Assembly (NCBI GenBank): GCA_903893805.1
Contig: CAITNM010000026.1
Location: 69,664-133,663, forward strand
Direction: 5' to 3'
Length of the DNA stretch: 64,000 nucleotides
Source: an uncultured Alphaproteobacteria bacterium
Lineage (GTDB): Bacteria; Pseudomonadota; Alphaproteobacteria; Paracaedibacterales; CAITNM01
Position numbers and translations under genes: made by a program. Position 1 is the first letter of the stretch. The number at the start of each line of letters is the position of its first letter. The notes under the pieces were generated by a model. That model saw only the letters and a list, made by a program, of their open reading frames with translations. It was not told the origin of the DNA and ran no database searches. Shown here in pieces: positions 1 to 64,000 of the stretch.

Positions 1-1
1 T

Positions 2-409
2 GCTCCTGTGGCTCCTGAAGCTGGATTCTCTGCTTTACTAGCTGGTATGACAAGTTCGTGCCCAATTCAAAGGCATCCTAAAGTGGCTGTTGGTGATGCA
101 GCTTCTCAAGCTTTGATAACATTGGCAGAAGCTACAAGATTCCCTTATGCGATCAATGGTATTAGCTTGACTGGGGACTATGCAACTACGTTTGCTGCAA
201 CCTCTGACATTGTGGATCCGACTGCTGATTCTGCAAGTGCTGGCTTCACAGTTGATGAGCATAGTGTACTTACGATTTTGCATAGTCGTGGTCACACTGA
301 ATTGCCTGCTATTTCGTCTTACCTAGTACCTGGAGGTACTTCTAACATCGTAGTAACAATGGATGCGTCTACGGTTAAGCTTCCAAAACTATCACCTCCA
401 CTAGACTAA
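2..409 (+). CDS. 3' end of a window-truncated ORF; Ala/Thr/Ser-rich putative exported protein, family unclear
   Basis: The frame is open from the window edge to TAA at 407-409; track ORF 8..409 is only the part from the GTG onward. Composition resembles the downstream paralog array. Followed by a CCCCCA/TGGGGG hairpin plus T-run (442-499). Confidence 0.4.
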   Translation, partial: APVAPEAGFSALLAGMTSSCPIQRHPKVAVGDAASQALITLAEATRFPYAINGISLTGDYATTFAATSDIVDPTADSASAGFTVDEHSVLTILHSRGHTELPAISSYLVPGGTSNIVVTMDASTVKLPKLSPPLD

Positions 410-586
410 ACTTATTAAGGAAAAACGATTGAGTTCACCAGCCCCCATAATTTAGGCCATCACGCACTGCGTAGTGTGCCTGGGTTCTGGGGGATTTTCA
501 TCTTCTTAATGACTTCATATCAGCACTTTTTCATTATTCAAAATAAATTATATAATATTTACCAAAAATTTATTATACATTTATCA

Positions 587-623
587 TTTATTAACCTTAT
601 TCCCTCAATATAATAATTGTTAC
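587..623 (+). promoter_or_regulatory. Conserved bipartite upstream module TTTATTAAC-N15-TAATAATTGTTAC, copy 1 (36 nt before the ATG at 660)
   Basis: The same two boxes recur at the same 15-nt spacing at 2331..2367 and 3386..3422, ahead of the paralogs. TATAAT at 609-614 overlaps box 2. Likely promoter/operator. Confidence 0.55.
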
Positions 624-659
624 AAGGATTAACATTTTTACTTACGAAGGAATATAATA

Positions 660-1478
660 ATGAAAACTATTCAAAAAATCACTTTAGGTTTACTTACAGT
701 TGGAGCTTTCACAGCGTCTGGTTTTGCTGCGACAATAATTGATCTTGATGTTGCTACAGGTAGCGCAGAACATAGCGGTCTAATCACTGCAAGCTTAGCT
801 CACAAAACTGGTGCTGGTACTCTTGTTCTAAGTAACGCAGCAAACGCTATTACTGTGTTGGAAATACAAGAAGGTCAAGTTGATATTGCTGCAACTGGTA
901 ACTTTGGTGGAACAGCTTCCTTCACAACAAACGCTGGAAACAAGCTAAATATGGTAGCAGCTGGCGTGTCTGTGCCTGCGCTTACTATGACTATGGCTGG
1001 TTACCTTGACTGTAATGGTTATGCAACCAACTTAGCTGGTGTTCCTGCTGGTGCTGGGGTACTTTCTATTGATGGTGCTGGTCCACTAACAATGACTGTT
1101 GATGCATCTGCAAGTGATACACCAGTTGTTCTTATGGCTAATGCTGTAGTACGCACAGGTGTAAGCTCATCATCTAAAATGCCAAGCTCTGTTACCACAG
1201 TATCAGCTGGTGCTGAGTTAAAAATTATAGATAACACTGTAAGTTGTGCTCCTGGTGTTACAACAGTTCAATCCGGTGGTATTGTTGATGTTGCTGCGCT
1301 TAAATCAGTTCCTGCATATGCAGCACCTACTGCGCTTGCAGCTACGGACTTCTTCAATCGTTGGGATAGTGCAGCATTAGCAGCAGAAGGTTCCTTGAAG
1401 TTTGAATCTGGATCAATACTAAGACTAGGTGATGGTTCAAGCTGGGCACGTAACATAACTGTTGGTACGGCTCTATAA
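660..1478 (+). CDS. Exported PATR-like repeat protein, paralog 1 (272 aa), no translocator domain
   Basis: Signal peptide MKTIQKITLGLLTVGAFTASGFA|A. LAHKTGAGTLVLSNAANAITVLEIQEGQVDI resembles the autotransporter passenger-associated repeat. G/A/T/S/V-rich body. C-terminal GSLKFESGSILRLGDGSSWARNITVG is shared with 2406..3104 and 3462..4208. Confidence 0.8.
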   Translation: MKTIQKITLGLLTVGAFTASGFAATIIDLDVATGSAEHSGLITASLAHKTGAGTLVLSNAANAITVLEIQEGQVDIAATGNFGGTASFTTNAGNKLNMVAAGVSVPALTMTMAGYLDCNGYATNLAGVPAGAGVLSIDGAGPLTMTVDASASDTPVVLMANAVVRTGVSSSSKMPSSVTTVSAGAELKIIDNTVSCAPGVTTVQSGGIVDVAALKSVPAYAAPTALAATDFFNRWDSAALAAEGSLKFESGSILRLGDGSSWARNITVGTAL

Positions 1479-1513
1479 TTTCTACATCACTAAATTAATA
1501 TCATGACACCTAT

Positions 1514-1546
1514 CCCCGGCCAAACACTCTTGGCTGGGGATTTTTA
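1514..1546 (+). terminator. Rho-independent terminator of paralog 1
   Basis: CCCCGGCCA (1514-1522) pairs with TGGCTGGGG (1531-1539) with one G-U pair, followed by ATTTTTAA. Confidence 0.7.
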
Positions 1547-1563
1547 ATGCGGATTCCATAAAA

Positions 1564-1601
1564 CTGGATCCCCACGCCCTAAAGGGCTCTGGATGACGAC
1601 C
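1564..1601 (+). repeat. Dispersed ~40-bp repeat, copy A (CTGGATCCCCACGCCCT-AA-AGGGCTCTGGATGACGA)
   Basis: The 17-nt core AGGGCTCTGGATGACGA is identical in copies at 1564, 2012 and 4369. The 5' half is identical to copy B except for 1 nt. Confidence 0.85.
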
Positions 1602-1705
1602 TACTCTCGTCTTGAGCTGTGGCCGAAGGGACATGGCAATCCAGTGGGTAATATCAATATTGTACATGTGCGACTGGATGGCTAGGCTGATTTCATAGGT
1701 TCACC

Positions 1706-2011
1706 ATGACACGCAATGATCATATGAAACAGCCTGCAGTGTATATTATGGCTAATACACAGAATGGCACGATTTATACAGGAGTAACTTCTGATCTTGT
1801 AAAACGAGCGTATGAGCACAGAAATGGCTTAATTAGTGGCTTCACCAAAGATCATGGCTGCAAGATGCTGGTGTTTTTTGAAATTCATGAAACGATGGAG
1901 TCAGCTATAGTGCGAGAGAAACAAATCAAAAATTACTCGAGAAAAAAGAAGCTTAAGCTTATTGAGAAAATGAATTTAGCATGGTTAGATTTATTTAACG
2001 GAATTGTTTGA
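1706..2011 (+). CDS. GIY-YIG nuclease family protein (UPF0213/YhbQ-like), 101 aa
   Basis: AVYIMANTQNGTIYTGVTSDLVKRAYEHRNG is the GIY-(N10)-YTG motif followed by R..EH. Small stand-alone domain. ATG at 1724 is an alternative start. Confidence 0.8.
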   Translation: MTRNDHMKQPAVYIMANTQNGTIYTGVTSDLVKRAYEHRNGLISGFTKDHGCKMLVFFEIHETMESAIVREKQIKNYSRKKKLKLIEKMNLAWLDLFNGIV

Positions 2012-2050
2012 CTTGATCCCCACGCCCTTTCAGGGCTCTGGATGACGACC
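2012..2050 (+). repeat. Dispersed ~40-bp repeat, copy B, starting at the base after the GIY-YIG stop codon
   Basis: CTTGATCCCCACGCCCTTTCAGGGCTCTGGATGACGACC, in direct orientation relative to copy A. Confidence 0.85.
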
Positions 2051-2205
2051 CTTATTCCCCACTAATTTCCCTTTGGCTTGGGCCTTGGGTCCAGTTTTAT
2101 AGCATCTTCTTGCCAAAAAAATATCCATGGACCAAAACGCTTTCCACCCTTCGTTTCAAGTAAATAAAAATGTATACAACTTTATTATTATTTCTATATT
2201 TACTT

Positions 2206-2243
2206 TTTATTAATAGACGTGGTTTATAACTAATAATTGTTAC
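2206..2243 (+). promoter_or_regulatory. Orphan copy of the bipartite module (TTTATTAAT-N16-TAATAATTGTTAC) with no ORF behind it
   Basis: Box 2 is identical to copies 1 and 2. No SD or ATG follows at the expected +36-39 nt. The functional copy lies about 125 nt downstream. Confidence 0.45.
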
Positions 2244-2330
2244 TATCGTTAATAATTAATTTTTAATAGGGCACACAAAACAACTAATAATAATTCAATT
2301 ATTTATATTTATATTGCTCAGTATTAACTC

Positions 2331-2367
2331 TTTATTAACTATATTAACACAAAATAATAATTGTTAC
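2331..2367 (+). promoter_or_regulatory. Conserved bipartite upstream module, copy 2 (38 nt before the ATG at 2406)
   Basis: TTTATTAAC (2331-2339), N15, then TAATAATTGTTAC (2355-2367). Confidence 0.55.
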
Positions 2368-2405
2368 TAACTTTAAACATTTTTATTTGAAAAGGAATTT
2401 ATATT

Positions 2406-3104
2406 ATGAAAACTATTCAAAAAATTACATTAGCTTTGTTGACAATGGTTAGCGTTTCTTCACTTTCAGCTTCTCAGCTTGAAATTGCAAACGCTGGAGC
2501 GGCTACAGTTGATGCAATAATTACTGGTGATGTCAAAAAAACTGGCGCTGGTGCTTTGACAATTTCTGCTGCTATTGCTGGTGACCTTGAAGTTAACGCT
2601 GGTTCAGTGGTTATAGCCGTAAACGCAGTTGCTTCAAGCCTAGATATGACTGGTGGCGACCTATCATGTGGTGCTTTTAACGTGCCAGCTACTTTGATGA
2701 GCTCACCTGCTACTCTAACTTCTACTGCAGCAGGTAACTTAGGAGTGTTAACTGGTACGCAAAAGATGACTTTAGCAGGTGCTTTTGATAGAACATTAGG
2801 CGCGAATGCTTCAGCAACACCAATGGATATTTCTGGTTATGCAGTAATTGGGGCGGCTGGTTCTGTTCTACCAACAGCTGCTACTGCAGTAAAATCTGGT
2901 GGTAAACTAAAATTTGCTGGTGCAGCGCTTAGTTCAATTGCTGGTGCTACAACTGTTGAATCAGGTGGAGAAGTTGAAGTTGCAGCTGCTGTTGATACCG
3001 TTCCATTAATGGTAGATGCATCTGGATCTCTAGCTTTTGCTTATGGTTCTAAGATCACATTAGGAGCTGCCAGTGTATGGTCAATTCCAGTTACTGCAAG
3101 CTAA
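2406..3104 (+). CDS. Exported PATR-like repeat protein, paralog 2 (232 aa)
   Basis: Its first 9 codons are nearly identical to paralog 1 (MKTIQKITL). Cleavage site LSA|SQ. ITGDVKKTGAGALTISAAIAGDLEVNAGSVVI closely matches the PATR consensus. C-terminal motif GSLAFAYGSKITLGAASVW. Confidence 0.8.
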   Translation: MKTIQKITLALLTMVSVSSLSASQLEIANAGAATVDAIITGDVKKTGAGALTISAAIAGDLEVNAGSVVIAVNAVASSLDMTGGDLSCGAFNVPATLMSSPATLTSTAAGNLGVLTGTQKMTLAGAFDRTLGANASATPMDISGYAVIGAAGSVLPTAATAVKSGGKLKFAGAALSSIAGATTVESGGEVEVAAAVDTVPLMVDASGSLAFAYGSKITLGAASVWSIPVTAS

Positions 3105-3137
3105 TCTTGCTGTAAAATAAGCAATAGAATAAAAGAA

Positions 3138-3166
3138 GGAGTGAGAATTTTTCTCACTCCTTTTCT
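3138..3166 (+). terminator. Rho-independent terminator of paralog 2
   Basis: GGAGTGAGA (3138-3146) pairs perfectly with TCTCACTCC (3152-3160) around a 5-nt loop, followed by TTTTCT. Confidence 0.8.
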
Positions 3167-3385
3167 GAATTTCTACACTTTTACCAGACACTTCTTAAGA
3201 GCCTGATATTGCACCTAAACTTTTAGAATGCAGATTTTTCTGGTGCTAAATTGCCTGTAAAATTATTCGTCCCTTTTGTTGTAACACCTTCCAAAATAAT
3301 TACTGTCATAATTAAAGCATATTAAAATATACATAAAATATATATCTGATTTTATTATTGATAATTTATTATTCTGAATTATCCC

Positions 3386-3422
3386 TTTATTAACTCCATT
3401 ATATTAAAGTAGTAATTGTTAT
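3386..3422 (+). promoter_or_regulatory. Conserved bipartite upstream module, copy 3 (39 nt before the ATG at 3462)
   Basis: TTTATTAAC (3386-3394), N15, then TAGTAATTGTTAT (3410-3422). Confidence 0.5.
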
Positions 3423-3461
3423 AAATTTATACAAAACTATTCTTAAAAATGGAGTATAGAA

Positions 3462-4208
3462 ATGAAAATTATTCAAAAAATACCATTGTGTTTATTCACA
3501 TTGGCAGCAATATTGACTTGGAGCACAGCATCAGCAACGGACTTAGAAATTGACTTTCACGACGGGACGTCAATAGACACAGTTATTACTGGAAAAGTGA
3601 ACTTAGTTGGCTTTGCAGCTTCTGATGAGCTTACCTTGAGCGGTTCCATAACAGACGACGTTAAAATCAGTAGAGGTAACATAAAAACCACCTCTTCAAC
3701 GTCTTTTGGCGCTGACATTATTATGAATGGCGGTAGCCTAGAAACAACAACGGCTATGAGCCTTCCCACACTAGTGATAGATGCAGATAGCACACTTACT
3801 GCCGATGCTGCCGCTACTTTAACTGGCATGGGCGGGGTTAGTAAATTAACTGTTGCTGGTGTTGGGGCAATAACTCCTGATGATTTGAGCGCGGCAACTA
3901 ATGCAGTTGATGTCAGCGGCATTGTACATGTAGGTGCAACTGGTTCTTTGTTGCCTTCAGGTGCAGTGACTGTAAAGAATGCTGGTTTGGTAAAACTTAT
4001 GGGCGTTGTGGCAGACTGTATTCCTGGCGCTATGAAAGTGGAAAGTGGCGGAGCTGTTGAAGTAGATGCGTCACTGGCAGTTCCTGCAGTGGGTGCTGCT
4101 GCTTCTGGTGACCTTTTTGGTACCTTAAGGTTTGACACTGGGTCAAGATTAAAGCTGGGCAATGGTGCAGACTGGGGTCGTGCTGTAACAATTGGTTCAT
4201 ATAGCTAA
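3462..4208 (+). CDS. Exported PATR-like repeat protein, paralog 3 (248 aa)
   Basis: MKIIQKIPL head and ASA|TD cleavage site. Diverged repeat segment ITGKVNLVGFAASDELTLSGSI. C-terminal GTLRFDTGSRLKLGNGADWGRAVTIG is homologous to paralog 1. Confidence 0.75.
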   Translation: MKIIQKIPLCLFTLAAILTWSTASATDLEIDFHDGTSIDTVITGKVNLVGFAASDELTLSGSITDDVKISRGNIKTTSSTSFGADIIMNGGSLETTTAMSLPTLVIDADSTLTADAAATLTGMGGVSKLTVAGVGAITPDDLSAATNAVDVSGIVHVGATGSLLPSGAVTVKNAGLVKLMGVVADCIPGAMKVESGGAVEVDASLAVPAVGAAASGDLFGTLRFDTGSRLKLGNGADWGRAVTIGSYS

Positions 4209-4236
4209 TTTCTTCGCTACATTTTACTATTATTAT

Positions 4237-4272
4237 CCCTGGTTAGTTCGTTCTGGCTGGGGATTTTTATTT
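4237..4272 (+). terminator. Probable rho-independent terminator of paralog 3
   Basis: CCCTGGTTAG pairs with CTGGCTGGGG using several G-U pairs. Related in sequence to the 1514 terminator. Followed by ATTTTTATTTTT. Confidence 0.5.
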
Positions 4273-4368
4273 TTCTGTAATAAGAAATTACCCACTGGAT
4301 AACCACGTCCACTCAATGCCTCGCTATGACGGTTCTTGGTATTTCCAAAAGCAATACGATAATAAGCA

Positions 4369-4408
4369 CTGGATCCCGACGCTCTCTGACGAGGGCTCTG
4401 GATGACGA
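4369..4408 (+). repeat. Dispersed ~40-bp repeat, copy C (solo)
   Basis: CTGGATCCCGACGCTCTCTGACGAGGGCTCTGGATGACGA. The 17-nt core is identical and the 5' half is diverged. Confidence 0.8.
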
Positions 4409-4633
4409 AACTCTGTTTTCACGTTTTCACGCAAATGACAAAGATAACATAGGGTCCAGTTCTGTAACTTCCGCTCAAGCTGCGGATAATTATAGAACAC
4501 AATCGAAACAACATGTGTTCTTAACGCGTTCAATACATCAAAGCTCTATTATAATGTGGTTAATTGATACTTCCCTCTTGTTTTTTAGCATGCATTTGAA
4601 ATAATGAACGGAGTAGTCTTTTAAAAAATCATC

Positions 4634-6049
4634 ATGCGCAGGCAACGTAAAGCTAAAATCATTGCTACTTTAGGTCCATCCTCATCAGACTATGAACAAA
4701 TTAAAGCATTATTTGTAGCAGGCGCCGATGTTTTCCGTCTGAACTTTTCCCATGGTGAACACGAAAGCCACGCGGAAAATTATAAAATTATTCGAAGAAT
4801 CGAACAAGAATACAAGCGACCAATTGGAGTTTTGCTTGATTTACAGGGGCCAAAGCTGCGTATTGGAACTTTTTCAAATACAAAAATTTCCTTAAAAGCT
4901 GGGCAAACTTTCCTTCTTGATTTAGATAGCACTCCTGGTAACAACCACCGTGTGTGCATGCCGCATCCTGAAATTTTTCAAGCCCTTAAAGAAAACATTG
5001 ATTTGCTTTTAGATGACGGCAAGGTTCGGCTCAAAATTACAAAGTGTGGTCATGATTTTGCAGAAACTATTGTTGTGTCAGGCACTGAGCTTTCTAATCG
5101 CAAGGGGGTGAATGTTCCTGATGTGGTGTTGCCAATAGATGCGCTAACTAAAAAAGATATTATCGATTTAAAATTTGGGCTGGAATTGGGCGTTGATTGG
5201 GTTGCGTTGTCGTTTGTGCAGCAACCAAATGACTTGATCATGGCGCGTGAGCTTGTAGGCAAAAAAGCAAAGCTTATTGCTAAAATTGAAAAGCCTATGG
5301 CCATTCAATATTTACAAGAGATTGTTACTTTGTCAGATGCTGTTATGGTTGCGCGGGGAGATTTAGGCGTAGAAATACCTGCAGAAGATGTTCCAGTCAT
5401 ACAGCGTCAAATTATTCGCACCTGTCGTGGGTTAGGAAAGCCCGTTATTGTTGCTACGCAGATGCTAGATTCAATGGTGCACGTGCCAACACCTACTCGA
5501 GCAGAGGCGTCAGATGTTGCAACGGCTATTTATGATGGGGTCGATGCTGTAATGCTTTCAGCTGAATCAGCGTCAGGTGATTACCCTGTAGAAGCTGTTT
5601 CTATGATGGACCGCATTATTCAACGCACCGAAAGAGATCCTTTTTACCAAAAAATGCTTGATGACAGCTACACATTGCCTCCGCCTACTGTTAGTGATGC
5701 AGTAACTACCGCAGCGCGTTCTGCAGTTGGTATTATTGGTAGTGCATTAATGGTTACTTTTACAGAAACAGGGCGCACAGCTTTTCATGCTGCCCGCGAA
5801 CGTCCCCATTGCAACATATTAGCGCTCACGCCAGTTTTAAAAACATCAAGGCAACTTACGTTGGTGTGGGGCGCACATCCTGCTTTGACCGATGATATTT
5901 TTTCAATTGGGCAAATGGTTGAAACTGCATGTACTTTCGCCAAACAAGAAAATTTTGCACAAATAGATGATTACGTTGTGATAACCGCTGGGGTTCCTTT
6001 TGGACAATCAGGCGGCACAAATATGATTCGAATAGCAAAGGTTAGTTAG
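4634..6049 (+). CDS. pyk: Pyruvate kinase
   Basis: KIIATLGPSS, FRLNFSHG, MVARGDLGVEIP and ATQMLDSM motifs; 471 aa. Confidence 0.95.
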   Translation: MRRQRKAKIIATLGPSSSDYEQIKALFVAGADVFRLNFSHGEHESHAENYKIIRRIEQEYKRPIGVLLDLQGPKLRIGTFSNTKISLKAGQTFLLDLDSTPGNNHRVCMPHPEIFQALKENIDLLLDDGKVRLKITKCGHDFAETIVVSGTELSNRKGVNVPDVVLPIDALTKKDIIDLKFGLELGVDWVALSFVQQPNDLIMARELVGKKAKLIAKIEKPMAIQYLQEIVTLSDAVMVARGDLGVEIPAEDVPVIQRQIIRTCRGLGKPVIVATQMLDSMVHVPTPTRAEASDVATAIYDGVDAVMLSAESASGDYPVEAVSMMDRIIQRTERDPFYQKMLDDSYTLPPPTVSDAVTTAARSAVGIIGSALMVTFTETGRTAFHAARERPHCNILALTPVLKTSRQLTLVWGAHPALTDDIFSIGQMVETACTFAKQENFAQIDDYVVITAGVPFGQSGGTNMIRIAKVS

Positions 6050-6054
6050 CAACA

Positions 6055-6987
6055 GTGTGTTACATTATTGGTGGTCCAACAGCTAGTGGAAAGTCAAAAT
6101 TAGCACTTTGGCTTGCGCACCATGTTGATGGTGAAATTATTAATGCCGATAGTCTTCAGCTTTATAAAAGCATTCCAATTTTAAGTGCGGCACCTGACAA
6201 TGCAGAGCTTGCGCAAACCAGACATCATTTGTTTGGAATTTATTATGATGATCAAATATCTACAGTTCAGGCATGGACTCAGCTTGCGCAAGCAACCATT
6301 GAAAATGTTATAAAGCGCCAGAAAAAACCTATTATTGTAGGTGGTACTGGTATGTATTTAAACGCTTTAATTCAAGGGATTTCCCCAATACCTAACATTT
6401 CAACTGACATAAAAAAAGCTGTTCGTGCATTACAAAGTAATTTATCAAAAGAAGATTTTTATGAGCAGGTTATTGGGCATGACCCATCCATTCAGGGTCA
6501 CCTTCATCAAAATGATAGTCAGCGTTTGGGGCGTGCTTTAGAGGTTATATTGCAAACAGGGCAATCTATCAGATATTTCCAAGGAAAAGCTCAGCCCATT
6601 CTCAAGCAGGTAAATAAATTTATTGTGGTTATGCCTGAAAAAGATAGGTTGTACAATCTTATTAATGCTCGCGTTATAAGAATGCTGGACGAAGGCGTTA
6701 TCCAAGAAGTGCAGGCGTTAAAGCAAAAAGTATCGCTTGATGCCCCTGTGTGCAAAGCAATAGGTGTTAAAGAAATTTGGCAGTATTTAGCCAATGAAAC
6801 CACTAAAGAAGAAATGATTTCCTTGCTTCAGCAAGCTACTCGGCAGTATGCTAAACGCCAAATAACATGGTTTAAAAATCAAGTTAATGACGCACTCGTT
6901 ATCACAGACCCATTTGATCCAAGCCAAATTGCTCAATTGGTACGGGGAAAATCAGCGGAATTTGCCCTGGAGAAAACAGCCAGTTAA
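6055..6987 (+). CDS. miaA: tRNA dimethylallyltransferase
   Basis: GTG start 5 nt after the pyk stop. P-loop GGPTASGKS, then GGTGMYL and YAKRQITWFKN. Confidence 0.9.
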   Translation: MCYIIGGPTASGKSKLALWLAHHVDGEIINADSLQLYKSIPILSAAPDNAELAQTRHHLFGIYYDDQISTVQAWTQLAQATIENVIKRQKKPIIVGGTGMYLNALIQGISPIPNISTDIKKAVRALQSNLSKEDFYEQVIGHDPSIQGHLHQNDSQRLGRALEVILQTGQSIRYFQGKAQPILKQVNKFIVVMPEKDRLYNLINARVIRMLDEGVIQEVQALKQKVSLDAPVCKAIGVKEIWQYLANETTKEEMISLLQQATRQYAKRQITWFKNQVNDALVITDPFDPSQIAQLVRGKSAEFALEKTAS

Positions 6988-7918
6988 TCCCTACCATATC
7001 CTTGTTAGTGAAGTGATGTTGCAGCAAACAACTGTAGCTACCGTAAAAGGATATTTTGCTAGATTTCTGGAGCGTTGGCCTACCATTGAAGCTTTGGCTG
7101 CTGCTTCGCAAGATGAGCTTATGCATTGTTGGCAAGGTTTAGGGTACTATTCTCGTGCGCGTAATTTGCATAAAACCGCAAAAATTATTACAGATCAGTA
7201 CCATGGAGTTGTTCCAGAATCTTATCAGAATTTAACAAAGCTTCCTGGATTGGGTCCTTACACGGCTGCAGCTATAGCCAGTATTGCTTTTGGGCAATCA
7301 ATCATTGCCATTGATACCAACGTTAGCCGCGTACTTTGTCGCTTGTTTGCAATTTCATCGGAAGGAAAAATCCAAAAAGCGCAAGTTCAAGAAATAGCAA
7401 ATTCCCTAGCGCACACCAGTGATTCAGGTGCTGTAAGCCAAGCATTAATGGATATAGGCTCGAATCTTTGTAAATCAAAAAATCCCAAGTGCGTTGATTG
7501 CTTTTTAAAAAATGATTGTCTTGCGTTTTCTGGGGATTTGCAAAACGTATTGCCTTTAAAGCAAAAAAAACCAATTCGTCCAAAACGGTATGGACATAGC
7601 TTTGTTATGCGTCATGCAAACCAAGTATGTATTGAGAAACGTCCAGAAAAAGGTTTGCTTGCTAGCTTGTACCAATTTCCTTCTAGTGAATTTTTAAGCG
7701 AGAAAACCATAGCTCAATATCCGATCAAAGCTGAATGGAAGAATATCGGAACTGTTCGCCATATTTTCACTCATTTCGAGTTAGAGCTAACCCTATGGGA
7801 AACATTTGTTCAAAATACAAACAGTGGGTTGTGGACAAAATTAAGCGATTTAGGTAACTACGGTCTGCCCACAATGTTTAAAAAAGCATTGGCTTATGTA
7901 ACGCCTAGCTACAATTAA
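6887..7918 (+). CDS. mutY: A/G-specific adenine DNA glycosylase
   Basis: LLNWYGENQRNLPWR, SEVMLQQT, HhH-GPD (LPGLGPYTAAAI) and Fe-S cluster CKSKNPKCVDCFLKNDC. The 5' end overlaps miaA. Confidence 0.9.
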   Translation: MTHSLSQTHLIQAKLLNWYGENQRNLPWRKQPVNPYHILVSEVMLQQTTVATVKGYFARFLERWPTIEALAAASQDELMHCWQGLGYYSRARNLHKTAKIITDQYHGVVPESYQNLTKLPGLGPYTAAAIASIAFGQSIIAIDTNVSRVLCRLFAISSEGKIQKAQVQEIANSLAHTSDSGAVSQALMDIGSNLCKSKNPKCVDCFLKNDCLAFSGDLQNVLPLKQKKPIRPKRYGHSFVMRHANQVCIEKRPEKGLLASLYQFPSSEFLSEKTIAQYPIKAEWKNIGTVRHIFTHFELELTLWETFVQNTNSGLWTKLSDLGNYGLPTMFKKALAYVTPSYN

Positions 7919-8641
7919 CTAAAGAGAAAAATTCTCTCCTAAATACACACGCCTAACGTCGGGATGATTAATAATGTGCGCCGAATCACCTTCGGTCAGT
8001 ACTCTACCTTCTGCAATAATGTACGCTCTGTCTACAACGTCTAGAGTTTCACGCACGTTATGATCAGTAATTAGAATTCCAATATTATGATTTTTTAGGC
8101 GCATAATAATGTCTTTAACATCTTGTACAGCAATTGGGTCAATACCTGCTAGTGGCTCATCTAAGAATAAAAAGTCTGGTTTAATCGCAAGAGAACGTGC
8201 AATTTCAACTCTGCGTCTTTCCCCACCCGAAAGTGCTACAGAAGGTGCTTCTCTTAAATGGGTAATGCCAAATTCATCTAGCAACTCTTCCAGTCGTTCT
8301 TGTTGGTGATCAGGGTCTGACTCTACACTTTCAAGAGCTGCGCGAATGTTATCTTCAACATTGAGCCCTCGAAAAATTGAGGCGTCTTGCGGCAAGTAGC
8401 TAATGCCCATTCGTGCACGTTTATACATTGGCATATTGGTAATATCGTTATCATCCAAAAAAATACGCCCAGAATCAGGCATGATTAGGCCTGTGATAAT
8501 TGAAAAACATGTTGTCTTCCCAGCACCGTTTGGACCAAGTAAACCAACTGCTTCACCTGAACTTACAGCAAGGTCAATGCCTTTCAGCACCATGCGCTTT
8601 TGAAAGGTTTTCGTTAATTTTTGAGCTCTTAGGGTTCTTAT
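7919..8641 (-). CDS. lptB: LPS export ABC transporter ATP-binding protein LptB; likely non-canonical ATA start at 8641, with the track ATG at 8593 internal
   Basis: GPNGAGKTT, LSGGERRRVEIAR and LFLDEP. The frame upstream of ATG 8593 reads IRTLRAQKLTKTFQKR, which is the conserved LptB N-terminus. An AGGA lies 9 nt before the ATA. Confidence 0.85.
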   Translation of the reverse strand: MRTLRAQKLTKTFQKRMVLKGIDLAVSSGEAVGLLGPNGAGKTTCFSIITGLIMPDSGRIFLDDNDITNMPMYKRARMGISYLPQDASIFRGLNVEDNIRAALESVESDPDHQQERLEELLDEFGITHLREAPSVALSGGERRRVEIARSLAIKPDFLFLDEPLAGIDPIAVQDVKDIIMRLKNHNIGILITDHNVRETLDVVDRAYIIAEGRVLTEGDSAHIINHPDVRRVYLGENFSL

Positions 8642-8645
8642 GTTC

Positions 8646-9128
8646 TTATTCCTTCTTCTTTGGATACACTATACATGTAACCTGATCTTGCTGACTTGCT
8701 TGCATTGTAAAAACATGAGTCTGAATGTCAAGGGTAGCTTTTGTGCCGTGTAATTCATTATTATCTTGAATGAGGACCACATCATCTCCTGTGCAAACAG
8801 CATGATTGGCATTGAAATCATGTGTGCACTCTGTGGCGTATAGTTTAGTACCATCATAATCAATTTCAACCTGTCCCTGGGCTGTAGCATTTGTTAAGTT
8901 CCCCTTTTCGTCAAAAACAGTATGTAGATCATTCGTCTTTAAGGTCACAGGAGAACCTTTAACTACATAAGACACTTTTACATTGCCGCTTGCATCAGCG
9001 TGCTGATGGGATGTGTCATACTGCATTTGATCAGCATTAATTTTGATATCGTTTGTGGAATCTTTTTTTTGAGGTGCCTCGCCAAAACATATACCAACAA
9101 ATAAGGCTAATATAAAATATTTTTTCAC
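8646..9128 (-). CDS. lptA: LPS transport periplasmic protein LptA (OstA-like)
   Basis: Signal peptide, INADQMQYD...ASGNVKV OstA N-terminal repeats, and a position directly upstream of lptB. Confidence 0.8.
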   Translation of the reverse strand: MKKYFILALFVGICFGEAPQKKDSTNDIKINADQMQYDTSHQHADASGNVKVSYVVKGSPVTLKTNDLHTVFDEKGNLTNATAQGQVEIDYDGTKLYATECTHDFNANHAVCTGDDVVLIQDNNELHGTKATLDIQTHVFTMQASQQDQVTCIVYPKKKE

Positions 9129-9187
9129 AATAACTTAGAAGATCGCGTTCTTTTCACAGTGTACCTGGAAATTTGGGGTTTTCAACT

Positions 9188-9688
9188 CTACTGATCTAAC
9201 TGAAATGAGACAGGAATTTCAAACGATACTTCTTTGCCATTAACATTGAACGTCCACTGCTTCATTGTTTTAAGAAGTTCTTCTTCGAATGGAGCTTTGT
9301 CTCCTTTGATAGTTATTACTTCAATATGCTTAACAGTGCCGGTAGAACTCACTAAAAGCTTCACTGAAAAGCTTCCTTCTTCTCCATTGGCTTTAGCATT
9401 AACAGGATAAGTAGGAGCAGGATTATAAATAACAGACGGCGCAGAAGCAAAATTTTCTGTAGTTACTTGGCTAATAACATGAGCGCTTTTTTTCTGCGCT
9501 CTATTAGCAGAATTTTTTTGAGAAGAAACGTTAACATTTTCACCAATACCTTTAGAGGAAGTTAGTAATCTTACGGAAAAGCTGTGTGATATTTTCTGAT
9601 CTGAGCGCTGCGTATATTGTCCAATAGAAAAAGCAAGCAGACCGTGAATGCAAACTGAACCTATGCACAAGTAACGCATTTTTACCAT
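9188..9688 (-). CDS. TonB-family C-terminal domain protein (energy transducer)
   Basis: N-terminal TM segment. C-terminus PAPTYPVNAKANGEEGSFSVKLLVSSTGTVKHIEV matches the TonB_C fold. The start overlaps or abuts the btuB stop. Confidence 0.7.
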   Translation of the reverse strand: MVKMRYLCIGSVCIHGLLAFSIGQYTQRSDQKISHSFSVRLLTSSKGIGENVNVSSQKNSANRAQKKSAHVISQVTTENFASAPSVIYNPAPTYPVNAKANGEEGSFSVKLLVSSTGTVKHIEVITIKGDKAPFEEELLKTMKQWTFNVNGKEVSFEIPVSFQLDQ

Positions 9689-11493
9689 GTTATGCTTATC
9701 CCCGTGTTAATCTGGAATCCGGGACTCCTGTATCCCGGCGGGCTTTCAATCCTGCGCGCTAAAGCATTTTCAACTGCTACATGCCACGTTGCTTGTTCTT
9801 TAAACTTGTATTGAAAATCACCAAAAAATACAGGGTAGCCACCACGCTTAACCGGTGCATAATTTTCAAAATCAGGCTGAACTTGATGCCCTGTATAACG
9901 CCAACCAACGCTTGTCGTAATGTCTTCTTTTTCATAAAAAATTCTACCATTAGCTGTAACTTTTGGGATATTCATAAGGTTTTTTTTCGGCTTCAAACTA
10001 ACTGATTCAGTATACATACATGATAACTGTGTCCCCCACGGACCAATTTGGTTTTTCCAACCAAGCTCAAAACCCTTTTGGAGAGACTTATTAAGGTTAA
10101 CGTACTTATCGTTTTTGTAATCAATTTGCCGTTTATGTTCAGTTCTAAAAAGAAGAACACTAAATGTACCTGCACTCGTTTTTTGAGCAACGCCTAAATT
10201 GCCACCATAAGCTGTTTCATGTTTCAAACTCTTATTGCCGTACTTTTTATCATTTAACATATATAAATTAGGTAATTGAAATCCTGTACCAATGTGAGCT
10301 GAAAACTCAGTATCAATATGTGTTTTTAACAAACTTGAACTAAATGCATAAACAGGGTTGTAATGATCTGCTTTTTGAACGCGTGCCCAGTTTTTCCACT
10401 TAACCGTATCCTTATCTAAATGAATTCCTTGTGCAAAGGCATATTCTTTATTCTTTGTTTGTTTTGCCCCTGTAAAATCAAGTGTATTGTTATGATATTC
10501 CGCAACGGGTTCAAAAACTACTGAATCGTTTTTTATCTTAATTCCAAATTTTGCCTTACCACTACAACTCCGACCGGTGCCATTACTGCCTATATAAGGA
10601 GAAAAATCTTGAGAAATACCTATAGTACTTAAACCCTTTAAGTAAGGCTGTATACGTTCATCTTTCCCTTCTAAATCAAGCTCATAAATCTGCAGCGTTC
10701 TTTTTGATCTAGAATCATATGGACTTACTCGAGATATATCACTTCCTGTGGAGGCTGATTTAATTAACCCCATTTGCAATGTTGCTTTGACATGATGGCT
10801 ATCAAAACTCAGTCGATTTAAAAAATAACGCTTCTCTGTCTCAGGACTTTTTGCAGTTGGGTATTTAGCTTGGTAACGTTTTGGTATGGAATTATTTCCG
10901 TGAAAGGTGTCACCTTCTATATGTTGCTGCAGAAAAAAACCATCCTGAGATTTTTGACGCCACCATAAATGACCAGATTTAGCACAATTGCCCGCACTTA
11001 ATTTCAAGCCTCCGCTCTGACCATCCGGCATAGAAAATGGAATAACATTAACCACACCACCAATAGCTCCGTTGCCATATTCAGCGCAGTGTATGCCTTT
11101 TACAACTTCAACCTTTCCTGTTGAAAGCGGAATAAGGGCAGCATCTGTTTCTGTTTCACTAATGCTAAGACCTGACCAAAGCATTTTAGTGTATTTTGAA
11201 GTTGACCCTTGAATGCTTATGGTAGTTAGTTGCCCAGGGTTGCCATTTGTTGTGGTTGTGACGCCCGGAATATTTTTTAGTTGTTGCTCTTCAAATCCAG
11301 GAGTTGTTACGCGATTAGTGGCTAACGATTCAATAAATTGCCATGCTGAAGGAGGCAGTTCTTTCTTTGCTTTCACAACAATAGGCTCCAACACCACGGT
11401 TGATGCATGCAATGATGCTACAAAAATAATGCATAAAAATAAGCGCAATGAATTGGCCTCCACAGGTTCGCACAATATAAGCGCGTCACCCAT
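9682..11493 (-). CDS. btuB: TonB-dependent outer-membrane receptor, vitamin B12 transporter BtuB-like
   Basis: TonB box/plug (VVLEPIVVKA...GVTTTTNG...ISIQG), C-terminal ...GISITW, and a cobalamin riboswitch immediately upstream. Confidence 0.85.
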   Translation of the reverse strand: MGDALILCEPVEANSLRLFLCIIFVASLHASTVVLEPIVVKAKKELPPSAWQFIESLATNRVTTPGFEEQQLKNIPGVTTTTNGNPGQLTTISIQGSTSKYTKMLWSGLSISETETDAALIPLSTGKVEVVKGIHCAEYGNGAIGGVVNVIPFSMPDGQSGGLKLSAGNCAKSGHLWWRQKSQDGFFLQQHIEGDTFHGNNSIPKRYQAKYPTAKSPETEKRYFLNRLSFDSHHVKATLQMGLIKSASTGSDISRVSPYDSRSKRTLQIYELDLEGKDERIQPYLKGLSTIGISQDFSPYIGSNGTGRSCSGKAKFGIKIKNDSVVFEPVAEYHNNTLDFTGAKQTKNKEYAFAQGIHLDKDTVKWKNWARVQKADHYNPVYAFSSSLLKTHIDTEFSAHIGTGFQLPNLYMLNDKKYGNKSLKHETAYGGNLGVAQKTSAGTFSVLLFRTEHKRQIDYKNDKYVNLNKSLQKGFELGWKNQIGPWGTQLSCMYTESVSLKPKKNLMNIPKVTANGRIFYEKEDITTSVGWRYTGHQVQPDFENYAPVKRGGYPVFFGDFQYKFKEQATWHVAVENALARRIESPPGYRSPGFQINTGISITW

Positions 11494-11524
11494 GGGCTAC
11501 CCTTCTGATCTCTCCCCGAAATCT

Positions 11525-11685
11525 AGAAAAAGTGACACTCTTTTTGCCGGTCTCCTGGCTGGTTGTTCATAGCGACATTTTGACCTTCCCAGATTTCTCT
11601 AGTGGCCCAAAATAAAATGCGCTCCCAACGTACAGTTGCGGGGGCAGCTTCGGATTTTAACCGAATTCCCGAACACAAAAAGTTC
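11525..11685 (-). promoter_or_regulatory. Cobalamin (B12) riboswitch in the btuB leader
   Basis: The minus strand reads GGGAATTCGGTTAAAATCCGAAGCTGCCCCCGCAACTGTA ... GCCACTAGAGAAATCTGGGAAGG ... B12 box AGCCAGGAGACCGGC (11560-11546). This matches the RF00174 core by eye. Confidence 0.9.
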
Positions 11686-11689
11686 TTCA

Positions 11690-11718
11690 ATTTTATATAG
11701 AAAAAAAGTGACCGTCAA
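11690..11718 (-). promoter_or_regulatory. Sigma-70-type promoter for the riboswitch-btuB transcript
   Basis: Minus strand TTGACG (11718-11713), 17 nt, then TAAAAT (11695-11690). The -35 box lies inside the preceding terminator hairpin. Confidence 0.6.
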
Positions 11719-11726
11719 ACGATCAC
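11701..11726 (-). terminator. Rho-independent terminator ending the upstream minus-strand unit
   Basis: Minus strand GTGATCG-TTTGA-CGGTCAC followed by TTTTTTT (A-run 11701-11707 on the plus strand). Confidence 0.75.
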
Positions 11727-11752
11727 TTTTGTAATTTTAGAAGTATGAAGTT

Positions 11753-11932
11753 CTATCCTAGTTCAATCATTTTTGCAAAAGAAAGCAGCTCAGCTAAACA
11801 TGTAAAGCCAGATGAATAAGGTCCTTTATTTAATACAACATCATCAGCAATCACACCTAGGTCATTCAGGTAAGAAACCGCTAAAACTAATTGAAGAGTG
11901 ACTGGAAAGAAGTGGCCGCTAGCACGGATCAA
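11753..11932 (-). other. Unlisted 59-codon ORF (TTG start), possibly the frameshifted 3' part of 11919..12422
   Basis: Hand translation gives (L)IRASGHFFPVTLQLVLAVSYLNDLGVIADDVVLNKGPYSSGFTCLAELLSFAKMIELG*. It overlaps the end of the 167-aa ORF by 14 nt in another frame and runs to the terminator. Confidence 0.3.
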
Positions 11933-12422
11933 TTTCTGAAATTTTACCGTTCTTCACTTTCATATGGCCTGCACAAGCAACAGGAAGAGCAAAACGAAAA
12001 CCATCCCTTCGAAAAAAAAGATCATGACTCAGTTCTGCAAGGCCATAATAGCTTTTTCTAGCAGCAATACAAAGTTGTCCATAAGCATTTAAAGCATAAA
12101 TACTATAATCAGCATCCAAGATTTCTCCACCTTGATAAATTGCCCCTCGCTCAATCGTTACTAAAGAAGAAACGAACAAACTAGGTTGACTGAAATCAGT
12201 AGATGCGCCTGAACGACCAATAATAAAAGGGTTACAAATCCTGAACCGAAAACAACTTACTTCTCTGCACAAATTTTCAAGAATGGCAGAATTTTCTGGA
12301 TCTAAAAATTCAGCATCAACTTTCAACTTAATTGTAACAGGCCTTGCTTCAGGAAGACTCACAAAATGTTCATGGTCAATGTCTACGCCTGAATATACTT
12401 GTGAAACACACAACACAATCAA
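11919..12422 (-). CDS. Hypothetical protein (167 aa), possibly a decaying gene
   Basis: TTG start, no clear SD, no recognisable motif. See the adjacent overlapping ORF. Confidence 0.4.
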   Translation of the reverse strand: MIVLCVSQVYSGVDIDHEHFVSLPEARPVTIKLKVDAEFLDPENSAILENLCREVSCFRFRICNPFIIGRSGASTDFSQPSLFVSSLVTIERGAIYQGGEILDADYSIYALNAYGQLCIAARKSYYGLAELSHDLFFRRDGFRFALPVACAGHMKVKNGKISEIDPC

Positions 12423-12518
12423 TGTAAATAAATTAATTAATTTTATATTTAAAATTCCTGATTGTATTTTGAATAACTTTTATATAGTAATTATATTGGA
12501 AAAATAAAGAAGGAATAC

Positions 12519-13703
12519 TCAACAATATTGCCCAGCAACATAACCTGATGACCAAGCCCATTGAAAATTATATCCACCAAGCCACCCGGTAACATCGACA
12601 ACTTCGCCAATGAAGAATAATCCAGGAACTTTTTTGCTTTCCATGGTTTTGGATGATAATTCGTCAGTATCAACTCCGCCCACAGTAACCTCAGCTTTTT
12701 GGTAACCTTCACTGCCATTAATAGTGATTTTGAATTGATGAATATCATTTGCCATATCAAACAACGTAGTATTTTTAAGGTCAGTAATTGCGCGTCCATA
12801 ATCAGAGTGAGTAGCCATAACTTCTACAAAGCGATTCGCAAAATAGTTCTTCAAAAAATTAGCAACGGTTTGCTTGCTATTTTTATGGGCAACAAATTCT
12901 TGCTTCAAATCAACATCGGGCAATAGGTTAATTACAATTTCTTCCATAGAAAATTTTTCCATATAAGACGAAATCTCTAATATTGCTGGACCGCTTAACC
13001 CACGGTGAGTAAATAATATATTCTCACGAAATTGCACGTCTTTATAAGAAACAACTGAGTTTTGTGAAACACCACTAAGCTGTGCAAATGTAGGAAGAGT
13101 TGATGCTTCAACTTTTAATGGCACCAAAGCCGGTTGTGTGGCCAACACTTTAATGCCAAATTGTCGTGCGATTTGGTAGCCAAAATCAGAAGCACCAATT
13201 TGCGGAATTGATAATCCACCAGTTGCAATAATTACAGACGCGGCATGAATTACGCCTTCTGTGGTTGTGAGCACAAATTGATCATGCTTTTCAATTGCTA
13301 TAACTGTACAATTAAGACGAACATCAACTTGCCCTTGCTGACATTCATCCAGCAGCATGTTAACAATTTGTTTGGATGATCCATCACAAAATAATTGCCC
13401 TAATGTCTTTTCGTGATATGCAATATTGTACGATTCAACTAGGTTTATAAAATCATGCTGGGTGTACCTGGCTAATGCTGATTTTGCAAAATGCTTGTTT
13501 GTGCAAATGTAGTTTTTAGGCGATGCAAAAAGATTGGTAAAGTTGCTGCGCCCACCGCCAGAAATACGAATTTTCTCACCAACTTTAGATGTGTGCTCAA
13601 TAAGCATAACGCGTCGACCACGCTTACCTGCAATTGCAGCTGCCATAAGTCCAGCCGCACCAGCGCCAATGACAATAACATCTTGTTTTGAAATATTACT
13701 CAA
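12519..13703 (-). CDS. NAD(P)/FAD-dependent oxidoreductase, HI0933/YhiN (BaiN-like) family
   Basis: VIVIGAGAAGLMAA...RISGGGRSNFTN at the N-terminus and GGYNFQWAWSSG at the C-terminus. The TTG start overlaps the upstream stop. Confidence 0.85.
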   Translation of the reverse strand: MSNISKQDVIVIGAGAAGLMAAAIAGKRGRRVMLIEHTSKVGEKIRISGGGRSNFTNLFASPKNYICTNKHFAKSALARYTQHDFINLVESYNIAYHEKTLGQLFCDGSSKQIVNMLLDECQQGQVDVRLNCTVIAIEKHDQFVLTTTEGVIHAASVIIATGGLSIPQIGASDFGYQIARQFGIKVLATQPALVPLKVEASTLPTFAQLSGVSQNSVVSYKDVQFRENILFTHRGLSGPAILEISSYMEKFSMEEIVINLLPDVDLKQEFVAHKNSKQTVANFLKNYFANRFVEVMATHSDYGRAITDLKNTTLFDMANDIHQFKITINGSEGYQKAEVTVGGVDTDELSSKTMESKKVPGLFFIGEVVDVTGWLGGYNFQWAWSSGYVAGQYC

Positions 13704-14347
13704 GCTGCCACATCTGAATCAATTAAATATTTGCCTTTCAGGTAGAGCTGTTTATTAATTTGACGTAACCGTAGTTCAATGTGCCCTGAATTAAATTCTT
13801 TAACTTTCATGCCCTTAGTGGCTTTTGCAACTTCGCTTAAAAATGCTTCTTTTTGCATATTGTTATCTTTAGCTTCTAGTTCAAGGAATGTTCCAAAATC
13901 TACAAACTCATCTACGGCAATAACAAATAAATCATCTTCATAAGTTGTGCGTTTTTTGTCCAAAATTAAAAGGGTTTTTAGGTTATTTGTCTTTAAAAAT
14001 TCATCGTAAGTATAAGGTTCTGGACACTTAATAGAAATCATTTTTTCCAAGGTTTCAAATACGTGCGTTGATGAAAATTCAAAAGGCAAAGCCACATTAT
14101 ATTCATGGCACGTTATATGCTCATTCACATTATTTGCGCCCAAGTGATCTGGGTTAAATTTAAAATCCAGTGATTTTCCGTTGCGTAACCTTATGAAAAT
14201 TCCGTCTTGATAAAACAACCCATCAGAAGTATCCAGATATTCATCAACAACTCGTTTTGATGAAATAAACTCTTTGTTTTTTAAAAAATCATTCAAATCA
14301 CTAGGCATTACTTGAAATTTTTTTTCCATTTCGATTGGATTAGTCAT
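13700..14347 (-). CDS. CYTH-domain protein (class IV adenylate cyclase / triphosphatase-like)
   Basis: N-terminal IEMEKKF (ExExK signature) and VDEFVDFGTFLELEA near the C-terminus. Confidence 0.65.
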   Translation of the reverse strand: MTNPIEMEKKFQVMPSDLNDFLKNKEFISSKRVVDEYLDTSDGLFYQDGIFIRLRNGKSLDFKFNPDHLGANNVNEHITCHEYNVALPFEFSSTHVFETLEKMISIKCPEPYTYDEFLKTNNLKTLLILDKKRTTYEDDLFVIAVDEFVDFGTFLELEAKDNNMQKEAFLSEVAKATKGMKVKEFNSGHIELRLRQINKQLYLKGKYLIDSDVAA

Positions 14348-14363
14348 GCATGCTTTCCGCTAT

Positions 14364-14390
14364 AAAAAAAGCAGCTGAAAACTCAGCTGC
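14364..14390 (-). terminator. Rho-independent terminator after the rhodanese gene
   Basis: Minus strand GCAGCTGAGTTTTCAGCTGC followed by TTTTTTT. Confidence 0.8.
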
Positions 14391-14413
14391 CTTCGAAGTA
14401 TTTTTAATCTAGT

Positions 14414-14923
14414 TTATGCTTTAGTTTTGTCAGAGTCAGTCGGCTTATTATTTTCAGTCCACTCTTTAATGCCGCCAGAATAGTGAGCAATATTGGTATA
14501 TCCTAAACCAACAAGACGGTCAGCTAAAGTCATGCTTGCAGGACAACTTACGCTTCCACAATACACAAGAATTTCAGCTGCTTTATTTTTTAATTTAGCC
14601 TTAATATCTTTATCGTCAGCGTTCGCTGCAAGGAAAATAGCTCCTTTAATAGCTTCGTCACCACCACCACGTGCATCAACAATGATTGCTTTTCCAAGTA
14701 ATGCTTCAACTTCATCAATATTTTTTTCTGCAATCACAACTGGTGTTGCTGGTTTTGCATCATCTTTCGCATGCTTTTCTACATGCTTTTTTGCATTATT
14801 AGTTTCTTTAGTGTCTGTTTTAGTTGTTTCTGTTGCTGAAAGATCAGCACCTAAAATCGCTACTACAGCTAGACTAACGGCTGAAAGCAAACGAATCATC
14901 ATGGTACTCATAAAATTCCTCAA
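14414..14923 (-). CDS. Exported rhodanese-domain protein
   Basis: Signal peptide; IVDARGG...LVYCGSVSCPAS...GGIKEW rhodanese fold with an active-site Cys loop. Confidence 0.75.
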   Translation of the reverse strand: MRNFMSTMMIRLLSAVSLAVVAILGADLSATETTKTDTKETNNAKKHVEKHAKDDAKPATPVVIAEKNIDEVEALLGKAIIVDARGGGDEAIKGAIFLAANADDKDIKAKLKNKAAEILVYCGSVSCPASMTLADRLVGLGYTNIAHYSGGIKEWTENNKPTDSDKTKA

Positions 14924-15011
14924 GGCTAAGTGTTTGATTCATTAGCATTAAAGGGCAAAAATAGGCTAAAATCAAGCTGTCAGAAATTGGAAATTTGCAG
15001 GCTGTTCTTTA

Positions 15012-16523
15012 GTGGATCGTAAAGTTGTGTTGTGTATTCTTGATGGGTGGGGAATAGGGCCGGAAGATGCTTACAATGGTATTAAAGCCGCAACCTATTG
15101 GCCAACACTTTTAGAACAATACCCTAACACTCAATTGCAAGCTTCCGATCATTATGTGGGTTTGCCAGACGGGCAAATGGGCAATAGTGAAGTTGGGCAC
15201 ATGACTATAGGTCTTGGTCGAGTGCTGATGCAAGATTTGCCAAAAATTGATCAAGCCATAGCTAGCGGTGAACTCAAAACAAATGAAAAAGTTTTACAAG
15301 CAATAGAGCAACTTAAAAAAACGCAACGCCCTTGCCACCTTATGGGGTTGCTATCACCTGGTGGTGTGCATTCACACATGAATCATATAATTGAAGTCGC
15401 CAAGCTTTTAAGTGATGCTGGAATTACTGTTCACGTGCACGGATTTTTAGACGGGCGTGATACACCACCTAAAAGCGCTGCGAGTTATGTGGGTGAATTT
15501 TTAAACGCAATTGAAGAACATTCAAATATTCATTTAAGCACTTTGGGAGGGCGTTATTTTGCTATGGACAGAGACAACCGTTGGGAAAGAATTGAAGTTG
15601 CTTACAACGCAATAGTGCAAGCAAAGGCACCTAAGTTTTCAAATGCTATTCAGGCTATTAATGATTCTTATGAAGGCAGTATTACAGACGAATTTGTTCT
15701 TCCAATAATTAGTGAAAATTACACAGGAATGCAAAATGGTGATGGGCTCTGGATGATTAACTTTAGGTCAGATCGGGTTCGGCAACTTTTACGTAGCCTT
15801 TTGGTTCAAGAATTTTGTCAGTTTGGCCGTGATAAAAATATTGATTTTGGGCCCACTTTGGCGATGAATGAATATGCACAAGACCTTAATTTACTGATCC
15901 CGTCCGTATTCTCAAAAGATATTATTCAGCAAAGCTTGGGAGAAATTGTTGCAAGCCATGGACTGAAGCAGCTACGCGTAGCAGAAACTGAAAAATATGC
16001 GCATGTTACTTTTTTCTTAAATGGCGGTCGTGAAAAATCTTTTCAAAATGAAGAAAGGATCATGATTCCTTCACCCAAAGTTGCCACTTATGATTTACAG
16101 CCAGAAATGTCAGCAGCTGAAGTGACATTAACCGTTGTCCAAGCAATGGAGCGCAATGATCTTAGTCTTATTGTGGTGAATTATGCCAACACTGACATGG
16201 TCGGGCACACTGGTGTTATTGATGCAATTTATAAAGCTGTAGACTGTGTTGACGCTTGCGTAAAAACTTTAGAACAAAAAGCCATAGAACATAATTGGAC
16301 TCTTCTAATAACAGCCGATCATGGAAATGTAGAGTGCATGCGAGAAAAAGATCATTCGACACCTCATACCGCACACACTTGTAATCCTGTACCGTTTGTA
16401 TTGGTAAATGGTGATGCTAAGCATTTAAATGCGGGCTCTCTTGCTGATATTGCGCCAACAGTTTTAAGCGTAATGGGGATTGCTCAACCAAAAGAAATGA
16501 CAGGTAAATCTCTGCTGTGTTGA
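15012..16523 (+). CDS. gpmI: 2,3-bisphosphoglycerate-independent phosphoglycerate mutase
   Basis: GTG start. ILDGWG, NSEVGHMTIG, DGRDTPP and ITADHGN motifs. Confidence 0.95.
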   Translation: MDRKVVLCILDGWGIGPEDAYNGIKAATYWPTLLEQYPNTQLQASDHYVGLPDGQMGNSEVGHMTIGLGRVLMQDLPKIDQAIASGELKTNEKVLQAIEQLKKTQRPCHLMGLLSPGGVHSHMNHIIEVAKLLSDAGITVHVHGFLDGRDTPPKSAASYVGEFLNAIEEHSNIHLSTLGGRYFAMDRDNRWERIEVAYNAIVQAKAPKFSNAIQAINDSYEGSITDEFVLPIISENYTGMQNGDGLWMINFRSDRVRQLLRSLLVQEFCQFGRDKNIDFGPTLAMNEYAQDLNLLIPSVFSKDIIQQSLGEIVASHGLKQLRVAETEKYAHVTFFLNGGREKSFQNEERIMIPSPKVATYDLQPEMSAAEVTLTVVQAMERNDLSLIVVNYANTDMVGHTGVIDAIYKAVDCVDACVKTLEQKAIEHNWTLLITADHGNVECMREKDHSTPHTAHTCNPVPFVLVNGDAKHLNAGSLADIAPTVLSVMGIAQPKEMTGKSLLC

Positions 16524-17422
16524 ATGTTTTATTCTTGTTCACTTGTTTTTCTGTGCTTCGATGTGAAGTTCATACCGAAGTTTTTGAACAAGTGCAAAAA
16601 TGGCATAACATCCAGCAGCAACTTGCAATTTTGTATAGTCAGCATGCTCAAATGAATGGTGATAAAGCTCATGATAAGCAAGAATTTTTTAATATACAGC
16701 AGCAATTAGGAGCAATCTATCTTGCTCAAAAACGTTATCAACTAGGTTTTGGGACTGCCTTTCTTCCATCTGAAAAAGCTGTATACAACTATGTCAGAAA
16801 AAAAACATTCCTTGCTTTAAAAACAAAAGAGCTTGTGCCCTTATATAAAAAATATGCACAAGGATATCAAAAAAAATATGCTAGTGGGGAATTTGAGAGA
16901 ATTCAAAAACTTATCAAGCAACTAGAAGCGTTGAATGTATTGCACGGAAAATTATTTGAACAACATAGCCAAGCATATGGAATAAAGCACTGGACATATA
17001 CACCAAAAATTAGTGAAATTTCTTCAATTCATCATTGGGTTAAAAAATTACCAGTAGGCAATGCAAGCAAAAAATTAAGTAACTTATTGAATTGGATAAC
17101 GCCAGTCGCAGGAATTAGAGAATCTTCCTCTAAAACGATATGGACACCTCTTGCTGGAGCTATTGTTCTTTGTCCTGATGCTGGAGTTGTAACGTTAATA
17201 GGTCGTTTAGAAAGAGACATAGTTATTTTTATCAAGCAGCATCATTTTACCTACGCTGTCATAGGACTTAACAAATGCCGAGTGAATGTTGGAGATAAAT
17301 TGAAGCAAGGAGAGCCCTTAGGTTTTTGTGCAGATAAAGATCCAAGATTTGTGGAATTACAACTATGGCGTGACGACATCACCCTGGACCCAGAGCCATA
17401 TCACAAGGTTACACAGTTATGA
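16517..17422 (+). CDS. EnvC-like murein hydrolase activator with a degenerate LytM (M23) domain
   Basis: Coiled-coil N-terminal half. C-terminal M23-like fold (VNVGDKLKQGEPLGF) with RFVELQLW in place of the HxH metal site. Conserved alphaproteobacterial gpmI-envC-ctpA context. Confidence 0.6.
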   Translation: MLNVLFLFTCFSVLRCEVHTEVFEQVQKWHNIQQQLAILYSQHAQMNGDKAHDKQEFFNIQQQLGAIYLAQKRYQLGFGTAFLPSEKAVYNYVRKKTFLALKTKELVPLYKKYAQGYQKKYASGEFERIQKLIKQLEALNVLHGKLFEQHSQAYGIKHWTYTPKISEISSIHHWVKKLPVGNASKKLSNLLNWITPVAGIRESSSKTIWTPLAGAIVLCPDAGVVTLIGRLERDIVIFIKQHHFTYAVIGLNKCRVNVGDKLKQGEPLGFCADKDPRFVELQLWRDDITLDPEPYHKVTQL

Positions 17423-18501
17423 AATTATATATAGTTTTCTTTTTTTTATTGGTTGGTTGTTCAAGCCCCTATCAAGATTTACACGATAGTTTAGATGAAA
17501 CCCTAGAAATTATTGATTCGCTGTACCCAGAAAAACCTTCTCATGAGAAACTCCGTCAGGGAATGTTGCATGGGTTAATTCAAGGGGCAGATGCACACGG
17601 AGCTTACTTGAACGAGACACAAATAAGAGTCTTGAGAGAAACTGTTGATGGCGGAGAATTAAAATTAGGAATGCTTCTAACTAAGCATAAAGAAGGTTTG
17701 CAGGTCAAAAAAGTTTTTGAAAAATCAGCATCACATGCAGCTGGAATTAAAGCAGATGATATTTTAATGGAGTTTGATGGATCACCTTTAAAAGATATTC
17801 AGTTGAATGATTTCCTAAATTTTATAAAAGAAAAAAAAACATACAGCATTACGCTTTTAAGAAACAAGAAAAAACTTACGAAAGAAATTGTTCCGGGCCA
17901 CTTCATAGCGCCAACTGCTGAACTAAAATGGTTTGGTAATGTTGCCTGTTTAAAGTTTGGTTGTGTGAGTAAAGAGGCGGCTGACGAGATACGAGAGTAT
18001 TTACAAATAATAAAATCCAATAAAAAACTATCCGGACTAATTCTTGATTTGCGCGATTGCCCAGGAGGCAGTTTTGAAGCAGGAATAGGTATAGCCAGTC
18101 AATTTTTAGATGGACACGTAGTCGTTGAAATGCAAAAAAAAGATGACTTTTCAAAATTTTGCTCTGCTAGTTTCGATATTTTGAATAAACAACCCATGGT
18201 TGTGCTGCAAAATAAAAACACTTGTTCAGCTGCTGAAATTATTGCGGCAGCACTAAAAGCTCACAAACGTGCAACGCTTATTGGTGAAAACACGGCGGGA
18301 GGAGCTACTGCTAAAGAAGTTGTTCATTTTCCAAACCGTAAGGACGGGTTAATTATTTCAATTGCTTTTTTGAATGATCCTCTTGGAAAAAGGATAGGTC
18401 ATGAAGGAGTAGAGCCTGATATACGTATAGAAGAAATAGTGGCGTCTAAAAACAAAGATTTATACATTGAAAAAGCATTGAGTATTTTGTATTCCAAATA
18501 A
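17419..18501 (+). CDS. S41 family C-terminal processing peptidase (CtpA-like) lipoprotein
   Basis: Lipobox LLVGC; PDZ domain (GLQVKKVFEKSASHAAGIKADDILMEFDG); LILDLRDCPGG; catalytic-Ser motif NTCSAAEIIAAAL. Confidence 0.75.
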   Translation: MKLYIVFFFLLVGCSSPYQDLHDSLDETLEIIDSLYPEKPSHEKLRQGMLHGLIQGADAHGAYLNETQIRVLRETVDGGELKLGMLLTKHKEGLQVKKVFEKSASHAAGIKADDILMEFDGSPLKDIQLNDFLNFIKEKKTYSITLLRNKKKLTKEIVPGHFIAPTAELKWFGNVACLKFGCVSKEAADEIREYLQIIKSNKKLSGLILDLRDCPGGSFEAGIGIASQFLDGHVVVEMQKKDDFSKFCSASFDILNKQPMVVLQNKNTCSAAEIIAAALKAHKRATLIGENTAGGATAKEVVHFPNRKDGLIISIAFLNDPLGKRIGHEGVEPDIRIEEIVASKNKDLYIEKALSILYSK

Positions 18502-18697
18502 ATATTAGTAAAAAATTCAATTGACCTAATGGTATGTATCATTATATTATCAAAATATGCATTATCAAGTGCATATACTCTAACCAATCTAAACATAGGG
18601 AATTCAATTATGAACAACTTCTGGCAATTTTCATGGCGTGACATCGCATTAACAAAATCGAATAAACATTTACGAAAAAGTTTACGAGGAACCTATC

Positions 18698-19729
18698 ATG
18701 AAAAACCGTGTATGCATAAAAGTTAGTATAATCTGTTTAATAAGCGCTATCCCAGCTCATTCTGAGTCTGTTTTAGGTCTAACATCTGACCAAATTCTAA
18801 ACATTCTAAAACCTTTCCAAATTACTCAAGATATCGATAAAAAAAGCTTAAATCAGCTTTCAAGATCTTCTGAACTTCATTTCCTTGACTATAAATCATT
18901 ACAAGAAAAAATTACTAAATTTTTAAGTCTCAAAAAACCACTGAAATTTCTATTGGTGGGCTTTCCTTTTAAATCAGCAAATACAGAAAAAAAGGTATTA
19001 GGCCAAGTGCCTGATATGGCTGAACGACGCAGTCTTGAATACCTATATGGCTGCATCAAGTCACTTAAAGAAGCTTATCCCTATGGGGTTGAACTAGTCA
19101 TTTTTTGTGATGGCATTCCTTTTTGCGAATACCTTGGGATTTCAGCTGAAACTGTAAAGTTATACGAACAAGGGTTGCAAAAGCTTGTGCAAGATATGCC
19201 AGGAATAACGTTGGTAACTTCTGATTCTTTACAAGAACAGTTGGCGCTCTCATCAACTCAGCATATTTGCGATGTGATCGATAAATACGCACCCAGTGAT
19301 GAGGATTTTCACAAGCAGCTTGAAACAGATCCTGCCCTTCAAGATAGTTACAAAACTCTTTTAGGGCGTCTTGAAATTGAATTTGATTCTGTGCAAGGTC
19401 GAGAATTCTTAAAAGCTCATGGTCCTTTGTCAAAGATTACCAAAGCTCTTATGGCACGGGAGATGCGCATGCGTCGTTTCCTTGAAGCACAGTTTGATGC
19501 TGAGAACTTCATTCGCCTAACGGTTCATTATTCCAAGGACTTAGGCAAAAAGTTTGGCATTAAGCTTTCACCCAATTCTTTTGTCACTCCTTACCATGGG
19601 GTGCTGGTGGAAGAGGGGGATGGCAATTGGTTCATTCGTTTCCGAAAAGATATAGATCCTCAAATTTTTGAGGAGGTATCTGAAATGGTGAATGGCCTGC
19701 AATGTCAGTACATGCGCCTCAAAAAATAA
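18698..19729 (+). CDS. PvcA/Dit1-family (isonitrile synthase-like) protein with signal-peptide-like N-terminus, paralog 1
   Basis: FLLVGFPFKSANTEKKVLGQVPDMAERRSLEYL...VELVIFCDG parallels the PvcA segment FVLPAFPAKSPNPQKVLG..PDMGE...ICSDG. SD GAGGA lies 7 nt upstream. N-terminus IICLISAIPAHS|E. Confidence 0.75.
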   Translation: MKNRVCIKVSIICLISAIPAHSESVLGLTSDQILNILKPFQITQDIDKKSLNQLSRSSELHFLDYKSLQEKITKFLSLKKPLKFLLVGFPFKSANTEKKVLGQVPDMAERRSLEYLYGCIKSLKEAYPYGVELVIFCDGIPFCEYLGISAETVKLYEQGLQKLVQDMPGITLVTSDSLQEQLALSSTQHICDVIDKYAPSDEDFHKQLETDPALQDSYKTLLGRLEIEFDSVQGREFLKAHGPLSKITKALMAREMRMRRFLEAQFDAENFIRLTVHYSKDLGKKFGIKLSPNSFVTPYHGVLVEEGDGNWFIRFRKDIDPQIFEEVSEMVNGLQCQYMRLKK

Positions 19730-19870
19730 CCTGACGAAAAGAATTTTTTAACACTGCTCTTGGGTAGTGCGGAGAATCTTTGTCTTTTTAACAATTTTAA
19801 AAAACAGCATTTGACTGTTCAGGGCGGCTATTTGCCTTGTTTTAATCAATTTTTTAAAAGGAGAATTATA

Positions 19871-20939
19871 ATGTCTAAAATATTAACGTTGCTAATTCTG
19901 GTGATTTTGGCAGTTCCTATTATGGGCGCTACTACCACGGTAGAGGAATTAGATGTTCCTGCTATATACAAACGAACTTTACCTAAACTGGAGATTGATG
20001 GGCCTGATCTCCCCCTTGTAAGAGCCAACAATATCGTAGACTATTTACAGCTTTTAGGGGGCGGAGGTCCATTAAATAGCGAGGCCCGTGGTGCTTACAT
20101 AGATTACATACTGGGTAAGCTAAGTGCTGATGAACCCATTCAATTTGTGATTTTAGGGTTCCCGTGTAAATCAACCAATGTGGGGAAAAAGGTTTTAAGT
20201 CAGAGGTTTGATATGGGGGATTACCTTGGGCTTATAAGGCTTGAGCACATAGCAGAACAAATTCAAGAGTTTGTTGGAGTACCTTGTGAAGTCCACATTA
20301 TTAACAAAGAGCCATACATACCTGAAATGTTCGCAGAGATTGAAAGAGAGTTAGACACGAGACTGCTTAATTCTGGTGAATACGAGGTAGCCTTTTTAAG
20401 ATTGCGGGGAACCTGCCCGCATTTGCATTGTGGCGCAGATTTGACCAGAGACTATTTGGCGCAAAAAGCGATGGAAGTTTATCATTCAGAAGCGGCAAAA
20501 GTGCAAATTGTAGCTGCTGCAGAAGGGTCAAAACGGTTTTTTTGCCGACGAAATAGATTACCCCATTGTTAATACTGCGCTAAATGGAAAAGGGATAGTA
20601 AGCAAAGCAGCACTTATGAAAGAACGAAAAAGATTAGGACTGTTAATGTCAGGAGTGTACCAACTAGGGGTAACAGTCTTTAGAGAGGTAGTTAGAGCCC
20701 ATGGATTGTATGGTAGCATGTTACGCCTTTCTGTTCATGGAGACGAAACAAAAGTTGGTATAAATTTTGCTAGTAAGCCTGGTATAGATTGTGTGAGCAC
20801 CTGCGTGCCATGGCACGCGGCTTTGCTATGCGCCAGATCTGGTGATGATGTTTCGTTTGATCTTGTGCATGGTGTTCCAGCAGGAGCCATAGTGACTATG
20901 TCGGTAGCTGGTGTTCCACTACCTTATATTTTGAAATAA
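19871..20939 (+). pseudogene. PvcA/Dit1-family paralog 2, interrupted by a +1 frameshift in a T7 run (track ORFs 19760..20572 and 20616..20939)
   Basis: ATG 19871 has SD AAGGAG. FVILGFPCKSTNVGKKVLSQRFDMGD. Removing one T from 20537-20543 joins ...KRFF to ADEIDYPIVNTALNGKGIVSKAALMKERKRLG... in frame. Confidence 0.7.
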
Positions 20940-20947
20940 TCAACACA

Positions 20948-20973
20948 GGGGAGTGCTAAGCACTCCCCTTTTT
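20948..20973. terminator. Hairpin terminator between the convergent pvcA-like and priA genes
   Basis: GGGGAGTG-CTAAG-CACTCCCC followed by TTTTT. Confidence 0.75.
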
Positions 20974-20992
20974 ATAGAGTTAAGCTAGATCT

Positions 20993-22939
20993 CTAATGAA
21001 ACGCTAAGGGATCAATGTCTACAATTAATCTAATGCTATGAGGTTTGCTGATCTGAGAAAACCAGTGACGAATGAAAGATTGTATAGCAAACCCTTTTGG
21101 GTATTTTAATAAAAACCTCCAACGAAATTGATTTTTTAACCTGGAGAGCGGCGCAGGAACAGGACCCATGATAAAAATATTATCATGCTTGGGAGCAGTA
21201 TGCAGAAGCTTTCTGCAAAAACTCAAAATTTCTGCATTATCACGCCCACTTATTAAGAACGAAGCAAGCCTGCCAAAAGGCGGCATGCCATGCTGTTCAC
21301 GATCTTCTAGTTCAAGTTCAACAAAGCTTTCTTGATCCCAGTTGGCCACAGCTTTAATAACTAAATGATCTGGGTCGTAAGTTTGTAAATAAACAGTTCC
21401 TGGTTTTTGTTCTCGCCCACATCGTCCAGCTACTTGGTGCAACTGTTGATACGTTCGTTCAGCACAACGCAAGTCTGGTCCATTAAGCCCCATATCTGCA
21501 TCAACCACCCCTACTAATGTAATGTTTGGGAAGTGATACCCTTTGCTAAGCATTTGGGTTGCAACAATGATATCAAATTGATTGTTTAAAATTCCATCGA
21601 CCATTTCTTGGGTGCGTTTTGGTGTATTCACCAAATCACTAGTCACACTTAAAATCTTAGCGTCAGGTAATAAGCTTGCTAAATCTTCGCTTAACCGCTC
21701 AACACCAGGACCACAGGGACTTAATGTTGCTTGAGAACAGTTAGGGCAAACTTCTGGAATAGGCTGAGTAAAATCGCAATAATGGCAGTGAAGTCGTGGC
21801 TGATTTTTATGCTGAACCAATGCGACGTCGCAAGCGGCGCAGGTAATTTTAAACCCACAATCACTACAAATTGTTAAAGGAGCGTAACCTCGTCTGTTTA
21901 AAAATAATAAGCTTTGCTCTTGATTGATAATGCGTTTTTGAATCTCTTCGAAAAGAGTAGGGTGTAGCCATTGACTAGGGCGTTGTGATTTTTTGAGGCC
22001 ACGCATGGAAAGAATATTTACCATTGGTAATGAAGCATTTCCAAAACGACTGTTAACTTTTATGTGAGAGTATTTTTTCTGCTTAACATTGAAGATTGTC
22101 TCAAGGCTTGGGGTCGCTGAAACTAACACGGTGTGAATATTTTCTTCTTTTCCACGCAAAATTGCCATGTCGCGTGCATGGTAAATAATAACTTCATCTT
22201 GCTTGTATGATGGATCATGCTCTTCATCAACGACTAATAATCCTAGGTTGCTAAATGGCAATAATAAAGCTGATCTTGCGCCTAGCATAATGCAAGGTGA
22301 GCCTTGATGAACTTGGTGCCAAATAACGTTACGTTGTTTAGGGGTAATTTGTGAATGCCATATTAAAGGCTTTTCCCCAAAGCGTTCTTCGAAGCGTTGA
22401 CGAAACTGTGCCGTTAAAGCTATTTCAGGGAGAAGAATTAGGGTTTGTTTACTCATGTCATATGCTTTTGCACTAGCTTCCAGATAAATTTCGGTCTTTC
22501 CACTTCCGGTTACTCCATCTAGCAAACTAATGTGAAATTCACCAAGTTTATTTACAATTTCATTTTTAGCCGTGCTTTGCTCAGGAGTAAGGTTTGGAGC
22601 CTTAAAATTATATTCAGCTGGTACAATGGCAGGTGAGGTTAGTTCTTTGGGCAGCACATGTTTTATAAGTACACCCAAAGGTGTAAGTGTGTACTCAGCA
22701 AATTTTTTTAAAAAACTGACAAAATGCTCAGGCAATACTAAGGGGTAATAGTTCAATATGTTTTTTAAGCTGTGCTTAAAGTTGGAAGTGCTAGGTTCTA
22801 ATGACCAAATGACCCCAACTGTAACACTATTTTTTAAAGGCACTTCCACGAGTTGTCCTACTAGCGGTGAGACATCAAATGGCCATAAATAGGTAAGTGG
22901 TCTGTCTAATATTGAAGGTACTGCAACTTCTACATTCAT
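20993..22939 (-). CDS. priA: Primosomal protein N' (replication restart helicase)
   Basis: DGVTGSGKTEIY, DEEHD and Cys-rich zinc region CSDCGFKITCAACD...CHYCDF...CPNC. Confidence 0.95.
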   Translation of the reverse strand: MNVEVAVPSILDRPLTYLWPFDVSPLVGQLVEVPLKNSVTVGVIWSLEPSTSNFKHSLKNILNYYPLVLPEHFVSFLKKFAEYTLTPLGVLIKHVLPKELTSPAIVPAEYNFKAPNLTPEQSTAKNEIVNKLGEFHISLLDGVTGSGKTEIYLEASAKAYDMSKQTLILLPEIALTAQFRQRFEERFGEKPLIWHSQITPKQRNVIWHQVHQGSPCIMLGARSALLLPFSNLGLLVVDEEHDPSYKQDEVIIYHARDMAILRGKEENIHTVLVSATPSLETIFNVKQKKYSHIKVNSRFGNASLPMVNILSMRGLKKSQRPSQWLHPTLFEEIQKRIINQEQSLLFLNRRGYAPLTICSDCGFKITCAACDVALVQHKNQPRLHCHYCDFTQPIPEVCPNCSQATLSPCGPGVERLSEDLASLLPDAKILSVTSDLVNTPKRTQEMVDGILNNQFDIIVATQMLSKGYHFPNITLVGVVDADMGLNGPDLRCAERTYQQLHQVAGRCGREQKPGTVYLQTYDPDHLVIKAVANWDQESFVELELEDREQHGMPPFGRLASFLISGRDNAEILSFCRKLLHTAPKHDNIFIMGPVPAPLSRLKNQFRWRFLLKYPKGFAIQSFIRHWFSQISKPHSIRLIVDIDPLAFH

Positions 22940-23601
22940 GCTGAAAAAAGGTGATGCAACATGCTAACTGTAATTGGGCGGCGTTGTTGTGCTGAAAGCA
23001 TATCAATTTTTTCTGCCCATTGGCATATTGCTGGAAAATTACGATCAATTCGACGGGCTAAATATTCCAGGATAGAATTATCAACAACTATTCCTTTGTC
23101 TTTCCATATTTTTTCAAGCACACGCTTTAGAGTTTCATCATCTGGACTATGCATTTCTACGCTGATGAATGTTGCTAGCCGTGACCGCCAATCGGCAAGG
23201 GTGACAGGCCACATAGAAGGTGGCTTAGTGGCGCCAATAACAAGAAGTTTGTTTTGTTCTTTAACCAAGTTGTAAAGGTGAAACCACCATACGTCATCAT
23301 CTACCTTATGAGCATCATCAAGAATTAAGACTTGTTGTTCTCCATAAACCAAATCCCATAAATTTGTTGTGAGCGCTTGATTTGCAGTGTTGTAAGCTAG
23401 ATTGTAGTTTTTAGCTAATCCTTGAAAAAGATGAGTTTTACCGCAGCCAGGTTCACCATATATGCAAATAAACTTATCTTTTGTTGCCCCTTGAAGGGCG
23501 GCATGAAAAAGCTCAAAAGCCATCTGGTTGCAGTTAGCCACAACAAAATCAAACAATTCGTAACTTTGAGTATACCCCAAAGGCAACAATCCTTGCTGCA
23601 C
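22936..23601 (-). CDS. hdaA: DnaA regulatory inactivator HdaA-like AAA+ protein
   Basis: IYGEPGCGKTHL Walker A, LILDDAH Walker B, about 220 aa. ATGA overlap with priA. Confidence 0.7.
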   Translation of the reverse strand: MQQGLLPLGYTQSYELFDFVVANCNQMAFELFHAALQGATKDKFICIYGEPGCGKTHLFQGLAKNYNLAYNTANQALTTNLWDLVYGEQQVLILDDAHKVDDDVWWFHLYNLVKEQNKLLVIGATKPPSMWPVTLADWRSRLATFISVEMHSPDDETLKRVLEKIWKDKGIVVDNSILEYLARRIDRNFPAICQWAEKIDMLSAQQRRPITVSMLHHLFSA

Positions 23602-23605
23602 AAAA

Positions 23606-24784
23606 CTACTCTTTCATTAATTGAACGCGATAGCGAAGTACAACCTCAGTTTTTGGTGCCACTTTGACTGGCCAATATACGCTTTGAGTGCTTTCTTGCT
23701 TATGCGCCATACTTTCGCGAATCACTTTACCACGATTTTCGCCAAAAGGAAGCATAACTTTAATGTTTGCTTCCTTTTCGCCAAAGTTGCGAATGGTTAA
23801 TCTATAGGCCGCTTCTATAACTTTTTCAGTAAGCAAGGTCTTAAATTCTGTTTGTTCTAAGTTTCCTTGAATTTGTGTGAGAGGGGAATCTTGACTGGAC
23901 TTAAGTTGAGAGAGCAAAAGCGGTGGAATAGCTAATTGTATATCATCGCCAGATTTCGTGGCTAGCAGGGCGCTTGTGCCTAAAAATCTTAATGTATTGC
24001 TATTGTCACGAATATATATAGTAATGTCACCACTTGCTAAGTCTTGTGCAAGTTTTTCATCAAGTTTGAAGTGTAGCCAAATTTGTAAGGGAATCTGTCT
24101 CTCAACTCCTTGAAGATCATTGAGGTTTTCTTTTCCAACATCTAGTCGATAGTCTTGCCCAGCTTTTTGTTTACGAAACTCTACCCAAGGAATTCGCATG
24201 ACACTACCTTTATGGATGAATTTAGGCGTATCAATAACATATTCATGAAAAGTTTGATTTTTTGCTAAGTCATCGGTTTGTGCGTCAACTAAACGAAGTT
24301 GGATATTTTCAAAACTTGTACCTGATTGATTGTCTATGCTGACAAAGCTGTTAAAATTTTGGATTTCGTCAAACTGTTCGTTCACTTCAACAACATAATG
24401 CATATGCCAACCAATACCAGAAAAAGTATAAGTAATTTCTCCTTGAAAGGGGTGTTTAGAGTTTAAAATCAAATCAACAGCTGTTAATACATCTTTATCT
24501 TTAGAAATAATGTATTCAGGATTTGCGCTGCCTTCTTGACGAAATAAAACTGATTGAGAATCGATAGATCCCGGAACTGTAAACGAGTATTCTTTTTCTC
24601 CGCTAAATTTAATTGGCAAGGTGGCGACACAGCGATCTTTGTAAATAACCAGATTTCCAGTTTTTGTTTCTTTTTTTAATTCTGCATGCTCTTTTTTCTG
24701 GTCAGGTGCTTTTGCGGCCTTCTCTTCTGAATGTCCCGATTGAGAGATCAACATTAAGCACATAATTACAAAAAATATTTTCAT
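23606..24784 (-). CDS. Exported hypothetical protein, DUF4139-like
   Basis: Signal peptide. ITYTFSGIGWHMHYVV...SIDNQSGTSFENIQLRLVDAQ resembles the DUF4139 pattern. ATGA overlap with the murE stop. Confidence 0.5.
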   Translation of the reverse strand: MKIFFVIMCLMLISQSGHSEEKAAKAPDQKKEHAELKKETKTGNLVIYKDRCVATLPIKFSGEKEYSFTVPGSIDSQSVLFRQEGSANPEYIISKDKDVLTAVDLILNSKHPFQGEITYTFSGIGWHMHYVVEVNEQFDEIQNFNSFVSIDNQSGTSFENIQLRLVDAQTDDLAKNQTFHEYVIDTPKFIHKGSVMRIPWVEFRKQKAGQDYRLDVGKENLNDLQGVERQIPLQIWLHFKLDEKLAQDLASGDITIYIRDNSNTLRFLGTSALLATKSGDDIQLAIPPLLLSQLKSSQDSPLTQIQGNLEQTEFKTLLTEKVIEAAYRLTIRNFGEKEANIKVMLPFGENRGKVIRESMAHKQESTQSVYWPVKVAPKTEVVLRYRVQLMKE

Positions 24785-26304
24785 AGTTTTAACCTTGTAA
24801 GAAGTTCTTCAGCCTCTTGCTTATCACTAAAGGAGTGGGTTTTATTTCCAACGATCTGACCGGTTTCGTGACCCTTACCTGCTATTAGAAGGGTATCACC
24901 TTTTTCAAGATGTGCAATAGCATATGCAATAGCTTGCCGTCGATCGGCAATCTCTTGTGCTTTTGAGGTACATTCGCTTAATATTTGTTGACGAATGCTG
25001 GCGGGATTTTCTGATCTGGGATTATCATCTGTTACAATGACTTTGTCTGCCAAACTAGAAGCGATTTTCCCCATCAGAGGGCGCTTAATAATATCACGAT
25101 CCCCGCCACAACCAAACACAACCCAAATATTATTTTTGGTATGCTCTCTTAGCGACTTTAAGGCGCGGTCTAAAGCATCAGGAGAGTGTGCATAGTCAAC
25201 GTAAACATGCCCTCCATTTGATGTTTCGCCAATCAATTCCATTCGACCCATAATTGGTTTCAGTTTTGGAATAATAGCTATAATTTCAGTTATTGTTGTG
25301 CCTGATGCGATAAGCATTCCGATTGCACACAAAGTGTTCTCAACTTGAAAAGTTCCACTAAGATTTAGCACAATGTTGTGATAAGTATTACCATTGTACT
25401 CTAAGTCAAAAGCAATATTTGTAGCTTTCACTTTTACTTTTGTGGCCCTTAAATCTGCAGGTGTATTAATTGCGTAAGTAATAATCTGTGTGTTGCGCTG
25501 TGATGCTAATAATTTAAGGCGCTCAAAATAAGGCGAGCTAGCATTCAGAACAGCTATTTTTCCAGGCGACATGATTTCTGTAAAAAGTTTTGTTTTTGCT
25601 TGGAAATAGTCTTCCATAGTTTTGTGATAGTCTAGATGGTCTTGAGTAAGATTTGTAAATCCAGCTACAGTAATTTGACTGCCATGAATACGAAATTGAT
25701 CTAGTCCATGGCTGGATGCTTCGAATATTACATGATTAATGTTGGCTTCTGACAAATTTTTTAATAAAGAAAAAAATGACAAACTATCATAGGTAGTAAG
25801 AGCAGGGAGTGACGGTAAATTACTTAGGTGATTTTTCGTTTCCAAACCAACCGTTCCAAATGATGCAGCAGAATATCCTAATAATTCCCATAACTGACGC
25901 ACTATGCTAACCACAGAACTTTTCCCATTTGTTCCAGTTACTGCCATTAGTACAGCAGGTTGAATTTTAAAAAATGCTTTTGCCAGCAAACTAAGAGCTA
26001 ATCGTGGGTTAGGATGCTCTATGAAGGCTACTTGATCAGCGAATGAGGCGATGACATCTGCAGTCGCTAATACTACACAAGCACCTTTTTGAATTGCCTC
26101 TTTTGTATTGTAAAGAACCTGTGGACAAGGAATTGCAATGAAAAAATCTCCAGGTTGAGTTTTACGAGAATCGGCACACAGATTATTTATTTTAATATTC
26201 TTTAAAACTAGGAATTTGTAGTCTATTTCTAAAGCTGAACACTTTAGTAAATCAACAAGGACAACTTGCTCAAGATGGTCCAATTTACTGGTCTCCAGCC
26301 TCAT
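24781..26304 (-). CDS. murE: UDP-N-acetylmuramoyl-L-alanyl-D-glutamate--2,6-diaminopimelate ligase
   Basis: VTGTNGKSS, and DDNPRSE (the DNPR motif of mDAP-adding MurE). Confidence 0.9.
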   Translation of the reverse strand: MRLETSKLDHLEQVVLVDLLKCSALEIDYKFLVLKNIKINNLCADSRKTQPGDFFIAIPCPQVLYNTKEAIQKGACVVLATADVIASFADQVAFIEHPNPRLALSLLAKAFFKIQPAVLMAVTGTNGKSSVVSIVRQLWELLGYSAASFGTVGLETKNHLSNLPSLPALTTYDSLSFFSLLKNLSEANINHVIFEASSHGLDQFRIHGSQITVAGFTNLTQDHLDYHKTMEDYFQAKTKLFTEIMSPGKIAVLNASSPYFERLKLLASQRNTQIITYAINTPADLRATKVKVKATNIAFDLEYNGNTYHNIVLNLSGTFQVENTLCAIGMLIASGTTITEIIAIIPKLKPIMGRMELIGETSNGGHVYVDYAHSPDALDRALKSLREHTKNNIWVVFGCGGDRDIIKRPLMGKIASSLADKVIVTDDNPRSENPASIRQQILSECTSKAQEIADRRQAIAYAIAHLEKGDTLLIAGKGHETGQIVGNKTHSFSDKQEAEELLTRLKL

Positions 26305-28024
26305 TACTAAGGGATGTTAGCTGCATCAGCTCCCCCATTTGTTGGGCTCCTTCTTCTTTGAAATCAGATTTAACACCAAGTAAAGGAGCTATGCGCTCAA
26401 TAATTTTTCCGGCTGTTGGCGTCACATTCCAACCGGCAGTCGCATATCCATAAGTTCCTTGTGCTGGTTTGGGATCGTCTAACATAACAATCATTATGTA
26501 TTTAGGATCATTTGCCGGGAATCCGCCAATAAAGGAAGTCGTGCGGTGACGATCTGCATCTGACCCGTATCCACCAAATTTTCCTTTATTTTGATAAGCT
26601 GTGCCTGTCTTAGCAAATACTTGATAACCATCAATATTTGCTTTTTTTGCAGTTCCTTCACATACAATCGTACGCATCATTTGACGAATTGCTTTCGATG
26701 TTTTTTCACTAACGCATGGATTTTTTGAAAATGACTGTGTTCTTTCGTGACGATTTGCAGCTGGAACAAATCTTAGTGTCGGTGTTGGTCTGCAACCGTT
26801 ATTAACAATTCCTGCCATTGCACACAGAGAATGTAGCGGAGTTACTGCAATACCATATCCAAAAGAAACTGACATCATTGCTGTTTCACGCCAATCTTTC
26901 GGAGTTAAAGAGTTTCCAAGTTCAGGTATTTCTAAACTTAGCGAAGTTAATACACCAAATTGCCCCATAAAATGCTTTTGCACTTCTGGACCAAATCTTT
27001 GAGAAATTTTAATCGCAGCAATGTTTGATGAATGGACAAGAGCTTCTACAAGTGTAAGAGGACGATTTTGACCCTTAAAATCAGTAATTTTGAAACGGCC
27101 AATGTGAACTGGATTCGTGGCATCAAAAATTGAAGTTAGGGTGGAAGTTCCTGTTTCAAGCGCAATAGCGGCATTAAGAATTTTAAATGTTGACCCTTGT
27201 TCATACACCCCTAATGTATTGCGATTGAATCCACATTCAAGATTTTTCATTTGACGATTAGGGTCATAATCAGGAAGAGAAACCATAGCGATAATCTCTC
27301 CAGTTTTCACGTCCATAACCATAGCATTTGCTGCAACTGCTTTGAATTGCTCTATAGCAGAAACTAATTCATTATGAACTGCGTGTTGCACACGAAGATC
27401 CAAAGATAATTTTAAATCACCTTCTTTTGTAGTCAACATGACATCAAAAGATTGTTCAATGCCACTCACGCCATAACCATCAATATCGCAGCGCCCAATT
27501 ACGTGACAGGCTAAAGTGCCATGAGGATAAACACGTTTTTGATCGGGCTGTAAGTATATTCCAGGAATCCCAAGAGAATGCACAGCTTCTTGCATTTTAG
27601 GAGATGCATGCCGCTCAATCCAAACAAATCCCTGGTTAGATTGCAGTTTTTGCAGCACATTTTCATATCTTAAATGAGGGAAAAGTTTACACAGTTTATC
27701 AGCGGCTTCTTTAGCATCGATAATTACTTTTGGATTAGCATATACAGACGCTGTAACTAGCTGAGTAGCTAAAATTATCCCGTTTCTATCAACAATGTTT
27801 TGGCGAAGTTGACATTCTTGTTGTTGGCAGCCTGTAATGCAAGTGGGGGTTCTAATAACCATCACATCCACTAATCGTATGGTGATTGCTAGAAAAGCTA
27901 CACAGGCTATTGCGGTAGCGCTAAGTGTGCGTTGACGTGCTGTGTGCAATAATTCTTGATGCTGAGAAAATCTCCAGCCACTGAGATGTCGCCACAAGCT
28001 TTTGATCATGACCTTAGGCTGCAT
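26285..28024 (-). CDS. ftsI: Penicillin-binding protein 3 / peptidoglycan D,D-transpeptidase FtsI
   Basis: N-terminal TM segment; STFK, SSN and KTGT motifs; dcw cluster position. Confidence 0.9.
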   Translation of the reverse strand: MQPKVMIKSLWRHLSGWRFSQHQELLHTARQRTLSATAIACVAFLAITIRLVDVMVIRTPTCITGCQQQECQLRQNIVDRNGIILATQLVTASVYANPKVIIDAKEAADKLCKLFPHLRYENVLQKLQSNQGFVWIERHASPKMQEAVHSLGIPGIYLQPDQKRVYPHGTLACHVIGRCDIDGYGVSGIEQSFDVMLTTKEGDLKLSLDLRVQHAVHNELVSAIEQFKAVAANAMVMDVKTGEIIAMVSLPDYDPNRQMKNLECGFNRNTLGVYEQGSTFKILNAAIALETGTSTLTSIFDATNPVHIGRFKITDFKGQNRPLTLVEALVHSSNIAAIKISQRFGPEVQKHFMGQFGVLTSLSLEIPELGNSLTPKDWRETAMMSVSFGYGIAVTPLHSLCAMAGIVNNGCRPTPTLRFVPAANRHERTQSFSKNPCVSEKTSKAIRQMMRTIVCEGTAKKANIDGYQVFAKTGTAYQNKGKFGGYGSDADRHRTTSFIGGFPANDPKYIMIVMLDDPKPAQGTYGYATAGWNVTPTAGKIIERIAPLLGVKSDFKEEGAQQMGELMQLTSLSNEAGDQ

Positions 28025-28409
28025 GATGAACCTCTTGTGATGAAGCTTTTATTGAAGCAGTTTCTTGTTGGGGTGTTACAGCATTGACGGCATCCATTAA
28101 CGCTTCAATAGGGTCTTGTGATACTTTTACTTCTTTCGTTTGCCTAGGCAATTCGCCAATGGTAACAATTTGATTTGGTTTCAGAGCACTAAAGTTAAGG
28201 TGAGTTATAGCGAGCTTTTGCAAACGTGCTGGGTCATTAAGGTGGGTTAATTCAGCCTTTAAAACATGAATAGATTCTTTAGTTTCAGAAATACTTTTGA
28301 CAACCTGCTTATGGCTTTTTTCTAAGGCCATAACCTGGTACTTCACCCGGAATAGCCCAAGACCAACACAAAATGCCATGAGAGCCAAAAAAAACTGAGA
28401 TCTTCGCAT
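28014..28409 (-). CDS. ftsL: Cell division protein FtsL-like
   Basis: Small bitopic protein (TM plus coiled coil) located between rsmH and ftsI. Confidence 0.7.
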   Translation of the reverse strand: MRRSQFFLALMAFCVGLGLFRVKYQVMALEKSHKQVVKSISETKESIHVLKAELTHLNDPARLQKLAITHLNFSALKPNQIVTIGELPRQTKEVKVSQDPIEALMDAVNAVTPQQETASIKASSQEVHHAA

Positions 28410-29308
28410 TAGCGCTTAACCTCTTTAACGAAACCACGCAATTTACCTGAACGACAACGAGGGTTTGACCTAATTTCTCCTAAAGAAGGAGCAATAGCTT
28501 TACGATTGATAGAAGAGTACGTGCACAGTAAATCCTGATGGTTGAATGCCATCTTGCTGTGATTTTTTACCAGACGATCTTCTAATGCGTGAAATGCTAC
28601 CGTGATGAGCCGACCCCCTATCGGCAAAAGCTGATTGCTCAGCTGTAAAGCACGCTCTATCTCTATTAACTCATTATTCACAAAAATACGCAAGCCTTGA
28701 AATGCAAGGGTTGCAGGGTCAAAACCATCTTGACCTGGCACAATTTTTCTGATCAACGTGGCTAGGTCTTGTGTTGTTTCAAATGGCTTCGTTATTCTGG
28801 CTGCAATAATTGCTTTTGCAATTTGTCTAGATCTGGGTTCTTCCCCATATACATATAAAATTTCGGCAATATCTTTTTCTTTGAATGTATTAACAACCTC
28901 TGCGGCGGTGTATGTAGAACCCACCCCCATGCGCATATCAAGGGGGCCATTTTGACGGAAAGAAAATCCTCGATGAGCTTCATCGACCTGATAGCTTGAG
29001 ATACCAAAGTCAAAAACAATGCCATCCATTGATTCTGGACTTAAGTATTTGTCCATTTCACTGAAACAGCTATGAATAATCTCAAAACGATCACCAAATT
29101 CTTGGCTGAAAAATTGTGCACGTTTTACAGCATCACTATCTCGATCGAATGCAATAACCTTAGCAGCACCCTTGTTTAAAATAGCACGCGTGTATCCTCC
29201 ACCACCGAAAGTACCATCCACATAGATTTTTCCAGGGGATGGGTTTAGGGTTTCAATCATTTCCTTGCAAAGTACAGGAATGTGGTTTGGTTGAAGATCA
29301 ATTGCCAT
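28409..29308 (-). CDS. rsmH: 16S rRNA (cytosine1402-N4)-methyltransferase
   Basis: HIPVL...YVDGTFGGGGY...DFGISSYQVD. Confidence 0.9.
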   Translation of the reverse strand: MAIDLQPNHIPVLCKEMIETLNPSPGKIYVDGTFGGGGYTRAILNKGAAKVIAFDRDSDAVKRAQFFSQEFGDRFEIIHSCFSEMDKYLSPESMDGIVFDFGISSYQVDEAHRGFSFRQNGPLDMRMGVGSTYTAAEVVNTFKEKDIAEILYVYGEEPRSRQIAKAIIAARITKPFETTQDLATLIRKIVPGQDGFDPATLAFQGLRIFVNNELIEIERALQLSNQLLPIGGRLITVAFHALEDRLVKNHSKMAFNHQDLLCTYSSINRKAIAPSLGEIRSNPRCRSGKLRGFVKEVKR

Positions 29309-29429
29309 TGGGCTTTTAAGTATAGTTTCTATTGCATGTTGTAGGATTCACGGGTAGCATAAGTAAAGGATTTCGTCAATATTATTGTTGTTTAAAAGAA
29401 ATTTTTAATATTTTTTTATTGAAATCGCT

Positions 29430-31292
29430 ATGCAGCCCAATACCGAAGAAAAACCACCAGTGGATACTCTAACTTCTTTGGAAGTCGGGGTAAATATCAT
29501 TAAAGATGTGGTAAAAACACTGCCTAATAAACCCGGGGTTTATCGGATGCTTAGTGCTTCTTTGAAAGTGCTATACATTGGTAAGGCCAAAGACTTGAAA
29601 AAGCGGGTGGTTTCTTATTCTCATGTGGACAGGCTTCCTAATCGTCTTAAGCGTATGGTTAGTGAGCTTCGGGCAATAGAAATTGTTACGACCTCAACAG
29701 AAGTAGAAGCGTTACTTTTAGAGAGCAACCTGATTAAAAAGTTGCAGCCTAGGTATAATGTTTTACTAAAAGATGATAAGTCTTTTCCTTATGTATTGTT
29801 AACGGCACACGATTATCCTCGAGTCCTTAAACATCGAGGTCCCAAAACGGAAAAAGGGACGTATTTTGGTCCGTTTGCGAATGCAGCTGCAGTTGAAGAA
29901 ACTATCCTAACAATGCAGAGATTATTTCAAATGAGAAACTGTTCGGATAGCTATTTTGAAAACCGAAATCGCCCGTGTTTACAGTATCACATTAAGCGAT
30001 GTACAGCTCCGTGCGTTGGAAAAATATCTGTTGGCGAGTATAAAGAATCAGTGCAGTCTGCTAAGGCATTTTTAACAGGGAAAAGCGATACAGTTCAACG
30101 GCAGTTAGCTGAAAAAATGCACGAGGCTTCAGAAATATTGGATTTTGAAAGAGCAGCTCAGTATCGTGACAGCATTCGTTTGCTTACACAAATTCAGGCG
30201 CGTCAACGGATTAATGTGGCAGGTGTTGACCATGCAGATGTGTTCGCCCTGGCACAGCTGAGTGGACGCACAGTTGTGCAAGGTTTCTTTTTTCGTCACG
30301 GCCATAATTATGGCACAGAAACTTTTGAGATGGCGCATACAGAAGGAGCAACTCAAGAAGAGCAAATGATTGCTTTTCTTAGTCAGTTTTACGTTGAGCA
30401 CGAGCCGCCTGTGATGATTCTTTGCAACCTTCTTCCAGAAGATGTTGAAGTGCTCAGCATGAGCTTGTATCAGCAATATGGGATAAAAGTAACGATAGAG
30501 TGCCCTCAAAACGGAGTAAAACTAGACTTGGTCGAGCATGCGCTTAAGAATGCAAAAGAACATCTTGAAAGGCGTTACAACAGCGAGCTAACTCACCAGA
30601 AGCAATTTGGGTTTTTTCAAGAATTTCTAAACATTCCAAGCATTGATTCCGTTGAGGTTTATGACAACAGTCATTTGCAAGGATCTTCTGCTTATGGAGT
30701 ATTAATTTGCGCAACTCGAAAAGGCTTTGATAAATCTCGTTATCGTAAATTTTCAATTCGAGAAATGAAGAAAGATTTTGGTGGTGATGATATTGCGATG
30801 ATGCGTGAAGTGATGAGTCGACGGCTAAGCCATAAAGACGAATGGCCACTGCCAGATGTATTGCTTATTGATGGTGGACAAGCGCAGGTCAATGCAGTGG
30901 CTGCAATTCTTGAAGAACATAACATTGAATTGCCAGTTGCTGGGATTGCTAAAGGAGCAGTTCGTAATGCGGGTGATGAAACTTTTTATTTTCCTAATCA
31001 GTCATCTCGAAAATTGCCCAAGGACAGCCCTTTGTTATATTTTTTGCAAGTTATTCGCGATGAATCACATCGATTTGCCATAGGTACCCATCGTGCTGGA
31101 CGACAAAAAATTCTTGTGAAGTCTCAGCTTGATGATATTCCAGGTATTGGCGCTAAGCGTAAGAAAATGCTGCTGCAACATTTTGGATCAGCTGCAGGAG
31201 TCGGACGTGCAAGTGTTGACGACTTGATGAATATATCAGGAATTAATCGCTTGGTAGCAGAGAAAATTTACTATTTTTTTCATCAAAGCTGA
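29430..31292 (+). CDS. uvrC: Excinuclease ABC subunit C
   Basis: N-terminal GIY-YIG (GVYRML...LYIGKAKDLKKRV), UVR domain and C-terminal HhH. Confidence 0.95.
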   Translation: MQPNTEEKPPVDTLTSLEVGVNIIKDVVKTLPNKPGVYRMLSASLKVLYIGKAKDLKKRVVSYSHVDRLPNRLKRMVSELRAIEIVTTSTEVEALLLESNLIKKLQPRYNVLLKDDKSFPYVLLTAHDYPRVLKHRGPKTEKGTYFGPFANAAAVEETILTMQRLFQMRNCSDSYFENRNRPCLQYHIKRCTAPCVGKISVGEYKESVQSAKAFLTGKSDTVQRQLAEKMHEASEILDFERAAQYRDSIRLLTQIQARQRINVAGVDHADVFALAQLSGRTVVQGFFFRHGHNYGTETFEMAHTEGATQEEQMIAFLSQFYVEHEPPVMILCNLLPEDVEVLSMSLYQQYGIKVTIECPQNGVKLDLVEHALKNAKEHLERRYNSELTHQKQFGFFQEFLNIPSIDSVEVYDNSHLQGSSAYGVLICATRKGFDKSRYRKFSIREMKKDFGGDDIAMMREVMSRRLSHKDEWPLPDVLLIDGGQAQVNAVAAILEEHNIELPVAGIAKGAVRNAGDETFYFPNQSSRKLPKDSPLLYFLQVIRDESHRFAIGTHRAGRQKILVKSQLDDIPGIGAKRKKMLLQHFGSAAGVGRASVDDLMNISGINRLVAEKIYYFFHQS

Positions 31293-31532
31293 AGACTGAT
31301 TAAATCACTGAACGTAATAATATTACTTTATTTTCATATTATTTATAAAATTAATGCAATATTAAAGTTTTTTGCACCAAAATAAAGATGTAAAAAACAT
31401 TTTAAAATAAAGTGACTTTGAAACTTCTCTTTTTTAGAGAGTTCTTAGCAAAGGAAGTAAATTGACTATCAAGTATTGCTAAGTTGTCATCTTCAAAAGT
31501 GTCGTTAGAGCCCCTTTATTTGAGGAGGCCAC

Positions 31533-33083
31533 ATGATTAGCCCAAATCTTAAATTAATTTTTATCTGCACGCTGTTAGCATCATCAAGAGTTATTTCAAT
31601 GGATAGTGGTATAATGCCACCAGATGACTCATCTACTGCAGTACCAAGAAATGGCAGCATTGCATCAGCAACAGATGACCCTTTTGGAAAATTAATGAGA
31701 ACGTTAAATTTTTTGAGCGTGTCCAAGGGAAAGATTGAGCCATGGAAAAATGCTATTTCTGCATATCAGCAATCATTATCTGATAATGCAGAAATATCAA
31801 CATTAGCAAGCATAAGAGAAAGAATTCTAGGAGAACCTTTAGCAAAGCGTAAAATGGCGATGGTTAACAGAGCGTTCAGTAGTTTGACAAATGACTCTAC
31901 TGCTCCGGTGGCTTTTACTCCCAAGCCTTGTGCTCCTATGCAAATTATTGTATTTCAAACTCCCGCAACGAGAGAAAGACCTGCACTCAGTAGTGAAACA
32001 CGAAAACGTGTTACAGCAAAACCTCCTATACTTTCAAGTGTAATGGAGGGAAGAGATTCCCTTGTTGGTAAAGAAGCTATTCCTGCACAGGCCATTAAGG
32101 CGCATATGATGAATTTTATTGCTGGGCAAGATACTGCTCTTGAAGCGCTTAGCTTTTTAGCACATCGCTTTTTGTGTAATAAATTATTGCTTGATAGGGA
32201 CGGTATGCCTGCTAGTAAACCATCACACTGCATATTAACGGGTCCAACAGGATGTGGAAAAAGTGAGAGTCTTAAGCAATTGGGGCTATTTTTAGGTGTG
32301 CCTATCCTGAATATTAATGCACGAAGCCTAACTGATGAAGGATTTAAAGGGCAAAATTTCAGCGAATGTGTTTCTAGTTTTTGTGAAGAAAACGGAAATC
32401 CAAAATCGGCCATTATTGCAATCGATGAAATTGATAAGCTTGCAGCACGAGGAGATGATGAAGCACGAAATTTTGGTAGAGCAGTTCAACGTGTTCTGTT
32501 ATCGCCTTTAGACGGTAATTCTATTTCATTAAAAAGAAAACGATTTGATCTTACAAATTGGTGGTTTATTGGAACGGGTGCTTTTTCTGATTTGAAAGGT
32601 CGACATGACGTAGAAGGGGAGCGCACATCAACGGCTAGAACTCAACAAGATATTATTAGTGCTGGTTTTGAACCTGAATTCGTTGGTCGTTTTCCTTCAG
32701 TTATTGCCTTCAAAGGTCACACAATTGCGACAATGATGGACGTCATTGAGCGTGATGGATCTCCCTTAAGGAAAATACAAAATGAATTTAAGCGTTTTTA
32801 TGGGGTAAATCTTACTGTTGAAGCGGCAGCCTTACGACGTCTAGCGTCCACAAGCATCGAAATAAATCTTGGAGTAAGAAGCTTAGACACAATTCTAAAC
32901 ATGGCATTGCAACCTTTTTATGGACAAGCAATGGAGCTAATAGCAGTAGAGGGCGAGACATCATTAGTTGCAACTTTAAAGGATATTATGCCTGCTATTG
33001 AGCAATTTAAGAAAGATAATAAAGAAGCTCCTAAAGATCGTTTTGCAGGAATGTCAGAAGAGGTAAGAAGAATGTGGATCTAG
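31533..33083 (+). CDS. Orphan ClpX-like AAA+ ATPase with a novel ~210-aa N-terminal region; no zinc-binding domain, no IGF loop
   Basis: SD GAGGAGG. GPTGCGKS, pore-loop position EGFKGQN (ClpX has AGYVGED), IIAIDEIDKL, FIGTGAF and PEFVGRFP. Hydrophobic N-terminus LKLIFICTLLASS. Confidence 0.75.
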   Translation: MISPNLKLIFICTLLASSRVISMDSGIMPPDDSSTAVPRNGSIASATDDPFGKLMRTLNFLSVSKGKIEPWKNAISAYQQSLSDNAEISTLASIRERILGEPLAKRKMAMVNRAFSSLTNDSTAPVAFTPKPCAPMQIIVFQTPATRERPALSSETRKRVTAKPPILSSVMEGRDSLVGKEAIPAQAIKAHMMNFIAGQDTALEALSFLAHRFLCNKLLLDRDGMPASKPSHCILTGPTGCGKSESLKQLGLFLGVPILNINARSLTDEGFKGQNFSECVSSFCEENGNPKSAIIAIDEIDKLAARGDDEARNFGRAVQRVLLSPLDGNSISLKRKRFDLTNWWFIGTGAFSDLKGRHDVEGERTSTARTQQDIISAGFEPEFVGRFPSVIAFKGHTIATMMDVIERDGSPLRKIQNEFKRFYGVNLTVEAAALRRLASTSIEINLGVRSLDTILNMALQPFYGQAMELIAVEGETSLVATLKDIMPAIEQFKKDNKEAPKDRFAGMSEEVRRMWI

Positions 33084-33095
33084 AAAAAACTATAC

Positions 33096-33869
33096 TTACT
33101 TGGCGCTTATTTTTATAAGCGCCATTGTAATTGCAGACACACAAACAATTGCGGGACCTGTAGGCAAATCAAAATAGAGACTTGCGCCAATACCGATTAA
33201 ACTTGAAAAGCAGCTAATCAGTATGGCTGATGTAATCATTTCAGATGGCGTTTTTGAGCGATATCTAGCAGCAGCTGCTGGAATAATTGTAAGTGCTGGC
33301 GCAAATAATGCCCCTAACATTTTCATGACAATTCCCATAATTATTGCATACGAAACAAGCACCATTAGACGTATTATTTTTGATGGAAATCCTTGAACTT
33401 TTGCAAGATCAGCATCAAAGCTTGTCATTAAAATTGCTGACCAATATTTAGCAACAAACCCCCATAAAGCGAGAAGTGCTGCAACAAGAAGAACAATATC
33501 AGACAAGCTGGTACTAAGTAAATCACCAAACAGCAATGTATTTGGGTCAAGGTTTGCTCTTGGAAACAGTGAAATAATTAATATGCTGAAAGAAAGGCAA
33601 CTGTACGAAATAACAGCCAATGATACATCACTTTGTTTTGATGATTTGTGTGCAACAAAATATGCAATGCATAAACATACTAAAATGGCACCAAGGGCAT
33701 ATGGTACTTGTAAAAGTATGCTGAAGCACACACCCAGTAGTGAAGCGTGGGCCAACGTATCTCCAAAGAAAGCAAGTCCATTCCAAAGACCTATGCAGCC
33801 CAAAGGTGCAGTAATTAAACTGGCTAAAAGCGCAGAAACAATTATGAAAATTACGAATGAATCAATCAT
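33096..33869 (-). CDS. znuB: Zinc/manganese ABC transporter permease (ABC-3 family, ZnuB-like)
   Basis: FFGDTLAHASLLGV motif, multi-TM. Start taken at MIDSF (33869); the track start at 33905 is also possible. Confidence 0.8.
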   Translation of the reverse strand: MIDSFVIFIIVSALLASLITAPLGCIGLWNGLAFFGDTLAHASLLGVCFSILLQVPYALGAILVCLCIAYFVAHKSSKQSDVSLAVISYSCLSFSILIISLFPRANLDPNTLLFGDLLSTSLSDIVLLVAALLALWGFVAKYWSAILMTSFDADLAKVQGFPSKIIRLMVLVSYAIIMGIVMKMLGALFAPALTIIPAAAARYRSKTPSEMITSAILISCFSSLIGIGASLYFDLPTGPAIVCVSAITMALIKISAK

Positions 33870-34551
33870 AATGGTGATGATCGTGACGATGTTGATACGG
33901 AGCAAAACCAGGGAATAGTTTTTGCACTTCTTGGACCTGACGTACTTTTTCAGGTGTTCCTTGGCAGCAAACGTGATGATTCAAACAAATCACATGATCT
34001 GTGCAATCAAACACAAAATGCAAATCATGAGAAATAAGCACAATAGCCATATTGTATTCATTTTTCAGTTCTATCAGCTTGCTGTAAAATGCAGACTGCC
34101 CATCGGCATCAATTCCTTGCGTGGGCTCGTCTAAAATTAGGACATCTGGTCTTTTCAAAACAGCGGCATTAAAAAGAACCTTTTGCAATTCCCCGCCCGA
34201 TAAAGCATGAATTGATCTATTCATTAAAAGAGAAATATCAAATGGGTATTCAATTTTTTGTTGCCCGCATAGACTTAGAAATGTCCGCACCGTCATTGGC
34301 ATAAACCGATTCGCATGAAGCTTTTGTGGAACATATCCCATTTGTATATTTTTTTTTCGGTTAATAGAACCAGCAGTGGGTTCAATTAGTCCCAAAATCA
34401 GTCGCACCAGAGTGGTTTTGCCAGCGCCGTTTGGGCCAATTATTGTTGTGACGCTATTTGGCGAAATGCCAAAATTGATATCATGCAATAAAGTTTTGCT
34501 TTGTGATTCTTGTTTAAGAGTATATTCAACGGACTTTAATGAAATTAACAT
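33862..34551 (-). CDS. znuC: Zinc ABC transporter ATP-binding protein ZnuC-like
   Basis: GPNGAGKTT, LSGGELQ, ILDEPTQGID and His-rich tail HRHDHHHYD. Start taken at MLISLK, which forms a TAATG overlap with the mraY stop; the track start is 34608. Confidence 0.8.
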   Translation of the reverse strand: MLISLKSVEYTLKQESQSKTLLHDINFGISPNSVTTIIGPNGAGKTTLVRLILGLIEPTAGSINRKKNIQMGYVPQKLHANRFMPMTVRTFLSLCGQQKIEYPFDISLLMNRSIHALSGGELQKVLFNAAVLKRPDVLILDEPTQGIDADGQSAFYSKLIELKNEYNMAIVLISHDLHFVFDCTDHVICLNHHVCCQGTPEKVRQVQEVQKLFPGFAPYQHRHDHHHYD

Positions 34552-35639
34552 TAGCGAATTTTCAATGTTGCAAGACCAACTAAGGCGAGAATAGATGCAA
34601 TAATCCAAAAACGTATAACGACGGTAGATTCAGCCCATCCCAATTTTTCAAAATGATGATGAATAGGAGCCATTAGAAAAATACGTTTTTTTGTAAGTTT
34701 GTAGTATACAACTTGCAAAATGACAGACACAGCTTCTAACACAAACAAACCACCAATAATACACAATACAAATTCATGTTTTGTGATCAACGCAATGGTG
34801 CCTAATGCGCCTCCAGCAGCAAGTGATCCCGTATCTCCCATAAATACTTTTGCAGGAGGCGCGTTAAACCATAAAAAGCCCAATCCTGCACCAATAAGAC
34901 TGCCTAAAAAGATGCATACTTCTCCGACATTTGCCACATAATGTAGTTGTAGATAAGGCGCAAAAATGTGGTTGCCCACAAGGTAAGCAATAATTGTAAA
35001 ACACACAGAACATATCATCACCGGGACAATCGCTAGCCCATCAAGCCCATCGGTTAAGTTAACAGCATTTGATGATCCTACAATCACAAGCACAGCCCAC
35101 GGATAAAAAAACCAACTTAAGTTAACAATGAAATCTTTGAAAAAAGGAAATGTTAAGCTATGCGAAAGGCTTGCATCTGTATAATGAGCTGATGCATATG
35201 CAACAATTATTGCGAGTGTGGTCTGTCCAAGCAATTTTGTTTTTCCCGAAATTCCATGATGGGAATTTTTAGTGAGTTTTTTGTAATCATCCATGGCACC
35301 TAGAGCTCCAAATCCAAGAGTAACAAGTAGCACTATCCATAAAAATGCATTTGCCAAATCTCCCCATACCAAAGTACTTATAGAAACAGCGAGTAAAATC
35401 AAACACCCTCCCATAGTAGGGGTTCCTTTTTTTGTCACAAGATGAGATTCAGGACCATCGCTACGAATAGGCTGGCCTTGTTTTTGCTTTGACTTAAGCC
35501 AGGCAATAATAGGTTTCCCCAAACAAAAGCTAATTATTAAAGCGGTTAAAATGGCTCCCATAGTGCGAAAAGTAATATATCGCAGAAGGTTGAAAACCTT
35601 AAAATCACCAAAAATATGAAGACAGAAAAATTGTAACAT
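34551..35639 (-). CDS. mraY: Phospho-N-acetylmuramoyl-pentapeptide transferase
   Basis: [18 protein letters not shown] and [12 protein letters not shown]-like motifs; 10-TM profile. Confidence 0.95.
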
Positions 35640-35643
35640 TGCG

Positions 35644-36579
35644 CTAACTATGTCGGTTGGTTGTTATTGAGTGATTGAAAGAAAGGCTTTTATACTCTTT
35701 GGACAGAAAACCGCGTTGCCATTCAATTCCAGAAATTCGGTCTGCAGGCATCTGTGAGTTTTTACCATGCACAATAGTTGCTTCGTTAGGAAAAAATGTT
35801 AATACAAAGTTCGCATACATTTCATATTCTGAAAAGACCTGACTAGAAATTTCAGGGGTATTTAAAACATCCTGCCATGGTTTGTCATGCAATTTTTCTA
35901 GCCTATTTTTCATGGCTTTGAGCTTTGATTTGTCAAAAAACATATGCTGACTATTGAAATCAAGATTGTAATATTTTTCAAGTTTTAATACTGATTCGAC
36001 CATAAGCTTGCAGTCTAACACATACTTATTACAGACATTGAAAACAGCTTTATCTTCCCGAAGAAATATTTGAGTTTGCAACAAAACTGTATCGGCATCA
36101 ATCACTAGGTAATAATCTGAGGTAATGACGGTATCTGCGTTCAGCTTAATGAGCTGTTGTTTTAAATATCCTGACAAATCGTTGCTTCGAGCAAGTTGGG
36201 GAATAACTTTTGTTTCTTCCACAAACTCGCAGCCTTTTTCTAAGGCTACATTCCTTAACTTTTCAGACTCTGGGCAAATTAAATAAATTTTATTGATAGG
36301 GTGCATTATCAACCCTTTCGCAGCATCAATTGCATGACGAATTGTTGGTAAATCTTTTTCAATGCACAAAAAAACAACGTCAATTTTAGTCTGACATAAC
36401 GGAACATGGTTGTTAGAATAGCGGTCTCTTTTAAAAGACAAAAGCTTCATGAAAAGCTTTCTTTTGTAAATATGCCACTTTGTATCTTCAATCGGTAACT
36501 CTTCAGGTGTTGTTATAAGCCAAACACTTAAAATTGTTATGGAAATCAGCAGTGATAGTAAAGCCAAAAAGCGCTTCAT
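35644..36579 (-). CDS. Membrane-anchored GT-A-like putative glycosyltransferase (DUF6492-like), paralog B
   Basis: N-terminal TM segment; [11 protein letters not shown]...; [14 protein letters not shown]...[10 protein letters not shown] (DxD). Full-length paralog of 36583..37524. Confidence 0.5.
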
Positions 36580-36582
36580 ATA

Positions 36583-37524
36583 TTATTGCCCTGTCATGCC
36601 TTCAATTGTTAAAAAGCTATGCATCGTCATGCTTTTGTATTTGCAGCTTAAATATTCTCGTGCATAACTAATGCTGGAAAGTCCATTGCGTGGAAAAAGC
36701 ACGTTACTTCCTAAAACAAGCTCAATTTCATTTTCAAAGCATTGCGCCACAAAGTTGCCATACAGTTCATATTCGGAAAAGCCACCCTCAGGAATGTTCA
36801 AGGTATCAAGTGCATCTTGCCATGGAAGTCCATGCAGATTTTGCAAATGTTGTTTTAAAGCTTTTAATTTTGTTTTGCAAATCAGCATATGGTGGCTAGT
36901 GAAATCAACATTATGAAATTTATCAAACCCCAAGGCAATTTTCACCATTTGTTTTCGATCAAGCCAATAATCATGCAAAATATTCAGAACTTCTTTATTT
37001 TCTGTTACAAAAATCTGAGGGCGAATCAAAATTGTGTCTGCGTCAATAATAAGGAAATGTTCGCATGTCCCAACTTTATCAGCATTAAGCTTTAAATATT
37101 GCTGTTTAATCCATCCCTTTCGATTGGTATTATTCGAAAATGTAGGCAGTACCGTATCTTCTAAAACAAATACACAATTCTTTTCTTGAGCAATTTTGCG
37201 CAATATTATAGATTCTGGTGCGATCAGATAAATATTGGAAATAGGCTGCAAAATATTGCCACGCACCGAATCAATAGTTAGTACTAAAGTTTCAGCATCT
37301 TTTTCAATAACAGGAATGACCACGTCAATTGGCATCTTGCTTAAGGGGACATGCAAGTTACAAAAAGGGTCACGTTTTATTTTTAAATATGCGTAATGAA
37401 TGTAGCGTAAAAATTGTTGATATTTTGAGTCTTGTTTAGGTAAATAAGTAGGATGACACGCGTAATACACAAAGCACATTGCGCAAATTAGGATTGCAAA
37501 AGCACATTGAGTAATTCTTTTCAT
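36583..37524 (-). CDS. Membrane-anchored GT-A-like putative glycosyltransferase (DUF6492-like), paralog A
   Basis: N-terminal TM segment; IDVVIPVIEKD...; KGWIKQQYLKLNAD...HFLIIDADTI (DxD). Confidence 0.5.
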   Translation of the reverse strand: MKRITQCAFAILICAMCFVYYACHPTYLPKQDSKYQQFLRYIHYAYLKIKRDPFCNLHVPLSKMPIDVVIPVIEKDAETLVLTIDSVRGNILQPISNIYLIAPESIILRKIAQEKNCVFVLEDTVLPTFSNNTNRKGWIKQQYLKLNADKVGTCEHFLIIDADTILIRPQIFVTENKEVLNILHDYWLDRKQMVKIALGFDKFHNVDFTSHHMLICKTKLKALKQHLQNLHGLPWQDALDTLNIPEGGFSEYELYGNFVAQCFENEIELVLGSNVLFPRNGLSSISYAREYLSCKYKSMTMHSFLTIEGMTGQ

Positions 37525-37550
37525 ATTTTATGCTTATGCGTTTATTGACA

Positions 37551-39704
37551 TTAATTTTGTTTTTTTAAAAAACTAATGTGAATGCGCTTTTCCTCGGCCA
37601 AATCGAACTCAACAACTGCTTGTTCGCCTTCCGTATCAATAACGTCACCATAACCAAACTTTTGATGAAATACGCGATTACCTATTTCAAAATGCTGCGC
37701 TTGATATTCAACAAAGCTTGCTGGTCGACGAAGTAATTCAGAATTAGCCTGTTGTCTTGATTCATGGCCATTGGCTTGAACATGCTTTACATGAGCTGTA
37801 GGCAATTCACTTAAAAATCGTGATGGTAGACCAACTTGCCATCCTTGGTAAGGCAGACGACGACGCAATGCATAAGAAATTGTAGCTTTTAATTTGGCAC
37901 GGCTAATGCCTACGTACCCCAAACGACGCTCTTCTTCTAGTCCAGCTGGACCATTTTCTTGGATGCTTCTTGGGTGAGGAAATAAGTTTTCTTCCCATCC
38001 TGGCAAAAACACAAAATCAAACTCAAGACCTTTAGCGCCATGCAAGGTCATAATACTTAAACAATCACCGGCAGACTGGTTGTTATTATCTGTCACCAAG
38101 CTGACATGGTCTAAAAATCCTGGAAGAAACTCAAATTCTTCTATAGCATGCACAAATTCTTTTAAATTTTCCAATCGTCCAGCTGCATCTGGTGATTTTT
38201 CTTCTAGCCACATTGCTGTGTACCCTGATTCATCAAGCAAAGCTTTAACAACATCTACGTGCGGTTGTGTATCAAGCATGCTGCGCCATCTTTGCAAGTC
38301 ATCAAAAAATTGACGCAAATTTGCTTTGCCACTATTTTTTCCGTTTTCCATTGCATAGAGCAACGCGGCTCTTGGAAGAGAAATATTGTGCTCTCTAGCG
38401 ATTGCATGCATGTTCTGCAGAGCAGTCGCTCCAATGCCTCGCTTGGGCACATTAATGATACGTTCAAAAGCCAAGCCGTCATCTGGTTGAGCCAATATTC
38501 TTAAATATGCCAGTGCATCCTTAATTTCTTGACGTTCATAAAAACGTAGTCCGCCTACAACACGATAGGGCGTGCCTGTTTTTAAACAGCGCTCTTCAAA
38601 GTCACGAGTTTGATAACTGGCTCTCACCAATATGGCCATAGAACTTAAGTTATGTCCTTTGCGTTGATAGTCTTCAACTTCATCGATGACAAAGCGGGCT
38701 TCATTCTCGCTATCCCACGTTCCCTTAACAAGCACGAATTCACCGCCTTGCTTTTCAGTCCACAATTCTTTACCCAAACGATCTCTGTTATTTGCAATAA
38801 GACCGGAGGCTGCTCCTAGTATGTGATTAGTAGAACGGTAATTTTGTTCAAGGCGAATAGTGGTCGCATTCGTGTAATCTTTTTCAAATTTCAAAATATT
38901 GGCAATTTCTGCGCCGCGCCATCCATAAATAGATTGGTCGTCATCACCCACACAACATAAGTTTCCATGACCGTCAGCTAAAAGGCGCAACCATAAATAT
39001 TGAGCCGCGTTTGTATCTTGATACTCATCTACCATTAGATAGCAAAACTGTTGCTGGTAACTATTTAAAATTTCTGGATTTTGTTGGAATAGCACGAGGC
39101 AATTTAGTATTAAATCACCAAAATCCATCGCGTTTAATATTTTTAATCGTTCTTGATATTGACGATATAACTGCACAGTGAGTTCTTGTGGATTGCCAGC
39201 ACGATCAGGTGTTTTTGCTTTATCTTTCCATCGATTAATGACTCCTGCCACCATTTTGGCAGGCACTTGTTTTTCATCAATGTTTTCAGCTCTTAGCAAC
39301 TGCTTAATTAAGCGCAACTGGTCATCTGAATCAATAATTGTAAAATTTGAACTGTACCCTAAAGCATCAGCATTTTTGCGCAGTATACGCATAGAAAGTG
39401 AGTGAAACGTGCCAAGCCACATGCCATCAACGCTTCGTTCTAACAAACGTTGAATTCGTTCACGCATCTCCTGAGCAGCTTTATTGGTAAAAGTTACCGC
39501 TAAAATATTTTGAGATCCACACAAGTTTTGCTCAAGGATATGGGCAAGTCGAGTAGTCAACACGCGGGTCTTCCCAGTTCCAGCACCTGCCAAAATAAGC
39601 AAGGGGCCTTCACTATGAAGAACTGCCTGTTGTTGTTTAGAATTTAAAGCCTCAAGGTAAGAAGGTGCTGAAGCAACGTTCAAGCTAGCCTCAGCAAGTG
39701 CCAT
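37551..39704 (-). CDS. uvrD: ATP-dependent DNA helicase, UvrD/PcrA family
   Basis: AGAGTGKT, DEYQDTN, YRSTNHIL and MTLHGAKGLEF motifs. Confidence 0.9.
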   Translation of the reverse strand: MALAEASLNVASAPSYLEALNSKQQQAVLHSEGPLLILAGAGTGKTRVLTTRLAHILEQNLCGSQNILAVTFTNKAAQEMRERIQRLLERSVDGMWLGTFHSLSMRILRKNADALGYSSNFTIIDSDDQLRLIKQLLRAENIDEKQVPAKMVAGVINRWKDKAKTPDRAGNPQELTVQLYRQYQERLKILNAMDFGDLILNCLVLFQQNPEILNSYQQQFCYLMVDEYQDTNAAQYLWLRLLADGHGNLCCVGDDDQSIYGWRGAEIANILKFEKDYTNATTIRLEQNYRSTNHILGAASGLIANNRDRLGKELWTEKQGGEFVLVKGTWDSENEARFVIDEVEDYQRKGHNLSSMAILVRASYQTRDFEERCLKTGTPYRVVGGLRFYERQEIKDALAYLRILAQPDDGLAFERIINVPKRGIGATALQNMHAIAREHNISLPRAALLYAMENGKNSGKANLRQFFDDLQRWRSMLDTQPHVDVVKALLDESGYTAMWLEEKSPDAAGRLENLKEFVHAIEEFEFLPGFLDHVSLVTDNNNQSAGDCLSIMTLHGAKGLEFDFVFLPGWEENLFPHPRSIQENGPAGLEEERRLGYVGISRAKLKATISYALRRRLPYQGWQVGLPSRFLSELPTAHVKHVQANGHESRQQANSELLRRPASFVEYQAQHFEIGNRVFHQKFGYGDVIDTEGEQAVVEFDLAEEKRIHISFLKKQN

Positions 39705-39713
39705 CTAAAATCC

Positions 39714-39938
39714 TCAGTTTAATCCAAAATTTTGGAAACGCTTACTAAATTTACTTAACTGACCACCAGAGTCAATAAGTCTATGACCACCACCGGTCCA
39801 TGCTGGATGGGACTTTGGATCGATATCTAATTGTAAGGTATCGCCCTCTTTACCCCAGGTACTTCTGGTTTCAAAAGTTGTTCCATCAGTCATTTTAACT
39901 GTGATAGCGTGATAGTTAGGGTGTATATCTTTTTTCAT
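39714..39938 (-). CDS. rpmE: 50S ribosomal protein L31 (Cys-free type)
   Basis: [10 protein letters not shown]...HPAWTGG; true start at Met 29 of the track ORF 39714..40022. Confidence 0.9.
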
Positions 39939-40029
39939 CTTAATGTCTTCCCTTCGCGAAAAAGAATATATATATCTATACTCAAGACAAAAAATAATGC
40001 AATGTTTTTCTGCAAGAATCAAAGGATTT

Positions 40030-41118
40030 ATGATGAGTATTTTTAAAAAATCAACTATTTTGACCTTTATTAGCCTTGGTGTGCTTTATTCAAGCGCCGA
40101 AGAATCAATTCGTCAAAACGAAGTCGTTATTGATGCTCTTCAAAAACAATTAGATTCCATGCAGTCAAAAGGCGAAAAGGAAGAGGCAGTTAAGGCTTTG
40201 CAATCTCACATTGATAGCGTTATTGAACAACAAAATAAACTTTTGGCACAAAAAATTACAGTTAATACAGGCGAAAATCTAGCAGATCAAACTATTTTAG
40301 CAGCTTCAACTGTTGTTGATAGCGATTCAGACGCAAGATTGCGTCGTATTGTTCAAGAAGAATTAGCCAAATCTGGAATAGCTCCTAAGCCTTCTAGTCC
40401 ATATGACACAACACACACTCCAACACCTGTAGAACTTGATGCCACAAAATCTGCAGAAATGAACGCACCGGCATTACCTGAGCAAAAATCAGAAGCTATG
40501 GGACAATATGAATTAGCTCTTGAGCTATACAATAAAGGGGCATACAAAGAGGCTGCTGCAGGTTTTGGTCGCATTATAAAGACCTATTCAAAAGATCCAA
40601 TCGCTGCAAAAGCTCTGGTCCACTTAGCTTATTGTCTCGAAAAACAAGGTGATACAGAAGGCGCTTCAATTGTTTGTGAAGCGGCATTAAAGAAGAGTTT
40701 AGATGATCCGCATCAAGTTGATTGTCAACTCATGCGATTGCGATATGCAAAAGCAAAAGGTAATGATGCTGATGCTGCCCAAATTCTAAAAACCTTAAAA
40801 AGCTTACCTTTGACTGATGAACAACAGCAAGAGGTAGATAAAGCTCAAGGGAAAAAGAGTAAAGCTCCTACGCCGACTGAAGCACCTCAACCAAAAGCGC
40901 CTACTAAAGCTTCTCCGGCTATAGCACCAGGTAGCCCGGTCGCACCGGCTAAGGCACTGAAACCTTCAGCGATTGCCGCTGAAGTGCCTCAACCAAAAAT
41001 TTTAGCTAAAGATCCAGTAGCTCCAGTTATAGTGGCAAGTGGCCCAACCGCACCGACTAAGGCTCCCCAGTCTGTGGTGGTTCTGAGTAAAGAATCTCAG
41101 ACTGTAGCAGGTGCTTAG
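40030..41118 (+). CDS. YbgF/CpoB-like TPR protein with a Pro/Ala-rich C-terminal tail
   Basis: Signal peptide [23 protein letters not shown], coiled coil, TPR-like segment [20 protein letters not shown]...[16 protein letters not shown], and a tail of APxP/KAP repeats. Confidence 0.55.
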
Positions 41119-41369
41119 CTAATTACCCTGTTTGATCGGCTTCTTCTTGTTGCGGTAGCTAAGAATGTCCCATTTCTTTTTATTAAAAATTTATGAATAT
41201 GGAATGGGGCCATAGTTTAAGTAGCCAATTTTCTTTATAACTTGACAAAATCACTCTCAATTCACATATTTAAATTACCTGAACTTTCGTAATGTGTGTC
41301 ATGGATTATTCGTTTCAAAACTAAGTAACTGCGCAATTTGCGTTTTTCAACTATTGAAACGAGAATTTT

Positions 41370-42791
41370 ATGACGACAATACAAATCAATCAGCTTGGTA
41401 TTTCATTTGCCCACAAAACTTGTTTTGAGGGGTTTTCAACGCATGTGCATGGCGGAGATCGTATTGCAATTATTGGTCAAAATGGCTGTGGAAAATCGAC
41501 ATTACTAAAAACTTTGCTTAATCAGGTTGAGCCAAGTAGCGGATCAATTCATATTTCTGATGACGTTATTTTTGGGTATGTGCCTCAAGTTATTTGCGAA
41601 TTTGAAACCTTAAGCGGTGGTCAACGTCTAAATGAGGCATTAACGCAGGCGCTGTGTGTTAGTCCAAATGTTTTGCTGCTTGATGAACCAACGAATCATC
41701 TTGATGGTAATAACAGAAAATCATTAATGCGCATGTTGCGGCAACACGCTGGAACTTTAATTGTGGTCACCCATGATGTTGAATTTCTAAACACGTGTGT
41801 TGATACGCTTTGGCATATTGATAATGGTAAGGTGCATGTTTTTACAGGCAATTACGATTATTACATGCGTGAGGTTCACATTCAGCGCGCATCACTTGAA
41901 CATGAATTGTTACGCTTAGATCGGCAGAAAAAAGATACGCATCAAGCGTTAATGAAAGAACAAGAGCGTGCTAAAAAAAGTAATATGAAAGGTGAAAAAT
42001 CTATTCAAGAACGTAAATGGCCAACGATTGTTTCTAGCGCAAAAGCAAATCGTGCAACTGAAACATCTGGAAAAAAGAAAAAAGCGATTAAAGAAGGAAA
42101 AGATGATTTGCTTGAAAAGCTATCAACTTTGCGTTTACCCGAAGTGATTACGCCAAAATTTTCTATAAAAGCGGCGGATATAAGTGATCGTATTTTAGTG
42201 TCAATAAGTGATGGCGTAGTTGGTTATAAAGATAATAAAACTGTTGTCCAAAATATAAATTTTTCACTGAGTGCCAAAGCTAGAATTGCACTTCAAGGCG
42301 ATAATGGCAGCGGAAAATCAACGTTAATTAAAGCTATTTTGGGAGACCAAAACATAATAAAAACCGGTGATTGGTATATGCCTAATGATATAGGTTACCT
42401 TGATCAACATTACGCAACACTTGATGCAGAAAAATCTGTGCTAGAAACAGTGAGTGAATTGGTTCCTGAATGGAATCATACTGAAGTGCGTCGTCACCTT
42501 AATGATTTTTTATTTCGCAAAAATGAAGAAGTTCATGCAAAAGTTCATCAACTATCAGGGGGAGAAAAAGTAAGGCTAAGCCTTACGCAAATTGCAGCAA
42601 AAACTCAAAAGCTTTTGATACTAGATGAAATTACCAACAACGTAGATTTATTAACGAAAGAGCATTTGTTGGAATTTCTAAATGTATATCCAGGCAGCTT
42701 TATTATTGTGTGCCATGACGAAGGATTTTTAGAAAAACTAAATCTGGATGATACATATCTAGTGAAAGAAAAATCATTGAAACTACTGTGA
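41370..42791 (+). CDS. ABC-F family ATPase, short Vga/Msr-like (ARE-type) architecture
   Basis: Two NBDs (GQNGCGKST/LSGGQR/LLLDEPTNHLD and GDNGSGKST/LSGGEKVRL/LILDEITNNVD), no TM segments, a very short Q-loop-to-signature spacing in NBD1, and a Lys-rich linker. Confidence 0.8.
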   Translation: MTTIQINQLGISFAHKTCFEGFSTHVHGGDRIAIIGQNGCGKSTLLKTLLNQVEPSSGSIHISDDVIFGYVPQVICEFETLSGGQRLNEALTQALCVSPNVLLLDEPTNHLDGNNRKSLMRMLRQHAGTLIVVTHDVEFLNTCVDTLWHIDNGKVHVFTGNYDYYMREVHIQRASLEHELLRLDRQKKDTHQALMKEQERAKKSNMKGEKSIQERKWPTIVSSAKANRATETSGKKKKAIKEGKDDLLEKLSTLRLPEVITPKFSIKAADISDRILVSISDGVVGYKDNKTVVQNINFSLSAKARIALQGDNGSGKSTLIKAILGDQNIIKTGDWYMPNDIGYLDQHYATLDAEKSVLETVSELVPEWNHTEVRRHLNDFLFRKNEEVHAKVHQLSGGEKVRLSLTQIAAKTQKLLILDEITNNVDLLTKEHLLEFLNVYPGSFIIVCHDEGFLEKLNLDDTYLVKEKSLKLL

Positions 42792-43520
42792 ATTTCTTGT
42801 TTCAAGCCAACGGGAAATAAGTTTTTCTACTTGCGTGTGGGACGTAGTAATAACTTTACGATTAACATTTCCCTTTTGATTTAGTGAAATTGCTCCGATG
42901 AAATTTACACCTAGCGATATGACAAGGCTTTTATCTTGAATAGGTTCTTCATTCATAAAATTTCTGTAGGCTTGTTTTTCACTTTCAAGCAAAACAAACA
43001 CCATTGATAAACCATTGTAATTCGCGGCGCGTAAAATTTCTTTAACAAGCCGATCTTTGCCCATGGTGTATTGGTTAGGCTCAAATCGATGTTGTGCACC
43101 AAGTTTTTGTTTTAAACTTTCATATGCTATGCGTGCTGCTGCATTTTGAATTAAAGTGTCACGAAATAATAAATCTTTGGCAATTTCATCGTGTCCTTTG
43201 TCCCATACGTGCAAGTGATGAGTGCGTGGATCACCTTTTGCAAACAAGCGTCTAAGTGGCATGCCGTATTCACCTAATGCGCCATACCCAACTGCAGCTA
43301 AGGATTCATTCAATTGATTGACCTTAGAAATATCTTCAACTTCAATGGTAATATCGATGATTGGTTTTGCCATAAGATTAGGCACTGATGTGCTGCCTTT
43401 GTGGTAAATATTGATGGCTAAATCACCAAAGATTTCTTTTAAAATTTTGGCTTCTTGAGAAAATAGTTGAGGCCATTGCGGGTTATAATCCGAAAGTGTA
43501 ATTTCTCGCATGTTGACCAT
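42783..43520 (-). CDS. GrpB (UPF0157) family protein with a C-terminal extension
   Basis: YNPQWPQLFSQEA...HKGSTSVPNLMAKPIIDI is the GrpB signature. Confidence 0.7.
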   Translation of the reverse strand: MVNMREITLSDYNPQWPQLFSQEAKILKEIFGDLAINIYHKGSTSVPNLMAKPIIDITIEVEDISKVNQLNESLAAVGYGALGEYGMPLRRLFAKGDPRTHHLHVWDKGHDEIAKDLLFRDTLIQNAAARIAYESLKQKLGAQHRFEPNQYTMGKDRLVKEILRAANYNGLSMVFVLLESEKQAYRNFMNEEPIQDKSLVISLGVNFIGAISLNQKGNVNRKVITTSHTQVEKLISRWLETRNSQ

Positions 43521-43647
43521 TTAACTGACATTTATATCTTCATCGTATTTTTTAAAGATTCTCAACACAAGACAATTTAAAGATACAGACAAAAAATAGT
43601 TGAATCTTTCCGGAATTTCTTTATATTATATCAATGTTTTAATTTGT

Positions 43648-44604
43648 ATGTTTATATTCGTGAAATCATATATAAAATATCTATTGTTTATTTCTTTATT
43701 TCTTTCAAAAATTTTCCCCGTAGGAGAGTTCATTGAAGGTGCTGTTATTATTGTGGGCAACAATCGCACGGCAGGGCTGATGCTGAAAGAAATAGCCCCA
43801 ATTGTTAAGCAATCAGAGGCTGATTTTACTTATGAGAATATACCTTTTTTTCAAGAAAAACGAGTTATCAGTATAGATACAGAGCCTTGCGTTACGGATA
43901 ATGAGCATATACAAGCAGATTTTATAACCACTCAAGTGTTTGCTTCAGCTTCTCAAGACACAGTTATATTTGAGTGGTTTCCTCCTGCATCAAAAGATAC
44001 AGTTACAAATCCTAAAGCTACACATTATATGACTGAAGCTTTAAAAAAAGCATTTGCAATTTTAAAACCAGGAGGATATTTATTTATTGATAACCACCCG
44101 TTTTTTGCTCTAACAGGAGCAAATGAAATAGCTACGCAAATACACAACCCCTTTGCATTAATTTTAGGAATAGATGAATACGCTAAAATTCAAGCTGCTA
44201 TTGGTGATCCCCATTACAAGCCTGAGAGAGGCTTCACTTTTTATTCAGAGGAAGCCTTTTTTAATTCTTTAAAGCTTGTTGGAACCATATTTAAACAAGA
44301 CGAGACAACCATAAGAAACACTCTAAAAAGTTTAACTGATGCAGCATATAATCATCTGGTGGCTCATGCAATTAATAACTTATTGGAGACTATCTTACAA
44401 AACCCCCAAGGTTATATGTTTCTTTGGGGATATCATGCTTATGCACGAGCAACTCTTATGAAAAAATGTTTAGAAAAAATAGGATTTGATATTAGTGGTG
44501 CTCAAGTTGAATTTATTGAAGAAAATCCCTTTAACAAACGTAAATGGGCTTGCTTGATACGGGCAGTTAAACCTGTGAATAATGCGAATTTATTAGTCAA
44601 CTAA
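43648..44604 (+). CDS. Hypothetical protein, weakly class-I-methyltransferase-like
   Basis: ALKKAFAILKPGGYLFID resembles a post-motif-II MTase segment. The start is uncertain (track TTG 43600, ATG 43648). Confidence 0.35.
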   Translation: MFIFVKSYIKYLLFISLFLSKIFPVGEFIEGAVIIVGNNRTAGLMLKEIAPIVKQSEADFTYENIPFFQEKRVISIDTEPCVTDNEHIQADFITTQVFASASQDTVIFEWFPPASKDTVTNPKATHYMTEALKKAFAILKPGGYLFIDNHPFFALTGANEIATQIHNPFALILGIDEYAKIQAAIGDPHYKPERGFTFYSEEAFFNSLKLVGTIFKQDETTIRNTLKSLTDAAYNHLVAHAINNLLETILQNPQGYMFLWGYHAYARATLMKKCLEKIGFDISGAQVEFIEENPFNKRKWACLIRAVKPVNNANLLVN

Positions 44605-44607
44605 AAA

Positions 44608-45987
44608 TTACACCATTAGTTCTGGTTTTACATGTTTCTCAAACTCGGAACGGCTCAACAAACCTAACTGTTCTGCTGCATCTGCTAGAGTTATATCTTC
44701 TTCAAACGCTTTTTTGGCAACTTTAGCAGCATTGTCATAGCCAATAATGGGATTTAGGGCTGTTACCAACATTAAAGATTTGTCTAAATTGTCTTGTAGC
44801 TTTGCTGCATTAACAGTAATGCCTTCTAGGCAATTGTGAGAAAAGCTGTTGCTAGCATCTGCTAACAGCTCAATTGATTCAAGCAAGTTGTGGATAATAA
44901 CAGGCTTGAAGACATTAAGCTGAAAATGTCCTTGGAAGCCAGCAATAGTAACGGTTGTATTATTACCCATAACTTGGCAACAAACCATGGTCATTGCTTC
45001 GGCTTGAGTAGGGTTAATTTTCCCGGGCATTATCGACGAACCCGGTTCATTTTCAGGCAGCTGTAATTCTCCCAAACCACACCGAGGGCCAGACGCTAGA
45101 AACCGAATATCATTGGCAATTTTCATTAAGCTTGTAGCGATAACATTTAAAATACCTGAAACTTCAACAAGGGTGTCGTGACATGCTAAAGCTTCAAATT
45201 TATTTGTGGCGCTAACAAAAGGTAGCTTAGTATAGCTTGCAACAGCTTTAGCAAAAGCATCAGAAAAGCCTTCTGGGCAATTAATGCCAGTGCCTACAGC
45301 TGTACCCCCTTGGGCTAATTGTAAAAGCCGTGGCATGACGCAATCAAGGCGATCTAGGTTGTTACTTATTTGCATAACAAAGGCAGAAAATTCTTGAGAT
45401 AGTTTGATGGGGGTCGCGTCTTGTAAATGCGTTCTCCCTACTTTTATGTATTTTTCAAATTCTCGGGATTTTTTCTGAAATGCATTTTGCAAATTACTAA
45501 GGGCTGGTTTTAGGTCGTTTGATATGGCAAGCACGGTTGCAATATGCATAGCGGTTGGAAAACTGTCATTTGATGATTGTCCATAATTAACATGGTCATT
45601 CGGATGTACAGGTTGCTTTGAGCCTAGTGGAGAGCCCAGCAATTCATTCGCTCGGTTTGCTATAACCTCGTTAAGGTTCATATTTGTTTGAGTTCCAGAA
45701 CCAGTTTGCCAAATGACCAAGGGAAAATGATCGATAAATTTTTCATCAATAATTTCATCGCAAGCTTGCATAATAGGAGTTGCTAAGCCTTCATCAATTT
45801 TTCCAAGAGTGAAATTTGTCAGCGCAGCACATCGTTTTAAGATAGCAAAGGCCTTAATAAAAAGCGGCGACATTTTGTTGTTGCCAATTTTAAAATTTTT
45901 TCTGGATCGTTCGGTTTGAGCTCCCCAGTACGCATCGCCTGGAACCTCAACTGGCCCCATAGAGTCATGTTCTGTACGTGTTTTCAT
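44608..45987 (-). CDS. fumC: Class II fumarate hydratase
   Basis: [13 protein letters not shown] signature; 459 aa. Confidence 0.95.
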
Positions 45988-46448
45988 AGACTCGCTTCTA
46001 GCACTTTTAGGACATCATCCACATGGCCTTTAACGCTTACTTTACGCCATATGTGAGCAACCTCACCTGTTGGGTTAATTAAAAAAGTAGAGCGCTCAAT
46101 GCCAAAATATTTTTTGCCATACATGCTTTTTTCAACCCACACACCAAAAGCGTCGCAGAGCTTTCCATCAGCATCGCTCAAAAGATCAAATGGAAAATTG
46201 TATTTTGAAATAAAATTGGTGTGGCTTTTAGAAGAGTCTTTGGAAATTCCAAAAACTGTGCAGTCTAGTTTTTTCAAACGATCGTTAGAATCGCGAAAAT
46301 CGCAAGATTCTTGAGTGCACCCAGGGGTATTATCTTTTGGATAAAAGTATAATACCGCCCAGTGACTCTTTAATTGATCTGATGAAACAATCACATCATG
46401 CTGATTAGGAATAGCAAAAGAAGGAAGTGTATCGCCAATCTTTATCAT
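45984..46448 (-). CDS. bcp: Thioredoxin-dependent peroxiredoxin Bcp
   Basis: [16 protein letters not shown]. Confidence 0.9.
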
Positions 46449-46449
46449 G

Positions 46450-48351
46450 CTATTCCATCATCTGGGCGAGCATTTCTTGATTGATTTCAATGCTATGTCG
46501 TTCTTTTAAAGCATTAACTGTTGCAGCAGAAACATCTTCTTGGATCATGTTCTTCATACTGTTAACAAGTTTTTGTTTTTCTTCTTTTGTTGTCTTTGAA
46601 TTGCCAGTTTTTTGCAACATTACAACAGTAAAGCCACCTTTGTCGTTGTGGCCGGCAATGGCGGTTTCAGGCGCCAACATAAACGCTTTTTCAGCTAATG
46701 AAGCGGGCAAAATATCAGCTGATTTCCTGCCCTGCTTACTAATTTCAATTCTTGAAAGAGCGTGATTTGTAGACAAATTAACGTCATGTTTATTCGCCAA
46801 ACTTGTTAGAGCATTTAATGACTTTGCTTCAGATGCTATCGTTGAAGCAAGTTTTGATGCTGATTCAAGTTTTTGCTCTGTTTCCCAGTCTCGCTGAATT
46901 TTTTTTGCAATGTTTGTAAATGCTGGCGCATGAGCTGGGCTTACTTTATCTACACCTAAAACAAAAGCACCTTCGCCTGGAACATCAACGAAACCACTAT
47001 CTAGACCTTGCTCAACTGAAAATGCTTTTTCAAGTATTGCTAACTGCAAACCAGTTGGCTTGGAAAATACTAGTTTGCCTTCAGCATTTCTACCTTTTGC
47101 ATCGATGTTTTCAAATGTTTGAACAGTCAATTTCATTTTAGCGCCAACGTCACCTAATGTTTGACCTGCGGCAATTGCATCGTCAATTTGGCTGCGAATT
47201 TCATCAAGCTTGCCTGATTTTTGCTCTTGAATAAGTAGCGATTCAATCTCATTTTTAGCTTCTTCAAATGTTGCCGTGCGAGGGTGCTCAATTTTAGTTA
47301 CTTGGAAAATATGGAAGCCAAATCCAGTTGGAATAATTTTTGTGCATTCGCCAGGTTTAAGAGCGAAAACTGCTTTTGCCGCAAACTCAGGAATCTGTTC
47401 TTTAACAACTAAGCCTGGTTGCTCAAGTTCTCCATCGGGAATTTCTTTTGCAATTTTGGCAAGGGACACACCTTTTTTAGCCAGTGCAAAGGCTTTTTGG
47501 GCTTTGTCTTCTTGCGCATAAGTTAGGCGCATTAAATTGCGTCTTTCCGGGAATTTTAAATTTTCTCTTTGTGTATTGTATGATTTGCGAATTTGCTCAT
47601 CTGTAATGCCAAGAATATGGCGTAATACTTTGGTATCGAGAACAATAACAGTAATGTTACGCAGTTCAGGAACCATATATCTTTCTTTATATTGTTCGTA
47701 GAAACTTTCAAGCTGTTCAGTCGTTGCGGAGTATTCGAGTTTCATTTTATATGCATCAATTTCAACAAGCGTAAAAATCTTTTCGTGCGTTAGAGCATCA
47801 ATCAAAGTATTTTGGTAAAACTCAGGCAGACTTGCTCCTAAAGCAATGCTGGACAGTAATTGCTGACTTTGCATGCTGTAACGTGCTTCTTTTAAGAAAG
47901 TACGTTCGCTCATGCTTTGTTGGTGTAGCACACTTAAAAATTTCTTTGCATCGAATTTTCCATCGGTCTGGAAAGCAGGCATATTATGAATTTGATCTTT
48001 TAAAAGATCATCAGAAGCTCCCAAATCCATACGTTCAAGTTCATCGCTAAGGACCAGCTGACTAACAAGCCTATTGATTACAGAGGTATGCATACCAATG
48101 GCTTTCAATTGTTGTGCTGTAACTTTTCCTTTTGTCATCTCATTAATGCGAGCGCTTTCTTTTTGTAAATGGTGAGAAAGTTCCTCTTGACTAATGTCAT
48201 GCTTACCAACTTTCACAACAGGTCGGTGAGCAAAAAATTTATAGACAACATCGCCAATGCCCCACAGTCCAAAGCTTAAAACAATAAGCCAAAGCAATAT
48301 TTTAACAAACCACTTGTGGGCATGATCCCGAAATACTTGTAGCATATACAC
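46450..48351 (-). CDS. ppiD: Periplasmic chaperone / peptidylprolyl isomerase PpiD-like
   Basis: N-terminal TM anchor, SurA-N-like region and parvulin-like segment FGFHIFQV; 633 aa. Confidence 0.7.
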   Translation of the reverse strand: MYMLQVFRDHAHKWFVKILLWLIVLSFGLWGIGDVVYKFFAHRPVVKVGKHDISQEELSHHLQKESARINEMTKGKVTAQQLKAIGMHTSVINRLVSQLVLSDELERMDLGASDDLLKDQIHNMPAFQTDGKFDAKKFLSVLHQQSMSERTFLKEARYSMQSQQLLSSIALGASLPEFYQNTLIDALTHEKIFTLVEIDAYKMKLEYSATTEQLESFYEQYKERYMVPELRNITVIVLDTKVLRHILGITDEQIRKSYNTQRENLKFPERRNLMRLTYAQEDKAQKAFALAKKGVSLAKIAKEIPDGELEQPGLVVKEQIPEFAAKAVFALKPGECTKIIPTGFGFHIFQVTKIEHPRTATFEEAKNEIESLLIQEQKSGKLDEIRSQIDDAIAAGQTLGDVGAKMKLTVQTFENIDAKGRNAEGKLVFSKPTGLQLAILEKAFSVEQGLDSGFVDVPGEGAFVLGVDKVSPAHAPAFTNIAKKIQRDWETEQKLESASKLASTIASEAKSLNALTSLANKHDVNLSTNHALSRIEISKQGRKSADILPASLAEKAFMLAPETAIAGHNDKGGFTVVMLQKTGNSKTTKEEKQKLVNSMKNMIQEDVSAATVNALKERHSIEINQEMLAQMME

Positions 48352-48424
48352 ATAACATTTATAGATTTCAACTTACTAACACTACTGAAAAACTGCGAGT
48401 TCGGCAAGATTAAGCATTAGGGAG

Positions 48425-49105
48425 ATGGCAATGCAAAAATGGATTGTGGCAAATTGGAAGATGAATGGTTCTAAAAACCTTCTTAATGAATATAAAAATG
48501 CTTTTAAAAGCATTGAAAATCTTATAGTTTGCCCTCCTTTTATTTACTTAGAAGAATCTGCTGATCTCATTTTTGGAGCACAAAACGTTAATCAGCTAGC
48601 CAAAGGGGCTTGCACCGGTGAGATTAGCGTTCAAATGTTGGTTGAACGTGAGGTGAAATATTGTTTGGTTGGGCATTCGGAAAGACGTCAGCAGTTTCAT
48701 GAAACCAATAATATAGTTCGTTCAAAAGCTGAAGCTTGTTTAGGGGCGAACATTACCCCGATTATTTGCATAGGTGAAACCCTAGAACAATACGAGGCGA
48801 ATCAAACCACTGAAGTGCTTGAACGGCAGTTAGCTGAGTGTTCACCAAGTGAGTCAGGCTTTTGGATAGCTTATGAGCCTGTGTGGGCAATTGGCACGGG
48901 CAAGACTCCAACTACCGATGAAATTTCAGCTGTGCACTTTATGTTAAGAAAAAAATTACCGAACACCACATTATTGTATGGTGGATCGGTTAATGATGAT
49001 AATGCAGCGACGATCATTGCTATACCAAACGTTGACGGTGTCTTAGTTGGTGGTGCTAGCTTGGATGTAGCTGCCGTTGCAGTTATTTTGAAACATGCCA
49101 GATAA
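48425..49105 (+). CDS. tpiA: Triose-phosphate isomerase
   Basis: ANWKMNG, GHSERR and AYEPVWAIGTG. Confidence 0.9.
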   Translation: MAMQKWIVANWKMNGSKNLLNEYKNAFKSIENLIVCPPFIYLEESADLIFGAQNVNQLAKGACTGEISVQMLVEREVKYCLVGHSERRQQFHETNNIVRSKAEACLGANITPIICIGETLEQYEANQTTEVLERQLAECSPSESGFWIAYEPVWAIGTGKTPTTDEISAVHFMLRKKLPNTTLLYGGSVNDDNAATIIAIPNVDGVLVGGASLDVAAVAVILKHAR

Positions 49106-49150
49106 AAAAAATATGCTAAAATCAAAAAAAAAATTTGTGAAAAAATAATT

Positions 49151-50098
49151 ATGACAGTCGCATTTGTGTATCCAGGTCAAGGCTCCCAAGTTATTGGAAT
49201 GGCGAAAGATTTATATGATAATTTTGCCGTTGCTAAAAATGTGCTTGATGCTGTTTGTGATGTTCTAAAGCAAGACCTGAAAACGATAATGTTTGAAGGA
49301 CCTGCCGATGAATTAACATTAACAGAAAACACGCAGCCGGCGTTACTTGCCGCAAGCATGATGGCGCAAAAAGTGTTAGAAGCAGAACTTGAAAAACCTA
49401 TTCAGAATTTGGCGAGTGCTGTGGCTGGGCACTCTTTGGGTGAATATTCAGCATTAACGGCAGCAGGTGCTTTTTCATTAGAGAATGCAGCTGTTCTTGT
49501 AAGATTACGCGGCAATGCAATGCAAAAGGCAGTGCCAGTTGGGCAAGGGGCTATGGCAGCAATTCTTGGGCTTGAAATGGATCAGGTAGAAGAGCTTTTG
49601 CGTAATGTGCCAAATAAAAATTGGGTTGCACAGATTGCTAATGATAATTCCCCAGGGCAAATAGTGGTGAGCGGTCATACCGAAGCAATTACATGGATTA
49701 TTGAACAAGCAAAAGAAAAAGGCGCAAAGCGAGCACTTTCGCTGCCTGTAAGTGCTCCGTTTCATAGCTTACTTATGGAGTCAGCAGCACTAGTGATGGA
49801 GAAAGCTTTAAGCACTGTGAATACGAACCAACCAAAGGTTAACGTGTATGCAAACGTGACAGCCATGACTATAGAGCATCCTGCAGAAATCGCACCGCTT
49901 TTGGTAGCGCAGATTACTGGCAGAGTACGTTGGACAGAATCGATTGCTAACATGCATAAGCATGGAATTAATACTTTCGTTGAAATAGGCACTGGTAAAG
50001 TGCTTTCAGGACTGATTAAGCGTATCGCTCCAGAGGCTTCCGTATATAATTTTGGCAATAAAGATGAATTACAAACCATTACAGCTTTATGGGCGTAA
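49151..50098 (+). CDS. fabD: Malonyl-CoA:ACP transacylase
   Basis: FVYPGQGSQ, GHSLGEYSAL and SAPFHS. Confidence 0.9.
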   Translation: MTVAFVYPGQGSQVIGMAKDLYDNFAVAKNVLDAVCDVLKQDLKTIMFEGPADELTLTENTQPALLAASMMAQKVLEAELEKPIQNLASAVAGHSLGEYSALTAAGAFSLENAAVLVRLRGNAMQKAVPVGQGAMAAILGLEMDQVEELLRNVPNKNWVAQIANDNSPGQIVVSGHTEAITWIIEQAKEKGAKRALSLPVSAPFHSLLMESAALVMEKALSTVNTNQPKVNVYANVTAMTIEHPAEIAPLLVAQITGRVRWTESIANMHKHGINTFVEIGTGKVLSGLIKRIAPEASVYNFGNKDELQTITALWA

Positions 50099-50106
50099 TG
50101 CATTAA

Positions 50107-50394
50107 GTGTTATTATTTGATGATATACCTCCATTTGCGCAAAAAAACGAGATAGGATTTGCATTTTGGGTAAGGGTTACACCAAAGGCTTCTAAGAATC
50201 GTATTGGAGATTTGATGGAAGCAACCATGGGGCGAAAAATGCTTAAGGTGTATGTAACATCTGTGCCTGCAGATAATCTAGCTAATATTGCAGTTGTTGA
50301 AGTGTTGTCTGATTATTTGCATAAGTCGAAATCAAAAATTCAAATTATTAGTGGTCATACAATGCGTGAAAAGCGCATTCAGGTTTTGATGTAA
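50107..50394 (+). CDS. DUF167 (YggU) family protein
   Basis: VRVTPKASKNRI...LKVYVTSVPADNLANIAV...ISGHTMREKRIQV. GTG start is uncertain. Confidence 0.65.
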   Translation: MLLFDDIPPFAQKNEIGFAFWVRVTPKASKNRIGDLMEATMGRKMLKVYVTSVPADNLANIAVVEVLSDYLHKSKSKIQIISGHTMREKRIQVLM

Positions 50395-50506
50395 GGCAGT
50401 GATATTATTGATTGAATCAACTACTTTGTGGCCGTATATAGTATTGCGGCCATTTTCCCATCCAGCGTTTACCTATTAGTAAGGTTTTCTATGTACTATA
50501 AGACTT

Positions 50507-51910
50507 ATGAAAATAGGAGCAAACATAGAAGCAAGGGTATCAGCTACCCTAGCCATGACTCCCAGGCTGCAGCAAGCTATTCGTTTGTTGCAACTGTCGG
50601 TAACCGAACTTAGTGTTTATGTAAATGAACAGGTGTCGGAAAATCCTCTATTAACTATTGAAACAGGTGACGAGTCATTGCCTACTCTTCAAGAAGACCC
50701 ACAGGAATTTTCTTTAGATTGCGATGATGAAACCCCAAATGATAGTTTGCAGTTCGAAGAGCGTGATCCAATGCAAGAGGGTAACGCTCAAAATCCTCGT
50801 CTTCGTTGTGAGCAAACTCTTCAAGAGTATTTACAGTTACAATTATCATTAGTAGCAACTAATAACGATGAATATTTAACGGGATTAGTTCTAATTAATT
50901 GCTTGAATGCTTATGGCTATCTTGAAGTTGGTGCACAAGAAATTGCAAATCAATTTGGAGCAGAGCTCGAGCTTGTTGAAAAAATGATCGCTACTATGCA
51001 AAAATTTGACCCTATAGGAATTTTTTCAAGAAATGTTGAGGAGTGTTTAAGAGTACAGCTCCAGGAAAAAAAAGCTTTAACTCCAGAAATGGATCTTGTT
51101 CTTCAAAATCTAGCGGGATTACTTCAAGGTAGTCCTAGTGTGTTGGCTCGAAAGTGTAAATTAAGCATTGAGAATTTGCAAAAGTGTTTATCTAAGTTGC
51201 GAGAATTAAATCCACGTCCTGCTTCAGGATTTTTAACAAATACATACGATGACAACGTTATTCCTGACGGATTTATTCACAAAAAGGCTGATAATACTTT
51301 TGTTTTTGAGCTAAATATTCATACTCTTCCTCAGGTGCTTTTGAACAGTCCTTACTACCACGAGTTGCGTGGTAAGCTGACGAAACCTGATGAAAAGCAG
51401 TTCTTGCAAGCGAAATTTGCTCATGCAAACTGGTTGATGCAGGCTCTCAACCAACGGTTAGTTACTTTGAAACGAGTGGCTAGTGCTATTACCCAACATC
51501 AACAAGAATTTTTTTCAAAGGGTATGCATGGGTTGAAATCTTTGACCTTAAAAACAATTGCTGATCAACTTGATATGCATGAAAGCACAGTAAGTCGTAT
51601 CACAACGGCAAAGTACGTTAGTACTCCACGAGGAACTTTTGAATTAAAATTTTTCTTCAGTCAGTCCATAACTTCAATTTCTGAAGGACAGGAAGACGTT
51701 TCAGCAAAGTCCGTTCAAAATGCGATTGCTGATTTTGTTAACAATGAGTCGCAAACCTCTCCGTTATCTGATGAACAATTGGTTGGAAAATTGGGCGAAA
51801 AAGGAATGCTTGTAGCCAGAAGAACTATATCTAAGTATCGCAAAATCTTGAAAATTCCATCATCTCAAGAAAGGCGTAATTACTATACCTTAGGTCTTAA
51901 GAAGGCATGA
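50507..51910 (+). CDS. rpoN: RNA polymerase sigma-54 factor
   Basis: LTPRLQQAIRLLQLS region I, HTH, and RpoN box ARRTISKYR. Confidence 0.95.
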   Translation: MKIGANIEARVSATLAMTPRLQQAIRLLQLSVTELSVYVNEQVSENPLLTIETGDESLPTLQEDPQEFSLDCDDETPNDSLQFEERDPMQEGNAQNPRLRCEQTLQEYLQLQLSLVATNNDEYLTGLVLINCLNAYGYLEVGAQEIANQFGAELELVEKMIATMQKFDPIGIFSRNVEECLRVQLQEKKALTPEMDLVLQNLAGLLQGSPSVLARKCKLSIENLQKCLSKLRELNPRPASGFLTNTYDDNVIPDGFIHKKADNTFVFELNIHTLPQVLLNSPYYHELRGKLTKPDEKQFLQAKFAHANWLMQALNQRLVTLKRVASAITQHQQEFFSKGMHGLKSLTLKTIADQLDMHESTVSRITTAKYVSTPRGTFELKFFFSQSITSISEGQEDVSAKSVQNAIADFVNNESQTSPLSDEQLVGKLGEKGMLVARRTISKYRKILKIPSSQERRNYYTLGLKKA

Positions 51911-51912
51911 TA

Positions 51913-53004
51913 CTAACGATCATCTAGCAGAGTGGTTAGCCAATATGCGCTTACAAAAGTTACAATTGGTGGAATCCATGCTGCTGCTATTATCGGAATT
52001 TTATGAGCTATTCCATAAGCGTGGATGATGTGTTCAAAAAAATGCATCAAAAAAGAAAATATAATGCTAGCTCCAATAATCATGCTGAACGATTTGTTTC
52101 TTGTTGGAACCAAACAAAAACTTGCAGCTAGAAATATAAAACCAATCATCATGCCAATTTTTGCAATCTGTTGATGCCATAGCATAGCGTATGAACTAGC
52201 ATTTAGCCCTGCGGTTTCTAACATTTTAATAAATGCAGGTGTTTGAAAAAAAGAAATTGTTTCAGGTGGGGCGGTTGATTGTTGAATTTGTTCCATGGTG
52301 ATAGTTGTTGACTCAACATGGTCCTCAAGGTTTTCTTGGTGATGATCAGAAATAATATTGACGTTATGCATATGCCATTTTTGATTTTCTAGTTCAGCAA
52401 CTTCAGCATCAACTCGCCTTAAAAAATCTCCATTTTTACTAAACTGGAAAATCATTAAATGTTTAAATTGTTTTTGCATAACGTTGAAGTTTTTTGCGTG
52501 AATAATATTTTGAGAGTCAGAAAAATTCTCTCTAAGCCATAGACCTGTATCAGTAAATGAAACGCTATATGGTTTTTTTTGGAAAATTTTTTCCTCTAAA
52601 ATAACCATTCTTCCAAAAAGTGCTGATCGAACAGGGTCAAGTACGACAATATTTAACAATCCTAAAAAAACAACCACAATCGATATGCCGCTTAAAAATT
52701 GCAATCGAGATACTCCAAAGCTAAACATCACAACAAAATTTTGTGATTGAGCTAGTCGTAGAAAGCATGCAAGAGCAGCAAAAAAAGTAATTGATGGCAA
52801 CAGTTGATCCAGAATTTTTGGCAATTTTAAAAATGCTATTTGAAAAAGAATTGAAAAAGGCACGTCATGTTGCATGGTGCGTTTTGTAAGGTCGATCATT
52901 TCAAAAAGGCTAATAACTAAAGCTACAGTTAAAAAAATAAGCCCAAACCAAAATAAAAAATTTCGACTGATATACCCATTGATGGTTGAGATTAAATACC
53001 ACAT
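51913..53004 (-). CDS. lptG: LPS export ABC permease LptG
   Basis: YjgP/YjgQ family topology; second gene of an overlapping lptF-lptG pair. Confidence 0.8.
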   Translation of the reverse strand: MWYLISTINGYISRNFLFWFGLIFLTVALVISLFEMIDLTKRTMQHDVPFSILFQIAFLKLPKILDQLLPSITFFAALACFLRLAQSQNFVVMFSFGVSRLQFLSGISIVVVFLGLLNIVVLDPVRSALFGRMVILEEKIFQKKPYSVSFTDTGLWLRENFSDSQNIIHAKNFNVMQKQFKHLMIFQFSKNGDFLRRVDAEVAELENQKWHMHNVNIISDHHQENLEDHVESTTITMEQIQQSTAPPETISFFQTPAFIKMLETAGLNASSYAMLWHQQIAKIGMMIGFIFLAASFCLVPTRNKSFSMIIGASIIFSFLMHFFEHIIHAYGIAHKIPIIAAAWIPPIVTFVSAYWLTTLLDDR

Positions 53005-54125
53005 CGTTCAAGCAGCCTCTGTATGGTGTGATGAAATTTTTCATATCTTAAAGCAATGAATGCTAGCACTAGAGATGTGATAACTAGACCATATGCAAGC
53101 ATTGCTGAAAATTGGAATCGAAGCTGCAATTGCAACAAGTTTAATATTAGCCACTGAAAAAGTACTCCAGCCAAAATAAGGTAAAAAATTCGTTTGCGAC
53201 GTAATCGCCTTGAAGGACGATTAACCACCATTGCTAATGCTACCATCAGCATATTTATTAAACATAAAAATGGTAATAGAATTCTCTGATGTCCTTCTGC
53301 AGCCATGCGTTTTTGTAATTTTAAATTTTCTGAATTTTCACCGGTTACCTGAAAAAGTTCTCGTATGTCTTTTTCATAAGGTTTTAAGTTTCGTGTATTC
53401 ACAATCGTTGTGAATGCATCAAAATTGTAGATAAGTTCATCAAATTCAAATGATTGCACTGTTTTTTTACTGTCTTTTTCTTGCCTAGTTCCATTATGCA
53501 GAATTAAAACATATTGATCGTTTATCTTCTTCAATATCCCTTCTTTAGCAAATATGGTGTACGGTTTTTTTGATTTCCCATCTGCATGCTCACCTGTATC
53601 ATGGATAAAAACTCCCTCAAACTCTTTTGCTGATCTGCGTTTTTCTACAAAAATTGTTAAGCTTTTTATAACATTGAAAGACCCATCTCTCACGATTGAT
53701 GAAGAAAATTGATTGCGAAGCTGAAATTCTTGGGCGCGGAATGCTCTATAGGCGTTTGGAATAGTGAAAATATTTAAAAAAAGTAATGTTAGCGTTAATG
53801 TTCCAGCCAAAGCCATTCCAGGATGAAGAATTTGCCATGGGCTTTTTCCCAGGGCCTGCATAACTTGTAATTCATTATCAAGGGTTAACTTTCCAAATGC
53901 TATTAGTGCCCCAATCAACGTACAAACAGGAGCTACCTTTACAAACATATCAGGCAGTAAATATACAATTAATGAGAAATAGCCTTGTAAAGAGACGTTG
54001 TGATGTACGATTACTTCAATGAACTTTAATGACTGCGTCAACCAAAGCAATACAACCAAAATTGTAGCTAAAACACCGATTGACGCGCAAAGACGTTTTA
54101 AAATATATGACGACGTGATAAACAT
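52992..54125 (-). CDS. lptF: LPS export ABC permease LptF
   Basis: YjgP/YjgQ family topology; first gene of the pair. Confidence 0.8.
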   Translation of the reverse strand: MFITSSYILKRLCASIGVLATILVVLLWLTQSLKFIEVIVHHNVSLQGYFSLIVYLLPDMFVKVAPVCTLIGALIAFGKLTLDNELQVMQALGKSPWQILHPGMALAGTLTLTLLFLNIFTIPNAYRAFRAQEFQLRNQFSSSIVRDGSFNVIKSLTIFVEKRRSAKEFEGVFIHDTGEHADGKSKKPYTIFAKEGILKKINDQYVLILHNGTRQEKDSKKTVQSFEFDELIYNFDAFTTIVNTRNLKPYEKDIRELFQVTGENSENLKLQKRMAAEGHQRILLPFLCLINMLMVALAMVVNRPSRRLRRKRIFYLILAGVLFQWLILNLLQLQLRFQFSAMLAYGLVITSLVLAFIALRYEKFHHTIQRLLERCGI

Positions 54126-54164
54126 ATATCTATATGTACAATTAATTTTTGGCTTTTTCTAGGC

Positions 54165-55487
54165 ATGTTTGCATTTATCCCTCTAGTGTTCTTTTTGAAT
54201 TTGTCGTTTTGTCCTGCATATTCAAGTATAAAATCTGATCAAGCCTTGATTGCGGCTGTAGTGAATCAGCATGCCATTACTGAGCGTGAGCTTGAGTTGC
54301 GTTTAGATTTCGCACTGGCCACTCTTAACATGCCAAATACTAAAGAGTCAAAAGATGCAATGCGACATCAGGTATTGCAAAACTTAATCGTTGAAAAATT
54401 GCAAGAATCCTCAGCAAAAGAAGCAGAGATTAAAATTTCGGAAAAAGAAATAGATAAATCGTTAGAAAATCTTGCTCAAGAAAATGGTATGACCATAGAG
54501 CAAATGAAAGAGCGCTTTAAAACTATGGGAATAAAAATTGAAACTCTTAGAAGTAGAATGCATGCACAGGTCATTTGGTCTAGATTTATTCGTGCCTTGT
54601 TTGGGAGTCAGGTGCGTGTAACGAATAGTGATGTTGAAAAAGAGTTAGAAAAAGTTAAGCGCACATTGGAAACAGATCAATATGAATTGGTTGAGATTGT
54701 TTTGCTAATAGACGAAAAAAATCGTGCAAAAAGCAAGCAAGATGCTGATCGTTTGTATGCACAAGTGAATAAGCCAATGACGAATTTCCGTTTGGTTGCT
54801 CAGCAATTTGGTGCACAAAGTGGTTATGTTGGTTGGAGAACTATCCGTCAAATGGATGATGAAGTGGCTAAAATTGTTCAAAATTCATCAGTAGGTGATG
54901 TAACAAGGCCTATTGAAACTCAGAATACTTATAAAATTGTTAAGCTTCTGGATAAGAAATTGGCTGGACAAGGATCATTTCGTAGCCGAAAAATTTCAGT
55001 GGCTAAGGTAGGAATTCAACTTCCAGAAGAAATGAATGAAGAAAATATGATGATTTTAGAAGCTGTAGTTGCTCATCTAAAAAATGCACGAGGCTGTAAA
55101 GAGTTTCAGCAAGTAGGAAAAGATGCAAATGGACAAACAGAAATAATAGAAAAACAACCAATGACGACTTTCCCGGAACCTTTGCAAGTTATTCTGGATA
55201 AAGTTGGAGTTAACCAAGTCGCAGGGCCAATTCAAGATGAGAAAGGTGCAAGCTTGTACATGGTTTGTTCTGTTGAAAACCCTGAAAAAGACTTATTGCC
55301 TACAAAAGCAGAAATTAAAGAAGGCCTTGAACAAAGAGAATTTTCAAGACAGGCTGGTCGACTGCTCAATAAGCTTATGGCAACTGCACGGATAGCAATT
55401 ACTAATGAAGATACCAAAGAAATTAAATATGGCCTTAAGAAAGTTGAGTCTGCTGGATCTGAGCCAGTTCCATCACCCGCTCCCTAA
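54165..55487 (+). CDS. surA: SurA-like periplasmic chaperone / peptidylprolyl isomerase
   Basis: Signal peptide, SurA N-terminal-like helical region and a parvulin-like domain. The 3' end overlaps the convergent ptsP by 53 nt. Confidence 0.65.
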   Translation: MFAFIPLVFFLNLSFCPAYSSIKSDQALIAAVVNQHAITERELELRLDFALATLNMPNTKESKDAMRHQVLQNLIVEKLQESSAKEAEIKISEKEIDKSLENLAQENGMTIEQMKERFKTMGIKIETLRSRMHAQVIWSRFIRALFGSQVRVTNSDVEKELEKVKRTLETDQYELVEIVLLIDEKNRAKSKQDADRLYAQVNKPMTNFRLVAQQFGAQSGYVGWRTIRQMDDEVAKIVQNSSVGDVTRPIETQNTYKIVKLLDKKLAGQGSFRSRKISVAKVGIQLPEEMNEENMMILEAVVAHLKNARGCKEFQQVGKDANGQTEIIEKQPMTTFPEPLQVILDKVGVNQVAGPIQDEKGASLYMVCSVENPEKDLLPTKAEIKEGLEQREFSRQAGRLLNKLMATARIAITNEDTKEIKYGLKKVESAGSEPVPSPAP

Positions 55488-57186
55488 TGCTTAGGTGAGC
55501 GGCCTTATAAGCAAAAGGAGTATCGCTCAAACAATCGCTCATGCAGTCTTGAATAGACCAAATATCTAAGCTTTGCACCATATTTTCAATAGCTTCAACA
55601 GAATTAGGATTGATTGAAAAATGGCGCAACCCTATTCCTAGCAAAGCCATTGCTTCCAGAGGTCGGCTTGCCATTTCACCGCACAGGCTTACACTAACGT
55701 TCTTTGCATTGGCCTGGTCTATAATCGTCTTTAACATTTGCATAAAAGCCTTGGAAAGAAAATCATAACGTCGACTCATAACCGCATCAGCTCGATCAAT
55801 GGCGTAAAAAAATTGAAATAAATCATTACTTCCAATGGAAATAAAATCAACTAAATCTAAAAACTGATTGAGCTGGAATAGAACTGATGGCACTTCAATC
55901 ATTGCGCCAATACGGATAATTTTAGGTACTTCATGACCTAAATTTTTTTCGCGATCTAGCTCTTTTTGTATGAGAGCTCGCACAAAGCGCATTTCCTGCG
56001 CTTCACTAATCATCGGAAACATTATATGCAATGGTAAATCTGGATAATCACAGCTTGCACGGGCCCGAATCATTGCCCGTAATTGCAGACGTATGAGCGA
56101 CGGTCTTTGCAAAGTAAATCTTGAGTTTCTCCATCCTTTTTGAGTATTTTTAAAGCTTTTGTGAAGCGATTGAAATGTTTTATCTCCTCCAACGTCAAGT
56201 GCTCGAAAAACAACAGATTTTTTTTTGGCCTTATTCATGACTTGCAAGTACAGCCTAGTTTGTGTTTCCACATCAGGCCACCGCTCACTCATCATAAATG
56301 GAATTTCTGTCCTGTATAACCCAACTCCTTTGATTGTAGAGCGTTCAAGACATTCTAAGTCTTCGCTCAAATTTGCATTGATAAGTAAATGTACTGGCGT
56401 TCCGTCTCGTGAAATAACAGTTCCATTATTAGCTGCGTCAGAGGGTTTACTAAACTGTGGTTTTTTAGAAGTATCATAATTTGCGATTACCGCACTTGGA
56501 GGACGTACATAAATACGTCCTAAATCACCATCAACCAACAGTTCATCGTGATTGTTTATAAATTTTTTTAACTCAATTACTCCGCCAACAACTGGAATTC
56601 CTCTGGATCGCGCAATAATCATTCCATGAGATAAAAAGCTATTATCTTCTACTACCATGGCCACTAAGTTTGCTTGATCAAATTGCATCATTTCAACTGG
56701 AGAAATAGTTTTTGCACACAAAACAATAGGTTTTTTTTCGCTAAGATAAATAGCTTTTCCTTCTAAGCACTGACGAACAAGTTGAGTGATTCCCTTAACC
56801 TCTTGAAAGCGTGCATGCCAAAAGCTATCGCCGCCAAAAGCTATATCTATATCTTCTAAAACTTTATCAAGTGCATGTGTAATGATTAAATTGTCGTCAA
56901 TTTTATCAATGACTCGTTGTTGCCAGGCAGGATCTTGCAGTAAGGTTTTTTGTACTAATATCAATTCCTGATTTTGCTCTTGCCGAATTGCAATATTGCT
57001 ATCGCATAATTCTACAGCTTTATTCACAGCTTGAAGAAAAATTTTTACCTTTTGTTCAATTGATAACTGAATATCACCGGCGTACTTTGGGTCATACATA
57101 TATGCATGTCCATGAGCGATGCCTAAATTTAGGCTCATTCCTTCAATAGTGATTTGAGGTTGAGTAAATGAAGTTATAGACTTCAT
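55435..57186 (-). CDS. ptsP: Phosphoenolpyruvate-protein phosphotransferase (PTS enzyme I), no GAF domain
   Basis: Phospho-His region [26 protein letters not shown], and [10 protein letters not shown] in the PEP-utilising barrel. Confidence 0.85.
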
Positions 57187-58175
57187 GAGCAGGGAAGGCC
57201 TAGGTATTCATATCCTGTGGGTGTTAAAACTCTCCCGCGGCTTGTTCGTTGTATAAGTCCGAGCTGAATTAAATAAGGCTCTACGACTTCTTCAATAGTG
57301 TCTGTTTGCTCAGCAAGGTATGCTGCTAATGTTTCAACGCCGACCGGACCGCCATTATAGTGCTTAGCCATTGCTTGTAGATAGCGTAAATCTTGTTGAT
57401 CTAGTCCTTTTTGATCAACTTCTAGTCGTGTTAATGTCTGATTTGCTGTTTGTTTGTTGATGTGATTGTTTGCATAGATCATTGCAAAATCGCGTATACG
57501 CCTTAAAAGGCGACCAGAAATTCTAGGAGTCCCACGACATCTTGATGAAATTTCTAAAGCAGCATCAGCATCAATGCTCACGTTTAAAATCTTAGCGGCT
57601 CTTTGAATAATTTCTGCAAGTTCATGATGATCATAAAACTGCAAGCGTAAAGGAATGCCAAATCGTTCCCTTAGCGGTTGTGTTAGCAGACCTGATCGTG
57701 TAGTTGCTCCTACTAAGGTAAATCTCGGCAGATCTAATCGTATTGATCGTGCTGCTGGGCCTTCGCCGATCATAACGTCAAGCTTAAAATCTTCAATTGC
57801 TGAATAAAGCACTTCTTCAACTGCAGGATTCAACCGATGGATTTCATCAATGAATAATACATCATTCGGCTGTAAATTTGTGAGAATTGCTGCCAAATCT
57901 CCAGCTTTTGAAATTACCGGCCCTGATGTGGTTTTGAACCCAACACCCATCTCGCGTGCAATAATTTGTGCAAGAGTTGTTTTTCCTAGGCCAGGTGGTC
58001 CATGCAAAAGAACATGATCAAGTGCTTCTTCACGTTTTTTTGCAGCATTTATGTAAACAAGCAGATTTTCTCGTAACGCTTGTTGACCAATAAAATCATT
58101 AAGAATTGTTGGCCGAATGGTTGCTTCCCAATCGTCCTCAAATGATAACTCAGCATCAACCAAACGTTCAGCCAT
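57183..58175 (-). CDS. ruvB: Holliday junction branch migration helicase RuvB
   Basis: [19 protein letters not shown] and the RuvB C-terminal domain. Confidence 0.95.
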
Positions 58176-58785
58176 AACGGACCTGGAATTCTTGTAAGGA
58201 TAATCTCACTAATGTTTCAAGAATAATAGGAGGAGCCATTTTTTGGCTAGCTTTTACAACGGCAGTTTCAGCGTCATTCTTACTATATCCTAAATTCACT
58301 AAGGCAGAGATCGCGTCATCAATTTCTCTTGATGCAGGGATGTTCATGCTAACGTCCTTGGCAGATATGCCAAAAATAATTGGTAAATCTTTTTTTCCTT
58401 TAAGCTCCAACACAATGCGACTTGCAAGTTTTGGCCCGACTCCATCTGCTCTTGAAAGTATGTTGCTTTTTTGGTTGATGATTGCATCACCAATATCCGT
58501 GGCGGTTAAGCTTGATAAAATTGAAAGCGCTACTTTGGCCCCAACACCCTGTACCTGCGTGAGGATGCGAAACCAATCAACTTCTTGCTCATCAAGGAAT
58601 CCACACAAATGCGGTTGTTCATTGCGCATTACTGTTTCCGTCCACAGAACCAAAGGGGATTTTAATTCAGGTAATTGATGTAACGTTCTTTTTGAAACCA
58701 AGACTCTATACGCTACACCCATTACATCAACAAGTAGGGCGTCTTCATAAATACGGTCTAAAATACCTGTTAATTTAGCGATCAC
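58168..58785 (-). CDS. ruvA: Holliday junction DNA-binding protein RuvA
   Basis: MIAKLTG..., HhH motifs ([22 protein letters not shown]); overlaps ruvB. Confidence 0.9.
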
Positions 58786-58859
58786 AATAGATTTAATTTT
58801 TTACCCTTGTCGAAGTCTACCACAAAAAATAGATAATTTAGGAATTTTTCCCAAATTTG

Positions 58860-59117
58860 TTATTGCGCTAATGAAGTGTTGTCGAAGTCATGAAATCCAG
58901 CAATTTTTAAAATGATTTTTCTCAAATGTACTGGGGCATTTTGTGCGGATAAAACCCATCCCTGAATTTCAGCATCGGTATATTCAAGTAAATTTTCATA
59001 CGCTTTGATATCATCATTAGAGCAATTTTCAAGCGCATGTGCGGCAAAAGAAGACAAGATGAAATCTCCTTCTTTTGTGCCACGATAGTGGCTTTTGTAT
59101 ATGAGTTTTTTTAGCAT
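58860..59117 (-). CDS. sdhE: Succinate dehydrogenase FAD assembly factor SdhE (SDHAF2/YgfY family)
   Basis: MLKKLIYKSHYRGTKEGDFIL (RGxxE motif), about 85 aa. The track ORF extends to 59213, but the upstream part is unlikely to be coding. Confidence 0.7.
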   Translation of the reverse strand: MLKKLIYKSHYRGTKEGDFILSSFAAHALENCSNDDIKAYENLLEYTDAEIQGWVLSAQNAPVHLRKIILKIAGFHDFDNTSLAQ

Positions 59118-59374
59118 GCCTATAACTATATAGTAAGAATTGGAATGGTTTCTAATAATCTTTTGAAAGCGCACGTTGGCAGTTGGTTTTTTGCTATAAG
59201 CTAGCCCTCTCAAGTAAAGCTAAATATTGACTAAAGTGAAAATATTTAGTACTCTCTCATGTAACTAAAAACTATTTTGAGTGTTTTTCACTTAAAATGA
59301 TGATGGTATCCTCCTGGAATGCTTGATGCTTTCAGGGCGATTGCTGTTTGTAACAACTTTAAGGTAAAGAGGAA

Positions 59375-60907
59375 ATGAGTAAGACAGACAATTCAACGCC
59401 AGAGTTTACGGGCTTACGTGCTCGACTTTGGCCAATTCACGCACATGAGCTAAAAAAGTTTATCCCTCTAGGCATTATTATGTTTTGCCTATTGTTTAAC
59501 TACACTATTCTTCGTGATACGAAGGATTCTTTAGTAGTTAACTCAGCGGGCGCGGGAGCCATTACGTTTTTGAAGCTATACTGCGTTACACCGGCAGCGA
59601 TATTATTCGTTGTTTTGTACGCAAAGCTGACAAACGCTATGTCACGTGAAAATGTATTCTACGCTGTAGTTGCGCCATTCATAATATTTTTTGGTATTTT
59701 TGGATTCGTAATTTACCCAAATCTTCACATGCTTCATCCTTCAGTTGAATCAATTCAAGCGCTACATGCTGCTTATCCTAATTTAAGTGGATTCATTGAT
59801 TTGTACGCATACTGGGCATTTTCTTTGTTCTATGTTCTTTCTGAAATTTGGGGAAGTGCAATGATTGCGTTAATGTTCTGGCAATTTGCTAACCATGTTG
59901 TGCGCTTGCGTGAATCAAAGCGTTTCTACGGGTTATTTGCTGTTATTGGAAATGCAGCGTTAGTAGTTTCTGGACCTACAGTTATGTACTGTTCTGAGCA
60001 TATTAAGCACATGGTCCCAGAAGGCGTGGATCCTTGGCAAATAACATTATACCTTCTTATGTCTGCAGTTGTAGTCATGGGCTTGGTTGCTATGTATACA
60101 TACCGTTGGATGCACAAAGAAGTGTTAACTAACAAGTTGTATTTCAACCCAGAAGAAGAAGGCGCGCCAAAGAAGAAGAAAAAAGAAAAGCCAGGTCTTA
60201 TGGAGAGCTTTAAAATTATTGTTCAGTCACCTGAGCTTGGTTTGATTGCCCTTTTGATTATGGCTTACGGCGTAACTATTAACTTGGTTGAAGTTCAATG
60301 GAAAAACCAATTAGGTTTATTTTGTTCTGGAAATAAAGGACTTTTCAACTATTACATGGGCATTTTGTCTACTGCTACTGGTATTTTCACAATTCTATTT
60401 GGACTCTTTGTTGGCTCAAATATTTTGAGAAAAGTAAGCTGGGCAAAAGCTGCGATGATTACTCCTTTGGTAATTTTGGTTGGCGGCGGAGCATTCTTCT
60501 GCTTCATCCTAGCTGAAGGTATGATGGAACCATTTTTGCAGTTCTTTAATACTCATGCGATTGCTGCTGCAATGTTTATTGGTTTAGGTATCGTTGTTGT
60601 GTCAAAGGCTATTAAATACATTTTGTTCGATCCCACAAAGGAAATGGCTTACATTCCATTGGATGATGAGCTAAAGACAAAAGGTAAGGCTGCTGTTGAC
60701 GTTATTGGTGGTCGTGCTGGTAAAGCCGGCGGTGCTTTTGTGCAAAACATGTTATTAATTGCTTTTGCAACTAAAGACGTTGTTTCAATTGCACCAATTG
60801 CATTTGCAGTGTTTGCTGTAGTTGCAGTGGCTTGGTTATATGCTGTTAAAGCACTTTCAGTGAAAGTGACCGCGGCAACTGCCAAGAAAAAACTAGAACA
60901 AGCATAA
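59375..60907 (+). CDS. tlc: ATP/ADP translocase (Tlc/Npt family nucleotide transporter)
   Basis: LWPIHAHELKKFIPLGIIMFCLLFNYTILRDTKDSLVV is the hallmark N-terminus. About 12 TM segments, 510 aa, SD AAGAGGA. Confidence 0.95.
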   Translation: MSKTDNSTPEFTGLRARLWPIHAHELKKFIPLGIIMFCLLFNYTILRDTKDSLVVNSAGAGAITFLKLYCVTPAAILFVVLYAKLTNAMSRENVFYAVVAPFIIFFGIFGFVIYPNLHMLHPSVESIQALHAAYPNLSGFIDLYAYWAFSLFYVLSEIWGSAMIALMFWQFANHVVRLRESKRFYGLFAVIGNAALVVSGPTVMYCSEHIKHMVPEGVDPWQITLYLLMSAVVVMGLVAMYTYRWMHKEVLTNKLYFNPEEEGAPKKKKKEKPGLMESFKIIVQSPELGLIALLIMAYGVTINLVEVQWKNQLGLFCSGNKGLFNYYMGILSTATGIFTILFGLFVGSNILRKVSWAKAAMITPLVILVGGGAFFCFILAEGMMEPFLQFFNTHAIAAAMFIGLGIVVVSKAIKYILFDPTKEMAYIPLDDELKTKGKAAVDVIGGRAGKAGGAFVQNMLLIAFATKDVVSIAPIAFAVFAVVAVAWLYAVKALSVKVTAATAKKKLEQA

Positions 60908-60946
60908 TCAATAGCTGTTAAAAAACTATTATTAAGCTAGTATGAG

Positions 60947-60973
60947 GGGGTGCCTAAAGCACCCCTTTTTTTT
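60947..60973 (+). terminator. Rho-independent terminator of tlc
   Basis: GGGGTGC-CTAAA-GCACCCC followed by T8. Confidence 0.85.
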
Positions 60974-63931
60974 ATGAAATTAGATTACGAAAATTTATAT
61001 TCCCAACATGGGTTAAACGAATTGCATGAATGCTTTTTACAGTTTGTAAAAGCAAAGAATTCTAATTTTGACTTTTCACTAATTGAAACTGCTGAATATT
61101 TAGAAGAATTTTTATGTGAACAGTTTGATTTAGAGCAAGCTTTGCTCGCTGTATATAAGAATGTTTCTGCACATGGACTGATTGCCTATGCTAAAAGGCA
61201 ATTTATTCAGCGTCATGCTTTGAAAGCGTTTCCTAATCCACAAGATGATTGGCAGCATCTTTACACATTTACCGATGTGGTGATGTTTGCTAAAGCTGCG
61301 TGTGATGCGCTGGGAAACTCAAAATCTAATTTAGATGATTTATCAAAATATGCTGCGTGGGCTGTGCTTACACTACAGGGAAAGCAAAAGCATAAAGATG
61401 ATTCGTTGTTTCATGTTTCTGAAAAAATTGACCCTAATTTTGCTTTGCGAAATGTCAGCGAAGTAGATGGCGCATATGTGACAACAACACCTAGAAAACG
61501 CGAAGGCTTTGGTTTAACTGATGCTGGTTTTTCAAATTCTCAATCTGCAAGTGAAGCACATTACTGTATCTTGTGTCACAACCAAGGTAAGGATAGTTGC
61601 CGTACAGGGTTAGCGCAAAATCCCAAAAAATCTGGTTGTCCATTAGGCCTAAAAATTTCACAAATGCACGCTCTAAAGCGCAGTGAATTAAACATTGCAG
61701 CGCTTGCAGTGATTATGATCGATAACCCTATGGTTGCAGCTACAGGTCACCGTATTTGTAATGATTGTATGAAATCATGCATTTTTCAAAAACAAACCCC
61801 GGTGAATACGCCAGGAGTTGAAACCAATATTTTAAATGCAGTGCTCAGTTTGCCTTATGGGTTTGAAATTTATAGTTTGCTCACTCGGTGGAACCCTTTG
61901 AATTTTGAGCAGCCATTGCCTGCTGCAGAAACGGGTTATCAAATATTGGTTGCGGGGCTTGGGCCTGCAGGTTTTAGTTTGTCCCATTACCTAGAGCGTG
62001 ATGGCCATAAGGTCGTTGGAATTGATGGGGCAAAGCTTGAACCATTGCCAGCTCTGCTTTTAGAAAAAACTCTAATTAAAGATAGCAATATTCTTTTTGA
62101 AAAACTTGATGAGCGTATTTTAAGTGGGTTTGGTGGAGTTGCCGAATACGGCATTACGGTGCGTTGGAATAAAAATTATTTGAAAATATTAAGGTTGTTA
62201 TTAGAGCGCAGAAGCAATATTAAATTTTTTGGATCAACCCGTTATGGTGGCCAGATAAATGAAAGTAATTATAAAGCATTGGGGTTTGATGCTGTTGCTT
62301 TGTGCACAGGGGCAGGGGCTCCTAAGTTACCAAATATTCCAGGTGTTCTAACACCTGGAGTACGTTTAGCTAGTGATTTTTTAATGGCGTTGCAATTAAC
62401 GGGAGCCGCAAAAAAAGATTCTTTAGCGAACTTGCAAATATTAGGACCAATTTTAGTGATTGGCGGCGGCTTAACCGCAATTGATACAGCTACAGAAGCC
62501 AAAGCGTACTACACGGTTCAAGCGAAAAAATTTAAGCAGCGCTACAATCAGTTGTTAAAAATTTATGGAGAGACAGAGCTTAAAAAATGGTGGACAACTC
62601 AAGATCATGTTGATGCTGAGCAGCTGTTGAACTTTGAAACTGCAGATGTGCGGATTATTTATAGGGCAGATATAACCAATGCGCCAAGTTATGCATTGAA
62701 TCATGAAGAAATTGAAAAAGCCTTAGAAGAAGGAATTATTTTTGAGCCTAACTTGGTGCCATTGCGCATTGAAAAAGATGATGCAGGGCAGGTTAAAGGT
62801 TTATGGGGAAAACATGGAGACATTGAAGAGTTTTTACCGGCGCGATGCATTATTATGGCAGTTGGCACTCATCATGAACCCTTAAGTGAAAACCATGCCA
62901 GCTTTGGTGATGCAAATCCAACTTACGCGGGCAGTGTGGTCAAAGCTATCGCTAGTGCCAAAAATGGTTATAAAGCGATTAGCCAGGACTTAAAATCTAA
63001 GTCTCCTTTGCCTAAGGTTGAGCTGTCAGAGTTGCTGACTGCAAAAGTAGTGGCTGTTTCCAGACTTGCTAAAAACCTTGTTCAAATTGAAATCATGGCG
63101 CCTCTTGCAGCTGCAGCATTTCAGCCTGGCCAATTTTATCGTCTTCAAAATTTTGAATCCCTTGCACCTATTGTGAATGACACTCGCTTGGCTATGGAAG
63201 CTTTGGCGCTTACTCCGGTTAAGGTTGATAAAGTAAGCGGAATCATTACATTTGTAATTGTGGAAATAGGGTGCTCATCATTATTAGCGCAACACCTGAA
63301 ACCTGGTGAGCTGATCAGCTTAATGGGCCCTACGGGAACACCCACTGAATTACCGATTAACAAGAACATTTTGCTTGTTGGTGGCGGACATTTTAATTTA
63401 GCTCTTATACACTTGGCTCAAGCTTTAAAAGAAAAGGGCAACACAGTGCATTGGGTGGCAGGGTACCGTTCAAGTGCTGATAGAACGCATGTAGAAGACA
63501 TTGAAAATGCTGCACATAGAATGTGGTGGTATTACGCAGAAGCAGCGTATGGTGAACAGCAGGGCAATGTTATAGATGGGTTGCACTACTTAAAAAATCA
63601 AAATATATTGCCGTCTATTGATTGGCTGTTTGTTATGGGTTCAACGCTTATGCAAGAAGCAATTGCCAAGGAACTCATTCAGCTTAAAAATTCATTGAAT
63701 CCAGCAGTTAAAACAATTGCGAATATCAATATTCCAATGCAGTGTATGATGCAAGGTATATGTGGTCAGTGTCTTATTGTTAGTGAAAATGGCACTCAGT
63801 TTTGTTGTAAAAATCAGGAAATTAGCATTCAAGAAATGCCATTTGATACGCTGCAAAACCGCAGCAAACAAAATAGCTTATTGGAAAAAATATCACGACT
63901 TTGGCTCAGCCATATAACTGAAATTAACTAG
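60974..63931 (+). CDS. Large multidomain flavo-iron-sulfur oxidoreductase (GltD-like NAD(P)/FAD domain fused to a PyrK/FNR-like domain with a C-terminal Cys cluster)
   Basis: Cys clusters CILCHNQGKDSC and CNDCMKSC; Rossmann ILVAGLGPAGFS and VIGGGLTAIDTA; FNR-like QPGQFYRL...LMGPTGTP; CMMQGICGQCL. Start moved to ATG 60974 because the 60950 GTG lies inside the tlc terminator. Confidence 0.7.
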   Translation: MKLDYENLYSQHGLNELHECFLQFVKAKNSNFDFSLIETAEYLEEFLCEQFDLEQALLAVYKNVSAHGLIAYAKRQFIQRHALKAFPNPQDDWQHLYTFTDVVMFAKAACDALGNSKSNLDDLSKYAAWAVLTLQGKQKHKDDSLFHVSEKIDPNFALRNVSEVDGAYVTTTPRKREGFGLTDAGFSNSQSASEAHYCILCHNQGKDSCRTGLAQNPKKSGCPLGLKISQMHALKRSELNIAALAVIMIDNPMVAATGHRICNDCMKSCIFQKQTPVNTPGVETNILNAVLSLPYGFEIYSLLTRWNPLNFEQPLPAAETGYQILVAGLGPAGFSLSHYLERDGHKVVGIDGAKLEPLPALLLEKTLIKDSNILFEKLDERILSGFGGVAEYGITVRWNKNYLKILRLLLERRSNIKFFGSTRYGGQINESNYKALGFDAVALCTGAGAPKLPNIPGVLTPGVRLASDFLMALQLTGAAKKDSLANLQILGPILVIGGGLTAIDTATEAKAYYTVQAKKFKQRYNQLLKIYGETELKKWWTTQDHVDAEQLLNFETADVRIIYRADITNAPSYALNHEEIEKALEEGIIFEPNLVPLRIEKDDAGQVKGLWGKHGDIEEFLPARCIIMAVGTHHEPLSENHASFGDANPTYAGSVVKAIASAKNGYKAISQDLKSKSPLPKVELSELLTAKVVAVSRLAKNLVQIEIMAPLAAAAFQPGQFYRLQNFESLAPIVNDTRLAMEALALTPVKVDKVSGIITFVIVEIGCSSLLAQHLKPGELISLMGPTGTPTELPINKNILLVGGGHFNLALIHLAQALKEKGNTVHWVAGYRSSADRTHVEDIENAAHRMWWYYAEAAYGEQQGNVIDGLHYLKNQNILPSIDWLFVMGSTLMQEAIAKELIQLKNSLNPAVKTIANINIPMQCMMQGICGQCLIVSENGTQFCCKNQEISIQEMPFDTLQNRSKQNSLLEKISRLWLSHITEIN

Positions 63932-64000
63932 TTTTATAACGAGGGCAAAAATGCAAAAACTTCCTTCTAAAGACACTGTTTCTACCTTAGGGGAACGATG

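Follow-up and report, generated by a model that had tools for sequence, protein, structure and literature searches.

We propose, tentatively and with a probability of about 0.4, that P0001, a 516-residue protein encoded by a Finniella-like member of the Paracaedibacteraceae, is an active hexameric unfoldase that is exported, acts independently of ClpP and would dock to a ring-shaped partner through its C-terminal tail. Judged from its sequence, residues 178-495 are an intact AAA+ module of the ClpX/HslU (HCLR) clade. Bacterial AAA+ unfoldases are regarded as cytoplasmic machines working with ClpP, HslV, Lon or FtsH; the P0001 family combines a secretion signal, an AAA+ motor without ClpP-docking elements and a C-terminal motif resembling that of proteasome activators. 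No description of this AAA+ family was found in the literature or among curated families.

The gene, its AAA+ core and its family

The P0001 gene lies in the window (the whole 64,000-nucleotide stretch of DNA that was analysed) as a single open reading frame that runs from the ATG at 31533 to the TAG at 33081-33083; its features are collected in Table 1. The preceding spacer, which begins at the first base past the uvrC stop (31293), has a GC content of 27%, compared with 39% in the P0001 coding sequence and 39% in the window, and with the GAGGAGG sequence close to its end this bears out the 240-nt AT-rich spacer and strong Shine-Dalgarno sequence described in an earlier note on this DNA. A promoter scan of the + strand from 31293 to 31532 gave no site exceeding shuffle expectation. 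The hairpin downstream, between the convergent P0001 and ABC-3 permease genes, is likely to be a bidirectional terminator. A weak hint that the gene is transcribed comes from a single freshwater metatranscriptome, in which two short contigs (244-274 nt) match 31509-31993 at 95-97% identity; DNA carry-over may be their source.

Table 1. Features of the P0001 gene and its flanking DNA (window coordinates; aa, residues of P0001)
Feature	Residues (aa)	Position	Strand	Basis or remark
AT-rich intergenic spacer, 240 nt, 3' of uvrC		31293..31532	+	27% GC
Shine-Dalgarno GAGGAGG of P0001 gene		31522-31528	+	motif location
CDS, ClpX/HslU-like AAA+ protein P0001	516 aa	31533..33083	+	ORF list, translation; TAG included
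Sec-type signal peptide-like segment	1-22	31533..31598	+	conserved in all full-length homologues
Acidic Pro/Ser-rich segment, conserved PPDD	23-47	31599..31673	+	predicted disordered
Small four-helix N-domain, family-specific	48-120	31674..31892	+	AF2
Pro/Ser/Thr-rich variable linker	121-177	31893..32063	+	predicted disordered
AAA+ large subdomain	178-390	32064..32702	+	Pfam, PDB relatives, alignments
Walker A GPTGCGKS	237-244	32241-32264	+
SLTDEGFKGQNF, pore-1 region	265-276		+	motif location
Pore-1 GFKG	270-273	32340-32351	+
Walker B IIAIDEIDK (DEID)	294-302	32412-32438	+
Pore-2 segment, short		32508-32564	+	HslU-length
FIGTGAF	345-351	32565-32585	+
Arg-finger box PEFVGRFP	381-388	32673-32696	+
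AAA+ small subdomain	391-495	32703..33017	+
Sensor-2 GVRSL	447-451	32871-32885	+
C-terminal tail DNKE...RRMWI-COOH	496-516	33018..33080	+
M-W-I, last three residues		33072-33080	+	family [M/L]-[Y/W/F]-x motif
Perfect 10-bp hairpin		33101..33124	.	between convergent P0001 and ABC-3 permease genes

That the core is ClpX-like, as the earlier note had read from its motifs, is upheld by their positions, by a Pfam match to AAA_2 (2e-14, residues 232-389), and by comparisons of sequence and fold: ClpX chains are the closest solved structures in the PDB (E 3e-18) and rank first when the AF2 model of P0001 is searched with Foldseek (E 5e-17). The key residues of Walker A (K243), Walker B (D298/E299), the Arg finger (R386) and sensor 2 (R449) do not vary among 23 homologues. 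The pore-1 loop reads G-F/Y-K-G across the family, and alignment with the genome's own ClpX confirms GFKG in P0001 in place of GYVG.

P0001 nevertheless scores far below the cut-offs of the NCBIfam ClpX profiles (68 bits vs 370.75 for TIGR00382; 88 vs 359 for NF003745), whereas the genome's true clpX reaches 659 bits. The three absences that the earlier note had reported all held up. The C4 zinc-binding domain is replaced by an unrelated N-terminal region, with neither a CxxC...CxxC pattern nor a zf-C4_ClpX match found by Pfam or in the ClpX alignment. The IGF loop is missing: a 19-residue gap falls exactly opposite ...GSGIGFGVDV of ClpX, and in none of the 23 homologues does the stretch from FIGTGAF to PEFVGR contain a tripeptide of the form [ILMV]-G-[FLM]. 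Neither clpP nor lon is nearby, the P0001 gene being on contig C26, clpP on C16, clpX-lon on C40 and hslVU on C30. To these can be added the RKH loop, which is absent from P0001; in the alignment its pore-2/RKH segment falls short of that of ClpX by about 11 residues, with 13 residues after LDG compared with 25. Because canonical clpX-lon, clpP, hslVU and ftsH are all encoded elsewhere in the genome (the true clpX, expected by the earlier note, on C40), P0001 is an extra, lineage-specific paralogue, neither ClpX nor a partner of ClpP. It is not a clpX with a mis-called N-terminus, its start Met and hydrophobic segment being conserved in homologues.

P0001 had also been taken for an orphan, and this no longer stands: the family comprises more than 45 sequences and has sister clades across the order, and a second paralogue of the same architecture is encoded on another contig of the same genome. 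The combination of signal peptide, variable N-domain, IGF-less AAA+ module and MYx tail occurs in at least four lineages of one endosymbiont order, Ca. Odyssella included. An AU test (45 rows, LG+G4) did not reject a single clade of all signal-plus-tail proteins (p 0.30), which leaves a single origin unproven.

The N-terminal region and export

The hydrophobic start of P0001 had been described as signal- or anchor-like, and it is the signal that its charge and core features sustain. An n-region with K7 precedes an 11-residue uncharged core (LIFICTLLASS), which is followed by a c-region R-V-I-S and then by M-D-S-G. In the homologues the core spans 11-18 uncharged residues, with one or two K/R before it and a net charge of -2 to -5 in the next 15 residues, and most show ...I/L-x-A ahead of D/E in the putative cleavage region; these features are kept in all full-length members and in all sister clades. 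Manual feature analysis finds in P0001 the n-region, the core of 7-15 residues, the small residues at -3 and -1 and the lack of a lipobox that define a Sec (type I) signal. The segment also resembles the signals on exported lipoproteins encoded in the same genome; a lipoprotein was itself rejected, as the Cys within the hydrophobic core is not conserved. The segment is therefore better read as a cleavable Sec signal than as a tether to the membrane, and we infer that P0001 is exported from the bacterial cytoplasm.

No outer-membrane route for P0001 is evident in the genome. A type IV secretion effector, a possibility raised in the earlier note, was rejected, since no VirB4-type ATPase was found in the genome, which is estimated to be 100% complete. 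The only secretin-type genes found were two orphans, one with TPR repeats and one split, besides which a single T2SSE-family ATPase represents the type II secretion components. A conserved type VI secretion system is present; such systems do not use Sec signals. P0001 was also rejected as a replacement for ClpV, as a ClpB/ClpV-like protein of 876 aa is encoded on contig C28.

Beyond the signal, the N-terminal region appears to be particular to the family. Pfam gave no match to residues 1-185, and a language-model atlas search with the N-terminal region returned nothing usable. The N-domain, in which F51, W71 and I75 are conserved, is predicted by AF2 as four helices with a pLDDT of 83 when modelled alone. 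When this model was compared with 48,161 PDB chains the top Z score was 8.0, for a de novo designed protein; the helices of T3SS gatekeepers scored about 6, inside the noise range for helical bundles, and matches in the ESM atlas were generic small helical proteins only. The linker that follows (residues 121-177) is the least conserved part of the protein, with a mean identity of 22%.

The C-terminal motif and candidate partners

Of 59 relatives, 58 end in [M/L]-[Y/W/F]-x-COOH (P3, M in 51 and L in 7; P2, Y in 51, W in 5 and F in 2), compared with 1.45% of ORFs of at least 250 aa in the source genome. This ending is kept across clades whose tails are otherwise <30% identical, and in alignment A5 the penultimate Tyr does not vary. 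Signal and tail also occur together: among 134 library representatives, 9 have both, 6 the signal only, 2 the tail only and 117 neither (Fisher p 9e-9, the relatives not being independent of one another). Two other roles for the tail were considered and rejected. As a general sorting tag it would be expected more widely, but among 826 ORFs of at least 250 aa signal and tail coincide only in the two AAA+ paralogues; as a PDZ ligand or OMP beta-signal it fits poorly, given the S/T endings and an aromatic residue that is penultimate and not last. A conserved terminal motif of this kind is a hallmark of carboxylate-dependent docking, and P0001 probably docks to something, though not to ClpP.

The family motif resembles HbYX, defined by a hydrophobic residue at P3, Tyr at P2 (Phe tolerated), any residue at P1 and a free carboxylate, with residue preferences that are loosened by multivalency (PMC8907193). 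By this definition Tyr is at P2 in 51 of the 59 family tails; P0001, ending in M-W-I, has Trp there and not Tyr, and on Trp that paper is silent. A complex predicted from the last 125 residues (alignment A4) and two Thermoplasma 20S alpha subunits, used as a stand-in, scored 0.05, which speaks neither for nor against docking.

From these features of the sequence we infer where P0001 would act, that it would dock and what its partner might be. By way of a cleavable Sec signal peptide P0001 would leave the bacterial cytoplasm, and since the bacteria are free in the cytoplasm of the host it would from there reach the host side. Named members of this Paracaedibacteraceae group are cytoplasmic protist endosymbionts (PMC11909080). 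The fast-evolving four-helix N-domain, on its long flexible linker, would probably select targets, and the ATPase ring would thread them through the G-F/Y-K-G pore loops. Six [M/L]-[Y/W/F]-x tails would dock the ring on a ring-shaped partner, in the manner of the HbYX tails of PAN, Rpt and Mpa and of the HslU tail, with the host 20S proteasome as the leading candidate. In its most specific form, that endosymbionts of this group secrete their own proteasome cap, a ClpX/HslU-derived AAA+ ring seated on the host 20S by HbYX-like [M/L]-Y-x tails, whose variable N-domains pick out host proteins and feed them in without ubiquitin, the idea is improbable; if true, the cap would amount to an 'alternative regulatory particle' of bacterial origin, with amino acid supply or the removal of host defence factors as possible benefits. 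If P0001 is exported and active, it may be the first unfoldase known to serve as a bacterial effector, possibly one that hijacks the host proteasome. A homologue (WP_010299195.1) is encoded by Ca. Odyssella thessalonicensis, an organism that grows in Acanthamoeba, and the question is therefore one that can be tested at the bench.

The alternative that survives best, although we consider it somewhat unlikely, is that P0001 is exported by Sec and retained in the periplasm, where it would work as an ATP-driven unfoldase or translocase using host ATP, which can reach the periplasm of a bacterium surrounded by host cytosol; its tails might dock under a secretin-type envelope ring or onto a periplasmic protease, so that proteins are pulled out or in. 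The signal peptide and the lack of an obvious outer-membrane route are consistent with this, as is a TLC-family ATP/ADP translocase encoded within the window (~59390-60859), which means that host ATP must cross the periplasm, and HSP101 of the Plasmodium PTEX complex offers a precedent for an AAA+ motor outside the plasma membrane. However, we know of no periplasmic AAA+ ATPase in bacteria, and S/T last residues poorly suit PDZ recognition by periplasmic proteases. Nor is any partner gene conserved beside any copy: the neighbourhoods hold unrelated housekeeping genes (uvrC/ABC-3, DUF3576/NAD kinase, HlyD/AcrB and Der). If exported and active in this compartment, P0001 would be the first ATP-driven machine of the bacterial periplasm, enabled by host ATP. 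Either outcome, if true, would revise the view of protein turnover at the symbiont-host interface.

An unlikely reading places P0001 on the cytoplasmic side as an HslU derivative that has no I domain and serves HslV as an alternative cap, its N-terminus being an uncleaved anchor or inefficient. HslV is present in 56 of the 62 genomes of the order, the pore-2 segment of P0001 is of HslU length, and the Arg/His followed by three hydrophobic residues in the tail resembles R-F-I-L of HslU. In genus g3, relatives that carry the signal directly adjoin hslVU in four genomes and are divergently transcribed from it, which together with the tail likeness points to HslV and away from a host partner. That adjacency, however, occurs in one genus only; the P0001 gene is unlinked to hslV in the source genome, and the genes are unlinked also in families f3 and f8. 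The K/R before and the acidic residues after the 11-residue core predict N-in/C-out export and not an AAA+ domain in the cytoplasm, in the g3 copies likewise. Trees do not group the family with the well-supported HslU clade (SH-aLRT 100).

We give similarly low credence to a remodeller or disaggregase that works without any partner, in which the C-terminal motif would serve ring stability, autoinhibition or secretion. Such a protein would accord with the lack of an identified partner and of a neighbour conserved across copies, but this stand-alone reading, an option in the earlier note, is doubtful because the C-terminal [M/L]-[Y/W/F]-x is so strongly conserved: the last three residues are fixed while the rest of the tail diverges between clades, and the motif is absent from the genome's other exported proteins.

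At the same locus across genomes the flanking genes are 70-98% identical and the AAA+ gene 45-92%, a faster evolution than that of its flanks which would be effector-like; some genomes carry tandem triplications of the gene. This divergence and the irregular copies in the family (one split, one with degenerate catalytic motifs) could also suggest a decaying, functionless duplicate of clpX or hslU, but this is very improbable given that, of 13 further species of the genus that were searched, 12 keep the frame open and in synteny (the remaining one, G016, gave a match to the distant paralogue type alone), with a mean identity of 70% in the ATPase domain and catalytic residues that do not vary.

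Comparison with known systems

By sequence and fold ClpX is the nearest relative of P0001. Both have a single AAA+ module in which Walker A, pore-1, Walker B, PEF-GR and sensor-2 G-R-L follow in the same order, and neither has an I domain. ClpX carries a zinc N-domain, GYVG, and RKH and IGF loops, whereas P0001 lacks all four; the signal peptide, the four-helix N-domain and the conserved tail at the C-terminus are its own additions. With HslU it shares the short pore-2 segment and the missing IGF loop, and a basic residue followed by hydrophobics at the end of the tail (...R-F-I-L in HslU; ...R-M-W-I or ...H-M-Y-M in the family); HslU differs in having an I domain, the columns of which are blank for P0001 when it is aligned with HslU of the source genome, while the tail of P0001 is about 14 residues longer and a signal peptide is added. 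The HslU profile (TIGR00390) gives P0001 62.8 bits vs a cut-off of 362.45.

The HbYX activators (archaeal PAN; eukaryotic Rpt2/3/5, Cdc48/p97 and Blm10/PA200; mycobacterial Mpa and Bpa) have a terminal hydrophobic-Tyr-x in common with the family, and the ring ATPase architecture is shared with our reading of P0001. Divergent family members end in ...G-M-Y-x, reminiscent of G-Q-Y-L in Mpa and Bpa. The HbYX ATPases belong, however, to the classic AAA+ clade and bear a coiled-coil/OB ring, whereas P0001 is of the HCLR clade and has none; their partner is a 20S proteasome, whereas the bacterium here has no 20S proteasome, only HslV; and in some family members, P0001 included, the place of Tyr is taken by Trp or Phe. 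HSP101 of PTEX, a ClpB-type AAA+ unfoldase, bears a secretory signal and operates beyond the plasma membrane of its producer, inside a host cell. It differs in belonging to a eukaryotic parasite, in having two AAA+ rings and a defined translocon, and in lacking an HbYX-like tail, so that its likeness to P0001 is a functional analogy only.

The P0001 gene and its ATPase core

The gene for P0001, a 516-residue AAA+ protein, opens at window position 31533; the spacer after uvrC begins at position 31293, which the earlier note took as the start of the gene. Downstream, the ABC-3 permease and ABC ATPase genes, taken as their longest ORFs, share ~44 nt, and this overlap, like that with mraY, probably reflects start-codon choice rather than genuine overlap. 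The DUF6492 pair is absent from some close relatives (L010, L012 and L013), in which uvrD directly follows mraY. Two short metatranscriptome contigs give only a hint of transcription of the P0001 gene.

Pfam assigns P0001 only generic AAA_2/AAA domains (residues 232-389), and the protein scores 68-88 bits against the NCBIfam ClpX models (cut-offs 359-371) and 63 bits against HslU (cut-off 362). ClpX chains are both its closest solved structures (E 3e-18) and the top Foldseek matches (E 5e-17) to an AlphaFold2 model built from 23 homologues (mean pLDDT 67.6; mostly 75-90 in the AAA+ part). In an alignment of P0001 with ClpX (P0081) and HslU (P0082) of this genome, the three are in register at Walker A, Walker B, the Arg-finger box and sensor 2, and K243, E299, R386 and R449 are invariant across 23 family members. 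All motifs listed in the earlier note were located at the residues it gave, and the alignment bears out its reading of a GFKG pore-1 loop (G-F/Y-K-G in the family) in a protein lacking the zinc-binding domain and IGF loop: the C4 zinc domain of ClpX was not found in P0001, nor was the IGF loop, a 19-column gap standing opposite ...GSGIGFGVDV of ClpX. The RKH loop was likewise not found, the segment being of HslU length (13 residues; ClpX has 25), and alignment with P0082 revealed no HslU I domain. All known ClpP-docking elements, and the accessory elements specific to ClpX or HslU, have been lost.

The P0001 gene is an extra paralogue alongside a canonical clpX, which lies elsewhere in the 1.57 Mb assembly (47 contigs, estimated 100% complete), so it is not the only clpX with a mis-called start, a possibility that the earlier note had raised. 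No 20S proteasome was found in this genome, in which the hslV-hslU locus is the sole Proteasome-family match. The apparently split transporter-like gene near hslV may be a pseudogene or frameshift.

Coordinates of the P0001 locus, other genes of the genome and related loci (C, contig; L, locus; G, genome of the same order)
Feature	Location	Strand	Remarks
P0001 gene	window 31533-33083	+	single open frame, 516 aa
Spacer, uvrC to P0001 gene			240 nt, 27% GC
Shine-Dalgarno GAGGAGG	window 31522-31528		in spacer
Perfect 10-bp hairpin	window 33101-33124		between P0001 gene and convergent ABC-3 permease gene
ABC ATPase and mraY, longest ORFs	window 33862-34608 and 34551-35639	-	share ~58 nt
Two tandem DUF6492 genes	window 35644-36579 and 36583-37524	-	between mraY and uvrD
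TLC ATP/ADP translocase	window ~59390-60859 (C26:129053-130522)	+	577 bits
Second TLC match	C13		weaker
Canonical clpX	C40		ZBD, GYVG, RKH, IGF; lon directly after
clpP	C16
hslV-hslU	C30
Transporter-like gene, apparently split	C30:137395-138776 (L021:2113-3494)	-	upstream of hslV; ORFs of 186 aa (L021:2934-3494) and 276 aa (L021:2113-2943), ~10 nt overlap
ftsH	C46
ClpB/ClpV-like gene	C28
P0080 gene	C20:95437-97263 (L028:7438-9264)	+	608 aa; DUF3576 and NAD kinase genes on either side
Orphan secretins	C20 (L026:7840-9822); C41 (L027:8403-8981 plus 9211-10038)		T2SS/T4P neighbours absent; one fused to TPR repeats, the other split into Secretin_N_2 and Secretin ORFs
Relatives beside hslVU, genus g3	L049:1756-3093; L050:3470-4810; L051:3029-5053; L052:3579-4961		endings ...TLYS or ...TCYV
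Split P0001 orthologue	L017:8001-9587 (MAG JBKCOJ010000011)		syntenic; ORFs of 356 and 115 aa
Tandem triplications	L019:2601-7931; G014:C40:20767-26049		two MAGs

Signal, N-terminal module and C-terminal tail

Every full-length homologue of P0001 opens with one or two Lys/Arg and then a hydrophobic core, 11-18 residues long and free of charged residues. Behind the core come small residues, mostly in the form ...I/L-x-A, and a Pro-rich acidic stretch, and the 15 residues after the core carry a net charge of -2 to -5. This charge asymmetry predicts an N-in/C-out orientation, the core is below membrane-helix length in many members, and the segment resembles the signals of the genome's own exported lipoproteins. 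On these features, assessed by our own analysis, the N-terminus looks like a cleavable Sec signal and not like a cytoplasm-facing anchor; for the "signal/anchor-like" start described in the earlier note, a signal is thus the likelier reading.

Beyond the signal, residues 48-120, modelled by themselves, are predicted to form a bundle of four helices (pLDDT 83); the segments on either side (residues 23-47 and 121-177) are predicted to be disordered. Searches of Pfam, the PDB and the ESM atlas found no specific relative of this region. The bundle is duplicated in tandem in P0010, a 661-residue homologue (residues ~30-125 and ~163-253), and sister clades carry other modules in its place, as would be expected for a target-selection module.

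At the other end of the protein, 58 of 59 relatives terminate in [M/L]-[Y/W/F]-x, with M (51) or L (7) third from last, Y (51), W (5) or F (2) penultimate, and M, I, L, S, V or T last; P0001 itself ends R-R-M-W-I. Of the ORFs of at least 250 aa in this genome, only 1.45% end in the same way, and the motif is under strong constraint. Since its combination with a signal peptide is confined in this genome to two AAA+ paralogues, a general sorting tag is ruled out. The tail is similar to that of the genome's HslU (...R-F-I-L); the HslU tail inserts between HslV subunits. As a sequence pattern, the ending of most relatives also fits, and that of P0001, with Trp in place of Tyr, resembles, the published definition of the HbYX motif of proteasome activators, in which a hydrophobic residue precedes Tyr (Phe is tolerated in some activators) and any last residue, whose free carboxylate pairs with a Lys of the alpha-ring pocket; multivalent activators accept non-ideal versions (PMC8907193).

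Relatives and distribution

The nearest genomic loci come from MAGs whose labels read Candidatus Finniella inopinata (synteny kept, protein 92% identical), Ca. Finniella sp., Ca. Odyssella sp. or unnamed Alphaproteobacteria, and the window DNA recurs in metagenomes from lakes and freshwater. Named members of this group are cytoplasmic endosymbionts of protists (PMC11909080). Among 5.8 billion proteins, some 47 relatives were detected; each derives from a metagenome or MAG and lacks an informative name. A scan of 62 same-order genomes gave strong matches (E < 1e-150) for 12 of the 13 further species that share the window's genus, with up to three tandem copies in one genome; expansion by tandem triplication is typical of genes involved in host interaction. 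The order uvrC, P0001-type gene, ABC-3 permease is kept, with flanking proteins 70-98% identical to those of the window but P0001 orthologues only 45-92%. Mean identity within the family is 70% in the ATPase domain, 64% in the small domain, 46% in the N-domain and 22% in the linker, and this conservation disfavors a decaying duplicate. The split orthologue reflects either a frameshift/stop or an assembly error.

The second paralogue in this genome, P0080, is 30% identical to P0001 in the core and has a different N-region with two internal repeats; it shares a signal peptide, GFKG pore loop, absence of IGF and a comparable ending (...PPFGMYT). Searching 1.84 billion representatives with a profile revealed further clades with the same four features, including WP_010299195.1 from Ca. 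Odyssella thessalonicensis, and genome scans placed such clades in other families of the order (f3, 9/11 genomes; f8, 6/8), where the signal and an ending ...MY[S/M/T] are present at each of the six loci inspected. In a maximum likelihood tree of 93 sequences, the P0001 family and P0080 group form one clade (SH-aLRT 97), the other two signal-plus-tail clades have support of 99 and 100, and HslU is separate (100); the backbone lacks resolution, and a single origin of all signal-plus-tail proteins is not rejected (AU test, p 0.30). Among 134 representatives, 9 have both signal and tail, 6 the signal only, 2 the tail only and 117 neither, a co-occurrence far above chance, although relatedness inflates the statistic.

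Possible site of action and partner, and comparison with known systems

From the intact motor, lost docking elements, conserved signal, variable N-module and constrained tail, we infer a hexameric exported unfoldase. It would leave the bacterial cytoplasm via Sec, its N-domain would pick targets on a flexible linker, and its six C-terminal tails would dock the ring onto a ring-shaped partner. That P0001 is such an unfoldase, docking by its tail, independent of ClpP and working on the host side, is a tentative reading, with a probability of roughly 0.4. The bacteria live free in the host cytoplasm and have no 20S themselves, which makes the host 20S proteasome the candidate partner of greatest interest, although we consider this pairing improbable.

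The main competing explanation is that P0001 works in the periplasm. TLC ATP/ADP translocases are a hallmark of energy parasitism, and with one encoded in the genome, host ATP must cross the periplasm, which answers the objection normally raised against an ATPase in that compartment. No clear outer-membrane route was found in the genome, which has two orphan secretins, one T2SSE ATPase and no VirB4; it also has a T6SS, which does not use Sec signals. The split secretin may be a pseudogene. Docking on HslV would instead suit the HslU-like tail and pore-2 length of P0001, as well as the signal-bearing, ClpX-like relatives that adjoin hslV-hslU, divergently transcribed, in four genomes of the sister genus g3, and which could reflect the family's evolutionary origin or a functional link to HslV. 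However, this linkage is limited to g3, the family falls outside the HslU group, and predicted export, which extends to the g3 copies, argues against it. The copy at L052 has lost its pore loop, Walker B, Arg finger and sensor 2. P0001 could also be a true stand-alone remodeller.

Full-text literature searches found nothing relevant on a bacterial family of this kind, in which a ClpX/HslU-type motor carries a secretory signal and a docking-type tail. As a motor, P0001 is comparable by sequence to ClpX and HslU while failing the membership tests of both, and the family's tail is similar to those by which PAN/Rpt/Mpa and HslU dock. For an AAA+ motor combined with a secretory signal, the only known functional analogue is HSP101, which Plasmodium exports as part of its PTEX translocon.
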